Source: Desulfarculaceae bacterium
GTDB taxonomy: Bacteria; Desulfobacterota; Desulfarculia; Desulfarculales; Desulfarculaceae
Direction of reading: 5' to 3'
Assembly (NCBI GenBank): GCA_020444545.1
Contig: JAHLKT010000002.1
Span: forward strand, 152,870 to 216,869
DNA: 64,000 nucleotides
Position numbers and translations under genes: made by a program. This document shows positions 1-64,000 of this stretch, one piece after another. Under the pieces are notes generated by a model. The model made no database searches, was not told where the DNA came from, and was given only the letters and a program-made list of their open reading frames with translations. Every line of letters begins with the position of its first letter. Within the stretch, counting starts at the first letter, position 1.

Positions 1-292
1 AGCGGTAGGTGCCCAGGTCCTGGGCTCCTTCCATCTCCTCGCCCGCGCTGTGGCCGGTGAGGATGATCACCCGGGTGTCGGGCTGTTCCTGCCGGATGGC
101 GCGGATGGTGTCCAGACCGCCCAGGCCGGGCATCTTAAGGTCCACCACCACGCAGTCGTAGGCCTGCTTCCTGGCCAGCTCCAGGCCGGCCTCGCCCGAG
201 GTGGCCCAGTCGTTGTCGATACCCCTGAGCTCCAATCGCTCGGAGAGGGTGGTTACCAGCTCTTTCTCGTCGTCTATCAGTAAGACCCGCAT
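1..292 (-). CDS. Response regulator receiver domain protein (3' end runs off the window)
   Basis: Minus-strand ATG at 290-292 sits directly behind GGAGGAAAGA. Hand translation gives MRVLLIDDEKELVTTLSERLELRGIDNDWATSGEAGLELARKQAYDCVVVDLKMPGLGGLDTIRAIRQEQPDTRVIILTGHSAGEEMEGAQDLGTYR, a canonical REC pattern. It is absent from the ORF track because there is no stop inside the window. Confidence 0.8.
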   Translation of the reverse strand, partial: MRVLLIDDEKELVTTLSERLELRGIDNDWATSGEAGLELARKQAYDCVVVDLKMPGLGGLDTIRAIRQEQPDTRVIILTGHSAGEEMEGAQDLGTYR

Positions 293-331
293 TCTTTCCT
301 CCGCCCTTATCGGGCCGGCTCGGCCTCAAAT

Positions 332-2041
332 CTAGCGCGGCAGCACCACGGTGAAGGTGGTTCCCTGCCCCGGCTCGCTATGCACGTCGATGTGTCCGCC
401 CATTTTCTGAACTATGCCGTAGGTGATGGACAGACCCAGGCCGGTGCCTTTTTCGCCCCGGGTCGAAAAGAAGGGCTCGAAGATGCTGTTAAGGTTTTCC
501 TTGGGTATGCCCACGCCGTCGTCGCTGATGGCTATGGCTATGGTTTCATCGCTGGGCAGGCTCACCGAGATGTCCAGGCCGCCGCCGTCGTCCATGGCGG
601 CCATGGCGTTGTTGATGATGTTGAGCAGCACCTGCTGCAGCTGTCCCTTGTCCGCCCTGAGGGTGGGCACCTCGGGCGGGATGTTCACCTTCACGTCGAT
701 GTTGCGGTACTCGGCCTCCTTGCCCAAGAAGCCCAGCACCTCCTTGACCAGCGCCTGCAAATGAATCTGCTCGTACTTGAGGGGCAGGTGGCGGGCGAAG
801 CCCAGCAGGCGGTGGGTGATCTCGCTCACCCGCTTGACCGAGCCCTGGATGGCCTGGGTCAGCTTTAAGAACTTTTCCTTATGGCCGAAGTCGGTGGACA
901 CGGCCAAAAGGTCGCTCATCAGGCCCACCTTTTCGTTGATGATGGCCACCGGGTTGTTGATCTCGTGGGCCACCCCCGCGGCCAGGCGGCCGATGGAGGC
1001 CAGCTTGTTGGTGTACTCGGCCTCGTGCAGCAGGCCCACGCGCCTGAGGTCGGCCTCAAAGACCCGGGAGACAAGGGTGGAGGTGCCCCACCAGAGCACC
1101 ACCAAAATGGCCAGCACGCTCACCGCGATCATCACGATCACGTTGATGCGCAGCTGACCCCACTTGTGAAGGAGCACCTTGGGCTGGTTGACCAGCACCA
1201 GGGTCAGCGGGGTGTTCTCGATGCGGGCCATGCCCATGAGCAGGGGATGCCCAGAGAGGTCCTTGCCCTCCACGATGCCGTGCCAATCCTGGGGCGAGGA
1301 GGGCAACAGGGGGAAGCGGGCCAGCACCCCGCCGTAGAGCTGGGAGGGCGTCTGCAACACGCCCTGTTGGTTGACCAGGAACAAGTCGCCCGAGGGCTGC
1401 AACTCGGCCGCGCGCAAGAGGTTGTTCAGGCGGCCGGTGTCGATGGTGGCCCGGAGCACGTAGGGCTTTTCACCCTCGCGCTCGTGGCGCACCGCGATCA
1501 CGAAGTGGGGGAAGTTGCGGTGGCCCAGGAACACGTCGCTGACGTAGATGCCCCTGAGTTGCACCTCCTTGTACCAGTCCTGATCCTTATAAGCGCGGCC
1601 TTGCAGGTTGTAGGGCCCCATGTAGGCCCGCTGGATGCCATCCTGGTCGATGAGCCCCAGATCCACGAAGCCGCCGAAGGCCCGCCGCAGGCGCAGGAAC
1701 ACCGCGCCCAGGTGCTTCAAGTCCGAAAGCTCCTCAAAGGTGTAGCCCAGGCTGACGTAGGTGAGGGCGGCGCGGCGCTCGTCCAGGAAGTAGCTGATCT
1801 GCACCTGGCCGGTGGACAACAGCCGCTGGATGTGGCCTCTGATCTGGTTGCTCTGCAGCTCGTACTGCTGGTCGAACTGATAGAAGTTGACCCAGGAGAG
1901 CAGGATCACGGGCAATAGGGTGGCCAGCAGGCCCAGTCCGAAGGTGTTGCGCCACAAACGCCGGTAGTTCAGCGACTCCAGCTCGGACTCGCGCCGGTCC
2001 CAGAAGGCCGGCTTAATTTTTTGCCAGAGGCCCATTATCAT
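332..2041 (-). CDS. Sensor histidine kinase with an extracytoplasmic sensor domain
   Basis: 569-aa ORF. It has an N-terminal TM, an extracytoplasmic region of about 250 aa, and a second TM (INVIVMIAVSVLAILVVLWWG). Kinase motifs: H-box AAGVAHEINNPVAII, N-box LLNIINNAMAAM, G1 DDGVGIP, G2 GTGLGLSITYGIV. It overlaps the upstream gene by 4 nt. Confidence 0.9.
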   Translation of the reverse strand: MIMGLWQKIKPAFWDRRESELESLNYRRLWRNTFGLGLLATLLPVILLSWVNFYQFDQQYELQSNQIRGHIQRLLSTGQVQISYFLDERRAALTYVSLGYTFEELSDLKHLGAVFLRLRRAFGGFVDLGLIDQDGIQRAYMGPYNLQGRAYKDQDWYKEVQLRGIYVSDVFLGHRNFPHFVIAVRHEREGEKPYVLRATIDTGRLNNLLRAAELQPSGDLFLVNQQGVLQTPSQLYGGVLARFPLLPSSPQDWHGIVEGKDLSGHPLLMGMARIENTPLTLVLVNQPKVLLHKWGQLRINVIVMIAVSVLAILVVLWWGTSTLVSRVFEADLRRVGLLHEAEYTNKLASIGRLAAGVAHEINNPVAIINEKVGLMSDLLAVSTDFGHKEKFLKLTQAIQGSVKRVSEITHRLLGFARHLPLKYEQIHLQALVKEVLGFLGKEAEYRNIDVKVNIPPEVPTLRADKGQLQQVLLNIINNAMAAMDDGGGLDISVSLPSDETIAIAISDDGVGIPKENLNSIFEPFFSTRGEKGTGLGLSITYGIVQKMGGHIDVHSEPGQGTTFTVVLPR

Positions 2042-3261
2042 CCCTGCGCGGACCTTATCTTGTCATAGGCCTGCTGCATGACTTCGGAGAGCTGGTCGAT
2101 GTCCACCGGCTTCTCCAGGTAGGCGAAGGCCCCGATCTGCAAGCACAGCTCGCGGTCGCGGGCGCTGCCGTGGCCGGTGAGGATGATCACCTCCATCTCG
2201 GGGTGATCGGTCTTGAGGCGCTTGAGCACCTCCACGCCGTCGATGCCCGGCATCTTCAGGTCCAGGACGATGACCTCGGGCTCCTCCTCGGCGGCCATCT
2301 TCAGGGCCTCGGTGCCGTCGTAGACCACCGCCGAGCCGATCTCGCGCAGCATCAGGCGCTCGGAGAGCGTTTCCACGAACTCGCGCTCGTCGTCCACCAA
2401 GAGCACCTTGGAGGGCAGCTTGAAGTCGGCCTGGCGGTAGATGTCCGCCTGGTAGTAGGCCGGACCCGGGGCCACCTGCACCGAGGACACGCCGGGCACG
2501 GTCTTGACCAGCTCCTCCAGCTCCTCGCTGAGGCGGCCCAGCATCATCACCTTCTTGTTGATGGCGATGCCCACCTGGCCGTCCTTGGCCTCCACCTTGA
2601 GGTCGTGGGGGTTGTGGCCCTTGTCGGCCAGGGCCGCCTCCACCTGGGCGCCCAGGAGGAAGTCCTTGACCTCCTGACGCGAAGCCGCGTTGGGGGCCAG
2701 GATGACGCTGTCGACGTTGTCGCAGATCTGGTTGACCGCCTCGGTCTCGCCTACCTGGTCCATGCCGATGCGCATGTCGTAGAGCTTGGGGTCCCAGGCC
2801 TCGCGGCCGCGCAGATACTCCACCCAGCGGATGGCCGCCTCGTCCTCGCGGTGGATGCGGGCCAGGGCGTCCTTCTCGCTCAGGCCCAGCTCGCGGGCCC
2901 CGCGGACCGCGCGGCCCTTGGCCTCGGCGATGAGGCACACGTCCAACACGTGGGTGATGGAGCGCGGCACCAGATGGGAGGCGTAGCCCAGGTAGATAAG
3001 CTCCTCCTGGGCCAAAAGCTCGGCCATGCCCAGCTTGAGCCGGCTGACCGCCCGCTCCTTTTCGTTGCTGAACTGGTTGAAGATGGATGGCTTGCCGAAC
3101 ATGGCCCGCCGCAGGGCCCCGGCCTTGATGCCGCTGGTCTCGGCCACCTGGCTGATGAGGTCCTCGTCGCGCATGACGGGATATTCGAGCCGCGAGGAGA
3201 GGCCGTGCACCACCTCCTCGGCGAAGCAGAAGACACCGCTGAATAGGTTGACCACACTCAT
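2038..3261 (-). CDS. Response regulator with a cytidylate-kinase-like N-terminal domain and a C-terminal receiver
   Basis: 407-aa ORF. The C-terminal REC reads KVLLVDDEREFVETLSERL...LDLKMPGIDG...IILTGHG...AFAYLEKP. The N-terminal ~190 aa resemble the cytidylate-kinase-like family, followed by a BON-like segment (VEAKDGQVGIAINKK...VPGVSSVQV). The N-terminal call is from remembered family patterns, not a search. Confidence 0.75.
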   Translation of the reverse strand: MSVVNLFSGVFCFAEEVVHGLSSRLEYPVMRDEDLISQVAETSGIKAGALRRAMFGKPSIFNQFSNEKERAVSRLKLGMAELLAQEELIYLGYASHLVPRSITHVLDVCLIAEAKGRAVRGARELGLSEKDALARIHREDEAAIRWVEYLRGREAWDPKLYDMRIGMDQVGETEAVNQICDNVDSVILAPNAASRQEVKDFLLGAQVEAALADKGHNPHDLKVEAKDGQVGIAINKKVMMLGRLSEELEELVKTVPGVSSVQVAPGPAYYQADIYRQADFKLPSKVLLVDDEREFVETLSERLMLREIGSAVVYDGTEALKMAAEEEPEVIVLDLKMPGIDGVEVLKRLKTDHPEMEVIILTGHGSARDRELCLQIGAFAYLEKPVDIDQLSEVMQQAYDKIRSAQG

Positions 3262-3263
3262 TA

Positions 3264-5420
3264 CTAATCACCTCCCAAGACGTGCACTTCCTCTAGGGGG
3301 CACACGGTCATCAGGGGACAGGTTTCCTCGTCGGAGCCCAGGTGGGCTGACTCGTGGATGGCCCCCAGAGCCACCGAGGCCAGGGGATAGACGTGATCCT
3401 CCCCGATCTTGGCCAGCAGGTGGGTCCGCTTCATGGCTTCCAGCACGTTTTCCTTGAGGTGGCTGAAGCTGATGTCGTAGCCAGCGCTACGCACCTGGTC
3501 CACCAACAGCGACAGGGTGTCCTCGCCCGAGGCGTCGATGTCGTTGATGCCGTTGGCCACCACCAGGATGTGCTTGAGCTTGGGCATTTCGCGGATGCGC
3601 TCGTTGATCTGGTCCTCCAGGAAGCTGGCGTTGGCGAAGAACAAGGGACCGTCGAAACGAACCACGGCGATGTGCTCGCACTCGGCCAGGCTGAAGTGCT
3701 CCGCGTCGCGCAGGGAGCAGTCTTCGTGCATGGACAGCTTGGCCACCCGGGGACGCATGCTCTTATAGAGGAACACCAAGAGCGAAAGCACCACCCCGAT
3801 CATGATGCCCTTGTCCAAATGGGGGGCGAAGATCAGGGTGCCCACGAAGGTGATGATGCTTATGGCTCCATCGTACCATTGGGCCTTCCAGGCGTGCACA
3901 AAACCGCTCACGTTGATAAGACCCACCACGGCCATCATGATTACCGCCGCCAACACCGCCTGAGGCAAGTGGTACAACAACGGCGTGAAAAACAAAAGCA
4001 CTATCACCACCATCAGGCCGGTGACCACGCTGGACAGGCCGGTTACCGCGCCAGCCTGCAAGTTCACCGCCGAGCGCGAGAACGACCCCGATACCGGATA
4101 GCTCTTGCCCAGGCAGCCGATCATGTTGGCCAGGCCCTGGCCGATAAGCTCCTGGTTGGGGTCCAGGCGCTGGCCGGTCTTGGCGGCCATGGCCTTGGCG
4201 ATGGAGATGGCCTCCATGAAGCCCAACAGGGAGATGATGACCGCGTAGGGGAACAGCTGGAGGATGATGCCCCAGTCCATGGTGGGCGCGCTGAGGGTGG
4301 GCAGGCCGGGCGGGATGTCGGCCACCACCGCCCCGCCGCCGGCCATGCGCAGGCTGGCCAGGTCCAGGCCCCGGTTGCCCACCATGACCCGCCACACCCG
4401 GCCGTCGCCCTTGACCCCCTGGGGCACTTTGCCCTCGGGCCAGAAGCGCATCCGGCCGTCCGGGCCTTCCTCGCCCACGAAGATGTAGGAGCGCAGGTCC
4501 TCGCGCAGCAGGTGGGCCTTGCCCTTTTCCAGCTCTATCTTGGCCGTGTCCATGCTGGCCTGCTGGTGCAGCTTCATCACCTCCAAGGATTCCGCGCCTT
4601 GGTTGTCGGCCGCCTTGCGGGCCGCTACGTTGATGTCGGCCCGCTCCTGGCCCAGGTTGTTGATGCGCTCCACCTCCTGGTTGTAGGCCACGATCTGGGC
4701 CCGCACCTTGGCCGACTGGATGGCATCCAGGGGCACCTTGGCGTCGTGCTGGAAGCCGATGGCCCAGGAGATGAGGGTGGTCACCGCCACCGCCACCAGG
4801 ACGTAGGGGATCTTGGGGTTGATCCGCTTGAGGCCCCACATGATGATGAAGGCCCCCACCCCCATGGCAAGGGTGGGCCAGTGGGTGTAGTGCAGCGCGC
4901 CCTCCAGCACCCGCCAGATCGTCTCGTAATGATGAGGGGCCTTGTCAACGTAGACCCCGAACATCTTGGAGAGCTGGCTGGAGGCGATGATGATGGCCGC
5001 CGCGTTGGTGAAGCCGTTGACCACCGGGTGGGACAAAAAGTTCACCACCAAGCCCAAACGCAGCACACCCAGGGCGAACTGGAAGGCGCCCACGATGAGG
5101 GCCAAGAGCACCGCGTAGGCGATGAAGGCTTCGCTGCCCGCGGTGGCCAGGGGCTCCAGCGAGGCGGCGGTCATCAGTGAGACGATGGCCACCGGCCCGG
5201 TGGCCAGCTGCATGGACGAGCCGAACATGGCCGCGATCATGGGGGGCAGGAAAGCGGCGTAAAGGCCGTAGTAGGCCGGCAGGCCGGCCAACTGGGCATA
5301 GGCCATGGACTGGGGTATGAGCACCAGGGCCACGGTGATCCCGGCCAGCAGGTCCACCCGGAAGGCAGCTCCGGAATACCCTTTGAACCAGCCCAGGAAA
5401 GGGAATATGCGACTCAGCAT
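3264..5420 (-). CDS. SulP-family anion permease with a C-terminal STAS domain
   Basis: 718-aa ORF. It carries the SulP N-terminal signature (FRVDLLAGITVALVLIPQSMAYAQLAGLPAYYGLYAAFLPPMI), many TM helices and the IPPGLP motif. The C-terminal STAS reads IAVVRFDGPLFFANASFLEDQI...VANGINDIDASGEDTL. It contains an unusual soluble insertion (see findings). Confidence 0.9.
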   Translation of the reverse strand: MLSRIFPFLGWFKGYSGAAFRVDLLAGITVALVLIPQSMAYAQLAGLPAYYGLYAAFLPPMIAAMFGSSMQLATGPVAIVSLMTAASLEPLATAGSEAFIAYAVLLALIVGAFQFALGVLRLGLVVNFLSHPVVNGFTNAAAIIIASSQLSKMFGVYVDKAPHHYETIWRVLEGALHYTHWPTLAMGVGAFIIMWGLKRINPKIPYVLVAVAVTTLISWAIGFQHDAKVPLDAIQSAKVRAQIVAYNQEVERINNLGQERADINVAARKAADNQGAESLEVMKLHQQASMDTAKIELEKGKAHLLREDLRSYIFVGEEGPDGRMRFWPEGKVPQGVKGDGRVWRVMVGNRGLDLASLRMAGGGAVVADIPPGLPTLSAPTMDWGIILQLFPYAVIISLLGFMEAISIAKAMAAKTGQRLDPNQELIGQGLANMIGCLGKSYPVSGSFSRSAVNLQAGAVTGLSSVVTGLMVVIVLLFFTPLLYHLPQAVLAAVIMMAVVGLINVSGFVHAWKAQWYDGAISIITFVGTLIFAPHLDKGIMIGVVLSLLVFLYKSMRPRVAKLSMHEDCSLRDAEHFSLAECEHIAVVRFDGPLFFANASFLEDQINERIREMPKLKHILVVANGINDIDASGEDTLSLLVDQVRSAGYDISFSHLKENVLEAMKRTHLLAKIGEDHVYPLASVALGAIHESAHLGSDEETCPLMTVCPLEEVHVLGGD

Positions 5421-5454
5421 TTCGTCCGCTCTCCATTGGTCTGGATGGTCATTG

Positions 5455-6813
<1,359 letters not shown>

Positions 6814-6816
6814 GGT

Positions 6817-8250
<1,434 letters not shown>

Positions 8251-8489
8251 CGCGTTCCCTTGTCCCGCGCGCGGCATGGCTTGGCCGGCCCCGGCCGGGG
8301 CGCGCCGGGCGGCCCCTGGCATAAATCCGGCTCTCAGGATGTCGCCGCTGGCGGAACTCATGCGGCTTTTGTCTGAAGGATTCGTGCCAAATTTCTCAAG
8401 CTCGGGGACAATGGGCTGAATTGCCTCGCTTATCAGCCTAATTTGGTCTCGATGCGGTTCTTGGTCAACCGTTACAGTATGCAACGAAA

Positions 8490-8504
8490 TGGTAGGGCAA
8501 ATGC
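8490..8504 (+). promoter_or_regulatory. Candidate sigma-54 (-24/-12) promoter element
   Basis: TGGTAGGGCAAATGC has GG and GC at the canonical spacing of TGGCAC-N5-TTGC. It lies on the plus strand, about 245 nt upstream of the NarL-type regulator and beside an NtrC-type activator operon. The flanking bases deviate from consensus. Confidence 0.2.
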
Positions 8505-8747
8505 CAGATAAAGTAAATGAATATTTACATAAATTTAGCTGGGCCACTTAGGGAGAGACATGTTGCAAGATTAAACGTTTTTCAGTCGAAATAGCGAGGA
8601 GAGCACCCGGCCCGGCGAGGCAAGGGCGGGGGAGGGCCATGGCGCGGGGCCGCGCCGCGTCCCTGCGGGCGACAAATCGGGATGCGGTTCTTTAGTTGTG
8701 TGGAATCTTGGGGATTGTTCCGTATAATCGGCTTAAAGGAGGGCGCT

Positions 8748-9404
8748 TTGAAAATTCGCCTTTTACTTGTCGATGATCACAGCCTGTTTCGCCTGGGCAT
8801 CCACACCCTGCTCACCGAGCAGCCGGACATGGAGGTGGTGGCCGAGGCCGACAACGGCCGCGCTGCCGTGCGTCTGGCCGAGAAGGAGTGCCCGGACGTG
8901 GTGGTCATGGACATCTCCATGCCCAACCTCAACGGCATCGAGGCCACCAGCGCCATCCTGGCCAATTGCCCCACCACCAAGGTGGTGGCCCTGTCCATGC
9001 ACAACGAGGAGCGCTACGTCCTGGGCATGCTCAAGGCCGGGGCCAGCGCCTATCTACTCAAGGACAGCCCCCTGGAAGACGTGGTCAGTTCCATCCGCAC
9101 GGTGCACAATGGCGGCACTTTTTTGTCGCCCGCCATCGCCGGGGTGGTGCTGGGGGGCATACGCCAGCCCCGCGCCCAGGAAAAGGGCTCGGTCTCCCAG
9201 GTGCTCACCCCCCGCGAGCGCGAGGTGCTCCAGCTCATCGCCGAGGCCCGCACCTCCGAAGAAATCGCGGACATGCTCTCCCTGAGCGTCAAGACGGTCT
9301 ACACCCACCGCCGCAACATCATGGAAAAGCTCCAGGCGCGCAACGTGGCCGACCTGACCAAGATCGCCATCCAGGAAGGCCTGACCACCCTGCAAAGACG
9401 ATGA
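8748..9404 (+). CDS. NarL/FixJ (LuxR-type HTH) response regulator
   Basis: TTG start at 8748 lies 6 nt after AAGGAGGG (8735-8742). The track ORF starts at 8682, in frame. REC: KIRLLLVDDHSLFRLG...VMDISMPNLNG...VVALSMH. C-terminal GerE/LuxR HTH: LTPREREVLQLIAEARTSEEIADMLSLSVKTVYTHRRNIMEKL. Confidence 0.85.
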   Translation: MKIRLLLVDDHSLFRLGIHTLLTEQPDMEVVAEADNGRAAVRLAEKECPDVVVMDISMPNLNGIEATSAILANCPTTKVVALSMHNEERYVLGMLKAGASAYLLKDSPLEDVVSSIRTVHNGGTFLSPAIAGVVLGGIRQPRAQEKGSVSQVLTPREREVLQLIAEARTSEEIADMLSLSVKTVYTHRRNIMEKLQARNVADLTKIAIQEGLTTLQRR

Positions 9405-9414
9405 AGTCTCCGGC

Positions 9415-9951
9415 TTACCACCAAAATTCCGGATAAGCGCGTCGAGGCGAAAGGTTGTTGACCAGCAGGGCAACGCCCAGCATTACCACCGCCCCGGCCG
9501 CCACGGGCACAAGCACGTAGAGCCAGCCCAGGTTTTGGATGGAGGGGCCGCCGATGACCGCTATGAGGGCGGTGGCTCCGCCGGGAGGGTGCAGGGTCTT
9601 GGTGGCATGCATCAGGGCGATAGCCAACGACACCGCCAAGGCGGCGGTGAGCCAGTAATGAGGGCCCAATAGCTGTACGCAGGCCACCCCCACCACGGCG
9701 GAGAGCACGTGGCCGCCAAGCAGGTTGCGCGGCTGGGCCAAAGGGCTTTTGATCGCACCGTAGATCAGCACCGCCGAAGCTCCGAAGGACCCGATAATCA
9801 TCGCCAGCCCCGTGGGGGCCAGCCAGTGGTAGTTGAGCAGGGCAACCAGCCCGATGCCCAGGAAAGAGCCCAGCCAGGACCAAAGAATCTCGGCCAGGCC
9901 CACTCCGGGAGGGCTCTGGGTGGAGCTTTTCATCTTGGACCAGTAGCTCAT
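9415..9951 (-). CDS. HPP-family integral membrane protein
   Basis: 178-aa ORF with 4-5 TM helices and the family-defining motif HPPGGATAL. It overlaps the upstream CBS gene by 4 nt. Confidence 0.8.
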   Translation of the reverse strand: MSYWSKMKSSTQSPPGVGLAEILWSWLGSFLGIGLVALLNYHWLAPTGLAMIIGSFGASAVLIYGAIKSPLAQPRNLLGGHVLSAVVGVACVQLLGPHYWLTAALAVSLAIALMHATKTLHPPGGATALIAVIGGPSIQNLGWLYVLVPVAAGAVVMLGVALLVNNLSPRRAYPEFWW

Positions 9952-10595
9952 CTTTGGTCACCCTCACCGGAGCGGGGGAGCAGGTCGGAGCGGGTGACTA
10001 TTCCCAGCAAGCCACCGTCCTGGTCCACCACCGGAATCCGGTTGACGGATTCGCGGGCCATGAGGGCCGCTATCTCGGCCACGCCGGTTTCGGGACCCAC
10101 TTTGACCAGCGGGGAGCTCATCACCTCGCGGGCCAGGCGGCGGCGCAAGGGAACGGCGCCGCAGGCTTCCCCGGACAGGCAACGGGCCACCACCGCCATG
10201 AAGCTCAGCCCGGCCTCGCCGCCCATCAGCTTTAGGACGTCCTTTTCGGAGATCATTCCTACAGCAAACCCGTTCTCCAGCACCGGGACCCCAGCCACCC
10301 CTTCACGGGCCATGACGTGTACCACCTGGGCCAGGCTGTCCTCCGCCTTCAGGGACACCACCGGCCTGGTCATGACCTCGCTCGCCCGGCGTCCGCCGAC
10401 CAGGCGTTCCCAAGCGTGTTGGAAGGCCAGGCTATATATCTGCTTGAAATCACCGGGGGTAATGTCGAGATAACCACCTGCCTGGCGCATGGCCTCATAG
10501 ATGTCCTCGTCGTCCAAGCGCAGTGCGTCCGTGGGGGGAGTTTCGGATGTGCCGCCCAAGGAAGCCTCCTTAACTTTTTTGCACGCCAAAAGCAT
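9948..10595 (-). CDS. CBS-domain pair protein
   Basis: 215-aa ORF with two CBS repeats (VMTRPVVSLKAEDSLAQVVHVMAREGVAGVPVLENGFAVGMISEKDVL and VMSSPLVKVGPETGVAEIAALMARESVNRIPVVDQDGGLLGIVTRSDLL). It is translationally coupled to the HPP gene. Confidence 0.8.
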   Translation of the reverse strand: MLLACKKVKEASLGGTSETPPTDALRLDDEDIYEAMRQAGGYLDITPGDFKQIYSLAFQHAWERLVGGRRASEVMTRPVVSLKAEDSLAQVVHVMAREGVAGVPVLENGFAVGMISEKDVLKLMGGEAGLSFMAVVARCLSGEACGAVPLRRRLAREVMSSPLVKVGPETGVAEIAALMARESVNRIPVVDQDGGLLGIVTRSDLLPRSGEGDQR

Positions 10596-10862
10596 GTGCT
10601 GCCGGCGCGTAGGTAAAGGTAAAGTCGATTCAATATAAAATCAAATAAGTACCTGTTTACCTAAATTACCTTATTCTGATCTCCAGCCCAAGAAAAAATT
10701 ATCGAGGTGAGGCGAATTACCGAGCAGCTCGGCTTGGGAACTTTGGGGGCTGGCCAAGGCTGGTTGGGCGCTACGCGAAGACCAACAGATAAGCCAGCTG
10801 TTGAAAGCGCGGTCAGCGGGCCAGGCCGCGCCCCCGCCCGGAGGCGCGGCCTGGCGCGATAA

Positions 10863-11255
10863 TTACCAGCTGAGCTCGGCCTGGCCCTCCCAGGCGCCGT
10901 GGATGTTGCAATAGGAGGTGGCCAGCAGGGTGCCCGGTTGGTCCAGCTTCACCTTGAAACAGGCCACGGGCTCGGTGTTGGCCACGATGCTGTCCGGCCC
11001 CTCGGTGCTGGCGCCATGGGCGGAAAACTCCGCGCGGCCCAGGCAATAGACGAACTTGCCGCCCTGGGGCATGTAGTAGAGGGTGATCCAGTTGATGAAG
11101 TGGGCCGTGGTGTTGGGATGGGCGATCTCCTTGCCCACCGAGACCATGATTTCCACCGGGTCGCCGGGCTGGCCCTTTTGGGTGATCTCCACCACCGGCA
11201 CGTGCTTTTCCTTCTTAAAATCGTCGGTGCGGATCATATCGGCAAAGTTGGCCAT
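10863..11255 (-). CDS. sor: Superoxide reductase, neelaredoxin (1Fe-SOR) type
   Basis: Start chosen at ATG 11253-11255, behind CAGGAGGAACCC. The protein MANFADMIRTDDFKKEKHVPVV...VGKEIAHPNTTAHFINWI...GRAEFSAHGAS...SYCNIHGAWEG has the SOR iron ligands (H-x5-H, CNxHG). It closely follows my recollection of archaeal and deltaproteobacterial neelaredoxins. Confidence 0.9.
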   Translation of the reverse strand: MANFADMIRTDDFKKEKHVPVVEITQKGQPGDPVEIMVSVGKEIAHPNTTAHFINWITLYYMPQGGKFVYCLGRAEFSAHGASTEGPDSIVANTEPVACFKVKLDQPGTLLATSYCNIHGAWEGQAELSW

Positions 11256-11567
11256 GGGTTCCTCCTGCCAAAAATTATCCTCCGCCCCCGCTGGAGGAGC
11301 GGCGTGTGAGTGGGCTGTTGTCAATTATGCTCGGGCAGGATTGCCCTCGAGTAAATAGGTAATTCTAGGGTTTGCCCCCCAGGTAAATTCTTAGTTTCGC
11401 TATCCGGAGCCCGTTTTTCCTCCCCGCCGGACTAGGACTTTTTCTTAGTCGAATTTCCTACATTTTCCGCATACCCATTCTCAATTTGCAGGCCCACAAT
11501 TAGGTATGCTGCTCGCCGGGCGGGCGGCATAGCAGTTATTTAGGGGAACCACTGTCGAGGAAACGCC

Positions 11568-11852
11568 ATGAGCACAGCATTGAAACGGAATTTTGCCTGC
11601 CCCGATTATGACCGCTGCCTGAACCAGGCGGTGAAGGCCAAGGACCGTAACTTCGATTGCGAGGGCTGTTCCAAACGCCAGGTGGTCCGCGAGGACTGGG
11701 GCGAGATCCAGCAACAGGACGTGCACCGGGTGGTCACCTTGTTCGAGGCGGTGTGCCGCCGCCAGAGCCGCACCAGTTCCAAGCCGCTTACCCCCGAGGA
11801 CCTGGCCTTTCTGTGGGAAGAGGAAAGGCCCGGCGAGGAGGCCTGCGCCTAA
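11568..11852 (+). CDS. Small hypothetical protein with a 4-Cys (CX5C...CX2C) motif
   Basis: 94-aa ORF in an otherwise empty divergent intergenic region. It has an ATG start and the motif CPDYDRC...CEGC. Its 3' end overlaps the convergent FMN-dehydrogenase gene by 4 nt. No family was recognised. Confidence 0.4.
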   Translation: MSTALKRNFACPDYDRCLNQAVKAKDRNFDCEGCSKRQVVREDWGEIQQQDVHRVVTLFEAVCRRQSRTSSKPLTPEDLAFLWEEERPGEEACA

Positions 11853-12808
11853 GGCCCGGTGATGAGCATGGCGCGGTTCAGCTCCCGGGGAGTTGCCGCG
11901 CCCAAAAGCCCCATGGTGCGGCGCAGTTCCTGGCTCAAGCCGGCGACCACCGCGTGCACCCCGTCGGCCCCGTCGGCGGCCAGGCCCCAGAGCAGGGGCC
12001 GCACCACCCCCACCAGATCGGCCCCCATGGCCAGGCACTTGAGCGCGTCGCTGCCCCGGCGCACCCCGCCGTCGGCCACGATGGCCAAGCGGTCGCGGAC
12101 CACGGCCCGTATCTCGTCCAAGACCTGCAAGGCGTGAGGCAGATAATCCAGGGTGTGGCCGCCGTGGTTGCTCACCACGATGCCGTCCGCCTCGGCCTCT
12201 GCCGCCTTGGCCGCGTCCTCCGCGCTCAACACGCCCTTCAATATCAGTGGGCACTCCACTTCGCGGCGAATTTCGCGTAGCTCGGCCAGGCTGAGCGGCG
12301 CGCAGTCGGCCACCATGGGCTTGTCGCCTACCTTGGTGCCTTCGGCCGCGTCGATCTCCAGGCCGATCCAGGTCACTCCGGCCTTTTGGAACTCCTCGAT
12401 CATTTCGAAGATGCGCCCCCGCTCCCTAAAGGGCTTGGCGTTGGCCACCACCGGCAGGCCCAGGCCGCAGAGCTCGGCCAGGTTGGCGGGCACCGGGCTG
12501 CCGCACCAGAGCAGGCTGCCCGCCTTCTTGAGCCCTTCGGCCACCAGGCTCATGCCGTGCTCGGCGATCTTGGGGATGGGCATGGTAACCGCGGACATGA
12601 TTATGGGCGTGGCCAGCTCCAGGCCCAACACCTCCACCGCCGTGTCGGGCGCGGGCGCGTCGATGTAGCGCGGCTTGAAGGTGTAGGAGTCCAGCACCTT
12701 GCGGTCGTGCTCCAGCACGAAGCCGGTTTCCACCGCGTTCAGCACCCATGCCAGGCCTTTTTCTGCCAGGGCCGCCTGCCCTTGGGCGTAAATCTCGCTC
12801 AACGTCAT
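11849..12808 (-). CDS. FMN-dependent alpha-hydroxy-acid dehydrogenase family protein
   Basis: Start chosen at ATG 12806-12808, behind GGGAGGA. Family motifs are present: ILKGVLSAEDA, IVVSNHGGHTLD, ADGGVRRGSDALKCLAMGADLVGV. Confidence 0.85.
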   Translation of the reverse strand: MTLSEIYAQGQAALAEKGLAWVLNAVETGFVLEHDRKVLDSYTFKPRYIDAPAPDTAVEVLGLELATPIIMSAVTMPIPKIAEHGMSLVAEGLKKAGSLLWCGSPVPANLAELCGLGLPVVANAKPFRERGRIFEMIEEFQKAGVTWIGLEIDAAEGTKVGDKPMVADCAPLSLAELREIRREVECPLILKGVLSAEDAAKAAEAEADGIVVSNHGGHTLDYLPHALQVLDEIRAVVRDRLAIVADGGVRRGSDALKCLAMGADLVGVVRPLLWGLAADGADGVHAVVAGLSQELRRTMGLLGAATPRELNRAMLITGP

Positions 12809-12948
12809 GCCGTCCTCCCGGGTGAATGGTCTTCTACAGATTAGCACGCCCGGCCCCCGGAGCAAGCGATCCGCCTAAGGCGCGGGAAGCAGGGGGTTTC
12901 CAGGGGTGAGGGGGAATGGTTAAGATGGAATTAACCACAAAAAGGTAG

Positions 12949-13437
12949 GTGCCCATGGACCATCTGGAATTCCTGAGCACGGTGGCGATGCTGGAGGGGC
13001 TGGCCCTGCCCGAGCTGATGAAGCTGGCCGCCTTGGCCCGGGGCGGCGAGGCCCGCGAAGGCGAGCGTATTTCCACCGAAGGCAAGCCGGCCGAGGAGCT
13101 GTTCATCCTGCGGCAGGGCGCGGGCGAGCTGCGTTACGAGCTGCCCGGCCGCGAGTCTACGAGCGACCACGCCCTGTCCACCCTGGAGCCCGGCTTGGCC
13201 TGGGGGTGGTCGGCCCTGGTGCCGCCGCATATCTACACCCTCTCGGCCTACTGCACCTCGGGGCAGTGCTCCTTCCTGCGCCTGGGGCGCGAGGCCCTGG
13301 AGGCCCTGTTCGAAGCCAACCCGCGCATCGGGTATATTTTTATGCGCAACCTGGCCTACATCATCGGGCAGCGCTTCAACGCGGCCCAGGACGAGCTGGC
13401 CCGCGCGCAGGGGTTCGACCAGATGCACCAGTGGTGA
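12949..13437 (+). CDS. Cyclic-nucleotide-binding domain protein (no DNA-binding domain)
   Basis: 162-aa ORF with a cNMP-binding beta-roll pattern (GERISTEGKPAEELFILRQGAGELRYEL...). No HTH follows it. Confidence 0.7.
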   Translation: MPMDHLEFLSTVAMLEGLALPELMKLAALARGGEAREGERISTEGKPAEELFILRQGAGELRYELPGRESTSDHALSTLEPGLAWGWSALVPPHIYTLSAYCTSGQCSFLRLGREALEALFEANPRIGYIFMRNLAYIIGQRFNAAQDELARAQGFDQMHQW

Positions 13438-13465
13438 GCCAAGGGGCGCGGCGGGAAGGAACAAC

Positions 13466-14329
13466 TTGAGCCCGCAAGCAGACGACCCCTCCCTGACGCG
13501 CCGCGAGGTGCTCAGCCTCGACGGCCCCCGCCGGGAGGCCCGCCAAGACGAGATGGCCCGCGAGGCCCCCTGCGAGATACGCCTGGAGGGCCGCTCCCAT
13601 GTATTGCTCATGGCCACCCCGGCCGGCCTGGAGGCCCTGGCCCTGGGCTTTTTGCTCAGCGAGGGCGTGGTCTCCCGGCCGGAGCAGGTGCTGGAGCTGA
13701 GCACCGGCCGCGGTGAGCTGCCCGGCATGGGGCCGGTGCATTGGGTGGACGCCCGCCTGGAGCCCGGCCTGGCCCGCCAGGCCCGCGCCCGCCGGGTGGC
13801 CCCGGCGGCCACCTCCTGCGGCCTCTGCGGCCTGGAGTCCTTCCGCGACCTGAGCGGGGGCATCGCGCCGGTGGCTTCCGGGTTCACCGTGGAGCTGGCG
13901 ATCATCCAAAAACAATTCGAGGCCATGGAAGCGGAACAGGAGCTTTTCCGCCGCTCGGGGGCCACCCATGCCGTGGCCCTGGGCACCGCCGAGGGCCAGC
14001 TCATTTGCGTGGGAGAGGACGTGGGCCGTCACAACGCCCTGGACAAGGCCATCGGCATGGCCATCAAACAGAGCCGCGACCTGGGCCAATGCGTGTGCAC
14101 CGTGTCCGGCCGCCTGAGCATGGAGATGGTGCTCAAGGCGGCCCGGGCCGGGCTGCCGGTGGTGGCCTCGGTCTCGGCGGCCACCGCCCTGGGCCAGAGC
14201 CTGGGCCAGGAGCTGGGCCTGACCCTGCTGGGCTTCGTGCGGGGCGAGAGGGCCACTCTCTACAGCCACGCCGAACGCGTGTTGCAAGAGGGCCGCCCCC
14301 TGGCAGGCCCGGTCCCGGCGGGTTTGTGA
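13466..14329 (+). CDS. fdhD: FdhD-type sulfurtransferase (formate dehydrogenase / metallopterin maturation)
   Basis: 287-aa ORF with a TTG start. It has the conserved cysteine pair ATSCGLCG and the signature GRHNALDKAIG. Confidence 0.9.
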   Translation: MSPQADDPSLTRREVLSLDGPRREARQDEMAREAPCEIRLEGRSHVLLMATPAGLEALALGFLLSEGVVSRPEQVLELSTGRGELPGMGPVHWVDARLEPGLARQARARRVAPAATSCGLCGLESFRDLSGGIAPVASGFTVELAIIQKQFEAMEAEQELFRRSGATHAVALGTAEGQLICVGEDVGRHNALDKAIGMAIKQSRDLGQCVCTVSGRLSMEMVLKAARAGLPVVASVSAATALGQSLGQELGLTLLGFVRGERATLYSHAERVLQEGRPLAGPVPAGL

Positions 14330-14371
14330 TAAGCTTGCCGGGTCGCGGCCTTTAGTCATCGGAGCAACGCC

Positions 14372-14944
14372 ATGCCCACCCCCCAGCCCCTCATCGCCGG
14401 CCTCACCGCCCAAGAGTATCTCCTCCGGGTGGAGGAGTTCCATGGCCACGTGTCGCCGGGCACCACCATGGGCGGCTTTCTGGTGGGCGCGGCCTGGGAT
14501 CTCTTGGGCGACACGCCCTATATCAACGCGGTGGTGGAGACCATGGTCTGTTTGCCCGACGCAGTGCAGCTGATAACTCCCTGCACCCTGGGCAACGGGT
14601 TCTTGCAGCTTCTTGATTGGGGCAAGTTCGCGGTGACGCTCTACGACCGCGAGACCCTGGAGGGCGCGCGGGCCTGGGTGGAGGTGGGCGATATCGAGCG
14701 CTTCCCCCGGGTGGCGGACTGGTTCCTGCGCCGGGGCGGCAAGGTGGACAAGCAGCAGGTGGTGCAAGACATCCTGGACGGCGGCTACGTGCTGGCCCAG
14801 GCCGCGCCGGTGCGTATGCGTTCCTGGCTCAAGCCCGTCGAGAAGGTCTCCACCGGCCCCTGCGCGGGGTGCGGGGAGTATCACCCCTTGCGCCAGGGCG
14901 AGCTGTGCCCGGCCTGCGCGGGCCAGGCCTATTACCATAGCTAG
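14372..14944 (+). CDS. FmdE-family protein with a C-terminal zinc ribbon
   Basis: 190-aa ORF with the FmdE motif FHGHVSPGTTMGGFLVG and a C-terminal CAGCGEYHPLRQGELCPAC. Confidence 0.85.
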   Translation: MPTPQPLIAGLTAQEYLLRVEEFHGHVSPGTTMGGFLVGAAWDLLGDTPYINAVVETMVCLPDAVQLITPCTLGNGFLQLLDWGKFAVTLYDRETLEGARAWVEVGDIERFPRVADWFLRRGGKVDKQQVVQDILDGGYVLAQAAPVRMRSWLKPVEKVSTGPCAGCGEYHPLRQGELCPACAGQAYYHS

Positions 14945-14962
14945 GCGAGGCGGGGAGAGGTC

Positions 14963-15325
14963 ATGGCGCGGGTGCAGTTCAAGCTTTGGGTCGAGGAGGA
15001 GGGCAAGGTCCTGTTCGGCGAAGGCCGCCTGGCCCTGTTGCAGGCGGTGCACGAGGCCGGCTCCCTGGCCGGGGCGGCCCGCCAAATGTCCATGAGCTAC
15101 CGCGCGGCCTGGGGCCGCCTTCGGGCCTCGGAAAGCCGCCTGGGCTTCAGCCTGCTGGAGCGCCGCGGCAAGGGACGCCGCGAGGTGCGCCTCACCGAAC
15201 AGGCCCTCAAGCTGATGGCCAGGCACCGGGCCATGGAAAAGGAGGCCGAGCGCTTGGCCGCAAAGTACCAAAAACAGTGGGACCAGGAGCTGGCCGCCCT
15301 GCGCGGCAAGGAGGGCGCGGCATGA
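14963..15325 (+). CDS. ModE N-terminal-like winged-helix regulator
   Basis: 120-aa ORF. GSLAGAARQMSMSYRAAWGRLRASESRLGFSLLERRGKG matches the ModE/LysR-type HTH N-domain. No Mop (molybdate-binding) domains are present. Confidence 0.78.
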   Translation: MARVQFKLWVEEEGKVLFGEGRLALLQAVHEAGSLAGAARQMSMSYRAAWGRLRASESRLGFSLLERRGKGRREVRLTEQALKLMARHRAMEKEAERLAAKYQKQWDQELAALRGKEGAA

Positions 15326-15777
15326 TGCCCCGGGTGGTGCATGTGGACGGACCGGCCGGGCCGGAGCGCGAGGCCCTGGCCCAGGGGCTCATGCAAGCCC
15401 TGGCCCAGCAAGGCGTGGCCGTGGGGCTGCTGCGGGCCAACGGCGAAGGGGTGGCCCTGAGCCTGCCCCTGGAGGGCGGCGCGGGCGAGGCCCTGGTTGG
15501 TCTGCGCGGCCTGGAGCTGGTCATCAGCCTGCTGCCTCCGGGCGAGGGCCAGGAGACCCTGAGCATCGAGCCCGGCCGCGAGGCCGAGCTGGCCGAAGAG
15601 CTGGCCGCCCGCCGGGCCAAGAGCCAGGGCGAGCGGCGCCTGACCATCCTGGCCGACGGCAAGCCGGTGCCGGCCAAGCCGTTCGTGCGCGACATCCTGG
15701 CCAACAGCCTGGACGGCCTGCTGCGGCCCTTGCACGGCATTCAGGGCGCGGGCCGCTTGGAGATAATCATCGAGTAG
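15322..15777 (+). CDS. Hypothetical protein (possibly MobB-like with a degenerate P-loop)
   Basis: The ATG at 15322 overlaps the TGA of the ModE-like gene (ATGA). The 151-aa product starts MMPRVVHVDGPAGPEREALAQGLMQAL. The functional guess comes from the position of GPAGPE where a Walker A would sit, and from gene context only. Confidence 0.45.
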   Translation: MMPRVVHVDGPAGPEREALAQGLMQALAQQGVAVGLLRANGEGVALSLPLEGGAGEALVGLRGLELVISLLPPGEGQETLSIEPGREAELAEELAARRAKSQGERRLTILADGKPVPAKPFVRDILANSLDGLLRPLHGIQGAGRLEIIIE

Positions 15778-15929
15778 GCCTTTGGCCTGTCCATCGCCTG
15801 CCCCGGCAACCGCGCCCCAGCGGCGCCACGAGTAACTTTCATCGCGCGACCGATCCGCGTAGGCTTTTAGGCAAGGGGCTGCTCCTAAGAAAGGGCGGCC
15901 CGCGTCCGGGTCGGGAGCTGGGAGGCGGC

Positions 15930-16637
15930 ATGAGCCGGGGCCTGATCAAAAAGTTGGTGATCCTGGGTTTGGTGGTGGCGGCGGTCTTGGCCTTTTGGCT
16001 GCTGGACCTGGGGCAATACTTTTCCCTGAGCTACGTCAAAGATTCCCGTCAGGCCTTCCAGGCCTATTACCACGCCCACCCGGCCTTGATGCTGGGCGGC
16101 TACTTCCTGGTCTACGTGCTGGTCACCGCCTTTTCCCTGCCCGGCGCGGTGGTGATGACCCTGGCGGGCGGGGCCTTGTTCGGCTTCTGGGAGACCCTCT
16201 TGGTGGTCTCCTTCGCCTCCAGCATCGGGGCCACCCTGGCCTGCTTCTTCGCCCGCTTCGTCTTGGGCAACTGGGTGCAGGCCCGCTTCGGCGACAAGCT
16301 GGAGGCGATCAACCGGGGGGTGGAGCGGGAAGGGGCCTTTTATCTGTTCACCCTGCGCCTGGTGCCGCTGTTCCCCTTCTTCGTTATCAACCTGGTCATG
16401 GGCCTGACCAAGATGCCGCTGCGCACCTTCTACTGGGTCAGCCAGCTGGGCATGTTGCCGGGCACCATGGTGTTCACCAACGCGGGCAAGGAGCTGGGCC
16501 AGATCGACAGCCTGGGGGGAATCCTCTCGCCCGGGCTGATCATCAGCTTCGTGATCCTGGGTCTGTTCCCGCTGGTGGTCAAAAAGGGCCTGGCCTGGTA
16601 CCGCCGCCGCACCGGGCGCAAGCAGATCATCGAGTAG
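15930..16637 (+). CDS. TVP38/TMEM64 (DedA-related) family membrane protein
   Basis: 235-aa ORF with multiple TM helices and a family-typical core (LPGAVVMTLAGGALFGFW...FYLFTLRLVPLFPFFVINLVMGLTKMPLRTFYWVSQLGMLPGT). Confidence 0.85.
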   Translation: MSRGLIKKLVILGLVVAAVLAFWLLDLGQYFSLSYVKDSRQAFQAYYHAHPALMLGGYFLVYVLVTAFSLPGAVVMTLAGGALFGFWETLLVVSFASSIGATLACFFARFVLGNWVQARFGDKLEAINRGVEREGAFYLFTLRLVPLFPFFVINLVMGLTKMPLRTFYWVSQLGMLPGTMVFTNAGKELGQIDSLGGILSPGLIISFVILGLFPLVVKKGLAWYRRRTGRKQIIE

Positions 16638-16653
16638 CCGGAAGGGAGGGGGC

Positions 16654-18126
16654 ATGGCGACGTATGATTACGACCTGGGGGTGCTAGGCGGGGGCTCGGC
16701 CGGGCTGACCCTTACCTCGGGCGCGGCCCAGCTGGGGGCCAAGACCCTGCTCATCGAAAAGGAGCCCCGCCTGGGCGGCGATTGCCTGCACTACGGCTGC
16801 GTGCCCTCCAAGACCCTGATCAAGACCGCGCGGGTCTATCACTTGATGAAGCAGGCGGACCGCTTCGGCCTTCCGCCGGTGGAGACCCCGCCGGTGGACT
16901 TCGCGCGGGTGCGCGACCGCATCAAGGGGGTCATCGCCACCATCCAGGAGCACGACAGCGAGGCCCGATTTTGCTCCCTGGGCGCGGCGGTGCGCTTCGG
17001 CTCGGCCCGCTTCGTGGACGAGCACAGCGTGGAGTTGGATGGCAAACGCATCTCGGCCAAGGCCTGGCTCATCGCCACGGGCTCCTCCCCGGCCGCTCCG
17101 CCGGTGCCCGGCTTGAGCGAAACGCCCTACATCACTAACAAGGAAATTTTCTACCTGGACAAGTTGCCCGAGTCGCTCATCGTCCTGGGCGCGGGGCCCA
17201 TCGCCATCGAGATGGCCCAGGCCTTCGCCCGTCTGGGGAGCAAGGTCAGCGTGGTGCAGCGCTCCGGCCAGATCCTCTCCAAAGAGGACAAGGACTTGGC
17301 CGACGGGGTGATGGCCGCGCTCATGGCCGAGGGCGTGGAGTTTTACCTCAACGCCAAGGTGACCGGCGCGCGGGAGGTTGGCGGCAGGCCGCACCTGGCC
17401 TTCACCAACGCGGACGGCAAGGCCAGGGAGCTGAGCGCCGAGCGTATGCTGGTGGCCTTGGGCCGTAGGGCCAACCTGGAAGGCCTGGGCCTGGAGGACA
17501 TCGGCGTGGAATTCGACGCCAAGGGCCTCAAGCTGGACGCCCGCCTGCGCACCGCGCACAAGCACATCTACGGCGCGGGCGACGTGACCGGCGGCAACCA
17601 GTTCACCCACGCGGCGGGTTACGAAGGCGGGGTGGTGCTGGCCAACGCTGTGCTGCACCTGCCTCGCAAGACGGACTACACCTGGCTGCCCTGGTGCACC
17701 TACGCCGACCCCGAGCTGGCCTCCATCGGCCTGAACGAGAAGGCGGCCGAGGCGGCGGGGCTTAAGTACACCGTGTGGAGCGAGCAGTTCGCGGGCAATG
17801 ACCGGGCCCTGGCCGAGGGCGAGGCCGAGGGGCGCATTAAGCTGATCCTGGATCAGGACGAGAAGATTCTGGGGGCGCAGATATTGGGTCTGCACGCGGG
17901 CGAGCTGATCAACGAGTGGGTGGCCGTGGCCGGGGGCAAGGTGAAGCTCTCCACCATGGCCGGGGCCATGCACCCCTATCCCACCCTGGGCGAGATAAGC
18001 AAGCGGGTGGCCGGCGACGTGCTGGCCCCCAAGCTTTTTTCGGACCTGGTGAAAAAGGGGCTCAAGCTTTTCTTCTCCACCCGGGGCCGGGCCTGCACCC
18101 CGCCCACGGGCGGCACAGCCCAATAG
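16654..18126 (+). CDS. Pyridine nucleotide-disulfide oxidoreductase (dihydrolipoamide dehydrogenase / mercuric-reductase-like)
   Basis: 490-aa ORF. FAD motif GGGSAG; redox-active disulfide GGDCLHYGCVPSKTL; NAD motif VLGAGPIAIEMAQ; C-terminal dimerisation domain with HPYPTLGE. Confidence 0.9.
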   Translation: MATYDYDLGVLGGGSAGLTLTSGAAQLGAKTLLIEKEPRLGGDCLHYGCVPSKTLIKTARVYHLMKQADRFGLPPVETPPVDFARVRDRIKGVIATIQEHDSEARFCSLGAAVRFGSARFVDEHSVELDGKRISAKAWLIATGSSPAAPPVPGLSETPYITNKEIFYLDKLPESLIVLGAGPIAIEMAQAFARLGSKVSVVQRSGQILSKEDKDLADGVMAALMAEGVEFYLNAKVTGAREVGGRPHLAFTNADGKARELSAERMLVALGRRANLEGLGLEDIGVEFDAKGLKLDARLRTAHKHIYGAGDVTGGNQFTHAAGYEGGVVLANAVLHLPRKTDYTWLPWCTYADPELASIGLNEKAAEAAGLKYTVWSEQFAGNDRALAEGEAEGRIKLILDQDEKILGAQILGLHAGELINEWVAVAGGKVKLSTMAGAMHPYPTLGEISKRVAGDVLAPKLFSDLVKKGLKLFFSTRGRACTPPTGGTAQ

Positions 18127-18155
18127 GGACACCTTCGGCAGCAACGAGGTAGGAC

Positions 18156-19103
18156 ATGCCCAGCATTCTGACCGCGGACATAGGGGCCACCAACAGCCGC
18201 TTCGCCCATGTGGCGGGCGAGGAAGACCAAGGCCTGGAGCTCAAGAACAGCGTGTGGCTCAAGACCGCCGAGGCCGGGACCTTTCAGCATCTGCTGGAGC
18301 AGGTGGAGGCTTCGGAGCTGGGCCTGGCCCCCAAAGAGGCGGACCTAGCCTGCTTCGCGGTGGCCGGGCCGGTCATAGGCGGCACCTATTGCCAGCCGCC
18401 CTGGATCGAGTGGGACATCGACCTGGAGCGCGACCGCCCGGCCCACGGCCTGGGGCCCAGCCTGCTGATCAACGACTTCGTGGCCCAGGCCTGGGCCTGC
18501 CGCACCCCGGCGGTGGACGATGCCCGCGAGGTGCTCTCCGGCGACCCGGATCCTGACGGGGTGATCGGGGTGATCGGCGCGGGCACCAGCCTGGGGCACG
18601 CCGCCCTCTTGCCCGGCGCGGGCGGTCTGGTGTTGGCCTCGGAGTTCGGTCACGCGCCTTTTCCATTCGCCGGGGGCCGCGAGCGCGAGTACCGCGAGTT
18701 CCTCAGCGGCCAGGTGGACATGGACCAGCCCAGCAACGACGTGACCGTGTCGGGCCGGGGCCTGGCTCACGTGCACCACTTCCTGAGCGGCGACAAGCTG
18801 AGCCCCAAGGAGGCTGGGCAGGCCATGGGCGAGGACTCGGAGACGGTGCGCTGGATGGCCCGCTTCTATGGCCGGGCCTGCCGCCAGTGGGCCTTGGGCT
18901 GCCTGGCCCTGGGCGGGCTCTACATCGCCGGGGGCCTGGCCGCCAAACTGCCGGTCTTGGTGGAGCACCCCGCGTTCGGCCGCGAGTTCCGCCTGGCCGA
19001 GAGCATGGTCCACGTCCTGGAGCGCATTCCGGTTTTGCTCAACACCAACGAGCAGAGCGGCCTGTGGGGGGCCGCCGCCGCGGCCCTTCATTGGCGGAGC
19101 TGA
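18156..19103 (+). CDS. glk: Glucokinase
   Basis: 315-aa ORF. N-terminal LTADIGATNSRFA and the pattern INDFVAQAW...GAGTSLG...GLYIAGG are typical of Glk/ROK-like glucokinases. Confidence 0.8.
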   Translation: MPSILTADIGATNSRFAHVAGEEDQGLELKNSVWLKTAEAGTFQHLLEQVEASELGLAPKEADLACFAVAGPVIGGTYCQPPWIEWDIDLERDRPAHGLGPSLLINDFVAQAWACRTPAVDDAREVLSGDPDPDGVIGVIGAGTSLGHAALLPGAGGLVLASEFGHAPFPFAGGREREYREFLSGQVDMDQPSNDVTVSGRGLAHVHHFLSGDKLSPKEAGQAMGEDSETVRWMARFYGRACRQWALGCLALGGLYIAGGLAAKLPVLVEHPAFGREFRLAESMVHVLERIPVLLNTNEQSGLWGAAAAALHWRS

Positions 19104-19191
19104 CCCGTATATAATTAGTAGGCAAGTAGGGAATTCGCCGCGCCGGGGAGGGCGCGCCTGGTTCCCCGGGGGTGGGAAAGCAGCCTAAATA

Positions 19192-19848
19192 ATGCAGCCA
19201 AGACGCAAGTTCCTGGCCCTGGGCCTCGGTTGCCTGGCCGGGCTCAATCTTGTCCTGGCCTGGCCTTCCCGGGGTTGGGCCGCGCTCAAGCGCCAGATCC
19301 TGCCGGCCCACACCAAACCCACCGGCCTTTTCAACCGCGACCCCAAGGGCATTGACAACCGCAACCTTTCGGTGACCCCCATCGAGCAGTTCGGCACCAT
19401 GGGCCAGAGCGACCTCAAGCTGGACCCTGCCAAGTGGCGTTTGGTGGTTCAGGGCAAGCTGAGGCAGCCGCTGAGCCTGGACCTGGCCACGCTGCGGGCC
19501 CGGCCCCAGATGCAGCGGACAGTGCTGCTCATCTGCCCGGGGGTGTTCTCCTATAACGCGGTGTATCAGGGCTTCAGCCTGGGCAAGCTGCTGGAGGAGA
19601 CGGGCCTGGACCCCATGGCCGACATGGTGGAGATTCGCGGGCCCAATGGCGGCTACACCAAGATCGAGCACTTCAAGCTGAGCGAGGTGCTCTCGGACAA
19701 GGTGTGGCTGGCCTACCAGGTCAACGGCAAGGACCTGCCTCCCAAGCACGGCTTCCCGCTCAGGGTGGTGGCGGGAGACCACTACGGCGACGACTGGGTC
19801 AAGTACGTGAGCAAGATCACGGTTCGGGCCACTGGGAAGAGGGGGTAG
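19192..19848 (+). CDS. Tat-exported molybdopterin-dependent oxidoreductase, sulfite-oxidase fold (MsrP/YedY family)
   Basis: 218-aa ORF with the twin-arginine motif PRRKFLALG, the candidate Mo-ligand context LLICPG, and HGFPLRVVAGDHYGDDWVKYVSKI, typical of the Oxidored_molyb domain. Confidence 0.8.
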   Translation: MQPRRKFLALGLGCLAGLNLVLAWPSRGWAALKRQILPAHTKPTGLFNRDPKGIDNRNLSVTPIEQFGTMGQSDLKLDPAKWRLVVQGKLRQPLSLDLATLRARPQMQRTVLLICPGVFSYNAVYQGFSLGKLLEETGLDPMADMVEIRGPNGGYTKIEHFKLSEVLSDKVWLAYQVNGKDLPPKHGFPLRVVAGDHYGDDWVKYVSKITVRATGKRG

Positions 19849-19852
19849 GGCC

Positions 19853-20182
19853 ATGATGAGCCAGGCAAGCAAGCAGGCCTGGGTCTGGGCTCTGGGCCTG
19901 GCCCTGGTGGCCGCGATCCTCGCCGGTCCGGCTCCCCACGCCGACGCGGCCCCGCCTCAGCGCATCGTCTTCTATGTCGCCTGATACGACGTGGGTAAGG
20001 CCGCCCTGGAGGGGCAGCCGGGAGTTATCAAGGTGACCCGGGGCTGGCACCGGGGCCGGGAGATCAATGCCGTGACCTACGACCCGGCCAAGATCAGCCA
20101 GGCCTCGATGGTCGATCTGCTGAAAAAAGCCAAGACTTACCGGGGCATAGCCGTGCCGTCCGCTAATATCCCAGCCCAATGA
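19853..20182 (+). CDS. Candidate secreted selenoprotein, short MsrA-like/HMA-like domain (in-frame UGA at 19982-19984)
   Basis: The ATG at 19853 lies 4 nt after the stop of the Mo-enzyme gene. It encodes the signal peptide MMSQASKQAWVWALGLALVAAILAGPAPHADA, then APPQRIVFYVA-UGA-YDVGKAALEGQPGVIKVTRGW... This reads in the same frame as the track ORF 19991..20182, whose GTG start has no SD. See findings. Confidence 0.55.
19999..20019 (+). other. Candidate SECIS-like hairpin downstream of UGA 19982
   Basis: GGCCGCCC-UGGAG-GGGCAGCC forms an 8-bp stem with one C/A mismatch and a 5-nt G-rich loop. It starts 15 nt after the UGA, within the usual bacterial SECIS window. Confidence 0.3.
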
Positions 20183-20322
20183 AGGAATATATACAGTTAG
20201 TATTACTTAAAATGTTAGTTAAATAATAACAAATAAGAAAATTATTAAATATCCCATCATCTCGTGGCACAGCCATGGAAACGCCGGCAACGCAGTATTC
20301 CGGTGTCTGGCTGCGCCGCCGG

Positions 20323-21330
20323 TTAAAAGGTCCAGCCCCAGCTCAGGCTCAGAGTAAAATCCGGGCTGGTGTAGTAGATCAGGTCCTCGGCAAAGGCGAT
20401 GGAGATGAGCTGGCCGTGGGTCGGGACCCACTGCACGCCCAGGAGAATCTGCAACATGCCGTTGTCCAGCCCCTCCACCCCGGTGTCGTCCAGCAGGGGC
20501 GTGGCCCCGTTTAGCTGGGCCCGCAGGGTCAGGGTGTCGCTCCAGGCCCAGCCCAGGGACAGGCTCCCGGCGGCCACGTTGTTGGGTTCCAGGGGGTCCA
20601 GCAGGCTGGTGTAGCCCAAATAGAAGTACAGGGCGTTGGCGCTCAAGGACCAGCGGCCGTGGGTCAGCTCCCCGGTCAGGCCCAGGGCGGGCAGGGCTCC
20701 CCCGGCCCCCAGGCCCTTGTCCGGGTCGCCGCTGGGCAGGCTCACCTGGCCCAACAGGCTGAGCGCCGCGCCCGGCCGGGCCCACAGGCTCCACGCCCCT
20801 TTGAGGCGCAGGTCACCCACGCCCTGGGTGCTGGAGTCCTGGCTGATGATGGTGCGGCTTCGGCTTGATGCCCGGTAGCGCACCAGATCCTGGGGCACCT
20901 GCTCACGGCCTCCGTTGGGCAGGCCCAGGGCGCGGTGATAGGATTCGATGAAGCCGTCCATAAAGCCGCCCCAGTAAAATGCGGCGGGCAGCTCCACCCC
21001 CAGGCGCACCCCGTGGGGCAGGGACTGCTCATAGCCCAGGGACACGTAGCCCAGCTCCATGTCCAAATCCAGGCTGGCCCGGTTGCTGCCCTGGCGCACG
21101 AACACGCTGGAGTAGGCGGTGGTGAGCAGCAGGCGGCCCGTGCCCGCCGGAGCCACCGCCGCGCCCGTGGGAGTGAAGGGCACCAGGGCCAGGGCCAGGG
21201 GTGATTGGTTGGGCACCGCGAAGGGCAGGCTCTGGGGGCTGGGAGCGGTCTCGCTGGCCATGGCCGGGGCGGCGCTAAGGGCCAGGGCCAGGAGCGCGGC
21301 GGCGATTATGCGGTAAAACTTGAGCAACAT
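20323..21330 (-). CDS. Putative outer-membrane beta-barrel protein
   Basis: Start chosen at ATG 21328-21330, behind GGGAGGGG. It has a signal peptide (MLLKFYRIIAAALLALALSAAPAMA), alternating beta-strand-like composition and the C-terminal aromatic signature SWGWTF. Confidence 0.6.
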   Translation of the reverse strand: MLLKFYRIIAAALLALALSAAPAMASETAPSPQSLPFAVPNQSPLALALVPFTPTGAAVAPAGTGRLLLTTAYSSVFVRQGSNRASLDLDMELGYVSLGYEQSLPHGVRLGVELPAAFYWGGFMDGFIESYHRALGLPNGGREQVPQDLVRYRASSRSRTIISQDSSTQGVGDLRLKGAWSLWARPGAALSLLGQVSLPSGDPDKGLGAGGALPALGLTGELTHGRWSLSANALYFYLGYTSLLDPLEPNNVAAGSLSLGWAWSDTLTLRAQLNGATPLLDDTGVEGLDNGMLQILLGVQWVPTHGQLISIAFAEDLIYYTSPDFTLSLSWGWTF

Positions 21331-21453
21331 GGCCCCTCCCTTTGGGATGGGCATTATAGCCCAGGGAGCATCGCTTGTGCAGGGAGCTTAAAGAGGTTGC
21401 GCCCGGCGCGCTATGTTGGCAATATTGGGGCAGTCCCACGGCAGGAGAAAATC

Positions 21454-21609
21454 ATGACCGTTTTGAGAATGCTGGCCTTTTTTATCTTGTTGGCGACCAT
21501 GAGCGCGATGCTGGCGTCTTGCGCCAACGTGGCCCCGCCGGGGTACGACGCCGCATGGGAGCAACGGCGGGCCGATCAGTTGGAGTGGGAGGACGATCCC
21601 TGGCGCTGA
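21454..21609 (+). CDS. Small putative lipoprotein
   Basis: The ATG at 21454 follows GGCAGGAGAAAATC. The 51-aa product MTVLRMLAFFILLATMSAMLASCANV... has a lipobox (LASC). Confidence 0.5.
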   Translation: MTVLRMLAFFILLATMSAMLASCANVAPPGYDAAWEQRRADQLEWEDDPWR

Positions 21610-21682
21610 TCGCCTGACCGCCCCAGAGCAGTCAACGAGGCTGGCGGACGCAAGACCGCCGGCCTCTTCGTTTGCCCGGCTT

Positions 21683-22528
21683 CTAGTAGCGGCCCCGGTA
21701 AAAGGCCAGATGGCGCGCCTGGGGCCGGAACATCCCGGTCAGGCGCTGCACGCCCTCGGGGGGCAAGGGGCCTTTGATTCCGGCCCGGGCCAGGGTGGCC
21801 ACCTCCTCCGGCGTGGAGCATCCCACGATCACCGTGGTCACCTCCTGGGCCAGGGCAAAGCGGATCAGCGCCTCGGCGTCCAGGCCGTCCCGGGGCGAAA
21901 GATAGTGCCCCCCGCCCAGCACCTTCATGGCAATGGCCGCCAGGCCCTTGGCCCGCGCCGCGGGCAGGGTCTCGTCCAAAAAGCCTTCCAAGCAGGCCTC
22001 GGCCGGGTTCACCGGCAAAAGCACCGCGTCCACCGGCCAGGTGAGCACCGCCTTGGTTAACAGATAGGGGTCGTGGTGGCCCGTAACCCCGATGTGGCGC
22101 GCCAGGCCCTGCTCCTTGGCCTGCACAAAGGCCTCCAGGGCCCCGCCCGGACCGGAGATGCGCTGATATTCGTACTCGGTGCGGATGTCGTGAATCTGCC
22201 ACAGGTCCAGGCGCTCCACCCCCATGGTGGCCAGGGTGTTCTCCAGGTCGGCCCAGGCCCCGTCCTTGTCGCGGGCGGCGGACTTGCTGGTCTGGAACAC
22301 CCGGGCCCGGTCCTCGGACCGCTCTGGCCAGACTTGGCCGTAGTAGCCCTGGCTGCCCGCGTAGGCCGGGGCGGTGTCAAAGTAGGTGATGCCCGCCGCG
22401 ATGGCCGCCTCGATCACCGCCTGGGCCTCCTCTTCGCGGTCCTGGGTGCGCAGCACCCCCTCGCCGCCCAGGCCCACCCGGGTCACCGGGAAATCCTTGT
22501 CTCCGAAGCTGGCGGTGGGAATGACCAT
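21683..22528 (-). CDS. Aldo/keto reductase
   Basis: 281-aa ORF with AKR patterns: GITYFDTAPAYAGSQ, ERLDLWQIHD, HIGVTGH. Confidence 0.88.
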   Translation of the reverse strand: MVIPTASFGDKDFPVTRVGLGGEGVLRTQDREEEAQAVIEAAIAAGITYFDTAPAYAGSQGYYGQVWPERSEDRARVFQTSKSAARDKDGAWADLENTLATMGVERLDLWQIHDIRTEYEYQRISGPGGALEAFVQAKEQGLARHIGVTGHHDPYLLTKAVLTWPVDAVLLPVNPAEACLEGFLDETLPAARAKGLAAIAMKVLGGGHYLSPRDGLDAEALIRFALAQEVTTVIVGCSTPEEVATLARAGIKGPLPPEGVQRLTGMFRPQARHLAFYRGRY

Positions 22529-22660
22529 GCTGCCCTCGCTTTCTCCCTAATTTCACTCTAACCGGGCCGGTCGCGCCAGAAAAGGCGCTTGCGGGGCAGG
22601 GGGGTGGGGTCTAGATTTGAGGGCGTGCGTCCTGCAACCCCATGCCCGCGAGGATATACC

Positions 22661-23314
22661 GTGCCCTTTGCCGCCCTGATCTGCGACCTGGATGGAACCC
22701 TGATCAACAGCCTGGACGACCTGGGCGAGAGCATGAACGCGGTTCTGGCCGACGATGGGCTGCCAGTGCATCCCCTGGAGGCCTACCGCTATTTCGTGGG
22801 CAACGGGGTGGAGAAGCTGGCCGAGCGCGCCCTGCCCGAGGACCGGCGCGACCCGGACACGGTGCGCGAGATGGCCCGGCGCATGCGCGCGGTCTATGCC
22901 GACAACTGGGCGGTGCACACCCGCCCCTACGATGGCATCCCCGAGATGCTGGGCCTGGCCGTGGAGCGGGGCCTGGCCCTGGCGGTGCTCTCCAACAAAG
23001 TGGACGAGTTCACCAAGATCATCGTGCCCCACTTTTTCCCAGAGTTCAGCTTCGCGGCCGTGGCCGGGGCCAAGCCAGAGGTGCCTATCAAGCCACACCC
23101 CCAGGCCGCCCTGGGCATGGCAGAAGACCTGGGCCTGGAGCCCGCGCAGTGCATCTTTTTGGGCGACACGGCGGTGGACATGAACACCGCGCGGAGAGCG
23201 GGCATGTTGCCCGTGGGCGTGCTGTGGGGCTTCCGGGGGGAAGAGGAACTGCGCCAGGCGGGCGCGGCCGCGATCCTAAGCCACCCCCGCGAGCTGGCCG
23301 CGCTGTTGAATTAG
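22661..23314 (+). CDS. HAD-superfamily hydrolase (phosphoglycolate-phosphatase-like)
   Basis: GTG start at 22661 behind GAGGA. HAD motif I is ICDLDGTLINS, motif II is LAVLSNK, and motifs III/IV are FLGDTAVDMNTARRAG. Confidence 0.85.
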   Translation: MPFAALICDLDGTLINSLDDLGESMNAVLADDGLPVHPLEAYRYFVGNGVEKLAERALPEDRRDPDTVREMARRMRAVYADNWAVHTRPYDGIPEMLGLAVERGLALAVLSNKVDEFTKIIVPHFFPEFSFAAVAGAKPEVPIKPHPQAALGMAEDLGLEPAQCIFLGDTAVDMNTARRAGMLPVGVLWGFRGEEELRQAGAAAILSHPRELAALLN

Positions 23315-24420
23315 TACAACCTGCGCCTAAAGAGCCAGCCCGCGATACCCAGGGTCACCACCCCGATCACGGCCATGGGCCAGTAGAGCGGCAGCAGAAG
23401 CTCCACGTCCGCCCCTTCCAAGAACACCGACCGGATGATTACCAGGAAATAGCGCAGGGGATTGAGCAGGGTGAACTGCTGCACGATCTCGGGCATGTTG
23501 GCAATGGGCGTGGCGAAGCCCGAGAGGATCACCGCGGGCACCATGAACAGGAAGGTGCCCAGAAGCGCCTGCTGCTGGGTCACGGAGATGGAGCTGATCA
23601 TCAGACCCAGGCCCACCGCCGAGAGGATGAACAGCCCCATGCCCAGATAGAGCGCGGCCAGGCTGCCCAACAGCGGCACTTGGAAGATTTTCACCGCCAC
23701 CAGCATGATCAGGCTGCCTTCGCCCAGGCCGATGATTATGCCGGGCAGGGCCTTGCCCAAGAGGATTTCCGCCGGGTGCAAGGGGGTGACCAGCAACTGG
23801 TCGAAGGTGCCGTTCTCGCGCTCCCGGGCCACGGACAGGGCCGTGACCACCAGGGAGAGCAGCAGGGTCAACAGCCCCACGATGCCCGGCACGATGAACC
23901 AGCGGCTCTCCAAATTGGGGTTGAACCAGGTGCGCACCTTGAGCTCGGCCGGGGGCTTGGGCCAGCCGTGGTCGGCCGCCCACTTGCCGCTGAAATTGGT
24001 GACGATGGTGCGCACGTAGTTCAGCAGCACCATGGCCGTGTTGGAGTTGCGGCCGTCGATGATCACCTGCAAGTCGCCGGGCCGCCCCTGCATGAGCTGG
24101 CGGGTGAAGTCGGGCGGGATGTTGATGACCATCAGCACCTCGCGGGCGTCGATGGCCGGGGCCACCTGGCCCAGGTGGTCCAGGGTTTGGCGTAGCTGGA
24201 AGGCGGGGGAGCCCTGGAACGAGGCCAGCAACTCGCGGGAAGCCACCCCTGCGTCCTGGTTGTAGACCGCGTAGGGCACCTGGTTCAGCTCGAAGGTGGC
24301 CGCGTAGCTGAAGATCAAAAGTTGGAACAGGGGCGGCACGATGAGCATTATTCGGCTGGTCTTGTCCTTGAGCAAGGCCAGCAGCTCCTTGATTACCAGG
24401 GCTCGGATGCGTCCCCACAT
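23311..24420 (-). CDS. ABC-2 type transporter permease (YbhR-like)
   Basis: 369-aa ORF with one N-terminal TM, a large loop, and five C-terminal TMs. It is the last gene of the HlyD / 2xATPase / 2xABC-2 operon. Confidence 0.9.
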   Translation of the reverse strand: MWGRIRALVIKELLALLKDKTSRIMLIVPPLFQLLIFSYAATFELNQVPYAVYNQDAGVASRELLASFQGSPAFQLRQTLDHLGQVAPAIDAREVLMVINIPPDFTRQLMQGRPGDLQVIIDGRNSNTAMVLLNYVRTIVTNFSGKWAADHGWPKPPAELKVRTWFNPNLESRWFIVPGIVGLLTLLLSLVVTALSVARERENGTFDQLLVTPLHPAEILLGKALPGIIIGLGEGSLIMLVAVKIFQVPLLGSLAALYLGMGLFILSAVGLGLMISSISVTQQQALLGTFLFMVPAVILSGFATPIANMPEIVQQFTLLNPLRYFLVIIRSVFLEGADVELLLPLYWPMAVIGVVTLGIAGWLFRRRLY

Positions 24421-24428
24421 GGCCGCCC

Positions 24429-25553
24429 TCAGTCCAGACGCTTGCGGCTACGTAGCCGCACCAGGGTAAAGAAAAACGCCGCCATGACACCCAAGGCCAG
24501 GGAGTTGAGCCCGATCACCGGCCACACGTCCCCGGCCAAAAACACGCTCTGTAACACGGCCACGAAATAGCGCGCCGCGATGACGTGGGTGATGGTCTGC
24601 ACCCAGCCGGGCATGGAGCCGATGTCGAAGATGAATCCCGAGAGGATGAAGGCGGGCAAAAAGGTGGCGAAGATGGCCAGCTGCCCGGCCACGAACTGGC
24701 TGTGGGCCACCGTGGAGATGAGCAGGCCCATGGCCAGCGCGGCCAAAAGGAACAGGGCGCTGACCCCCATGAGCACCCCCAGGCTGCCCCTAAGCGGCAC
24801 CTCGAACAAAAACACCGCCATGGCCACCGAGAGTATCTGACCGCCCATGCCCAGGCAGAAGTAGGGCACCAGCTTGCCTAGAAGGATCTCACTCAAACGC
24901 ACCGGTGTGACCAGCAGGGCCTCCATGGTGCCGCGCTCCCACTCGCGGGCCACCACCATGGAAGTGAGCAGGGCGCCGATCAGGGTCATAATCACCGCGA
25001 TGAGTCCGGGCACCAGAAAGTTGGTGGAGCGCACCTCGGGGTTGAACCAGATGCGCTGCTCCACGTTCACCGGCAGGCTCATGGCCTTGCCCTGCTGGGC
25101 GGCGTAGCGCACCAGCCAGTTGCTCCACACCCCCTCCACGTAGCCCCCCACGATGCGGGCGGTGTTGCCGTCCACCCCGTTGAGGATCAGCCCGATGGGG
25201 GCCGGGCCGCCGGTGAACAGGCGCGAGGCGAAGTTGCTTCTGAGCCACAGGATGCCCTCCACCCGGCGGTGGCGCATGGCATCTTGGGCGGCCTGAATGT
25301 GGTCGTAGCGCATCGGCCGGAACCAGGGCGACTCGTAGAAGTCGGCCAACAGGCTGGAGGCGGCCGGGGACGACTTTTCCACCACCAGGGCCAGGGGCAC
25401 CCGCTTGGCGTCCAGAGACACGCCGTAGCCGAAGATGAACAAGAGGATGGCGGGCAACACGAAAGCGATGGCAATGGAGGAGGGATCGCGGATGATCTGC
25501 AAGGCCTCCTTGCGCACCAGGCCCCGCACCCGTCGCCAGCCGCCCCCGCTCAT
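24429..25553 (-). CDS. ABC-2 type transporter permease (YbhS-like)
   Basis: Start chosen at ATG 25551-25553 (MSGGGWRRVRGLVRKEALQIIRDPSS), which overlaps the ATPase stop as ATGA. The track ORF extends 56 codons further, into the upstream gene. Confidence 0.9.
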   Translation of the reverse strand: MSGGGWRRVRGLVRKEALQIIRDPSSIAIAFVLPAILLFIFGYGVSLDAKRVPLALVVEKSSPAASSLLADFYESPWFRPMRYDHIQAAQDAMRHRRVEGILWLRSNFASRLFTGGPAPIGLILNGVDGNTARIVGGYVEGVWSNWLVRYAAQQGKAMSLPVNVEQRIWFNPEVRSTNFLVPGLIAVIMTLIGALLTSMVVAREWERGTMEALLVTPVRLSEILLGKLVPYFCLGMGGQILSVAMAVFLFEVPLRGSLGVLMGVSALFLLAALAMGLLISTVAHSQFVAGQLAIFATFLPAFILSGFIFDIGSMPGWVQTITHVIAARYFVAVLQSVFLAGDVWPVIGLNSLALGVMAAFFFTLVRLRSRKRLD

Positions 25554-27325
25554 GCCGCCTGCTCCTTGTCCTTGGCCGCGTGGCTCTGCTCGATCAGCTC
25601 GATGAAGGCGTCCTCCATGGTGGGGTCGGGGTTCTCTTGGTTGCGGTGCTCTTGCTTGAGCTGCTCCGGCGTGCCCTCGGCCAAGAGCTTGCCCCGGTCC
25701 ATGATCACCACCCGGTCGCAATACTCGGCCTCTTCCATGAAGTGGGTGGTCACCAACACGGTGACCTGGTGCTCGGCCAGGGCGTTGATGCGCCGCCAGA
25801 ACTCGCGGCGGGCCAGGGGGTCCACGCCCGAGGTGGGCTCGTCCAGGAACAAGATGCGGGGATGGTGCATCAGCGAGGCGGCCAGGGCCAGGCGCTGCTT
25901 GTAGCCCAGGGGCAGGTCTCCGCTGGTGGCCCCGGCCAGCTCGGCCAGCTCGAACTCCTCCAGGGCCCAGCCCACCCGCTCACGCTTGAGCGAGCCCTTG
26001 AGTCCGTAGATGCTGGCAAAGAAGCGCAGGTTCTCGGCCACCGATAGGTTGCCGTAGAGGCTGAAGCGCTGGGCCATGTAGCCGATCTTGGACCGGGCCT
26101 GGGCCGCGGCGGTGCGCAGGTTGTGCCCGGCCACCTGCAAGGTGCCCTCGCTGGCGGGCAGCAGGCCGCAGAGCATACGGAAGGTGGTGGACTTGCCCGC
26201 CCCGTTGGCGCCCAGCAGGCCGAACACCTCGCCGCGCTCCACCGCGAAGCTGATGCCGTCCACCGCGTAGAAGGTTCCAAAGCGGCGCTTCAGGTCCTTG
26301 ACCTCGATCACCGGGCCTTCGCCGGAATCCTCTTCCGGGGCGGGAGCGTTCATGGCCGTGTCCTTGTCGCGGCGCTCCCCGCCCAGCATGTCCACGAAGG
26401 CGTCCTCGAAGCGCGGGGCCACCTCCTGCACCTTGAGCTTCTCGCCGTCCCCGGCCATGCCCGCCAGGCCGGGATCGCCTTTTTCCCGCGTGACTACCCG
26501 CACGCCCTCGCCCTGAATCAAAGCGTCCAAGACCGGCGGGGCCTGGGACAGCTCGCGCTGCAAGCGGCGCTTGCCCATGTCCGGCGAGGAAACCAGGAAG
26601 CTGCGGCCGGTCATGGTGGTGGTGAAGTCGCTGGGCGGCCCGGCCTGGAGCACCTTCCCCTGGTGCATGAGGATCACCTCTTGGCAGCGCTCGGCCTCGT
26701 CCAGATAGGCGGTGCTCAGGAGCACCGTGAAGCCCTGCTCCTCCACCAGGCGGTAGATGATGGCCCACAGCTCGCGGCGCGACAGGGGGTCCACCCCCAC
26801 GGTGGGCTCGTCCAGGAGCAAGAGCTCCTTGGGTTGGGCCAGGGAGCAGGCCAGGCCCAGCTTTTGCTTCATGCCGCCGGAGAGGTCGCCGGCCAGACGC
26901 TTGGTGAAGGGGGCCAGGCCGGTGAGGCGCATCAGCTCCTCGTAACGGGCAGGGCGCTCCTTGGGGGCCAGGTTTTGCAGGTCCGCGTAGAGGTCGAGGT
27001 TTTCCTGCACGGTGAGGTCTTCGTAGAGCCCGAACCGCTGGGGCATGTAGCCCAGGGAGGATTGCACCTCCAGGGCCTGGCGGGCCACGTCCAGGCCCAG
27101 GGCGGTGACCGTGCCCTGGTCGGGCAGTAACAGCCCGGCGGCCAGGCGCATGAGGGTGGTCTTGCCCGCCGCGTCCGGCCCCACCAGGCCGGTGACCAGG
27201 CCGCGCCGCACCGAGGCGCTGACCCCGTCCAGGGCGGTGACCTTGCGGCCGCCCCCGGAGAAGGTCTTGACCACCCCGTCCAGGACCAGGGCCGGGGAGT
27301 CCTGGCTGGCTTGCGGCGCGTTCAC
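25550..27325 (-). CDS. ABC transporter ATP-binding protein with two fused ATPase cassettes (YbhF-like)
   Basis: 591-aa ORF with two sets of motifs. Walker A: GPDAAGKTT and GANGAGKST. Signature: LSGGMKQKL and LPLGYKQRL. Walker B: LLLLDEPT and ILFLDEPT. Confidence 0.92.
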   Translation of the reverse strand: MNAPQASQDSPALVLDGVVKTFSGGGRKVTALDGVSASVRRGLVTGLVGPDAAGKTTLMRLAAGLLLPDQGTVTALGLDVARQALEVQSSLGYMPQRFGLYEDLTVQENLDLYADLQNLAPKERPARYEELMRLTGLAPFTKRLAGDLSGGMKQKLGLACSLAQPKELLLLDEPTVGVDPLSRRELWAIIYRLVEEQGFTVLLSTAYLDEAERCQEVILMHQGKVLQAGPPSDFTTTMTGRSFLVSSPDMGKRRLQRELSQAPPVLDALIQGEGVRVVTREKGDPGLAGMAGDGEKLKVQEVAPRFEDAFVDMLGGERRDKDTAMNAPAPEEDSGEGPVIEVKDLKRRFGTFYAVDGISFAVERGEVFGLLGANGAGKSTTFRMLCGLLPASEGTLQVAGHNLRTAAAQARSKIGYMAQRFSLYGNLSVAENLRFFASIYGLKGSLKRERVGWALEEFELAELAGATSGDLPLGYKQRLALAASLMHHPRILFLDEPTSGVDPLARREFWRRINALAEHQVTVLVTTHFMEEAEYCDRVVIMDRGKLLAEGTPEQLKQEHRNQENPDPTMEDAFIELIEQSHAAKDKEQAA

Positions 27326-27329
27326 GGGA

Positions 27330-28379
27330 CTATTTGCCGGCGCAGGGGTTCTGCCCGCCCCGGGCGGCCGGCTTGGGCGGCTGCTTCAGATCCAGCACCA
27401 CGGTCACCGGCATGCCCAGGCGCAGCTCGTGGCCCGGGTTGCAGGCGTAGATGCGCGCCCGGTAGACCAGCTTGGTGCGCAGCTCCGGGGTCTGCACCGT
27501 CTTGGGGGTGAACTCGGCGGTGGGCGAGATGTAGCCCACCCAGCCGGGGAACTTCTTATTCGGGAAGCTGTCGGTGAGGATGGACGCGCTCATGCCCGGC
27601 ACCACCTTGCCCAGCATGGTCTCGGGCACATAGGCCCGCACCCACACCGGGTTGTTCAGGGCCACGGTGAAGGCCGGGACGGCCGGGGAGGCCATGTCGC
27701 CGGGCTCCAGGATGCGCTGCTGGATCACCCCCTCGCCGCTGGCGTAGAGCTTGGTGTCTCTCAGCTCGCGCTCGGCCAGGCGCGCGGCTGCCTTGAGCGC
27801 CTCCAGCTTGGCTCGCGCGGCCGCGATGTCCTGCTGGCGGGGGCCCTCGATGGCCAGGTTTAGGGACTCGGCCGCCCGCTTGACCTCGGATTTGGCCGCC
27901 AGATAGCGCGCCTCGATGGAGTCGTAGGTCTGGGCCGGGATGGCCTTGCGCTGGTAAAGCTCTTTGTTGCGCTTGTAGAGGTGGGTGGCGTCGGAGAGAT
28001 TGGCCTTGGCCCCGGCCAGGCGGGCGCGGGCCTCGGCGATCTCCTGGGGCCGGCTGCCGGCCAAGAGACGAGCCAGGACCTGATCCTGGGCGGCCACCTC
28101 GGCCTGGGTCCGGGCCAGGTTGGCCTGATAGCGCACCGGGTCCAGCTCGGCCACCAGTTGGCCCGACTTGACCTGGTCGCCTTCTTCCACCAGGATGCGC
28201 TCAATGCGGCCGTTGGCGTGGAAGGCCAGGTGCACCTGGCGAATATCCACGTTTCCGTAGAGGGTTAGCTGATCCTTGGGCTTGTTCTCGGCCGGGCGCA
28301 CATACAAGTAGTAGTAGGCGCCTCCGGCCGCGGCGGCCAGAATGAGCAGCACGATCAGGATCTTCAACGGCTTGGGCAT
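27330..28379 (-). CDS. HlyD-family membrane fusion / periplasmic adaptor protein (YbhG-like)
   Basis: Start chosen at ATG 28377-28379, behind GGGAGG. It has an N-terminal TM (ILIVLLILAAAAGGAYYY), a coiled-coil hairpin and beta-barrel regions typical of HlyD_D23. Confidence 0.9.
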   Translation of the reverse strand: MPKPLKILIVLLILAAAAGGAYYYLYVRPAENKPKDQLTLYGNVDIRQVHLAFHANGRIERILVEEGDQVKSGQLVAELDPVRYQANLARTQAEVAAQDQVLARLLAGSRPQEIAEARARLAGAKANLSDATHLYKRNKELYQRKAIPAQTYDSIEARYLAAKSEVKRAAESLNLAIEGPRQQDIAAARAKLEALKAAARLAERELRDTKLYASGEGVIQQRILEPGDMASPAVPAFTVALNNPVWVRAYVPETMLGKVVPGMSASILTDSFPNKKFPGWVGYISPTAEFTPKTVQTPELRTKLVYRARIYACNPGHELRLGMPVTVVLDLKQPPKPAARGGQNPCAGK

Positions 28380-28521
28380 GGCACCTCCCTGCCGCTTGAG
28401 AGTAGGCAGCGGCAAACTAGGGCAGATGCCTTTGTTATACTCCCATCACCGCCGTAGCTAAACCTTAAGCCGCATTTTCATGCGTCTTTTTCCGCCATGC
28501 CGGGCAGGGGAGGGCGCGGCC

Positions 28522-28716
28522 TCAGCTCTCCAGCTCGTTGAGCATGGCGCGCAGGTCGCGGTGTTGCAGCCACAGGTTGAGGCGCTCGTGCCCGTCGCTC
28601 TGGCTGTAGCGCCGGGCCACCTCCCGCGCCTTGCGCTCGGCCCGCTCTCGCAGCCACGGCCCCGCAATCAGCTTCCCACCCGGCTGCGGCTCCTGCCGGT
28701 CATGTTCCGGATTCAT
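28522..28716 (-). CDS. Small basic hypothetical protein
   Basis: 64-aa reading frame from ATG 28714-28716: MNPEHDRQEPQPGGKLIAGPWLRERAERKAREVARRYSQSDGHERLNLWLQHRDLRAMLNELES. It lies between the MarR gene and the exporter operon on the same strand. No family was recognised, and it could be non-coding. Confidence 0.3.
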   Translation of the reverse strand: MNPEHDRQEPQPGGKLIAGPWLRERAERKAREVARRYSQSDGHERLNLWLQHRDLRAMLNELES

Positions 28717-28847
28717 CTCCCGCCCACGCCGCCTTTGCGGCCAAGGCCCCTTCACCACCGACCTCCGGAGGCGCTCCCTCCTTTGGCTCCTTAATCTACA
28801 CACTGCCCGCCACATGAGTGTATATGCACCTTTCTCCTGAAAAAAAA

Positions 28848-29348
28848 TTACCTAAGGCCTTTGACCATGGTCCTGAGGTCCTTGGCCAGGCCGTCCCATT
28901 TGTCCTTGCCCAAGGTGCCGACCACGCGCTCCTGGGCCTGGTGCCAAAGGGGCACGGCCTGGAGCACCGCCCCCTTGCCTTTGTTTGTTATCTCCACTCG
29001 CTGCTCTCGCCGGTCCTCTCCGGAGTGGGTTTTCACCAGGCCCTTTTTCTCCAGCACGCGCAGGTTGCGGCTCAAGGTGGTGCGGTCCATGCCCAGGCCT
29101 TGGGCCAGCTGGGCCAGGTTGCTGTCCGGCGACAAGACAAAGGAGACCAGCAGGCTGAACTGAGTGATCTTCAGCCCCACCGGCTTGAGGGCTTGATCAA
29201 AGGCTTGGGTTACCAGGCGGCTGGCCCGGCGCAGGTTAAAGGCCGCGCAGCTGCGGGCCAGGTCCAGGCAGAACGCGGAGCTCAGGCACGACGCGGCACC
29301 GTTGGTGCGCATGGCGGCCAGTTCGTCTTGCAGCTCCTTGTAGTTCAT
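28848..29348 (-). CDS. MarR-family transcriptional regulator
   Basis: Start chosen at ATG 29346-29348, behind GGAGA. It has the winged-helix core ITQFSLLVSFVLSPDSNLAQLAQGLGMDRTTLSRNLRVLEKKGLV. Confidence 0.85.
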   Translation of the reverse strand: MNYKELQDELAAMRTNGAASCLSSAFCLDLARSCAAFNLRRASRLVTQAFDQALKPVGLKITQFSLLVSFVLSPDSNLAQLAQGLGMDRTTLSRNLRVLEKKGLVKTHSGEDRREQRVEITNKGKGAVLQAVPLWHQAQERVVGTLGKDKWDGLAKDLRTMVKGLR

Positions 29349-29526
29349 GGTTCGGTTCTCCGGGTGACCCTTCAATAGGAGTATATGCACGCATTTTGGC
29401 GGGGGTCAAGAAAAATGTCTGGCCCGTCACACAAGGCTGGAGCCCGGCCCGGCCTTGTATTAAAATTCCTGCTCGGCCGGGCGCTCCCCCGGCGATCCGC
29501 AAAACATCCGAGAAAGGCATGGACCC

Positions 29527-29916
29527 ATGAGCCCGGTGATGCGCAACCTCGACCCCGAACAACTGGCCCAGCTATTACCCACGGGCATAGCCGACGAGTT
29601 TTTCGACGCCCTGTATGGCGACGCGGCCGAGGGGGCCTATGACATCAGCCTGTCCTTCAAGGGGCAACAGGGCCCGCGTTTGGAGCTGGAGTTGTTGCTC
29701 AGGCAGCGTCCGGGCAAGTGCCTGGCCTGCAACCTCACCTACGGCCTGCCCCAGGTTTTTTCGCGCCACCCGGTGCTCAACCTCAAGGGCGTGGTGGCCA
29801 AGGTGTGCCAGCTGGCCGGAGCCGACCCGGCTGAAGCCAAGTGGGAGTTGGGCCACACCCAGCCGGTCAGCAACGAGCTGCACGCCATTCCCCTGTACAT
29901 CACCCTGGAGGGATGA
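29527..29916 (+). CDS. Conserved-looking hypothetical protein
   Basis: 129-aa ORF with coding-like composition. It is divergent from the MarR gene and contains CLAC. No confident family assignment. Confidence 0.5.
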   Translation: MSPVMRNLDPEQLAQLLPTGIADEFFDALYGDAAEGAYDISLSFKGQQGPRLELELLLRQRPGKCLACNLTYGLPQVFSRHPVLNLKGVVAKVCQLAGADPAEAKWELGHTQPVSNELHAIPLYITLEG

Positions 29917-29943
29917 GCCGGGGCGGCGCGCCGGGCAAAGGCC

Positions 29944-29972
29944 TTGACAAAGAAGCGCGCCTCCCATATTTA
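29944..29972 (+). promoter_or_regulatory. Candidate sigma-70 promoter for the riboswitch-bzaF-cobT transcript
   Basis: TTGACA (29944-29949), a 17-nt spacer, then TATTTA (29967-29972), just upstream of the riboswitch P1 stem. Confidence 0.45.
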
Positions 29973-29988
29973 ATGAGAAAATTTGTTT

Positions 29989-30166
29989 GGGCGGCAGCAA
30001 GGCGGCCATATAGGCCCTAACAGGGAAGCCGGTGCGAATCCGGCACGGACCCGCCGCTGTGACCGGGGACGAAACCCGCAAAACAAGCCACTGCACCGCG
30101 AGAGCGGGGCGGGAAGGCGCGGGGAGTAGGGCGAACCGGAAGTCAGAAGACCTGCCTTGCCGCCGG
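29989..30166 (+). promoter_or_regulatory. Cobalamin (B12) riboswitch
   Basis: The conserved core AGGGAAGCCGGTGCGAATCCGGCACGGACCCGCCGCTGTGACCGGGGA is present, with the B12 box AGCCACTG at 30086-30093. The closing helix pairs GGCGGCA... with ...TGCCGCC. The downstream TTTTCTCC (30209-30216) can pair with the RBS GGAGAAA at 30264-30270. Confidence 0.9.
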
Positions 30167-30273
30167 CGACTGGGGAGAAGGCAAATCCTCGAGACGCACC
30201 GCGTCCGGGGATTTTTGTTTTCTCCGGGGTGGTCCCCCTAACGCTGAACTCCTAACGGGAATAAGGAGAAAGC

Positions 30274-31584
30274 ATGGCCACCCAAGTCGAACTGGCCGTT
30301 CAAGGCCAAATCACCCCTCAGATGAAAGAGATCGCCCTGGCCGAAGGCCTGGAGCCCGAACTGGTGCGCGCGCGTTTTGCCGCCGGCCAGATCGTGGCCC
30401 CCATAGGCTCCAACCATGAGCACAGCGTGGTGGGCATGGGCAAGGGCCTGGGCACCAAGGTCAACGCCTCCATCGGCACCAGCACCGACATCGTGGACAT
30501 CGCCGCCGAGGTGAGCAAGGCCCAAGCCGCCGAGGCCGCCGGAGCCGACACCCTCATGGAGCTGAGCGTGGGCGGCGACCTGGACCAGGTGCGGCGCGAG
30601 GTGTTGGCCGCGGTCAAGCTGCCCGTGGGCAACGTGCCTCTGTACCAGGCCTTCAGCGAGGCCACGGCCAAGTACGGCGACCCCAACAAGCTGGACGAAG
30701 ATATGCTCTTCGAGCTGATCGAGCGCCAATGCGCCGACGGCATCGCCTTCATGGCCGTGCACTGCGGCATCAACCTCTACACCATCGAGCGCCTGGAAAA
30801 GCAGCACTACCGCTACGGCGGCCTGGTGAGCAAGGGCGGCACCACCATGGTGGCCTGGATGAAGAACAACCAGCGCGAGAACCCGCTCTACGCACGCTTC
30901 GACCGGGTGGTGGAGATCCTAAAGAAGTACGACGTGGTGCTCTCTCTGGGCAACGGCCTGCGCGCCGGGGCCATCCACGACTCATTCGACCGGGCCATGG
31001 TGCAAGAGCTTCTGATCAACTGCGAGCTGGCCCAGATCGGCCGCGAGATGGGCTGCCAGATGATGGTGGAAGGCCCGGGCCACGTGCCCCTGGACCAGAT
31101 CGAGGCCAACATCATCCTGCAAAAGCGCATGAGCGACGACGCGCCTTACTACATGCTGGGGCCCATCCCCAGCGATGTGACCGCCTCCTACGACCACATC
31201 ACTGCGGCCATCGGCGCGGCCCAGAGCGCCCGCTACGGCGCGGACCTGATCTGCTACATCACCCCGGCCGAGCACCTGGCCCTGCCCAATGAGCAGGACG
31301 TGATCGAAGGGGTCAAGGCGGCGCGCACCGCGGCCTACATCGGCGACACGGTGAAGCTGCCCGAAAAAGGCCGCGCCCGCGACAAGGCCATGAGCAAGGC
31401 CCGCCGCGACTCGGACTGGGACAAGCAGTACGAGCTGGCTCTGTTCAGCCAGGACGCCAAGGCCATCCGGGCCGAGCGCTGCCCGGCCGACAGCCAGGCC
31501 TGCACCATGTGCGGGAAGTTCTGCGCCAACAAGGGCAGCATGGCGGTGTTCGGCCATCTGGTCGAGGGCACCTGCAAGGCCTGA
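30274..31584 (+). CDS. bzaF: ThiC-family radical-SAM enzyme, predicted 5-hydroxybenzimidazole synthase (BzaF-type)
   Basis: 436-aa ORF with a clear ThiC-family sequence (GTKVNASIGTS..., MVEGPGHVPL, ITPAEHLALP, C-terminal Cys cluster CTMCGKFC). It sits behind a cobalamin riboswitch rather than a TPP riboswitch and directly upstream of cobT. That context is diagnostic of the anaerobic benzimidazole (bza) pathway. Confidence 0.8.
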   Translation: MATQVELAVQGQITPQMKEIALAEGLEPELVRARFAAGQIVAPIGSNHEHSVVGMGKGLGTKVNASIGTSTDIVDIAAEVSKAQAAEAAGADTLMELSVGGDLDQVRREVLAAVKLPVGNVPLYQAFSEATAKYGDPNKLDEDMLFELIERQCADGIAFMAVHCGINLYTIERLEKQHYRYGGLVSKGGTTMVAWMKNNQRENPLYARFDRVVEILKKYDVVLSLGNGLRAGAIHDSFDRAMVQELLINCELAQIGREMGCQMMVEGPGHVPLDQIEANIILQKRMSDDAPYYMLGPIPSDVTASYDHITAAIGAAQSARYGADLICYITPAEHLALPNEQDVIEGVKAARTAAYIGDTVKLPEKGRARDKAMSKARRDSDWDKQYELALFSQDAKAIRAERCPADSQACTMCGKFCANKGSMAVFGHLVEGTCKA

Positions 31585-31666
31585 GGTGATCGGCCTGAAG
31601 CCAGAACGGGCCCACCCGGCCCTAGCCCGGGACGAGGGCTGCCCATGGGCAGGAGGAGAATTAGAC

Positions 31667-32728
31667 ATGCAACTGACTGAGATTATCGCGCACATTGCGC
31701 CCATCGATCCGGAGCGTTTGGCCGAGGCGCACGCGCATTCCATGGCCCTGGCCATACCGCCCCTGGCCTTGGGGCGGCTGCACGAGCTGGGCGAGCGCCT
31801 CTGCGCCATCCAGGGCACCATAACGCCCAGCGTGGAAAGGCGTGTCTTTCTGGTCATGGCCGGGGACCACGGCGTGGCTGCTGAAGGCGTGAGCGCTTTT
31901 CCCCAGGAGGTGACCGGCGAGATGGTCAAGAACTTCCTGGCCGGCGGGGCCAGCATCAACGCCCTGGCCCGCGAGGCAGGGGCCGAGGTGTGGGTGGCCG
32001 ACCTGGGCATCATCCCGGAGATCGAGGCCCAGGCAGCCAGCGGACAGCGCTTCATCAGCCGCAAGGTGGAACGGGGCACGGCCAACCTGGCCCAAGGCCC
32101 GGCCATGAGCCGCGCCCAGGCCGAACAGGCGGTGCTCACCGGCTTTGAGCTGGCCAGGGAGGCGGTGGCCCAAGGCGCGCAGATGCTGGGCACCGGCGAC
32201 ATGGGCATCGCCAACACCACGCCTTCCACGGCCATTGCGGCCGCGCTAACCGGCAAGCCTCTCTCCGGGTTGGTGGGGCGGGGCACCGGCCTGGACGATC
32301 CCGGCCTGGCCAACAAGCACTGGGTCATCGAGCGCGGCCTGGAGCTGAACCGGCCCGACCCCAACGATGGCCTGGACGTGTTGGCCAAGGTGGGCGGCTT
32401 CGAGATCGGCGGCATCGCGGGCTGCGTTTTGGCGGCCGCCTATCACCGCAAGCCGGTGGTCATCGACGGGCTCATCTCCACCGCCGGGGCGCTCATCGCC
32501 CATGCCCTGTGCCCGGCGGTTGCGGGCTACATCTTCGCGGGCCACCGCTCCCAGGAGCCGGCCCACGCGGCCATGCTGGAGCGCTTGGGCCTGGAGCCTA
32601 TCTTGGACCTGGGCATGCGCTTGGGCGAGGGCACCGGCGCGGCCCTGGCCATGCAGGTGTTGAGCGGGGCGGCCCGGGTGATGCGCGAGGTGCTCACCTT
32701 TGAGCAGGCCGGGGTCAACCAGGGCTAG
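31667..32728 (+). CDS. cobT: Nicotinate-nucleotide--dimethylbenzimidazole phosphoribosyltransferase
   Basis: The ATG at 31667 follows AGGAGGAGA. CobT patterns are present: VMAGDHGVAAEGVSAFPQEVT, GDMGIANTTPS, LRLGEGTGAALA. Confidence 0.9.
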   Translation: MQLTEIIAHIAPIDPERLAEAHAHSMALAIPPLALGRLHELGERLCAIQGTITPSVERRVFLVMAGDHGVAAEGVSAFPQEVTGEMVKNFLAGGASINALAREAGAEVWVADLGIIPEIEAQAASGQRFISRKVERGTANLAQGPAMSRAQAEQAVLTGFELAREAVAQGAQMLGTGDMGIANTTPSTAIAAALTGKPLSGLVGRGTGLDDPGLANKHWVIERGLELNRPDPNDGLDVLAKVGGFEIGGIAGCVLAAAYHRKPVVIDGLISTAGALIAHALCPAVAGYIFAGHRSQEPAHAAMLERLGLEPILDLGMRLGEGTGAALAMQVLSGAARVMREVLTFEQAGVNQG

Positions 32729-32794
32729 GCGTCATGGGCAAAGAAAAGGCCCGCCGCAAGGGCGGGCCTTGGCCGTCGTGGGTTATGGCTAGAT

Positions 32795-33865
32795 TTAATC
32801 GGCCAGAAGGGCCTCCTTGACCGCGTCGCCCATCTGGGCCGTGCTGGCGGTGCCGCCCATGTCGCGGGTCTTTACTTGGCCCGCGCCCAACACGGCCATC
32901 ACCGCGCGCTGCATGTCCCCGGCGGCCTCGTCCTCGCCCATGTGCTCCAGCATCAGGCGCACCGCCTCGATGGAGGCGATGGGGTTGACCACGCCCTGGC
33001 CCGCATATTTGGGGGCCGAGCCGTGGATGGGCTCGAACATGGAGGGGTAGTCCTTCTCTGGGTTGATGTTGCCGCCGGCGGCAAAGCCCATGCCGCCCTG
33101 GAGCATGGCCCCCAGGTCGGTGATGATGTCGCCGAAGAGGTTGGAGGCCACCACCACGTCGAAGTACTCCGGGTTTTTCACGAACCACATGGTCATGGCG
33201 TCAACCAGGGCTACGTCGGTCTTGACGGCCGGGAAGTCCTTGGCCACCTCGGCGTAGACCGAATCCCAGAAGACCATGGAGTAGTTCAGAGCGTTGGACT
33301 TGGTGCAGTTGGTGACCATGCCCTGCTTGCCGCGTTTGGCGGCCAGCTCGAAGGCGTAGCGGATCACACGCTCGCAGCCCTTGTGGGTGAAGATGGCGGT
33401 CTGCATGGCCAGGCCGTCGGGGGTGCCTGCCTTGAAGATACCGCCCGCGTTGCTGTACTCGCCTTCGGTGTTCTCGCGCACCACCACGAAGTCCACCGTC
33501 TCCGGGGTGGCGGTGCGGATGGGCGTGGCCACGCCGGGGTATAGCTTGATGGGCCTGAGGTTCACGTACTGGTCGAAGCCTTTGCGAATCTTGAGCAGCA
33601 TGGTCAGCGAGATGTGGTCCGGCACTTTGGCCGCGTCGCCCACGCAGCCCAGAAAGATGCCGTCGCAGCCTTCGAGCTGGTCCAGGCAGTCCTCCGGGGC
33701 CATCTCGCTGCTGGCCAGATAGCGGTCGCAGCCCCAGTCATAAAGCTGGGTTTTAACCTTGAAGCCGTGCTTGTCGGCCGCTGCCCGGAGCAGCTTCTCC
33801 GCCTCCACGGTGATCTCGCCGCCCACCCCGTCGCCGGGAATCAAAGCAATGTCGTACTCGCGCAT
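32795..33865 (-). CDS. Tartrate dehydrogenase / 3-isopropylmalate dehydrogenase family oxidative decarboxylase
   Basis: Start chosen at ATG 33863-33865 ([18 protein letters not shown]). Patterns include [12 protein letters not shown] and [26 protein letters not shown], with a HGSAPKYAG-type C-terminal region. Confidence 0.85.
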
Positions 33866-33955
33866 GATCGTCCTCGCTTGCTTTGCGGTGTCAGTGCCAA
33901 AGGGCCGCTTGGCCCGGGGCATTATAGCCCGTGGACATCTCCATGGATAGCGGGA

Positions 33956-35230
33956 TCAGGCCCGCACTCCGCACCAGAGGGCCGTGGTAAGGGCCAGCAC
34001 CTTGCAGGTGGCCAGCACGCTGGGCAGCTCCACGTATTCGTCGATGCCGTGGATGTTGCCCGCCTTGGGGCCGGTGCAGGCCGAGACCATGTTGAAGTAG
34101 GGCGCGAAGCGCGAATCGATGCCCGAGGAGCGCCCGATGAAGGGCACATAGCCACCGGAGATCTTGCGGGCGGCCTGGAGCATGGTCCGCACAAAGGGGT
34201 GCTCCGGGTCCTGCCGCCAGGGTTCGGTCTGCCAGCCGAACCACTCGATACTGGGCGGGTGCTCGGCCAGCCAGGGGTCGCTCTGGGCGGCCTCCTCGAT
34301 AGTGCGGCGCACCAGGGCGCGCACCTGCTGCATGGTCTCGCCCGGCGGGAAGCTGATGCGGCACTCCATCACCGCTTCGCCGGCCACGGTGGAGGGCCAG
34401 TCGCCCGCGCGCACCGTGCCCACGCTGAGATGGCAGGAGCGGCCCGAGCCGCGCTCGAACAGCTCGTAGTGCACCGTGGCCTGGCGGTGCTCGCCCAGCT
34501 TTTCCAGGGCCTGGTATATGGGGATCAGCTTGCCGAAGGCGTTGACCCCCTCGTGGGCCAGGCCGCCATGGGCGGTGCGCCCCACCACCCGCACCCGGAA
34601 CATGCACACCCCGGCGTGGGCGATGGTCACGTTCATGCCGTGGGGCTCGGAGCAGATCATGGCGTCGGCAACGTGGCCCGCGGCCAGGCAGGCCAGGGTG
34701 CCCCCGGCCCCGCCGGCCTCCTCGTCGATGACGCTCATCAGGCGCACCGTGCCCGCCGGACGAAGGCCCGCGTTCAGCAGCGCGGCCAAGGCGTAGTGGT
34801 TGGCCATGAGGCCTGCCTTCATGTCGCCCGCGCCCCGGCCGTAGAGGCGCTCGCCCTCTACATCTCCGCTCCAGGGGTCGCGGCTCCAGGATTCCACCGG
34901 CTCTGGCGATACCACGTCGATATGGCCGTTGAGGATGAGCGAGGGTCGAGCAGGGTCGCCGGGCAGGGTGGCCACCAGGTTGGGGCGGCCGTCGTAGGGC
35001 GCCTTGGTATCGAGGAAAGCCGGGTGCCCGCGCAGGGCCTCGATGTCGGGCAGCACGGTGGCCACCTCCAGGCCCAGTCCGTGGTAGAGGCGCTCCATGT
35101 ATTGCTGGGCCGGGGCCTCTTGGCCCACCACCGAGGGGATGCGCACCAGCTCCTGCAAGGAGCGGGTAAGCTCGGGGGCTAGCTGCTCCACGGCGGCGCT
35201 GATCTTCTGACTAAGCAAGCTGATTTCCAT
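33956..35230 (-). CDS. M20-family metallopeptidase (ArgE/DapE/ACY1 type)
   Basis: 424-aa ORF with metal-binding patterns: LILNGHIDVV, GRGAGDMKAG, VIDEEAGGAG, and a dimerisation-domain insert. Confidence 0.85.
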   Translation of the reverse strand: MEISLLSQKISAAVEQLAPELTRSLQELVRIPSVVGQEAPAQQYMERLYHGLGLEVATVLPDIEALRGHPAFLDTKAPYDGRPNLVATLPGDPARPSLILNGHIDVVSPEPVESWSRDPWSGDVEGERLYGRGAGDMKAGLMANHYALAALLNAGLRPAGTVRLMSVIDEEAGGAGGTLACLAAGHVADAMICSEPHGMNVTIAHAGVCMFRVRVVGRTAHGGLAHEGVNAFGKLIPIYQALEKLGEHRQATVHYELFERGSGRSCHLSVGTVRAGDWPSTVAGEAVMECRISFPPGETMQQVRALVRRTIEEAAQSDPWLAEHPPSIEWFGWQTEPWRQDPEHPFVRTMLQAARKISGGYVPFIGRSSGIDSRFAPYFNMVSACTGPKAGNIHGIDEYVELPSVLATCKVLALTTALWCGVRA

Positions 35231-35261
35231 GACGCTTATTCCGTGCCGATGGATAAGGGGG

Positions 35262-36239
35262 TTAAGCGCGGGGCAGGGGATGGTGGCAGGCCACCCAGTG
35301 TCCGCTGGCCAGGGGCCGGAACTCCGGCTCCAGGCTTCGGCAGTCGTCCTGCGCGTGGGGGCAGCGGGTATGGAAGCGGCAGCCCGTCGGCGGGTTGAGC
35401 GGGCTGGGCACGTCGCCGGAAAGGATCACCCGGTTCTTCACCCGGCCCACCTCGGCCACCGGCGCGGCCGAGAACAGGGCTTGGGTGTAGGGGTGGCGCG
35501 GCCCGGAGAAGACGGCCTCCTTGGAGGCCAGCTCCATGAGCTTGCCCAAATACATCACTGCGATGCGGTCGCTGATGTGCTCCACAACGGACAGGTCGTG
35601 GGAGATGAACAGATAGCTCAGGCCCATCTCCCGTTTGAGGCGGGCCAGCAGGTTGACCACCTGGGCCTGCACCGATACGTCCAAGGCCGAGAGCGGCTCG
35701 TCGGCCACCACCAGCTTGGGGCCCACGATCAGGGCGCGGGCGATGCCCAGGCGCTGGCGCTGGCCGCCGCTGAACTCATGGGGGTGGCGGTCGTAGTGCT
35801 CGGGCCTGAGGCCCACGGTCTCCATCATCTCCAGCACCCGGCGCTTGCGCTCGGCCTGGCTCAGCTCCTTGTTGCGCCTCAGGCCCTCGCCGATGATCTC
35901 GCGTACCGTGAGGCGCGGGTTGAGCGAGGACCAGGGGTCCTGGAAGATGATCTGCATCTCGCGGCGGAGCTTGCGCAGCCCTCCGGCCGAAAGCTTGGCG
36001 ATGTCCTTGCCCTTGTAGCTCACCGTGCCCCGGGTGGCCTCGATGAGGCGCAGCACCAGGCGGCCGGTGGTGGACTTTCCGCAGCCCGACTCGCCCACGA
36101 AGCTGAGCGTCTCGCCCTGGAACAAATCGAAGCTGAGCCCGTCCACCGCCTTGACCACCTCGCCGGAGCTGACGATGGAGCGGTTAACCACGAAGTGCTT
36201 GGTGAGGTCTTGTACCTCTAGGATGGTTTCACGATTCAT
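35262..36239 (-). CDS. Peptide/nickel ABC transporter ATP-binding protein (OppF/DppF-like)
   Basis: Start chosen at ATG 36237-36239 (MNRETILEVQDLTKHF). Motifs: Walker A GESGCGKST, signature FSGGQRQR, Walker B ADEPLSALD, and the C-terminal oligopeptide Cys/His motif. Confidence 0.9.
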   Translation of the reverse strand: MNRETILEVQDLTKHFVVNRSIVSSGEVVKAVDGLSFDLFQGETLSFVGESGCGKSTTGRLVLRLIEATRGTVSYKGKDIAKLSAGGLRKLRREMQIIFQDPWSSLNPRLTVREIIGEGLRRNKELSQAERKRRVLEMMETVGLRPEHYDRHPHEFSGGQRQRLGIARALIVGPKLVVADEPLSALDVSVQAQVVNLLARLKREMGLSYLFISHDLSVVEHISDRIAVMYLGKLMELASKEAVFSGPRHPYTQALFSAAPVAEVGRVKNRVILSGDVPSPLNPPTGCRFHTRCPHAQDDCRSLEPEFRPLASGHWVACHHPLPRA

Positions 36240-36246
36240 GGCCGCC

Positions 36247-37203
36247 TCACTCGTAGAGCCAGCAGAGGGCGTGGTGCCCCGGAGCCAGCTCGCGCCAGGG
36301 GGCGGGCTCCTGCACGCAGCGGGGCAGGGCCCGGGGACAGCGGGGGTGGAAGGGGCAGCCCTGGGGCAGCTCGAAGAGGCTGGGCACAATGCCCTTCATC
36401 TCGTAGAGCTCGTGGCCGCCCGGGCGGGGGATGGACTTGAGCAGGCCCCGGGTGTAGGGATGGGCCGCGTTGTCAAAGATGTCTTGCACAGTGCCTTGCT
36501 CCACCACCCGGCCGCAGTACATCACCACCACCCGCTTGGCCGACTCGGCCACCACCCCGAGGTTGTGGGTGATGAGCATGATCGCGGTGCCGATGCGCTC
36601 GTTGAGCCGGTGCATGAGATCCAGCACCGAGGCCTGCACCGTCACGTCCAGGGCGGTGGTGGGCTCGTCGGCCAGGAGCACGTCCGGGTCCAGGAGAAGC
36701 GCCTCGGCGATCATCACCCGTTGGCGCATGCCGCCGCTCAGGTGGTGGGGGTAGTCCTTGATGCGCTTGGCCGGATCGGGGATGTCCACCAGGGCCAGCA
36801 TCTCCACCGCCCGGTCGCGGGCCTCGCTCTTGCTCATCTTGCGGTGGGTGCGCAGCGCCTCGGTGAGCTGGTTCTCGATGGTGAAGGCCGGATTCAAGGA
36901 GATCATGGGCTCCTGGAAGATCATGGAGATGCGGTCGCCCCGCACCCGGCGCATTTCCCTGGCCGACGCGGTGAGCAGATCGCGCCCCTGATACCAGATG
37001 CGGCCCTTGGCGATGCGGCCGGGAAAGGGCACCAGGCCCAGCACGGCCAAGGCGGTGACGCTCTTGCCCGAGCCTGACTCGCCCACCACCCCCAGCACCT
37101 CGCCGGGATCGATGTGATAGTTCACTCCGCACACCGCCTGGGCCACGCCCTGGCTGGTGTGGAAATTGACCTCAAGGTCCTCTATGCGCAGCAGCGGTTC
37201 CAT
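36247..37203 (-). CDS. Peptide/nickel ABC transporter ATP-binding protein (OppD/DppD-like)
   Basis: 318-aa ORF. Motifs: Walker A GESGSGKS, signature LSGGMRQR, Walker [12 protein letters not shown]. Confidence 0.9.
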
Positions 37204-37204
37204 G

Positions 37205-38026
37205 CTACTTCAGCCTCGGGTCGAGGACGTCGCGCAGGGCGTCGCCCAGGAGGTTGAAGCCCAAAACCGCCAGGGTGATGGCCACCCCGGGGAACACGGT
37301 CATCATGGGGTTTTCCATCATGAAGTTGCGCGCGTCGCTGAGGATGTTGCCCCAGGAGGGCGCCGGTGGGGGCGCGCCCAGACCCAGGAAGCCCAGGGAG
37401 CTCTCGGCCAGGATGGCGTAGGCCAGGCTGGCCGTGGCCTGCACGATCAAGGGCGCGGTGCAGTTGGGCAGGATGTGGCGGAAGATGATGTACACGTCGC
37501 CGTTGCCCATGGCCCGCGAGGCCTCCACGAACTCCTTCTCCTTGAGCGAAAGCACCGAGGAGCGCACGATGCGCGCGAAGCGCGGCACGTAGACCACGCC
37601 CAGGGCTATGATCACGTTGTAGAGGTTGGGCCCCAGCGCGGCCAGGATGGCGATGGCCAGCAGGATGGCCGGGAAGGACATCAGCGCGTCCATGAAGCGC
37701 ATGATGACGTTGTCCAACAATCCCCCGAAATAGCCCGCCGCCGCGCCGGTGATCACCCCGCCCACCGTGGCCAGCACCACCGACAACAGGCAGATGTAGA
37801 GCGAGATGCGCGAGCCGTAGATCACCCGGCTGTAGATGTCGCGGCCGTACTCGTCGGTGCCGAACCAGTGCTCCGCCGAAGGCGGGGCCGCCTGCATCTC
37901 CAGGTTGATGGCCAGGGGGTCGTGGGTGGCCAGCAGGGGAGCGGCCAGGGCCACGGCCAGGTTGAGGCCGATGACGATGACCCCGATGAGGCCGATCTTG
38001 TTCTTGAGCAGTCGTTTTAAAAGCAT
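37205..38026 (-). CDS. Peptide ABC transporter permease (DppC/OppC-like)
   Basis: BPD_transp_1 core with the EAA-like loop (FVEASRAMGNGDVYIIFRHILPN). The start is uncertain: ATG at 38026, or GTG at 38044 overlapping the upstream stop. Confidence 0.88.
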   Translation of the reverse strand: MLLKRLLKNKIGLIGVIVIGLNLAVALAAPLLATHDPLAINLEMQAAPPSAEHWFGTDEYGRDIYSRVIYGSRISLYICLLSVVLATVGGVITGAAAGYFGGLLDNVIMRFMDALMSFPAILLAIAILAALGPNLYNVIIALGVVYVPRFARIVRSSVLSLKEKEFVEASRAMGNGDVYIIFRHILPNCTAPLIVQATASLAYAILAESSLGFLGLGAPPPAPSWGNILSDARNFMMENPMMTVFPGVAITLAVLGFNLLGDALRDVLDPRLK

Positions 38027-38040
38027 GTTGTGCCCGCCTC

Positions 38041-38985
38041 TCACTTGTATTGGATGCGGGGATCGAAGAAGCCGTAGAGCAGGTCCACGATCAGGTTGAT
38101 GAGCACGTAGACCAGGGCGATGAACAGGATGCAGCCCTGCACCACGGGGTAGTCGCGCATGTTGATGGCCACCACCAGATATTTGCCCAGGCCGGGCAGG
38201 CTGAACACCGTCTCAGTGACCACCGCGCCACCCAGGAGCATGCCGTACTGGATGCCGATGGTGGTCAGCGCCGGGGCGAAGGCGTTCTTAAGGGCGTGCT
38301 TGTTGATCACCTTCCACTCGGGCAGGCCCTTGGCCCGCGCGTGGGTCACGTACTCCAGGCGCAAGACCTCCAGCATGGACGAGCGCACCATGCGCGCCAC
38401 CACCGCGGCCATGAACAGGCCCAGGGTGATGCCGGGCAGGAGCAGGTAGCGCATGCCCTGCCAGAAGCTCTCCCAGATGGGCACGAAGCCGGTGGAGGGG
38501 AACCAGCCCAGGTTCACCGAGAAGACGAGCAGGCAGATAAGCCCCAGCCAAAAGCCGGGCACCGACACGCCCACGATGGTGCCGATCATGAACATGTAGT
38601 CGCTCTTGGTGTTGTGCTTTACCGCGGCCATGACCCCCGAGGGGATGGACACGATCAGCGAGAAGATCAGGGCCAGGGTGGTGAGCGACAGGGTGACCGG
38701 GAAGCGGTCGGCGATGGAGGTGAGCACCGGCACCTTGGAGTGGATGGACACCCCGAAGTCGCCGGTGAGCACCCGGCCCACCCACAGGAAGAACTGCTGG
38801 TAGAGCGGCTGGTTGAGCCCCAGGGCGTCGCGCAGGGCCTCCACGTCCTGGGGCGTGGCGTCGTTGCCCAGCATGACCAGGGCGGGGTCGCCGGGGATCA
38901 TGTGGATCAACAGAAAGACCATGACCGCCACCAGGCCGATGGTGGGGATCAGGTAGATGATCCTTTTGAGAATGTATTTAAGCAT
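38041..38985 (-). CDS. Peptide ABC transporter permease (DppB/OppB-like)
   Basis: Start chosen at ATG 38983-38985 (MLKYILKRIIYLIPT), the typical DppB N-terminus. EAA loop: YVTHARAKGLPEWKVINKHALKNA. Confidence 0.88.
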   Translation of the reverse strand: MLKYILKRIIYLIPTIGLVAVMVFLLIHMIPGDPALVMLGNDATPQDVEALRDALGLNQPLYQQFFLWVGRVLTGDFGVSIHSKVPVLTSIADRFPVTLSLTTLALIFSLIVSIPSGVMAAVKHNTKSDYMFMIGTIVGVSVPGFWLGLICLLVFSVNLGWFPSTGFVPIWESFWQGMRYLLLPGITLGLFMAAVVARMVRSSMLEVLRLEYVTHARAKGLPEWKVINKHALKNAFAPALTTIGIQYGMLLGGAVVTETVFSLPGLGKYLVVAINMRDYPVVQGCILFIALVYVLINLIVDLLYGFFDPRIQYK

Positions 38986-39054
38986 GGGCCACGGTCTTTT
39001 TGTCGCCGCCCCCCGGGCCCAGGAGGTCAAGCCCGGAGGACGGCTGTTGAAGGT

Positions 39055-40626
39055 TTACTTGCTCAACCACACGCCCCACAGGCGCGGCATACCGGTGCTG
39101 AGCACCTGGTAGCCGTGCACGTAGTCGCGGAAGGCGTTCAAGTAGTTGTAGTTGCAAGAGAGCACCCAGGGCACCTGGTCTATGCAGATCTGGTGGATCT
39201 TCTCGAAGATCTTTTGGCGCACCGCAAAGTCGGCGGTGGCCAGGGCCTCTTGGCGCAGCTTCTCGGCCTCGGGATAGACCTCCATAAACTTATTGCGTTT
39301 CAAGTAGGCGTAGGCCAGGGCCGGGTCGGGCATGGGGGCCGCGCCGAAGGTGTGGATCTGGGACTGGCCCTTGAGGTGCTTCTTCAAGAGCACCGGCCAG
39401 TCGATCACGTTGAGCTTGGCGTTGACGCCCAAGGCCTTGAGCTGGGCGTGCACGGCCACGGCCATGCGGTACATGTAGGAGTACTTCTTGGTGGTGTCCA
39501 CCACCACCTCTTCACCCTTGTAGCCCGATTCCTTGAGCAGCTTCTTGGCCTTGGCCATGTCCGGGGAGTACCAGGTCTTGAAGAAGGGGGTCCAGTACTG
39601 GTTGGCGGTGGCCACGGCCGAGGGGTTGATGGTGGCGTAGCCCATGAATCCGGCCTTGGCCATGGAGTTGATGTTCAGGGCATAGGCACAGGCCTGGCGG
39701 AACTTGAGGTTGTTGACCACCGGCCGGGTGACGCCGAAGTGGGCGCCCACCCAGACCAGGCCTGCCACTTCCTGCACCACCATGCCTTCCTTGGAGTAGT
39801 CGCTCTTGTACTTTTTCATGTACTTCTGCGGGAAGGAGTGCACCAGGTCTACTTCCTGGTTGACCAGGGCCATCACCGCCACCGACTCCTCGGAGATGGG
39901 CATGAAGGTGACCTTGTCCAGGTAGGCCACGCGCTGGCCGCCCATGCCGTCGCGGGCGCCGCTCTGGCCCTTGTAGTCCGCGAACTTGGCCAGGATGACG
40001 TGGCGGTCCGGCTTCCACTCGATGAACTTGAAGGGGCCGGTGCCCACGGGATGGGTGATCTGGCCGCCCTGCTTGGCCATGTCGGCCTTGCACATGATGG
40101 CCATCACCGGGGCCACGTAGGCCAGGGCGTTGGGGAAGCCGGGAGAGGGCTTCTTCATCAGAATGCGCACGGTGTACTTGTCCACCGCTTCGACCTTGGC
40201 CACCCCGGCGAAGAGCTTGGCCCGGGCGCAGGTCTTGGGGTTCATCATGCGCTCCACCGAGAACTTAACGTCCTCGGAGGTCACCTCGGCCCCGTTGTGG
40301 AACTTTTTGCCCTTCATCAGGTGGAAGGTGTAGGTCTTGTAGTCCTTGCTCACCTCCCAGGACTGGGCCACCACGGGCACGATCTTGAGGTTGGTGGTGT
40401 AGGCCAACAGGGGCTCGAACACGTGGTTGAGCACCACCGCGTTGACCATGGCCGGGCTGGCCATGGGGTCCAGGCTGGTGATGTCGGTGTTGAGCCTGAC
40501 CTTGATCTCGCCCCCGGCCTTGGGCTGGGGCGCGGCCCACAGGCTGGTGGCGCCGAGCAGCACCAGCGCCGCCGCCAGGCAAACGGCCACGGCGCGCATG
40601 GTCTTGTGAGTACCTTTTGGGGACAT
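39055..40626 (-). CDS. ABC transporter substrate-binding protein, family 5 (peptide/nickel)
   Basis: Start chosen at ATG 40624-40626, behind AAGGAGCA. It has a signal peptide (MRAVAVCLAAALVLLGATSLWA) and SBP_bac_5-like sequence throughout. The track ORF over-extends to 40779. Confidence 0.88.
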   Translation of the reverse strand: MSPKGTHKTMRAVAVCLAAALVLLGATSLWAAPQPKAGGEIKVRLNTDITSLDPMASPAMVNAVVLNHVFEPLLAYTTNLKIVPVVAQSWEVSKDYKTYTFHLMKGKKFHNGAEVTSEDVKFSVERMMNPKTCARAKLFAGVAKVEAVDKYTVRILMKKPSPGFPNALAYVAPVMAIMCKADMAKQGGQITHPVGTGPFKFIEWKPDRHVILAKFADYKGQSGARDGMGGQRVAYLDKVTFMPISEESVAVMALVNQEVDLVHSFPQKYMKKYKSDYSKEGMVVQEVAGLVWVGAHFGVTRPVVNNLKFRQACAYALNINSMAKAGFMGYATINPSAVATANQYWTPFFKTWYSPDMAKAKKLLKESGYKGEEVVVDTTKKYSYMYRMAVAVHAQLKALGVNAKLNVIDWPVLLKKHLKGQSQIHTFGAAPMPDPALAYAYLKRNKFMEVYPEAEKLRQEALATADFAVRQKIFEKIHQICIDQVPWVLSCNYNYLNAFRDYVHGYQVLSTGMPRLWGVWLSK

Positions 40627-40640
40627 ATGCTCCTTGCTCC

Positions 40641-41816
40641 TTATGATGAGGTGGTTTCGCCGGGAGCCAGGTAGCGCCGCGCCGCCGCGACGAAAACCTT
40701 CACACCGGTGATCAAAGCTTGGGGGTCCAAATCGAAAGTATGGGAGTGCATGGCCCGGTAGGGCCCGGCCGGGGCGCAACCCAGGCGGATCAGCGCACCG
40801 GGGCGCTCAGCCAGGAACAGGGCGAAGTCCTCGGCCGCGGTCACCGGGTCCAGGGGCATCACGTTTTCCGCGCCCAGGGCCTCGCGGGCCGCTTCGGCCA
40901 AGAGCTCCAGGGCCTCGGGGTGGTTGTCCAGGGGAGGGAAGGTCTCCTCCAGCTCCAAGTGGCACTCCACGTTAAACGACTTTTCCAGGCCCGCGGTCAT
41001 TTGGGCCAGGCGCTCCTTCAAGAGGGCCCGGGCCGGGGCGGACAAGGCCCGCAGGCTGCCCGAGAGGCGGGCCGCGCCGGGTATGATGTTGTTGGCCGAG
41101 CCGGCCACGAACTCGCCCACACTGATCGCCCCGCTCTCCAGGGGGTTCAGGTTGCGGGCCACGATGGACTGCAAGGCGCTCACCAGATGGGCCCCGGCCA
41201 CGATGGGGTCCTTGGCCAGGTGAGGGCGCCCGCCGTGGGCTCCCTGGCCGCGTATCTCCAAATGGAACACGTCGCAGGAGCTGTGGCTGACCCCGGGGGT
41301 GATCCCCGCCTGGCCGGCGGGCAGGTCGGCGGTGAGATGGGCGGCCAGGATGTAGTCCACCCGGGGGCTGTCCAGCACGCCCCGCTCCAGCATCATGCGT
41401 GCGCCTTGTCCAGTTTCTTCGGCAGGTTGAAAAAGAAACTTAATATTTCCCTTTAACCTGCTCTTCAGCCCGGATTCCATAACCCGGCGGGCCACGCCCA
41501 GCATGATGGCGGTGTGGCCGTCGTGCCCGCAGGCGTGCATCACGCCCGGGTTCTGGGAGCGGTAGGGAACCTCGTTGGCCTCGGCAATGGGCAGGGCGTC
41601 GATGTCCGCGCGCAAGGCCAGGGTGGGGCCGGGCTGGGTTCCCCGAATCAGGCCCACGGCGCCGGTCATGCCCGGGAGAGGGAGGAGCTCCACCCCCCAG
41701 CGGGCCAGTTCGGCCTGGATCACGCGGGTGGTGCGCTCCTCCTGGCCGGACAGCTCGGGATGGCGATGCAGGTCCTCGCGGAGGTCCCTAAGCCATGCCT
41801 GAAATGCCTTGTCCAT
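40641..41816 (-). CDS. M20D-family amidohydrolase (N-acyl-amino-acid / hippurate hydrolase-like)
   Basis: 391-aa ORF. RDLREDLHRHPELSGQE, MHACGHDGH and FQPAEE are characteristic of the M20D family. Confidence 0.88.
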   Translation of the reverse strand: MDKAFQAWLRDLREDLHRHPELSGQEERTTRVIQAELARWGVELLPLPGMTGAVGLIRGTQPGPTLALRADIDALPIAEANEVPYRSQNPGVMHACGHDGHTAIMLGVARRVMESGLKSRLKGNIKFLFQPAEETGQGARMMLERGVLDSPRVDYILAAHLTADLPAGQAGITPGVSHSSCDVFHLEIRGQGAHGGRPHLAKDPIVAGAHLVSALQSIVARNLNPLESGAISVGEFVAGSANNIIPGAARLSGSLRALSAPARALLKERLAQMTAGLEKSFNVECHLELEETFPPLDNHPEALELLAEAAREALGAENVMPLDPVTAAEDFALFLAERPGALIRLGCAPAGPYRAMHSHTFDLDPQALITGVKVFVAAARRYLAPGETTSS

Positions 41817-41902
41817 GGGTCTTGCCGCCTTTTTTTGGCACTAGTGGTCCTGTCCGGGCGGGAAATACCGTCCGGTGAGCCGCCCGGGGGCGGCTGGGGG
41901 GT

Positions 41903-42742
41903 TTAGACCCCGTCGCTTCCTGCTATGGGTCCGCCGCCGGGCAGGGGAGCTTCGGCGTGCCGCCCGGCCACGATTTCGTCTGCGATCACCTTGGCCACCC
42001 AGGCCCTCCGCTCTGCGTCCATGCGCTGGGCGATGGCCGCCACGCTGATGGCCGCCTCCACCTGCCCGGACTCATCGCGCACCGGGCGGCCGATGGCCAC
42101 CGCCTCGGGTATGAACACCCCGCCGGTCTCGGAATAGCCCATCTCCCGGCAGCGCTGCACCGACTCCAACACGTCGTCCGCGGTGTAGTTCTTGTAGCGG
42201 GTGTAGCGCCTCCGGTTGGCCGAGATCACCGCCCGGCAATCTTTGTCCGGCAGGCTGGCCAAGAGCACGGTGCTGCCCGCGCCGATGCCCAGAGGGGTGC
42301 GCTGACCCACCTCGTGGGTCAGGGTGCGGATGGGGAAGCTGCCTTCCGTCCGGTCCACCACCAGGGCGTCATAGCCCGAGCGGATGACCAGGAAAGCGGT
42401 GTCCTCGGTGATTAGGGCCACCCGCTCCAGGATGTGGCGGTATTGGTCCCGAATTTGGAACTGATGGGCCGCGGCCCCGAAATGATAGAGCTCCACCCCC
42501 AGGTGGTAGCGTTTGGTGATGGGATTGTAGGAGAGCAGGCCCTCGGAGACCAGGGCTCCCAGAGAGCGGCGGGCGGTGGCGGTGTGCAGTTCGGCTTCGC
42601 GGGCCACCTGGGCCAGGCTCATGCCGCGTTCGTTGTTGTTTACCACCATGCGCAACAGGCCGATGGCCCGGTGGATGGTCTGCACTCCCCGCTGCGAGGA
42701 TGAGGCTGATTGGCTTTTGGTCGGTTTATCAGCTTGTTTCAT
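41903..42742 (-). CDS. IclR-family transcriptional regulator
   Basis: 279-aa ORF with an N-terminal wHTH (VQTIHRAIGLLRMVVNNNERGMSLAQVAREAELHTATARRSLGALVSEGLL) and a C-terminal IclR effector domain. Confidence 0.88.
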   Translation of the reverse strand: MKQADKPTKSQSASSSQRGVQTIHRAIGLLRMVVNNNERGMSLAQVAREAELHTATARRSLGALVSEGLLSYNPITKRYHLGVELYHFGAAAHQFQIRDQYRHILERVALITEDTAFLVIRSGYDALVVDRTEGSFPIRTLTHEVGQRTPLGIGAGSTVLLASLPDKDCRAVISANRRRYTRYKNYTADDVLESVQRCREMGYSETGGVFIPEAVAIGRPVRDESGQVEAAISVAAIAQRMDAERRAWVAKVIADEIVAGRHAEAPLPGGGPIAGSDGV

Positions 42743-42835
42743 GATTCCTCGGGTGCCTGGTGATCATAGGGTGGAAAAATCTTAGTTTTTTGATTCCGTA
42801 GGGTCAATAAAAAATTTACACATAATTCAATTTTA

Positions 42836-42852
42836 GTTACATATAGTGTAAC
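42836..42852. promoter_or_regulatory. Candidate operator palindrome upstream of the IclR gene
   Basis: GTTACA-TATAG-TGTAAC, with perfect 6-bp inverted arms. It lies in the AT-rich region about 95 nt upstream of the IclR start. Confidence 0.3.
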
Positions 42853-42951
42853 AATCTACAAAAAGGTCAGGCCGGGGCACCGCACGGGCGGTTTTAAGGC
42901 CAAACCGATCACATAGTGGAAGGGGATGCCTGGAGGGGGCAGCCGGGCGGC

Positions 42952-43407
42952 CTAGCGGCGGATGAGCACCACGCCGGCCACCAGGAGCAGGGCCCCCAGC
43001 AGGCGCAGGGGGTCGGCGGGCTGGCGGGCCAGGCCCAGGAGCCCGAAGTGGTCAAAGGCCAGGGAGGCGATCATCTGCCCGGCCACGAACAGGGCCAAGA
43101 GAGCGGCCGCGCCCAGGCGGGGCAGGAGCAGGATGATGATGACCACGTAAACGGCTCCGAACAGGCCGCCGGTCCAGGAAAGCCAGGAGCTTTTGGCCAT
43201 GGCCGAGGCCGTGGGAAGGGGCTCGCGCATCACGGCCAGCACGGCCAGCATGACCAGGGTGCCGCCCAGATAGCTGACGAACGAAGCCCAGCAGGCCGAG
43301 CCCAGGGCCCCGCGCAGCTGGGAGTTCACCGAGGCCTGCACCACAAAGGACGCGCCCGCCGCGGCCGCCAAAAGGCCCAAGGCCCAGAAATGCCAAAATG
43401 CCGGCAT
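42952..43407 (-). CDS. DMT-superfamily membrane protein (DUF606/YdcZ-like)
   Basis: 151-aa ORF with five predicted TM helices. The N-terminus ...SFVVQASVNSQLRGALGS resembles YdcZ-type proteins. Confidence 0.7.
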   Translation of the reverse strand: MPAFWHFWALGLLAAAAGASFVVQASVNSQLRGALGSACWASFVSYLGGTLVMLAVLAVMREPLPTASAMAKSSWLSWTGGLFGAVYVVIIILLLPRLGAAALLALFVAGQMIASLAFDHFGLLGLARQPADPLRLLGALLLVAGVVLIRR

Positions 43408-43506
43408 GAGGCACCTCCGCTTTCAGATAGATACGGTGCGGCGGCATCAACCGCCTCGGGGCTGGCTGGTGTGGCGTCTAAGCTGAAAGGACCGGCAGGG
43501 GGGCGC

Positions 43507-44736
43507 TCAGGCGAGGGCGCCCGCGCCGAGAAGCTGCACGTTGAGGATCTCGCCTTGGGACAGGCTTTCCCGGCCCTCGGGTATGGCCGCCACCGCATGG
43601 GCCTTGGCCAGGGCGCTCAGGCGGCTGCGCTTGGACAGGGGATGGAACAGGGGCAGGCCGTCCTCGCCGGGGGACAGGGAGCCTTGGAAAAAGTCGGTCC
43701 AGGCCGGGTTGCCGTCCAATATGTCCGCCGCTAGACGGGCGCTCACCCGGGGCAGGCCGGGACGGGCTCGTCCGGCCAGGGCGTGCAGGCCGGGCAGGGC
43801 GATCTGCAAAAAACCCATGAGATTGGAAGGCGGACCGCCGGGCAAGAGAAACACCGGCTTGCCGGCCAGCAGGCCGAAGCCCACCGCCTTGCCCGGGCCC
43901 ATGCGGATGCGGTGGAACACCTTGCGCCAGCCCAGCTCTTTCAGGGCCTGGGCCACCAGGTCGCGTTCGCCGCGCCAGGCCCCGCCGCTGGTGATCAGCG
44001 CGTCGCTGCCGGCCAGCAGGTCCTCCAGGGCTCGGCGCAGCTCCTCGGGCTGGTCGACCGCCATGCCCAGAGAGGGGGCCATGCCCTCGCGCGCGCAGAA
44101 CCCGGCCAGGGTGATGATGTTGGAGGCGTGCACCTGGCCCGGCCGTAGGGGCAGGCCGGGCATGACGATCTCGCTGCCCGTGCCCAGGATGCCCACCCGG
44201 GGCCGCGCGAACACCATGGCCGAGCCCAGGCCGCCCGCGGCCAGCAGCCCGGCGGCCACGGGGGTGATGACTCGGCCCGTGGCCAGGATCAGGTCGCCCC
44301 GGGCCACGTCGCCGCCTGTGGGCAGGATGTTCTTGGCCTGGGACGGGGCCAGCACCAGCAAATCGCTGCCTTCCAGGCGGGTGTATTCCTCGGAGACCAC
44401 CGCGTCCGCGCCGGGCGGGATGCGCGCGCCGGTGAGCACCCGCACCGCTTGGCCAGGCCCCACCGGGATTTCCTCGTGGTCCCCGGCGGCCATGATGCCC
44501 GCCAGCTCCAGGCGCACCGGCGCGGCCTCGCTGGCAGAGGCCACCTCGCTGCCGCGCAGAGCGTAGCCGTCCTTGCGCGAGGCCGCCGCGGCGGGGCTGT
44601 CCAGCAGGGCGCGCAGCTCGGCTCCGGCAACCCGGCCCACGCTCTCCAATAGCGGCGCGTCCTCCACGCCCAGGGGCTCCACGCCCTCAAGGGTCAGGCG
44701 CAGGGCCTCCTCGTATCCCAGAGACAAGCGGTTCAT
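43507..44736 (-). CDS. moeA: Molybdopterin molybdenum/tungsten-transferase MoeA (copy 1)
   Basis: 409-aa ORF with MoeA patterns: SRKDGYALR, VRVLTGARIPPGADAVV, ILGTGSEIV, LITSGGAW, GPGKAVGFG, LPGGPPS. Confidence 0.9.
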   Translation of the reverse strand: MNRLSLGYEEALRLTLEGVEPLGVEDAPLLESVGRVAGAELRALLDSPAAAASRKDGYALRGSEVASASEAAPVRLELAGIMAAGDHEEIPVGPGQAVRVLTGARIPPGADAVVSEEYTRLEGSDLLVLAPSQAKNILPTGGDVARGDLILATGRVITPVAAGLLAAGGLGSAMVFARPRVGILGTGSEIVMPGLPLRPGQVHASNIITLAGFCAREGMAPSLGMAVDQPEELRRALEDLLAGSDALITSGGAWRGERDLVAQALKELGWRKVFHRIRMGPGKAVGFGLLAGKPVFLLPGGPPSNLMGFLQIALPGLHALAGRARPGLPRVSARLAADILDGNPAWTDFFQGSLSPGEDGLPLFHPLSKRSRLSALAKAHAVAAIPEGRESLSQGEILNVQLLGAGALA

Positions 44737-44816
44737 GCTCTCCTAAAGCCCAATCAGGCCGACAGCGGCCTGTATTGAATTTATAACCTGGACGGTCCGG
44801 GGGGCAACGGAATACC

Positions 44817-45602
44817 ATGCAGCCTATGAAACACCCCCTGAAAACCCGGCCCATCCTGCGGGTGCGCGGCGACGCGGTAAGCCCGGACAGCATCACCTTT
44901 GCCGACGAGCGGCCGCTGAGTCTGGCGGTGCGCGGCCGGGCGCTCACCGTGCTCATGGCCACCCCGGGCCTGGAGTGCGAGTTGGCCGCGGGCTACGCCC
45001 TGACCATGGGCTGGGCCAAGCCCGGGGACACGCCGCCTCGGGTGGATTACCACGCCGGGCAGGCCCAGGTGGAGCTGGATTTGGCCGTGGACCCCGAGTC
45101 GCTGAGCCCTATCCGCGCCGCAGGGGGCGGCCTGCTGGGCCCCACCGAGGCCGAGCCCTTGGCGGAGGGCCCCGGCATGGAGCTGGGCCTGGCGCGAGGC
45201 CTCACCGAGGCCATGGGCCAAGGTCAGGTGCTCTACCCCCTGACCCGGGGTACCCACGCGGCCGCGCTGTTCGACGCGGCGGGCGGGCTGCTGGCCCTGG
45301 CCGAGGACGTGGGGCGTCACAACGGCCTGGACAAGGCAGTCGGGATGGCCTGGCTGGAGGGCAGCCTGAGCCGGGCGGTGGCCGTGGCCCTGTCCGGGCG
45401 GTGCAGCCTGGAGATGGTGCTCAAGACGGTGCGCGCGGGGGTGAGCATAATCGTGAGCGTGTCCTCGCCCACCGTGCCGGCGGTGGAGGCGGCCGAGCGG
45501 TTGGGCCTAACCCTGGCCAATTGCCACGGCCCGGAGAACCTGGTCATCTACACCCACCCCGGCCGCCTGCGCCAAAACGGCGAGCCCCTGCGCCTGGCCT
45601 GA
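44817..45602 (+). CDS. FdhD-family protein lacking the conserved Cys pair
   Basis: 261-aa ORF. The FdhD signature GRHNGLDKAVG and the C-terminal fold region are conserved. However, the loop that carries SCGxCG in copy 1 reads IRAAGGGLLGPTE. Confidence 0.8.
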   Translation: MQPMKHPLKTRPILRVRGDAVSPDSITFADERPLSLAVRGRALTVLMATPGLECELAAGYALTMGWAKPGDTPPRVDYHAGQAQVELDLAVDPESLSPIRAAGGGLLGPTEAEPLAEGPGMELGLARGLTEAMGQGQVLYPLTRGTHAAALFDAAGGLLALAEDVGRHNGLDKAVGMAWLEGSLSRAVAVALSGRCSLEMVLKTVRAGVSIIVSVSSPTVPAVEAAERLGLTLANCHGPENLVIYTHPGRLRQNGEPLRLA

Positions 45603-45605
45603 GTC

Positions 45606-46865
45606 TTATTGCCAACCCGATTCGGCGATCTCGTCGTGATAGATGAGCTGAATCTTGACCGTGGTGCCCGCGGCCAGGGGGCCGGAGTCGGGGGGAATGA
45701 TGATCAGGCAGTTGGCGTCGCGCATGGATTTGAACACCGATGACTTCTGGTCGCCGGCCAGGGCCACGTGCAGGCCGCCGTTGCCCAGGGAGAAACGCCC
45801 GCGCAGCAGGCGCAGGTTGTGGGTGGGCTTCTTGTCGATGGGCTCGTCCAGCACCGCGCTGACCACGGGCTTGAACAGCTTGCGCGCGCCCATGAGGGCC
45901 AGGAGGGCGGGGCGCACGAACTGGATGAAGCTGGTCATGGCCGAGACCGGGTTGCCCGGCAGGCTGAAGAAGAGCTTGTCGTCCATGGTGCCGAAGGAGC
46001 AGGGCTTGCCCGGCTTCACGCGCACCCGTCCAAAGCGCAGCTCCACGCCCAGGTCCGCGTAGGCGTCCTTCACGAAATCGTACTTGCCCATGGAGCCGCC
46101 GCCGGTGGAGAGGATCACGTCCGCGTCCAGGGCGCGGCCCAGGAGCTCGCGCACCTGGGGCAGGGAATCGCGGGCAATGCCCAGATGGTCCGGCTCGGCG
46201 TTGTACTTGCGGGCTTCGGCGCACAGGGCGTAGGCGTTCACGTCGCGGATCTGGCCGGGGGCGGGCTTTTCGCCCACCGCGGCTAACTCGTCGCCGGTGG
46301 AGATGATGGCCACGCGGGGCCGCTGGTACACCCGCACCGTGTCGTGGTTCAGGGCGGCCAGGATGCCCACATCGGCCGGGTTGAGCATGTCGCCCCGCAT
46401 GAGCACCGCCTCGCCGCTCTCGATATTCTCGCCCCGGCGGCGGTAGTTCTCGTAAGGGGCCACGGCGCGAAAGAGCTCCACCTCGCCGCCATGTTCTCGG
46501 CTGTCCTCGAACTGCACCACTGCGTCCGCGCCCGGGGGCAGGGGAGCGCCGGTCATGATGCGCACCGCCTTGCCGGGCGTCACCGTCAGGCCGTTCAGCG
46601 AGCCCCCGGCCTGCACCTCGCCCACGATCTTCAGGCGCGCGGGGCGCTGGGGTGAGGCCCCGGCGGTGTCGCTGGAGGCCACCGCGTAGCCGTCGCGGGC
46701 CGAGGAGTCGGTGGGCGGCAGCATGGCGTCGGCCACCACGTCCTCATGCAGCACCCGGCGCACCGCCTTAAAGATGGATATCTCCTCCGGCCCCAGGGGC
46801 GTCACCGCGTCCAGGATGATCCTCTGGGCCTCGGGCAGGGAGACGGTTTTCATCTCTTGGCTCAT
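45606..46865 (-). CDS. moeA: Molybdopterin molybdenum/tungsten-transferase MoeA (copy 2)
   Basis: 419-aa ORF with MoeA patterns: ARDGYAV, VRIMTGAPLPPGADAVV, IISTGDEL, ILSTGGGSMGKYD, VKPGKPCSFG, LPGNPVS. Confidence 0.9.
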   Translation of the reverse strand: MSQEMKTVSLPEAQRIILDAVTPLGPEEISIFKAVRRVLHEDVVADAMLPPTDSSARDGYAVASSDTAGASPQRPARLKIVGEVQAGGSLNGLTVTPGKAVRIMTGAPLPPGADAVVQFEDSREHGGEVELFRAVAPYENYRRRGENIESGEAVLMRGDMLNPADVGILAALNHDTVRVYQRPRVAIISTGDELAAVGEKPAPGQIRDVNAYALCAEARKYNAEPDHLGIARDSLPQVRELLGRALDADVILSTGGGSMGKYDFVKDAYADLGVELRFGRVRVKPGKPCSFGTMDDKLFFSLPGNPVSAMTSFIQFVRPALLALMGARKLFKPVVSAVLDEPIDKKPTHNLRLLRGRFSLGNGGLHVALAGDQKSSVFKSMRDANCLIIIPPDSGPLAAGTTVKIQLIYHDEIAESGWQ

Positions 46866-46886
46866 ACCGCTACGCCGTTTACCCCC

Positions 46887-46930
46887 AAATAAAAGCGCCC
46901 GCCAAGCAAGCAGTGGCCGGCGGGCGTTTT
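46887..46930 (-). terminator. Rho-independent (bidirectional) terminator after bamF
   Basis: GCGCCCGCC (46895-46903) pairs with GGCGGGCG (46919-46926). The hairpin is flanked by AAATAAAA on the left and TTTT on the right. A second GC hairpin, CCCCCCGC...GCGGGGGG, lies at 46941-46966. Confidence 0.6.
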
Positions 46931-46973
46931 GGCGGCGAATCCCCCCGCCGCAGCAGCAGCGGGGGGACGCCGG

Positions 46974-47813
46974 TCAGCTCTGGTCGCCCTTGCCGGGCAG
47001 GCTCCTTTGCTCCACGGGCAGGGGAGGGGGCACGGCCTGGCCGCCGCCCAGCTCCTGCACCGCCGAGAAGCGGGAAGGGCAGGCTTCGTGGCAGGTGCCG
47101 CACTTGATGCACAGATCCTGGTCGATCACGTGCACCTTGCCCTTGGCCCCTTCGATGGCCTGCACCGGGCAGCGCCGGGCACAGATGCCGCAGGCCTGGC
47201 ACTTCTCCGGGTCGATGTAAAAGGACACCGGCTCTTCGATGAGGCTGGTCACCTCGTCAAGAGTGAAGTGCCCTTCGTAGAGCTCCTTGTCCTTGAGCGG
47301 GGTGGAGAGCTTCTCGCGCTCGCTCACCTTGATGTAGGGGATGAGCTTGCGCACCGCGGCCAGCTTGGCCTTGACCTCCACCAGGTCCACGCCCTCGCCC
47401 TCGGCCAGGGGGCCCAGCTCCTTTGTCCGCTTGTTGAACTCGTCGACCTCGCGCGCGAACACCAGGCCCTCACCCGAGGACATGAAGGATACCTTGAGCC
47501 GGGCCGGGTTGAGCCCGATGTGCTCCAGGATGCGCTTGGCCAAGAGCACCGTGTTGAGAGCATGGTAGTTGCCGTGGGTGATGTAGTTGCATTCGCCCAG
47601 GCGGCAGCCGCCCACGAACACCCCGTCCATCCCGTTGGAGAAGGCCCGCAGAATAAACTCCAGGTCCACCCGGCCGGAACACATGACGCGGATGATTCGC
47701 ATATCAGTGGAATATTGTAGTCTGGAAACTCCAGCCATGTCAGCGGCGCCGTACGCTCACCAATGGCAGAGGAACCCCAGAGTCTTCGGCTTGAATTTGG
47801 CAGCCGCGCTCAT
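46974..47813 (-). CDS. bamF: BamF-like MvhD-domain / 2x[4Fe-4S] ferredoxin selenoprotein (Sec at 47757-47759)
   Basis: The ATG at 47811-47813 follows AAAGGAGGTGAGGAGCT. Hand translation gives MSAAAKFKPKTLGFLCHW-UGA-AYGAADMAGVSRLQYSTDMRIIRVMCSGRV... The UGA replaces the second Cys of the MvhD motif CNWCSY. The track shows only the part downstream of an internal Met (46974..47738). C-terminal clusters: CQACGICARRCP and CIKCGTCHEACP. Confidence 0.85.
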
Positions 47814-47847
47814 AGCTCCTCACCTCCTTTCCGGGTCTGGGCAAACA

Positions 47848-50800
47848 TCATTGGTTCACCGCCGCGTCTATCTGCCCCAGGATGTCCTCGTCCGGAGGGG
47901 CGTAGGCGTCGATTTGGCTGAAGACCTCTTCGTCCGTGAAATGCTTTAGGTAGATGGCCCCGGTGGGGCAGCAGGCGTTGCACAGGCCGTCGCCCTTGCA
48001 CAGCACCGGGTTGACCACGGCCTTGGGGCCGCCCTTGGTCTTGCGCATCTCGATGGCATCGTAGGAGCAGGCCTCCAGGCAGGCTCTGCAGCCCATGCAG
48101 GCGTCTTCCTTTACCTCGCACACGCTGCCCGACACGGTCACGATGTCGTTGGAGAGCATGGTGAGCGCGCGGCCGGCCGCGCCGTAGGCCTGGTTGATGG
48201 TCTCGTGGATGTACTTGGGGTAGTGGGCCGCGCCGCAGAGATACACGCCCTGAGTGGCGAACTCCACGGGGCGCAGCTTGACGTGGGCCTCCTTGAAGAA
48301 GCCGTCCTCGCCCAGGGCCGCGCCGAACAGGCCCGAGAGCTCCACGTTGTCCTCGCCGGGCACCACCGCCGCGGCCAGCATCACGTAGTCCGCGTCGATG
48401 GCGATCTCCGTGCTCAGGATGTAGTCGGGCAGGGACACCCTGAGGACCGGTTTGCCCTCGTCGGACTCGGCGGCCTCCACCTGGGGCGCCTGCTCGGGCT
48501 CGTAGCGCACGAAGCGCACTCCCAGCTCGTTGGCCTCGCGGTAGTGGTCCTCCATGTAGCCGTAGGTGCGCATGTCGCGGTAGAGGATGTATACGTCGCG
48601 CTCGGGGTTTTGCTTTTTCAGCTTGATGGCGTTTTTCACCGACTCGCCGCAGCACACGCGCGAGCAGTAGTTGCGCTCCTCGTTGCGGCAGCCCACGCAC
48701 TGGATCATCACCACGGTTTCGGCCTCGGCCAGGCCCTCGTCGCCGTTGGTGATGCGCTCCTCCAGCTCCAGGTGGGTCATCACCCGCTCGTCCTGGCCGT
48801 AGAGGTACTCGTTGGGCTCATAGACCCCGGAGCCGGTGGCCACCACGGTGACCCCGTGCTTGATCTCCACCAGGCCGCGCCAGCTCTTCACCTTGGTGAC
48901 GAAGTTGCCCACGTAGCCGGTGGCCTCGGTGATCTCGGCCCCGGTGTACACGTGCAACAGCGGGTGCTTGAAGACCTTGGCCTTTAGCTCTTCCAGATAG
49001 GCCGGCACGTCCAGGCCGTCCAGGGTGTCATGGATGCGCACCGCCAGGCCGCCCAGCTCATTGGACTTCTCCAGCAAATAGACCTCGTGCCCCTGCTCGG
49101 CGATGGACAGGGCCGCGGTCATGCCCGCGATGCCGCCGCCCACTACCAGGGCCGCCTTGTTAACCGGCAGGTCGATCTCGCTGAGCGGCTCCAATAGGCA
49201 GGCGCGGGCCACGGACATGCGGGTGATGTCCTGGGCCTTGGCGGTGGAGGCCTCTCGCTCCTTGGAGTGGCACCAGGAGCAGTGCTCCCGGATGTTGGCC
49301 ATGTCGTAGTAGTACTGGTTGAGGCCAGCCTCACGCAGGGTGTCGCGGAACAGAGGCTCCAGGGTGCGCGGGCTGCACGCGGCCACCACCACCCGGTTGA
49401 GCCCCTTCTCCTTGATCATGTCGGTGATCTCTTTGGCGCTGTTGGTGGCGCAGGAGAAAAGCTGTTCCTGGGCGTAGACCACGTTGGGCAGGGTCTTGGC
49501 GAACTCCACCGTGCCCGGCACGTCCACGATGCGGCCGATGTTGGCCCCGCAGTGGCAAACGAACACGCCGATGCGCGGCTCCTCGCCGGTCACGTCCTTC
49601 TCGGAAGGATACTCGCGCTCCTTGGTCAGCTTGTCGCGGCGGTAATCCAGAAGCTCGCCGGTCTGGCTGCCCGCCGCGCTGGCGCTGAACACCGACTCCG
49701 GAATGTCCATGGGGCCCTGGAAGGCGCCGGACACGAACACGCCGGGCGCGCCGGTGTTCATGGGGTTGAAGGGCTCGCCCTTGCAGAAGCCGTGCTGGTC
49801 CAGCTCCAGGCCGAACATCTCGGCCAGGCGCTGGTTGTCCTCCGGCGGGTTGAGCCCCACCGAGAGCACCACCATGTCGAACTCCTCCTCCTTGACCCCC
49901 TCGTCCGGGGTGGAGTAGCGGATGATGACGTTGTGGTTCTCCGGGTTCTCGCCCACGATGTTCACATAAGAGCGGATGAAGCGGGTGTCGGCCAGAGCGG
50001 CCGTGTTCTGGTAGTAGCGCTCGAAGTCCTTGCCGTAGGCGCGCACGTCGTTGTGGAACACGGTGCACTTGGCGTCGGCGTGGTGGTCCTTGGTCAGAAT
50101 CACCTGCTTCTGGGTGTAGGTGCAGCACACGCTGGAGCAGTAGGAGTTGTCGCCTTCGGTGAGGCGGCGCGAGCCGATGCACTGCAACCAGGCCACGTTT
50201 TGGGGGTGCTTCTTGTCGCTGGCCCGGAGGATCTCGCCCTCGTAGGGCCCGGTGGCGCACAAGAGGCGCTCGTAGTCCATGCTGGTGACCACGTTGGGGA
50301 TGCGGCCGTAGCCGTACTCCTCCTTCACCGCCGGGTCATAGACCTCGTAGCCCGGGGACAGCACCACCGCGCCCACCCTGATCTGAAGCTTCTCGGGCTT
50401 CTGGTGGAAATCGATGGCGTTTGCCTGGCAGACGTTCTCGCAGATGCGGCATTTCTTCTCTTTAAGGTAGATGCAGCTCTCGTCGATGTAGGCGATCAGG
50501 GGGATCGCCTGCGCGAAGTAGATGTGCACCGCCTTGTTGTCGGAAATGCCCTGGTTGAACTTGTCCGGGTACTCCACCGGACAATATTCCACGCAGGAGG
50601 TGCAGCCGGTGCAGGCGTCCTCGATAACGTATCGGGGCTTCTTGACCAGGCTCACCGTGAAATCGCCCACCCCTCCTTCCACCTTTTCGATATCGGTGTA
50701 GGAGAGGACCTCTATATTTGGATGCCGGCCGACCTCGACCAGTTTAGGCGAGAGTATTCACATGGAGCAGTCATTGGTGGGATATGTCTTGTCCAACTGC

Positions 50801-50973
50801 GACATATGCCCGCCAATGGCTGGGTTTTTCTCCACTAGGTATACTCGGTAGCCCGCCGTGGCCAGGTCCAGGGAGGCTTGGATACCGCTGATCCCGCCAC
50901 CCACGACCATCACGTCTCCGAATTCGCCGCCGGGCTGTTTAACAGCCTCTTGCGGCAACTGCTCTTCCGACAT
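47848..50973 (-). CDS. bamE: BamE-like HdrA-family flavo-iron-sulfur selenoprotein (Sec at 50758-50760)
   Basis: Track ORFs 50758..50973 and 47848..50682 are in the same frame and are joined by one UGA: ...[40 protein letters not shown]... This is the conserved HdrA Cys/Sec position. The FAD motif [16 protein letters not shown] and several ferredoxin-type Cys clusters are present. The joined protein is 1041 aa. Confidence 0.88.
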
Positions 50974-51098
50974 GGGCTCGTGTTCCCCTTTCCATATCCC
51001 CGGCGCTTCGCCCCGGGGCTTTATCGGCCGATTTGGCCGCTTATGCTCTTTCTGTCCGCCCGGGGCGGTTTCCCCCCCCCACCCCCGCGCGCGGCCCC

Positions 51099-52250
51099 CT
51101 AGAGGGCCTCGGCCACGATCTCGGTGATGTCCTTGATCTGGATGGCCTCATCGGCCTCCAGGGTAAGGATGCTGTCCTGGAAGTTGGAGATGCAGTAAGG
51201 GCAGGCCGTGGCCAGCACCTCGGCCTCCTGGTCCATGGCCTGCTGGAGGCGCAGGTCGCTGAAGCGCTCGCCCTTGGGGGTCTCCATCCAGATGCGGCCC
51301 CCGCCGCCGCCGCAGCACAGGCTGGCCTTGTGGTGGTCGGGCAGCTCCTTGAGGCTAAGGCCCGGCACCGCGCTCAGCACGCCGCGGGGCTCGTCGTACA
51401 CCCCATTGTGGCGGCCCAGGTAGCAGGGATCGTGGTAGGCCACCGTCTTGGCGAACTCGTTCTTCAACTCCAGGCGGCCCTCGGCAATCAGCTCGGCCAG
51501 GAGCTGGCTCACGTGGACCACCTCGAAGTTCACCGCGAAATCGGGGTACTCGTTTTTGAAGGTGTGATAGCAGTGGGGCGAGGAGACCAGGATCTTCTTC
51601 ACCCCGGCGTCGATGAAGTTCTTGATGTTTTCCTTGGCCAGGCGCTTGAACAGCTCCTCGTCGCCGGTTTTACGGATGCTCTCGCCGCAGCAGTTTTCCT
51701 GGGGCCCCAGGATGCCGAACTCCACCCCGGCGGCCTTGAGCACCTTGGCCGTGGCCTGGGCCACTTTCTTAAGGCGCGGGTCGTAGCTGAGGTAGCAGCC
51801 CGGGAAGTAGAGGTACTCCATCTCCTCGCTGAAGGTGCCGACCCCCTGGCCTTGGGCCCAGGCGGAGCGGTCCTTGCGCGACTCGTTGAGCGGGTTGCCC
51901 TCGCCGATGAGGCTGGCGCTGATGGCCCGGATGGGCTTGACCGAGGTGGGGAAGACGCCGTACTCGGTGGCCAGGCGCCTGAGGGCCACGCCGGACTCGA
52001 TCTGCTTCACGTCGCGGGGGCACTGCTGGGGGCAGCGGCCGCAGGTGGTGCAGAGCCAGATATCCTCGCTCTCGATCTCGGTCATGCCGAAGGTGGCCTG
52101 GCGCACGATCTTGCGCATGGAAAAATCGCGCACCCGGTTCCAGGGGCACACCGCGTCGCACAGGCCGCATTGGAAGCAGCGCTTGAACAGGTCGCCGCCG
52201 CTATCGCGTATTACCTCTACAATTTCTTTGTAGTCGGCTACATTCTCCAC
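51099..52250 (-). CDS. bamD: BamD-like HdrD-type iron-sulfur protein (2x[4Fe-4S] + two CCG domains)
   Basis: 383-aa ORF with a GTG start. Ferredoxin motifs: [12 protein letters not shown] and [15 protein letters not shown] motifs: ENCCGES and LCCGGGGG. Confidence 0.85.
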
Positions 52251-52288
52251 TGTCCGTGCCAGTCCTTCCGCCGGGTGCTAAGGGCGCC

Positions 52289-52831
52289 CTAGGCTTTTTT
52301 CGATTGGGACATCCGGGCAACGGCGTCTTGCAGCTTGTCCAGGCCGAACTTGTCGGCCAAAGACATGAGCCCGGTCTCCATGTCCTCCAGGGGAGCCTCT
52401 TCCTCCTCGTCCACCTCTATCTCGCGCTCTTCGTAGGTGAGCACGTCGTTGAGGCACCACTTGACGCACTGAGGCTCGTCGGCGCCCTCGCACATATCGC
52501 ACTTGAGCGGCAGCCCCGAGTCAGGGTCCTTGAACAGGTCGCGGGAGGGACAGGTGGCCCGGCAGAAGGCGCACTCGTCGTATTCCTTGCCGTCGATGGT
52601 GTATTTCTCGCGGCCCATGCACTCGGCCGGGGTGTACTCCCCGGCGAACACCGGCAGCCAGATGTCCTTGATGCGGTCGGTAAGGATCTGGATGCGGCTC
52701 TTGGCCGGGTTGATGCTGCTGTATCTGGGCTCGGCGTGGTAGGCGGAGCAGATAATCTCGCAGCCGCGGCAACCGTTGCAGCGGTCGGCGTCGACCTTGA
52801 TCGTCTTGATGGTCTTTTTAATTTTCGCCAT
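52289..52831 (-). CDS. bamC: BamC-like poly-[4Fe-4S] ferredoxin subunit
   Basis: About 180 aa. Cys clusters CNGCRGCEIIC, CAFCRATCP and CDMCEG...CVKWC are typical of the small electron-transfer subunit partnered with AOR-family enzymes. The start is either ATG at 52831 or TTG at 52837, and the gene overlaps the bamB 3' end. Confidence 0.85.
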   Translation of the reverse strand: MAKIKKTIKTIKVDADRCNGCRGCEIICSAYHAEPRYSSINPAKSRIQILTDRIKDIWLPVFAGEYTPAECMGREKYTIDGKEYDECAFCRATCPSRDLFKDPDSGLPLKCDMCEGADEPQCVKWCLNDVLTYEEREIEVDEEEEAPLEDMETGLMSLADKFGLDKLQDAVARMSQSKKA

Positions 52832-54791
52832 CTTCAAGCAAGCCTCTCTTGATCAGTTCGTCGGCCACGTAGTCCAGGTCCAGCTCATGCAGCCGTTCCT
52901 TGGTGGGAACGCCGTTGTCGTTCCAGCCCTTGAACTTGTAGTAGGTGCTGAGCAGCTCTTCTTCCAGCTCGGGGAAGCGGCGCTTCCAGTGATCCTCGGG
53001 CGGGTACTCGTCCTTGCGGGACATGCCGCGCAGGTTATTGAAGGCCCGGTGCAGGTTGCGGCTGCGGTTGACGATCTTCTGCAGGCTCTTCTCGTCCAGC
53101 TCCAGGCCGGTGAGCGCGGTGATCAGCTTGGGGTAGTTGTGGATGTGGTAGGGAGGCTTCAGGCAGAACGAGCCCATGCCCGCGCAGATGCACAAGGCAT
53201 CGTCGATGTTGTGCAGCATCTCCATCCAGTCCACGATCTGGGAGGCGATCTCCGGGGTGGGGTAGTAGGGGATCGCCTTCTCGCCGCGGACCTCCCACTC
53301 CAAGAGCCACTCCTTCCAGTTATCGTCGGGCAGCTGAGGCCAGTCTTCCACGAAGCGCTCGCGCTGCTCCTTCTTGGGGAAGGCGGCCTGGGGCCAGTTG
53401 CCCTCGATCTGGGTGATGCTGATCTTCTCGTTGGTGGCGTACATCAGGAAATAGAGCGGGTCGAGCATGCCCAGCTTGATGGGCAGCTGCTCGTGCTTCT
53501 TGATGTTGTTGTGGGCCAGCTTCTCGGCCTCGGGGCCCAGGGCCTTGCCCGCCCAGTAGGTGCCGTTGGCCAGCAGGTCGCCCACCTTGCCCTTGCGGTG
53601 CACCATGTGGTCCAGCAGCCAGAAGAAGCGGCCCTCCTTGTCCTCGGGGCAACCCTCGAAGTCCTCGTCGGTGAGGATGCCCGCCTCCTTGAGCTCCACC
53701 GCGTAGGCCAGGATCTGAGGGGTGGAGAAGCCGTCTACCCCGTACTCGCTGGCCTTCTGGGCGATCTGGAAGCCGAAGTCCAGGTTGTCCACGTAGGCGG
53801 CCATGGCGTAGGTGAGCTTGGAGAAGCACTTCATCATGTAGCGGGGCACGTTGGGATAGTCGATGAGCGCGCCGCAGTGCTGGGGGCAGTTGTAGCAGGA
53901 GATGAGCCGGGCGATGGAGTCGGTCTGGGTCTTGGACCAGCTCTCGTCGATCTCGTCGGTCCAGAAGTCCTTGCGCCGCTCGCGGGCGTTGCCCCAGGCG
54001 AAGTTCTCGGTGTGCCACTTCTCGTCGGTGTGCACCATTTCCGCCGGGGAGCCGATGCCCGAGAGGATGGTCATCACGTCGGGGATGGGGTTGTTGTTGC
54101 GGTAGTTGATGTACTCGGTGATCTCGTCCATGATCTCCATGAACTTGGCGCCGTCGTGGATGTGCACGTCCTTGGTGCCCCGCACCGCCACGGCCTTGAT
54201 CTTCTTGTCGCCCATGACCGCGCCGCCGCCCAGGCGGCTGGAGCTGGAGCGCGACTGCTCGATGGAGGCCACGAAGACCTTGTTTTCGCCTGCCGGCCCG
54301 ATGGCCGCCACCTGGGCCCGGGGCTCGTCCAGCTCCTCGCGGATCAGGTCCTGGGTCTCCAGGGCGCCCTTGCCCACCAGGTGGGTGGCGTCGCGGAGCT
54401 CAACCTTGTCGTTGTTGATCCAGACGTAGACCCAGTCCGGCGATTTGTTGCTGAAGACCACCTTGTCGTAGCCCGCGTGCTTCAGCTCGGCCGACCAGAA
54501 GCCGCCCATCATGGGATAGGCCAGAAGCTCCGACTGGGGCGAAACGAAGCTGATCACGGTCCGGTTGGCGCTGAAGGCCGGGGTGGCGTTCAGCAGGCCG
54601 GAGCTGAAGATCAGCAGGTTTTCGGGGTCAAAAGGCTTGGTCTCCGGCGGCACCCGGTCCCAGTGAATCTTGACGCTGGTGCCCAGGCCGCCAAGGTGCG
54701 TCTCCAACACTTTGGGATCGGTCTCCACCCGCTCGATATTGCCGGTGGCCAGATCGATCTCCAGGTTATAACCAGTCTCTCCGTACCTCAT
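52818..54791 (-). CDS. bamB: BamB-like tungsten-pterin AOR-family enzyme (class II benzoyl-CoA reductase active-site subunit type)
   Basis: Start chosen at ATG 54789-54791, behind AAAGAGGT. The sequence begins MRYGETGYNLEIDLATGNIERVETDP...GGLG and includes SCYNCPQHCGA, NNIKKHEQLP, ITQIEGNWPQA, KPPYHIHNYPK and YYKFKGWNDNGVPT. It follows my recollection of Geobacter metallireducens BamB much more closely than generic aldehyde:ferredoxin oxidoreductases. Confidence 0.88.
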   Translation of the reverse strand: MRYGETGYNLEIDLATGNIERVETDPKVLETHLGGLGTSVKIHWDRVPPETKPFDPENLLIFSSGLLNATPAFSANRTVISFVSPQSELLAYPMMGGFWSAELKHAGYDKVVFSNKSPDWVYVWINNDKVELRDATHLVGKGALETQDLIREELDEPRAQVAAIGPAGENKVFVASIEQSRSSSSRLGGGAVMGDKKIKAVAVRGTKDVHIHDGAKFMEIMDEITEYINYRNNNPIPDVMTILSGIGSPAEMVHTDEKWHTENFAWGNARERRKDFWTDEIDESWSKTQTDSIARLISCYNCPQHCGALIDYPNVPRYMMKCFSKLTYAMAAYVDNLDFGFQIAQKASEYGVDGFSTPQILAYAVELKEAGILTDEDFEGCPEDKEGRFFWLLDHMVHRKGKVGDLLANGTYWAGKALGPEAEKLAHNNIKKHEQLPIKLGMLDPLYFLMYATNEKISITQIEGNWPQAAFPKKEQRERFVEDWPQLPDDNWKEWLLEWEVRGEKAIPYYPTPEIASQIVDWMEMLHNIDDALCICAGMGSFCLKPPYHIHNYPKLITALTGLELDEKSLQKIVNRSRNLHRAFNNLRGMSRKDEYPPEDHWKRRFPELEEELLSTYYKFKGWNDNGVPTKERLHELDLDYVADELIKRGLLEDGEN

Positions 54792-55283
54792 TCTTACCTC
54801 TTTCGAAAGCAAAGAAACGGCGGGGATGGCTATGGAGCGATCCTCAAGTCCCTGCTTTGCATGCAGTCTTTTTAGACAGCCTACCGCCCCACATCTTAAG
54901 GGGCGGGTGAATGGTAGTTATAATATGGCTACAATGTAACTGAGTGTCAACCATAAAAACCACGGCAAGGCTTTATGTTAAAAATTCGGCCAGATGAGCG
55001 AAATTAGGGACAAAATCGTAGTTGAGGTTCGAGAGGGCACCTGTAAACCCCCTGTGATTGGTGGGGGCATGGCCCGGCGAAATTTGACCAGCTAGGGCAT
55101 AGGCTTTAGTATGAGCCCTAGGGGAGGGCTCGGGCGCGCCGCCGTGGCTGCTACGAAAAATATCCATAAAAGACATTAATATTCGCCCCTTACCCCCCAT
55201 GGTCCCCGCCAGGCCCTGGGACGCGTCCGCCGGAGTAATGACATGCCCGATTTGCACACCGCCTGCCGGGAGCCCGTGACCCC

Positions 55284-58200
55284 ATGAGCCTGGAGCCCAA
55301 CCAGCGCCGCGCCCTTTGCGGCATCTGCCCGGCCGGGTGCTGGATAATCGCCACCTACGATGGGGACGGCCGCCTGGCCAAGGTGGAGCCCGACCCGGCC
55401 TCGCCCCTGGGCATCACCTGCCGCCTGGGCGACCACTCGCCCGAGATCCTGTATTCCCCCGAGCGCCTGAAGACTCCCCTGCGCCGCAAGGGCCCCAAGG
55501 GCACCTACGATTTCGAGCCCATTTCCTGGGACGAGGCCTTCACGGCGATTGCCGAGCGCCTGCAAGGCATCAAGGCCGAGCACGGTCCCGAGGCCACCTG
55601 CGTGTACACCGGGCGCGGCTCCTTCGAGCTGGCCATGTGCGACCTGTACCAGCCCAAGGGCGTGGCGGTCTCCTCGGCCTCCTCGCTTTTGTTCCCCTTC
55701 GGATCGCCCAACACCATGGGCGTGGGCGCCTTGTGCTATGTGTCCTACGCCATGATCGCGCCCCATGTGACCCTGGGGAGTATGCACATCACCATGTTCA
55801 GCGACCTGGAGAACGCGGAGTTGATCGTGGTGTGGGGGGCCAACCCGGCCACGGACAGCCCGCCCATGGACTATCGCCGCATCGCCCAAGCGGTGGAGCG
55901 CGGGGCGCGCCTTGTGGTCATCGACCCCCGCCGCACCCTCACCGCCAAAATGCCGGGCGCGCGCTGGGTGCCCATCCGGCCGGGCACCGACGGAGCCCTG
56001 GCGCTGGGCATGTGCGCGGTGCTCATTTCCGAGGAACTCTACGACGAGGAGCTGACCCGCGACTGGACCCACGGCTTCGATCAGTTCGCTGCTTACGCCC
56101 AGCACTTTAGGCCCGAGGTGGTGGAGAACATCACCGGGGTGCCCGCTGACACGGTGAAGGAGCTGGCTCGGGAGATCGCCGGGGCGGCCGGGGCCGCGCC
56201 GGTGATGTACACCGGCCTGGAGTATTCCGACTCCGGGGTGCAGGCCATCCGGGCCACCCTGGCCCTGTGGGCCCTGGCCGGCCAGCTCGACGTGCCCGGC
56301 GGGCGCTGCTTTGCCATGCGGGAGAACAACTATCCCATCAACCGGGAACACCTGGTGGCCAACCCGGCCCCGGAAAAGGCCCTGGGCCGCGAGAGCTTCC
56401 CGCTCTACACCCTGTACCGCGAGGAGTCCCACGCCAACTGCCTGCCCCGCGCGGTGTTGGAGGGCGAGCCCTATCCCATCAAGGCCCTGATCAGTTTGGG
56501 CGCGTCGCTGTGCACCTCCTGGCCGAGGGCCTCGGTGTGGAAGGACACCCTGGCCGCCCTGGATTTCCTGGTGTGCGTCGACATCTTCCACAACGCTGAC
56601 ACCGCCTACGCGGACCTGGTCTTGCCCGCGGCCACCTGGTACGAGATCGAGTCCTACATGACCTACGGCCCCACCTTCCGCTTGCGCGAGCAAGTGGTGC
56701 CCCCGGTGGGCGAGGCCAAAAACGCCTTTTTCATCTTCAGCGAGATCGCCAAGCGCCTGGGCTACGGCCATCTTTACCCCCAGAACGAGCAGGAGGTGCT
56801 GGAGCGTGCCCTGGAGGGCGGGCCCTTCAGTTTGGACCAGGTGCGCGCCGCCGGGGGGCAAGTGAGTCTGCCCGGGGCCATGATGCAGTACAAGAAGTGG
56901 CAAAAGGGCCTGCTGCGCCCAGACGGCAAGCCCGGCTTCGACACCCCCACCGGCAAGATCGAGCTGTTCTCCACCATCCTGGCCGAGCACGGCTATGCCG
57001 GGCTGCCCGAGTACACCGAGCCCTCGGAGAGCCCGGTGTCGCGCCCCGACCTGGCCGAGGACTACCCCCTGGTGTTCAACTCCGGGGCGCGGGTGAGCAC
57101 TGACTTCCGCTCCCAATTCCACCACATCCCCGGCTTGGTAAAACGCCGCCCCGAGCCCACCGTGACCCTCAACACCCACGACGCCGAGGCGCGGGGCATC
57201 GTCAACGGCGACTGGGTGCGCCTTTCCTCGCCGCGCGGCGCGGTGCGTTTGCGGGCGCATGTGACCGAGGACATCGTGCCCGGCGCGGTGGACGCCAACA
57301 TGGGCGGGGGAGGGCCGCTAGGCCCCCAGGCCTGGCAGGACTGCAACATCAACGACCTCACCGAGCTGAAGTACGACCCCATCAGCGGCTTCCCCATTTA
57401 CAAGGCGCTCTTGTGCGAGGTGGCCAAAGAGCAGGGCGCGGGCGAGGCCGTGGCGGTGGACTCCGGCGAAGGCGCGGCGGCCCAGGTGCGGCCTGCGCCG
57501 CGCGCTGCCCAGGCGGGGCCGCGCATCTACCTGGACCACAACGCCACCACGCCCCTGGACCCGGGGGTGGCTTCGGCCATGAGCGAATTTTTGGCGGCCG
57601 AGTTCGGCAACCCTTCGGCCATCTACCGCGAGGGGCGCGCGGCGGCCACGGCCCTGGCCGAGGCGCGGCGCAAGCTGGCCTCCCTGCTGGGGACCACCGC
57701 CCGCCGCCTGACTTTCACCTCCGGGGGCAGCGAGGCCAACAACCAGGTGATCAAGGGCGTGGCCCTAGACCCGGCCAACCGGGACCAGCGCTTCATCACC
57801 TCCAGCGTGGAGCACCCCTCGGTGCTGAGGGTCTTCTCGTGGCTGGCCGATCTGGGCTGGGACGTGGTGATTCTGCCCGTGGACCGCGAGGGTCTGGTGC
57901 GGCCGGATGACCTGGTCGAAGCCATGGAGAAGCCCACCGCCCTGGTGAGCATCATGCTGGCCAACAACGAGACCGGCGGCTTGCAGCCCATCGCGGAGCT
58001 GGCCGCCCTGGCCCATGGGGCCGGGGCCTTGTTCCACACGGACGCGGTGCAGGCGGTGGGCAAGATTCCGCTGAACGTGGGTGAGCTGGGCGTGGACTTC
58101 CTGAGCCTGTCCGGCCACAAGCTGCACGGGCCCAAGGGAGTGGGCGCGCTCTACGCGCGGCAGGGATTGGAGCTGGCCCCCCTGGTGCATGGCGGCGGCC

Positions 58201-58679
58201 AGGAGGGCGGCCGGAGGGCGGGCACCGAGAACACCGCATCCGTCGTGGGCCTGGGCGCGGCGGCCGAGCTGGCCGCGCGCAGCCTGGGCAAAATGGGCGG
58301 CCAGGTGGCCGCGCTGCGCGACCGGCTGTGGTCGGGCATCCGGGAGCTGGTGCCGGACGCGCGGCTCAATGGCCCGCGAGAGGGACGTTTGCCCAACACC
58401 CTGAGCGTGTCCCTGCCCGGCATCCGGGGCGAGTCCTTGGTGCTGGCCCTGGATCAGAAGGGCGTGGCCTTGTCTTCGGGCTCGGCCTGCCGGGCGGGCA
58501 GCCCGGAGCCCTCGCACGCGCTGTTGGCCATGGGCCTGAGCGACGAGGAGGCGCACTGCGCCTTGCGTTTTTCCCTGGGCCGCGAGAACACGGCCGATGA
58601 GATCGAGCGAACCTTGCAACTAATGCGGCAGGTGATCGCCGAGAGCGAGAACCTGGTGCGCTTCGTGCCCTGCCGGTAA
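55284..58679 (+). CDS. Molybdopterin-oxidoreductase :: cysteine-desulfurase fusion (metallopterin-dependent ergothioneine synthase-like)
   Basis: 1131-aa ORF. Residues 1 to about 715 form a bis-MGD-type oxidoreductase: N-terminal cluster CGICPAGC...C, Molybdopterin and Molydop_binding regions (VTLNTHDAEARGIVNGDWVRLSSPRGAV). An Ala/Gly/Pro linker follows. Residues from about 745 to the end form a class-V aminotransferase / NifS-IscS domain: IYLDHNATTP, TSGGSEANN, PLP lysine SGHKLHGPKG, catalytic Cys SSGSAC. Confidence 0.85.
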   Translation: MSLEPNQRRALCGICPAGCWIIATYDGDGRLAKVEPDPASPLGITCRLGDHSPEILYSPERLKTPLRRKGPKGTYDFEPISWDEAFTAIAERLQGIKAEHGPEATCVYTGRGSFELAMCDLYQPKGVAVSSASSLLFPFGSPNTMGVGALCYVSYAMIAPHVTLGSMHITMFSDLENAELIVVWGANPATDSPPMDYRRIAQAVERGARLVVIDPRRTLTAKMPGARWVPIRPGTDGALALGMCAVLISEELYDEELTRDWTHGFDQFAAYAQHFRPEVVENITGVPADTVKELAREIAGAAGAAPVMYTGLEYSDSGVQAIRATLALWALAGQLDVPGGRCFAMRENNYPINREHLVANPAPEKALGRESFPLYTLYREESHANCLPRAVLEGEPYPIKALISLGASLCTSWPRASVWKDTLAALDFLVCVDIFHNADTAYADLVLPAATWYEIESYMTYGPTFRLREQVVPPVGEAKNAFFIFSEIAKRLGYGHLYPQNEQEVLERALEGGPFSLDQVRAAGGQVSLPGAMMQYKKWQKGLLRPDGKPGFDTPTGKIELFSTILAEHGYAGLPEYTEPSESPVSRPDLAEDYPLVFNSGARVSTDFRSQFHHIPGLVKRRPEPTVTLNTHDAEARGIVNGDWVRLSSPRGAVRLRAHVTEDIVPGAVDANMGGGGPLGPQAWQDCNINDLTELKYDPISGFPIYKALLCEVAKEQGAGEAVAVDSGEGAAAQVRPAPRAAQAGPRIYLDHNATTPLDPGVASAMSEFLAAEFGNPSAIYREGRAAATALAEARRKLASLLGTTARRLTFTSGGSEANNQVIKGVALDPANRDQRFITSSVEHPSVLRVFSWLADLGWDVVILPVDREGLVRPDDLVEAMEKPTALVSIMLANNETGGLQPIAELAALAHGAGALFHTDAVQAVGKIPLNVGELGVDFLSLSGHKLHGPKGVGALYARQGLELAPLVHGGGQEGGRRAGTENTASVVGLGAAAELAARSLGKMGGQVAALRDRLWSGIRELVPDARLNGPREGRLPNTLSVSLPGIRGESLVLALDQKGVALSSGSACRAGSPEPSHALLAMGLSDEEAHCALRFSLGRENTADEIERTLQLMRQVIAESENLVRFVPCR

Positions 58680-58699
58680 GGCAGCGGGGAGCGGCGGAT

Positions 58700-59707
58700 A
58701 TGCGCCTGAAAGCCTGCATCAAGGCCGAACAAGAGCGGCTGGAGATTCACGACTATTTGGACCTGGACCACCGCGAGGAGATGCGGCGCCTGGTGGGGGA
58801 GGGGCTGAGCGCGGCCGACAAGTGGCTGCACTGTAAATACCTCTACGACCAGCGCGGTTCCGAGCTCTTCGACCAAATCTGCCGCACCCCGGAGTATTAC
58901 CCCACCCGCACCGAGATGGCCCTCTTGGAGCGCCACGCCGGGGAGATCATGGATTTCTTCGCCTGGCGCGGGGGCGACCTGGTGGAGATGGGCTCGGGCT
59001 CCAACCAGAAGATACGCCTGCTCCTGGACGGCCACGCGCCGCGAGCCGGAGGGCATCTGCGCTACGTGCCCTTTGACATCAGCCAGAGCGCCCTGGAGGA
59101 GGCGGCCCGCGAGCTCCTGGAGCTATATCCCGGCCTGGAGGTCATGGGCATCGTGGGCGACTACACCCGCCATTTGGCCGCGTTGCCGCCGGGCCGCAAG
59201 CTGGTGCTGTTTTTGGGCAGCACCCTGGGCAACTTCAACGAGGCGGACGGCCTGGCCCTGCTCAGGGGCGTGGCCGCGGCCATGGGCCCGGAGGACCGCT
59301 TTCTCCTGGGCCTGGACATGGTCAAGCCGGTGGAGGTGCTGGAGGCGGCTTACAACGACGCGGCCGGGGTGACCAGCCGCTTCATCAAGAATATCCTGGC
59401 CCACCTCAACCGCGAGCTGGGCGCGGACTTCCCTCTGGAGCACTTCGAGCACCACGCTTTTTTCAACCCCCAACGCGAATGCATGGAGATGCACCTCCGG
59501 GCGCGGCGAGAGCTGAGCTGCCGGGTGGGCGACCTGGGCATGGAAGTGGGCTTCGAGCCCGGCGAGACGATCCACGTGGAGATCGCCCGCAAGTTCGCCC
59601 CCGAGAGCGCCCGCGCCATGCTGGAGCAGGCCGGGTTCCGCCTCACCCGCTGGTTCAGCGACGAGCGGGGCTGGTTCTCCCTGGTGGAGCTGGCCTTGGC
59701 GGGGTAG
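58700..59707 (+). CDS. egtD: EgtD-type L-histidine N-alpha-methyltransferase
   Basis: 335-aa ORF. KYLYDQRGSELFDQICRTPEYYPTRTE, VEMGSGSNQKIRLLL, YVPFDISQSAL, FLGSTLGNFN and AYNDAAGVTSRF match the EgtD / Methyltransf_33 family pattern. Confidence 0.88.
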   Translation: MRLKACIKAEQERLEIHDYLDLDHREEMRRLVGEGLSAADKWLHCKYLYDQRGSELFDQICRTPEYYPTRTEMALLERHAGEIMDFFAWRGGDLVEMGSGSNQKIRLLLDGHAPRAGGHLRYVPFDISQSALEEAARELLELYPGLEVMGIVGDYTRHLAALPPGRKLVLFLGSTLGNFNEADGLALLRGVAAAMGPEDRFLLGLDMVKPVEVLEAAYNDAAGVTSRFIKNILAHLNRELGADFPLEHFEHHAFFNPQRECMEMHLRARRELSCRVGDLGMEVGFEPGETIHVEIARKFAPESARAMLEQAGFRLTRWFSDERGWFSLVELALAG

Positions 59708-59794
59708 GGGGCGGCCTTCGCATCAGCTAGGCGTTGCGAAGGTGTTTGCCTTGTGCAAGTTGCCCAGGTCGGGAGGGGATGGGCGCTTGGCATA

Positions 59795-59850
59795 AAAAGA
59801 AGGACCAGCTTGCGGCTGGTCCTTTTGTCTTTTGTGTGGCTGGGGCTACA
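59795..59850. repeat. Repeat R1: terminator hairpin plus a truncated tRNA-3'-end-like stub
   Basis: AAAAGAAGGACCAGCTTGCGGCTGGTCCTTTTGTCTTTTGTGTGGCTGGGGCTACA aligns with R2 and R3. Only about 15 nt of the tRNA-like part remain. Confidence 0.6.
59802..59834 (+). terminator. Rho-independent terminator after egtD (part of repeat R1)
   Basis: GGACCAGC-TTGCG-GCTGGTCC (59802-59822) followed by TTTTGTCTTTTG. Confidence 0.65.
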
Positions 59851-60109
59851 TGATTGCATAATACTGGCTTTGAAGTGAAAGGCAGATTGAGTTGCATAAT
59901 AGGTAATTAATTTTTAAAGGCGCTCAATCGTGTGGATTTAGTGGGCAATGGTAGCAGTTCAGAGCCTTTATACTAATTTATTATTAGCAGGATGGATTTA
60001 TTTGGTTCACAACGAATAATCCATTATTTGTTGCGGAATTAGGGATTGAGTTTTTATGGAACCTCGTATACTTTGAAGTGAATTTATCAACCATAATAGG
60101 GGATGATAA

Positions 60110-61300
60110 TTGACCATCGACGAATTACGTTTGGCAGCGGAAACGTACCTAGCCCCCCTGTTGTCTGCCCAGGTCCTTCCTGCCCTCGAACCTTGCCAAC
60201 CATATTGTAGCCGTGTTGCTGCACTAGACCCTAGCAGAATTGGTATCAAAGCAAGCGATGGTGATACAGAAAGGATTGTGATTAACCGGACTCCAGGGTT
60301 TCCTCCAGAAGAACTCCAAATAGCAAAGGATTTTACAGAAGAGTTATTTAATATTTATGGGGCTACGGCGCAGGGTTATCGGCAAGAGTTGTTATCATTT
60401 CTTCCTGCGAGAGCAATTGCTCGGCATCTGGGGGGAATGGAGGCAACCAAGATCGTTTTGCGTCAATTTGAAAAATGGGCTGCGAGGACATATGAAGGAG
60501 GGGCCATCTCGTCTTTAGTGGGTATCGATCCAGGATGTACTGAACGTGATGTTTTACTGGCAGAACTTTTTGAACACGATTTTTCGGCGGTGTTGAGCAA
60601 TGGGTTCGATACACTCCTGTTGTCTTCGCCTGGGGGAAGTGTGGGAGGTGCCAGACAATTATCCGTGAGTGAAGACAATTTGCGATTTGCGCCTTATAGA
60701 CTTAGCCCTGTTGCAGGGTGGTCCGAAGGCAATAAGGTCGCTTTCGTACTGAATAGGCTCGGTGAACAATTGGTTTTTAAGGGAAAGAAACTAATATTTG
60801 CAAAAAGGCGTGGAGAATGGCGCTATTATTCCCACGAAATGTATATCAGACAAATGCAGCCGCCTCAAAAGAGGGAACTACGTGAGGCTGTGTACGAAAG
60901 TTGTATCGATACTTCCTTCGCACGAACAGGTGGATGCATAATCATTGTTAGGTCCGGTTCCGTTGATGATGCAAATGAGTTGATATCTAGTTCGGATCGT
61001 CTAGATGGAACAAATCAATCTATTAAAACAAAGACAATTAAAACGATGACGAATAAAAAATTCCAAAAATTAGATCGACGATTGCGACAGGAGCTTCTCG
61101 CATTAGATGGTGCAACAATATTGACCCATGATGGAGATGTCCTCGCGGTTGGGGCAATAATTAGCGTTCCTTCTGGTAGCGACGGTGGAGGCCGTAGAGC
61201 GGCCGCCAAAAAGGGAAGCACGTTAGGGCTGGGCATTAAAGTGTCTGAAGATGGTGAGATAACAGCATTTAAGAACGAGGAACAGGTCTTTACAGCCTAG
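60110..61300 (+). CDS. Sensor-domain + diadenylate-cyclase-fold (DisA_N/DAC-like) protein
   Basis: 396-aa ORF with a TTG start behind AGGGGA, inside a visibly AT-rich islet. The C-terminal ~130 aa carry the ordered DAC motifs GGCIIIV, LDGATIL, GGGRRAAA (in place of GTRHRAA) and KVSEDGEITAF (compare VSEETGxIS). The N-terminal ~240 aa were not recognised. Confidence 0.65.
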   Translation: MTIDELRLAAETYLAPLLSAQVLPALEPCQPYCSRVAALDPSRIGIKASDGDTERIVINRTPGFPPEELQIAKDFTEELFNIYGATAQGYRQELLSFLPARAIARHLGGMEATKIVLRQFEKWAARTYEGGAISSLVGIDPGCTERDVLLAELFEHDFSAVLSNGFDTLLLSSPGGSVGGARQLSVSEDNLRFAPYRLSPVAGWSEGNKVAFVLNRLGEQLVFKGKKLIFAKRRGEWRYYSHEMYIRQMQPPQKRELREAVYESCIDTSFARTGGCIIIVRSGSVDDANELISSSDRLDGTNQSIKTKTIKTMTNKKFQKLDRRLRQELLALDGATILTHDGDVLAVGAIISVPSGSDGGGRRAAAKKGSTLGLGIKVSEDGEITAFKNEEQVFTA

Positions 61301-61333
61301 AAGATCAAATGTCTTTTAATATTGGTTCTTAAA

Positions 61334-61413
61334 GTAGAAGGACCAACTTGCGGCTGGTCCATTTATCTTCATGCCTGGCGGGACGACCCAGTTCCGAGCC
61401 GCCGCCCATGGCG
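61334..61413. repeat. Repeat R2: degenerate terminator hairpin plus a decayed tRNA 3'-end fragment
   Basis: GTAGAAGGACCAACTTGCGGCTGGTCCATTTATCTTCATGCCTGGCGGGACGACCCAGTTCCGAGCCGCCGCCCATGGCG aligns with R3, with several substitutions and indels. Confidence 0.6.
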
Positions 61414-61433
61414 TGGCGACGGCCCAGATCGAA

Positions 61434-61601
61434 TCAGTAACTGTTGATCAGGTCGGCCTTGGCCTGAAAAACATTGCTGACCGAATCGCCGAACAGGAAA
61501 GAGGCGAAGGCGATCCCTCCGGCCAGGAACGACAGGATAAGGGCGTATTCCAGCGCGCTGACGCCGGTGTCGTCTAAGGCAAGTTGGGCTAGGCGGGGCA
61601 T
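61434..61601 (-). CDS. Flp/Fap-family type IVb pilin (orphan)
   Basis: The ATG at 61599-61601 follows GGAGG. The product is MPRLAQLALDDTGVSALEYALILSFLAGGIAFASFLFGDSVSNVFQAKADLINSY. The G/xxxEY processing motif and hydrophobic helix are typical of Flp prepilins. Confidence 0.6.
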   Translation of the reverse strand: MPRLAQLALDDTGVSALEYALILSFLAGGIAFASFLFGDSVSNVFQAKADLINSY

Positions 61602-61698
61602 GGGGCAGGCCTCCAACCAAAAATTGCTATGTTAGCTAGAAATTTTATCACGGGCCGCTTCAAGAAGGAAATCGCTTCTTTGCCCTCCCGAACCGAGA

Positions 61699-61786
61699 CA
61701 AAAAAGGACCAGCCTTGCGGCTGGTACTTTTATCTTTTGCTTGGCGGGGACGACCGGGCTCGAACCGGCGGCCTGAATGCATGGCG
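61699..61786. repeat. Repeat R3: terminator hairpin plus a well-preserved tRNA 3' fragment (T-arm, acceptor 3' strand, CCA; minus strand)
   Basis: The reverse complement of 61742-61786 is CGCCATGCATTCAGGCCGCCGGTTCGAGCCCGGTCGTCCCCGCCA. This gives a T-stem GCCGG/CCGGT, T-loop TTCGAGC, acceptor 3' strand and GCCA end. No matching 5' acceptor strand (GGGGACG) or anticodon arm follows, so it is a fragment and not a gene. Confidence 0.7.
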
Positions 61787-61926
61787 TATTTAGTCACCCG
61801 CATGCCGTCAAAAAGGCATGGGGTTTGTTTTCAACAAGCCATTTGAGATAACATGGCGAGTCATAGGGCATTAATGGTCTACGGCCACCCAGGGATTCTG
61901 CTGCCCTTAATATCTACCAGGCTTGC

Positions 61927-62997
61927 ATGTGGCTGGGTTCCATGATCGACCTCACCGCAAATGATGCGAATCTGCTTCTGAAGATATCGGAAAAGTTATC
62001 CGGCAGCCTGAGCCAAATAGAAGTCAGGCTTTCGGCGGGGGAGGAGCTTTTACGGCTTCTCAGGGCCGACTATCTGGCCTCATACGTTTGGGAGCCAGCC
62101 AAAAAAGTTTTTGAGCAGGGCGTCAGCATCAACATGGATCCCAAAAACCTGGCGCGCTACGACGAATACTTTCAGTTCCGCGATCCCATCACGCCAGCAT
62201 TGCAGAAACAACGGAGCGCCACTCCGGTACACCGCGTAATGCCCCAGGGAGACCTGGAGCGGACGGAGTTCTTCAACGATTTTCTTGCCAGAGACGGCTT
62301 GCACCATGGGATCAACCTGTACGCCTACGATGGAAACCTGAATATCGGCGACCTTCGTATCTGGCGCAACAAACGTCAGCCGGAGTTTGATGGACGAGAC
62401 GTTCAACTGCTGAACCTGGTCAAGCCTCACTTCAAGAACGCCTTGCGCAACGCGAGGGTCCGCCTGGCCTTGCAAAAAGGGGCGGAATCCACGACGCGCC
62501 ATTATTGGGAGAACTCCCCGATCCCCTGTTTCGTCTTTGACCGGGAATTGAGCCTGTTTTTCCGCAACCAAGCCAGCATGAGGTTGGAAAAGCAGATGCC
62601 GGAGCGTCAGTTTTCCCAATTGATGTCCCAGGTGTCGCGGGCCGCTGGGGGGAAGCTGCCGGAAGACGGCTGGGGGCCTTTCCAGATTTCGGTGTTCCGT
62701 CCCGAACCGAGCGGTGATGAAAAGCGGCACCTGGTGGTTCATGTGCAACGCGCCGCTCAACCGAGGTTGCACGCCGCTTGGCTGCGCTCCCGGTTCGGCT
62801 TGTCTCAGCGCGAGTCGCAGATAGCCATGTTGTTGGTAAAGGGCCTGGCCGACAAGGAGGTCGCGGGAATACTCTCGATTACCTTCAACACGGTGCGCGC
62901 TCACATCAAGAGCATTTTTCATAAGCTGGAAGTTACCAACCGCACCGAATTGCTGCACACCATGATGCACGATCTGGTGGACATCACCCTGGATTAG
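61927..62997 (+). CDS. LuxR-family transcriptional regulator with an N-terminal ligand-sensor-like domain
   Basis: 356-aa ORF. C-terminal GerE/LuxR HTH: LSQRESQIAMLLVKGLADKEVAGILSITFNTVRAHIKSIFHKLEVTNRTELL. The N-terminal ~270 aa have no receiver domain. Confidence 0.8.
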   Translation: MWLGSMIDLTANDANLLLKISEKLSGSLSQIEVRLSAGEELLRLLRADYLASYVWEPAKKVFEQGVSINMDPKNLARYDEYFQFRDPITPALQKQRSATPVHRVMPQGDLERTEFFNDFLARDGLHHGINLYAYDGNLNIGDLRIWRNKRQPEFDGRDVQLLNLVKPHFKNALRNARVRLALQKGAESTTRHYWENSPIPCFVFDRELSLFFRNQASMRLEKQMPERQFSQLMSQVSRAAGGKLPEDGWGPFQISVFRPEPSGDEKRHLVVHVQRAAQPRLHAAWLRSRFGLSQRESQIAMLLVKGLADKEVAGILSITFNTVRAHIKSIFHKLEVTNRTELLHTMMHDLVDITLD

Positions 62998-63098
62998 GCC
63001 CACCTCCCCAATCCTGGGGATACCATTGTCCCTTCTCTCCGTGTTCGACTGCTTCTCGGAAAGCCACCCGCAACCAATGCCGGTCCAAAGGAGCAGTC

Positions 63099-64000
63099 AT
63101 GTCCAATAATGAAGAGATGTCCAGAAGGCAATTCGTGAAGATGTCCCTGGCCGCCGGGGCAGGCGCCGCCTTGTTGCCGGCCATGGGGGCAACGGTGTTC
63201 GCGTCCGGCCAAGCCGGAGCAACCGCCGGCTTGCCGGTGTACCTGCTCGAAGAAAAGATCCGTCAGGGCAAGCTGACTGCGAGCAAGTTGGTGGAGATCT
63301 ACCTGGAGCGCATCGCCAAATACGGCGGCAAAAAGGGCCTGAACTGCTATATAACCTTGGCCGGCCAGCAGGCGCTGGCCCGGGCCAAAAAGCTGGACGC
63401 CATGGCCGCCCACCACAAATTCGCCGGCCCGCTGCACGGCATCCCGGTTGCCGTGAAGGACAACCTAGACACCATGGAGATAGTCACCACCGGCGGCTCC
63501 AAGATTTTAGCCCAGTGGCGGCCGCCCCAGGACGCCTATGCCGTGGCCCGCCTGCAACAGGCCGGCGCCATCATCCTGGGCAAGACCAACATGCACGAGT
63601 TCGCCTTCGGCATCACCACCAACAACCCTCACTACGGCCCCTGCCGCAACCCTTATGACCAGACCCGCATCCCCGGGGGCTCCAGCGGCGGCTCGGCCGC
63701 GGCTGTGGCGGCCGACCTCTGCGCCGCTGCCCTGGGAACCGATACCGGCGGCTCGGTGAGGATACCTTCGGCCCTTTGCGGAGTGGTCGGTCTTAAGCCG
63801 ACCCTGGGCCTGGTGGGCCGCGGCGGCATGATGTACTTGTCCTTCACCCGCGACTGCATCGGGCCTATTACCAGGTCGGTCAGCGATGCGGCTATCGTCT
63901 TGGAGGCCATCGCCGGCAAAGACGCCCGCGACCCGGAAAGCGGCCGGGGCCCCGCCAAAATCCCCAATTATTCCGCCTTTGCCAAAACCGGCCTCAAGGG
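63099..64000 (+). CDS. Tat-exported amidase-signature family amidase (3' end runs off the window)
   Basis: The ATG at 63099 follows AAAGGAGCAGTC. It has the twin-arginine motif SRRQFVKMSLAAGAG and amidase signatures GIPVAVKDNLDT and GGSSGGSAAAVAADLCAAALGTDTGGSVRIPSALCGVVGLKPT. It is absent from the ORF track because there is no stop in the window. Confidence 0.88.
   Translation, partial: MSNNEEMSRRQFVKMSLAAGAGAALLPAMGATVFASGQAGATAGLPVYLLEEKIRQGKLTASKLVEIYLERIAKYGGKKGLNCYITLAGQQALARAKKLDAMAAHHKFAGPLHGIPVAVKDNLDTMEIVTTGGSKILAQWRPPQDAYAVARLQQAGAIILGKTNMHEFAFGITTNNPHYGPCRNPYDQTRIPGGSSGGSAAAVAADLCAAALGTDTGGSVRIPSALCGVVGLKPTLGLVGRGGMMYLSFTRDCIGPITRSVSDAAIVLEAIAGKDARDPESGRGPAKIPNYSAFAKTGLK

Follow-up and report, generated by a model that had tools for sequence, protein, structure and literature searches.

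The window analysed here, a stretch of 64,000 nucleotides from a Desulfarculaceae bacterium, contains an AT-rich islet that carries one gene between copies of a repeat. This raises the question of how the gene reached this site and what its product does there. The explanation that we favor, with a probability of roughly 0.55, is that the gene is an acquired, partner-less copy of a predicted defence-associated nucleotide-signal synthase.

A preliminary description of this DNA had noted by eye a sharp drop in G+C between the repeats and had proposed that a profile be computed. In 300-nt windows, G+C was 0.63–0.75 upstream of the islet (55050–59850) and 0.36–0.49 within it (59850–61350), which bears out the drop; downstream (61350–63150) it came back up only to 0.52–0.58. 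The gene has 46.3% G+C versus 66.8% for the 5.7 kb upstream, and its GC3 is 0.39 compared with ~0.9 for neighbouring host genes, placing both islet and gene far below the host values. Together with the low G+C of related genes relative to their flanks (see below), these values back the foreign origin that had been proposed. Judged by its composition, the 1.5-kb islet is foreign DNA, horizontally acquired. The islet and its borders comprise the following features.

59796–59849, no strand assigned: repeat R1, the left islet edge, directly after the host EgtD-like gene
59850–60109, plus strand: AT-rich leader of 260 nt
60110–61300, plus strand: 396-aa gene, the single ORF of the islet, with a TTG start after AGGGGA
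61338–61406, no strand assigned: repeat R2, the right islet edge
61700–61774, minus strand: repeat R3, outside the islet

The ORF list confirmed that the 396-aa gene is the only one in the islet, and its homologues share the N-terminus MTIDELR, in agreement with the TTG start. The protein is identical to a hypothetical protein of a Desulfarculaceae MAG and belongs to a family of ~400-aa proteins; the same sequence was seen again in contigs from several samples. As had been claimed, neither effector, integrase nor toxin accompanies the gene: the islet has no second credible ORF, the ORF list and a Pfam search gave no integrase ORF in 59700–63100, and no partner effector was recognized in the islet or in the whole 64 kb. 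A patatin and CD-NTase operon and a 2TM-beta-barrel effector neighbour are also absent from the 64-kb window, and no R-M genes lie beside the window copy. With no partner in the window this copy is an orphan, whose effector would be located elsewhere in the genome or have been lost.

The repeats said to bracket the islet are real, but there are three of them, and each consists of a terminator hairpin and a 3′ fragment of tRNA-Asp. The copies of this repeat family (D1) lie at 59809–59849, 61347–61387 and 61714–61754 and are 68–83% identical. The hairpin AGGACCAGCTTGCGGCTGGTCC is present at both 59801 and 61339, a repeat that 0 of 100 shuffles reached. In R1, a bidirectional terminator-type hairpin (59798–59826) is followed by ~13 nt resembling the last bases of tRNA-Asp on the minus strand, and R2 combines a hairpin (61340–61360) with a degenerate pseudo-tRNA-Asp 3′ part. 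R3 has a hairpin at 61708–61725 and, at 61742–61774 on the minus strand, the best-kept copy, equivalent to the last ~33 nt of tRNA-Asp(GTC). A 28-nt stretch of R3 was found exactly in 56 metagenome contigs; of the 20 that were scanned with ARAGORN, 19 have it at the 3′ end of a tRNA-Asp(GTC). The preservation of R3 thus reveals the nature of all three repeats; on this sequence evidence, R1 and R2 are decayed copies of the tRNA-Asp 3′ end.

The islet resembles tRNA-linked islets and cis-mobilisable elements, in which att-flanked cargo lacks an integrase, in its foreign composition, in the direct repeats at its borders, which stem from a tRNA 3′ end, and in having one cargo gene per interval. 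The window has no integrase and no intact target: ARAGORN found no tRNA genes in the 64 kb, and so no intact tRNA-Asp. Since both are missing, the route by which the islet arrived can only be inferred; the islet would be cargo acquired horizontally at a tRNA-Asp integration hotspot, now decayed. Ordinary att duplications lack a terminator hairpin, whereas each repeat of the window has one. In searches for an islet-free site, an exact-match query with the EgtD-like neighbour gave no record, and a degenerate search for the 3′ end of the EgtD-like gene in metagenomes gave no match.

We examined the protein with an AlphaFold2 model (pLDDT 91.8, pTM 0.89), from which three parts and the motifs of the last part can be described.

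60110–60439, plus strand: residues 1 to ~110, a helix, a four-stranded sheet and a helical bundle in the AlphaFold2 model
60437–60844, plus strand: residues ~110–245, apparently a second, degenerate DAC-like fold with the catalytic motifs missing (Foldseek)
60857–61297, plus strand: residues ~250–396, predicted DAC (diadenylate-cyclase) fold domain
61106–61114, plus strand: DGA motif D333-G334-A335, with D and G invariant in 30/30 relatives
61175–61207, plus strand: invariant glycine-rich loop G356-S357-D-G359-G360-G361-R362-R-A364-A365-A366, at the place of the canonical GTRHRAA
61244–61255, plus strand: S379-E-D381-G382, where canonical DACs have the VSEE(T)G strand, with S, D and G invariant

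The N-terminal ~240 aa had been called unfamiliar. This remains true of residues 1 to ~110, for which neither PDB nor Pfam nor BFVD gave a match and which are presumed to form a regulatory or sensor module, but not of residues ~110–245, which look like a second, degenerate DAC-like fold. Foldseek aligned the latter with DacA/CdaA/CdaM at E values of 3e-4 to 2.5e-3 and TM scores of 0.41–0.48, and they carry family-invariant residues of their own (YEG, SNGFDT, APYR and LNRxGE). Using hhalign, we found no significant similarity of this middle domain to the C-terminal DAC (E 0.0066 with the register shifted, 0.24 with the register expected) or to the DACNH domain of CdaG (E 0.05), so that it is the Foldseek comparison that carries the idea of a tandem DAC.

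The structure prediction that had been proposed as a check supports a DAC fold for the C-terminal third. The best 50 Foldseek matches in the PDB were all CdaA/DacA/DisA/DacM (E 4e-6, probability 1.0), with a target-normalised TM of ~0.6. The HMM search proposed alongside it gave a different result, as the Pfam DAC model had no match at E ≤ 1 in the window protein and no DACN* domain was matched in it or in 30 relatives; the DAC model weakly matched 4 of these 30 (best E 3.3e-5). The window protein alone had no meaningful match in Pfam, PADLOC, NCBIfam or PDB sequences, including zero families of PADLOC-DB v2 at E ≤ 10, and none in the BFVD viral fold library, while a phage collection yielded one partial match. 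Family profiles of the full length and of the C-terminal domain gave no DAC match among PDB sequences, and phmmer searches of the PDB with P0118 and with the CdaG of locus L028 returned nothing useful. Given the failure of Pfam DAC and the empty profile searches of the PDB, the assignment as a DAC derives from the predicted structure.

The motifs GGCIIIV, LDGATIL, GGGRRAAA and KVSEDGEITAF are all present in the translation in the order originally listed. We set their register by hhalign against DisA and CdaA sequences; for DisA, the family aligned in a consistent register at E 4.9e-4. The alteration of the RHR triad was confirmed: the family has an invariant GS-x-GGGR-x-AAA loop in which G360-x-R362 aligns with the G-x-R of DACs, the His position varies (R/T/L) and an invariant Ala has replaced the second Arg, leaving G-G-G-R362-R/T/L-A364 instead of a complete triad. 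Without this His and second Arg, catalysis could be lost or altered. On the other hand, D333, G334, G360, R362, S379 and D381 are invariant among 30 relatives of 40–72% identity, and so is A335. The pattern D-G...G-x-R is reported to be conserved in all curated DACs (PMC13640721, 2026 preprint), and D333, G334, G360 and R362 are the counterparts of these four residues. We consider that the divergent C-terminal DAC domain, as modelled, is probably active.

Relatives of the gene were found in 93 of 185,579 species genomes, scattered over many phyla, and the family amounts to ~540 clusters (50% identity) at E < 1e-30. The gene has a lower G+C than its flanks in the majority of the 74 loci of relatives (median −0.057). 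Some other copies are plasmid-borne, some have IS elements around them, and an island with a copy interrupts a Mg-chelatase/ComM-type gene. By distribution and composition, the family is rare and mobile.

The proposed survey of gene neighbourhoods placed homologues in defence loci with varied partners but revealed no partner conserved across the family; most loci, the window included, have no recognizable effector. In ~16 of 80 loci the gene is embedded in an R-M operon: the methylase or specificity gene lies on one side, the restriction gene on the other, and the distances to them range from −25 to +68 nt. Of these loci, ~11 are of type I R-M, ordered hsdM-hsdS-[gene]-hsdR, and five are type III-like, with a large methylase on one side of the gene and a ResIII helicase on the other. 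Patatin and CD-NTase genes, belonging to one lineage, are present in six loci (L001, L028, L035, L037, L043 and L047). L028 is a DS-2-type (CBASS-DAC) locus in which the family gene and a CdaG are side by side, and in L037 the family gene takes the position of CdaG, 31 nt after the CD-NTase. L149 has a CapV-type patatin and the family gene with no CD-NTase, and in L002 a SLATT_5 effector immediately precedes the family gene. Family genes in Massilia and on a plasmid of Agrobacterium vitis have other CBASS types nearby. Shared integration hotspots may partly account for the adjacency to defence genes. As far as gene order can indicate, these contexts fit a nucleotide-signal generator whose effector sits outside the islet.

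We compared the family with known DAC systems. CdaG, also named DS-2C, is the DAC protein of CBASS-DAC, a system also listed as DS-2 of DefensePredictor and as Liu-DS2. Like the family, CdaG is a defence-island DAC protein with a non-canonical RHR region (GSRYNS) and a degenerate DAC-like domain (DACNH in CdaG) immediately before the active DAC, and both occur with the same patatin and CD-NTase lineage. DS-2/CBASS-DAC defence needs the DAC catalytic residues, and CdaG forms c-di-AMP in vitro (PMC13092281, PMC13069673, 10.64898/2026.08.10.743927). However, CdaG is ~575–581 aa long, compared with ~396 aa for the family, and has DACNG, DACNH and a C-terminal helical bundle that the family lacks; DACNG and DACNH were found in 0/30 relatives, while the same models matched the CdaG of L028 at 1.5e-66 and 5.9e-31. 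By hhalign, the family and CdaG are similar in the DAC core alone (E 1.3e-3), with no significant similarity of the N-terminal parts. In addition, CdaG is a CBASS-DAC member, whereas most family members do not lie beside CBASS and many are inside R-M operons. The absence of DACNG/DACNH and the length of 396 aa rule out that the window protein is CdaG/DS-2C. A tblastn match of CdaG at 7997–8179 of the window (E 0.004) falls inside a sensor histidine kinase and was attributed to chance.

PanS (Panoptoo/PanDA) is likewise a defence-associated DAC fold with lower G+C than its host, often near CBASS, and both it and the family occur mainly in bacteria without housekeeping c-di-AMP signalling. PanS, in contrast, is ~150 aa with no extra domains, and >90% of its copies are operonic with a 2TM-beta effector, while the family has a 250-aa N-terminal region and no fixed partner; identity with PanS is ruled out by the length of 396 aa and the lack of a 2TM-beta-barrel neighbour. 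CdaA/DacA and DisA (PF02457) share the fold, the DGA motif, G-x-R and the S-E/D strand with the family. They differ by having 16–24% identity to it, under Pfam detection, and by the change from RHR to R-x-A after the invariant GS-x-GGG loop; moreover, CdaA and DisA are core genes with a membrane anchor or a DNA-scanning domain, whereas the family has neither and is mobile.

Several other explanations were weighed. A DAC fold repurposed as a receptor or sponge for nucleotides or dinucleotides, with no synthesis, would agree with the replacement of RHR by GGGR-x-AAA, with the failure of the Pfam DAC model and with the CD-NTase loci, which already own a signal synthase; the N-terminal DAC-like fold is also clearly non-catalytic, so this lineage tolerates dead DAC domains. 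We nevertheless find such a pseudo-enzyme quite unlikely. The six invariant residues match those reported as common to all curated DACs, homologues of CdaG make c-di-AMP in vitro although CdaG also lacks a canonical RHR, and L149 pairs a patatin with the family gene and no other cyclase. The invariance of D-G...G-x-R in particular makes repurposing for binding, the alternative raised at the outset, less likely. The islet could also be the stranded remnant of a larger island that has lost its integrase and effector and has no current role in this genome. Its small size (1.5 kb) and the decay of the att-like repeats point that way, as does the absence of a partner, an integrase and an intact tRNA from both the islet and the 64 kb, but the frame is intact and full length with every family-invariant residue present, the same sequence recurs across contigs of several samples, and other relatives (for example L147) also have no recognized partner. 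We regard a remnant as conceivable but unlikely.

The gene prrC sits between hsdS and hsdR of a type I R-M operon, and relatives of the window gene occupy the same place. A self-contained guard or effector of this PrrC kind, restrained by the R-M complex, released when a phage blocks restriction and causing the cell harm through its own nucleotide chemistry, would account for the loci inside R-M operons and for the lack of a signal-receptor effector in them. Unlike PrrC/RloC, however, the family has no anticodon-nuclease or ATPase domains, and the window copy lies outside an R-M locus. Unrelated defence genes generally insert into type I R-M operons, there is no sign of a toxic activity, and the pairings with patatin and SLATT favor signalling, so that this explanation is improbable. 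A housekeeping c-di-AMP synthase of the host would be in keeping with the DAC fold and with the presence of c-di-AMP in deltaproteobacteria (review PMC10118264). It is hardly credible given the host-like GC3 that the gene lacks, its position between tRNA-fragment repeats, the small number of species with relatives and their lack of a phyletic pattern, and an architecture that is neither that of CdaA nor that of DisA.

Under the preferred reading, an acquired orphan signal synthase, the three-part protein (N-terminal module, catalytically dead DAC-like fold and divergent DAC domain) would be a regulated nucleotidyl cyclase. A phage-related cue would lead it to make a c-di-AMP-like or related dinucleotide signal, which would turn on a partner effector: a patatin phospholipase of CapV type, or a pore protein of the SLATT kind, where one of them is adjacent. 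More speculatively, and with rather low confidence, the family could be a third immune DAC class in which a single chain forms a pseudo-heterodimer, its dead DAC packing onto the live one. This would break the two-fold symmetry of the ordinary DAC dimer, so an asymmetric or linear signal is conceivable, which could serve CapV or SLATT effectors and could act as a guard within R-M operons against anti-restriction proteins.

DAC enzymes were tied to anti-phage immunity only in 2025–2026, in two classes, CdaG/DS-2C and PanS. The present family, which escapes Pfam DAC, PADLOC and NCBIfam, may be a third kind of defence-linked cyclase on comparison with CdaG, PanS and PF02457; the 22 DAC families reportedly defined by Galperin in 2023 (J Bacteriol) may include it. 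It would add a class with a tandem of dead and live DAC and a glycine-rich loop in place of RHR, and would bring new contexts: modules of two genes, the partner being patatin or SLATT, and sites within type I and type III-like R-M operons. L149 (patatin and DAC) and L037 (patatin-CD-NTase-DAC) offer simple constructs for asking whether a DAC alone drives CapV and with which nucleotide. The window islet would represent a defence-type gene that has persisted on its own, as cargo, at a decayed tRNA-Asp hotspot.

The leader contains the motifs that had been described in it. TTGCATAATA occurs twice (59854 and 59892), as does CTTTGAAGTGAA (59868 and 60071), a palindrome lies at 60010–60033 and the ribosome-binding site AGGGGA at 60099–60104. 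Rfam had no match in 59000–62500 (E ≤ 1), which sets the leader and the repeats apart from known RNAs. None of the leader motifs recurs upstream of homologues; hence they are not conserved. They are moderately above chance, since the 12-nt direct repeat was matched by 5 of 1000 dinucleotide shuffles and the 11-nt palindrome arm by 23 of 1000.

In the islet, the AT-rich segment of about 1.5 kb at 59850-61340, G+C falls to 0.36-0.49 (59850-61350) versus 0.63-0.75 over 55050-59850, a drop as sharp as the preliminary description had judged by eye; to the right it is only 0.52-0.58 until ~63150. The islet was also correctly described as a single gene, its sole ORF being that for a protein with a diadenylate cyclase (DAC) fold, and the motifs and coordinates reported were all right. 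This gene has a G+C of 46% versus 67% upstream, and a GC3 of 0.39 versus ~0.9 in host genes. The islet DNA is foreign in origin. In the leader, a 12-mer repeat and a palindrome are moderately above chance (equalled in 5 and 23 of 1000 shuffles, respectively), and the leader repeats are not conserved upstream of homologues. The features of the region are as follows.

59809-59849, repeat copy R1
60110-61300, + strand, DAC-fold ORF, 396 aa, TTG start, ribosome-binding site AGGGGA
61347-61387, repeat copy R2
61434-61616, - strand, Flp/Fap-type pilin ORF, 60 aa, motif GVSALEYALIL, Pfam Flp_Fap E 0.0067
61714-61754, repeat copy R3
61927-62997, + strand, LuxR/GerE-family regulator, 356 aa, G+C 0.52-0.58, GC3 0.72

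The repeats said to bracket the islet are real, but there are three of them, each pairing a G+C-rich hairpin, with a terminator score on either strand, with a tRNA 3'-end piece read on the minus strand. The repeats are derived from tRNA-Asp. A 28-nt stretch of R3 occurs exactly in 56 metagenome contigs; scanning 20 of them put it at the 3' end of tRNA-Asp(GTC) genes in 19. By alignment, R3 retains the last ~33 nt of this tRNA, R2 is a decayed copy and R1 retains only ~13 nt. Each interval of the array holds one item, the DAC-fold gene between R1 and R2 and the small pilin ORF between R2 and R3, while the LuxR regulator lies directly right of R3 in lower-G+C DNA. The pilin ORF stands alone, like a separate one-gene cassette of a tRNA-Asp-fragment array. 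The low-G+C region stops near 63100, with no intact tRNA there; none was found in the whole 64-kb window, and no integrase is present with the repeat array. We read the array as a worn-out tRNA-Asp integration hotspot, in which the islet would be cargo left behind, or cargo moved by an integrase encoded at another site.

The islet protein, used as a single query, returned nothing from Pfam, PADLOC, NCBIfam or PDB sequences. A hypothetical protein with the identical sequence is known from a Desulfarculaceae MAG. The HMM searches proposed in the preliminary description thus gave no DisA_N/DAC hit for the islet protein itself, and no hit for the DACN* sensors DACNG and DACNH in 30 relatives. Hundreds of full-length relatives of ~400 aa exist (the window family); an exhaustive profile search gave 1574 clusters at 50% identity with E < 1e-3, and 539 with E < 1e-30. 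Automatic names in UniProt and JGI ('DAC domain-containing protein', 'DisA...') indicate that a DAC signature was picked up for some members. Schlafen/AlbA_2 and HU DNA-binding domains occur as N-terminal fusions, one in each of P0249 (607 aa) and P0067 (522 aa).

An AlphaFold2 model built from a 30-sequence alignment (pLDDT 91.8, pTM 0.89) upheld the proposed C-terminal DAC fold. Its best 50 PDB matches are all DAC domains (CdaA, DacA, DisA, DacM), with E 4e-6, probability 1.0 and a target-normalised TM of ~0.6 over ~160 columns at 16-24% identity. Pfam DAC also scores, weakly, in 4 of 30 relatives. The predicted DAC fold of residues ~250-396 is therefore regarded as established, though only on structural grounds. 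The N-terminal ~240 aa, called unfamiliar before, are so only in part: residues 1-110 match nothing, but when residues 1-250 were modelled on their own (pLDDT 88.6), DAC domains were the only significant PDB matches (E 3e-4 to 2.5e-3, TM 0.41-0.48, rmsd 7-9 Å), so residues ~110-245 resemble another DAC-like fold, degenerate and lacking the catalytic motifs. Profile-profile comparison of residues ~110-245 gave no sequence-level confirmation.

The putative active-site residues of the islet protein are conserved. Over 30 relatives of 40-72% identity, D333-G334 with A335 (the DGA motif), G356-S357, G359-G360-G361-R362, A364-A365-A366, S379, D381 and G382 are invariant. Alignment with DisA and CdaA by hhalign gave a single consistent register (E 4.9e-4 for DisA), which is indicative only; in it the G-T-R of GTRHR corresponds to G360-x-R362, the His to position 363 (R, T or L) and the second Arg to A364, which is invariant, so that the RHR triad is altered as had been noticed. 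Across the curated bacterial DACs, the residues that never vary are D, G, G and R, at exactly these positions, according to PMC13640721. The defence-linked DAC CdaG (DS-2C) likewise has a non-canonical RHR (GSRYNS), and CdaG homologues synthesize c-di-AMP in vitro (10.64898/2026.08.10.743927). Catalytic competence of the window family is therefore plausible, and its product, if any, may be other than c-di-AMP.

Relatives number 93 in one-genome-per-species data covering 185,579 species and are scattered over Pseudomonadota, Desulfobacterota, Verrucomicrobiota, Acidobacteriota, Actinomycetota, Clostridia, Planctomycetota and several other phyla, candidate ones included. At 74 loci the G+C of the gene minus that of its flanks has a median of -0.057 and is below -0.05 in 57%. 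Three plasmids carry the family, one of them an Agrobacterium vitis plasmid on which the gene adjoins a type II CBASS; it is essentially absent from phage genomes.

Neighbour clustering with Pfam and PADLOC scans of these loci found no universal partner gene, so the survey suggested earlier yielded recurrent restriction-modification (R-M), patatin + CD-NTase and nucleoside hydrolase contexts rather than one conserved partner. Relatives do lie in defence loci. The order hsdM-hsdS-family gene-hsdR occurs at ~11 loci, and five have a ~1000-aa N6/N4 methylase, the family gene and a ~1040-aa ResIII helicase, in that order. At locus L027 a Schlafen/AlbA_2 protein lies directly downstream of the family gene, inside a type I R-M operon. 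One patatin + CD-NTase lineage (54-79% mutual identity) occurs at six loci (L001, L028, L035, L037, L043, L047). At L037 the family gene begins 31 nt past the CD-NTase and so occupies the place of CdaG. L028 is a published-type DS-2/CBASS-DAC system with a genuine CdaG (DACNG 1.5e-66, DACNH 5.9e-31) and a window-family gene appended, and therefore holds two different DAC-fold proteins.

4078-9203 of L028, from Vogesella alkaliphila, a same-strand run of four genes: patatin, CD-NTase, CdaG (DS-2C, 586 aa), window-family member

Among the closest relatives, at 60-63% identity, L149 has a patatin of this lineage directly upstream and no CD-NTase, L002 (Crenobacter) a SLATT_5 two-transmembrane effector directly upstream, and L089 (Massilia) shares its island with Cap15 and a patatin CBASS; another is beside an nSTAND NTPase in an island splitting a Mg-chelatase/ComM-type gene, and L147 has no recognised partner. 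The closest relative of all (72% identity; L086, 4459-8194) follows a cNMP-binding Ser/Thr kinase and a PP2C phosphatase on the same strand, with a 75-nt gap. At five Clostridia MAG loci (L058, L059, L065, L070, L072) the gene directly upstream on the same strand encodes an inosine-uridine nucleoside hydrolase (PF01156, E 1e-68), perhaps a partner or effector specific to this lineage.

Galperin is said to have defined 22 DAC families in 2023. In CBASS-DAC, the catalytic residues of CdaG/DS-2C are required for defence, which Acb1 blocks (PMC13092281, PMC13069673), and PanS is a minimal DAC with a 2TM-beta effector, in Panoptoo or PanDA (10.64898/2026.08.10.743927; PMC13640721). These two are the only defence-enriched DAC groups in both surveys (10.64898/2026.08.10.743927; PMC13640721). 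The window family is neither. Unlike CdaG it has no DACNG or DACNH, and profile similarity is confined to the DAC core (E 0.018 at full length, 1.3e-3 for the DAC domains alone); its protein is 2.6 times longer than PanS. Both surveys probably missed it because sequence models fail to detect the family.

The islet gene most likely belongs to a defence-associated family of regulated DAC-type signal synthases and is an acquired copy that has no partner here; the activity, cue, product and defence role of its protein are what we infer. That the islet holds no effector or integrase was confirmed, and neither it nor the remaining 62 kb of the window contains a patatin, CD-NTase, CdaG, Cap15, SLATT or R-M gene. 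Less likely, the gene is a functionless remnant in its Desulfarculaceae host, for which this absence speaks, and against which the full 396-aa frame does. It is also less likely that the protein is a self-contained guard linked to R-M, as the hsd loci of relatives would allow but the lack of an R-M neighbour in the window does not favour, or a non-catalytic nucleotide binder, which the altered triad favours and the invariant D/G/G/R disfavour. A housekeeping cyclase is very unlikely: the DAC fold would fit one, but the foreign composition and the scattered relatives speak against it.

The genes flanking the islet are metabolic. The gene at 55284-58679 (+) joins a molybdopterin oxidoreductase (PF00384, PF01568) and a NifS-type class-V aminotransferase/cysteine-desulfurase domain (PF00266) in one protein of 1131 aa, and directly downstream, at 58700-59707 (+), lies the gene for a histidine methyltransferase resembling EgtD (PF10017, E 7.5e-108). 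The pairing is unusual and might be connected with the biosynthesis of thiohistidines or compounds of the ergothioneine type.
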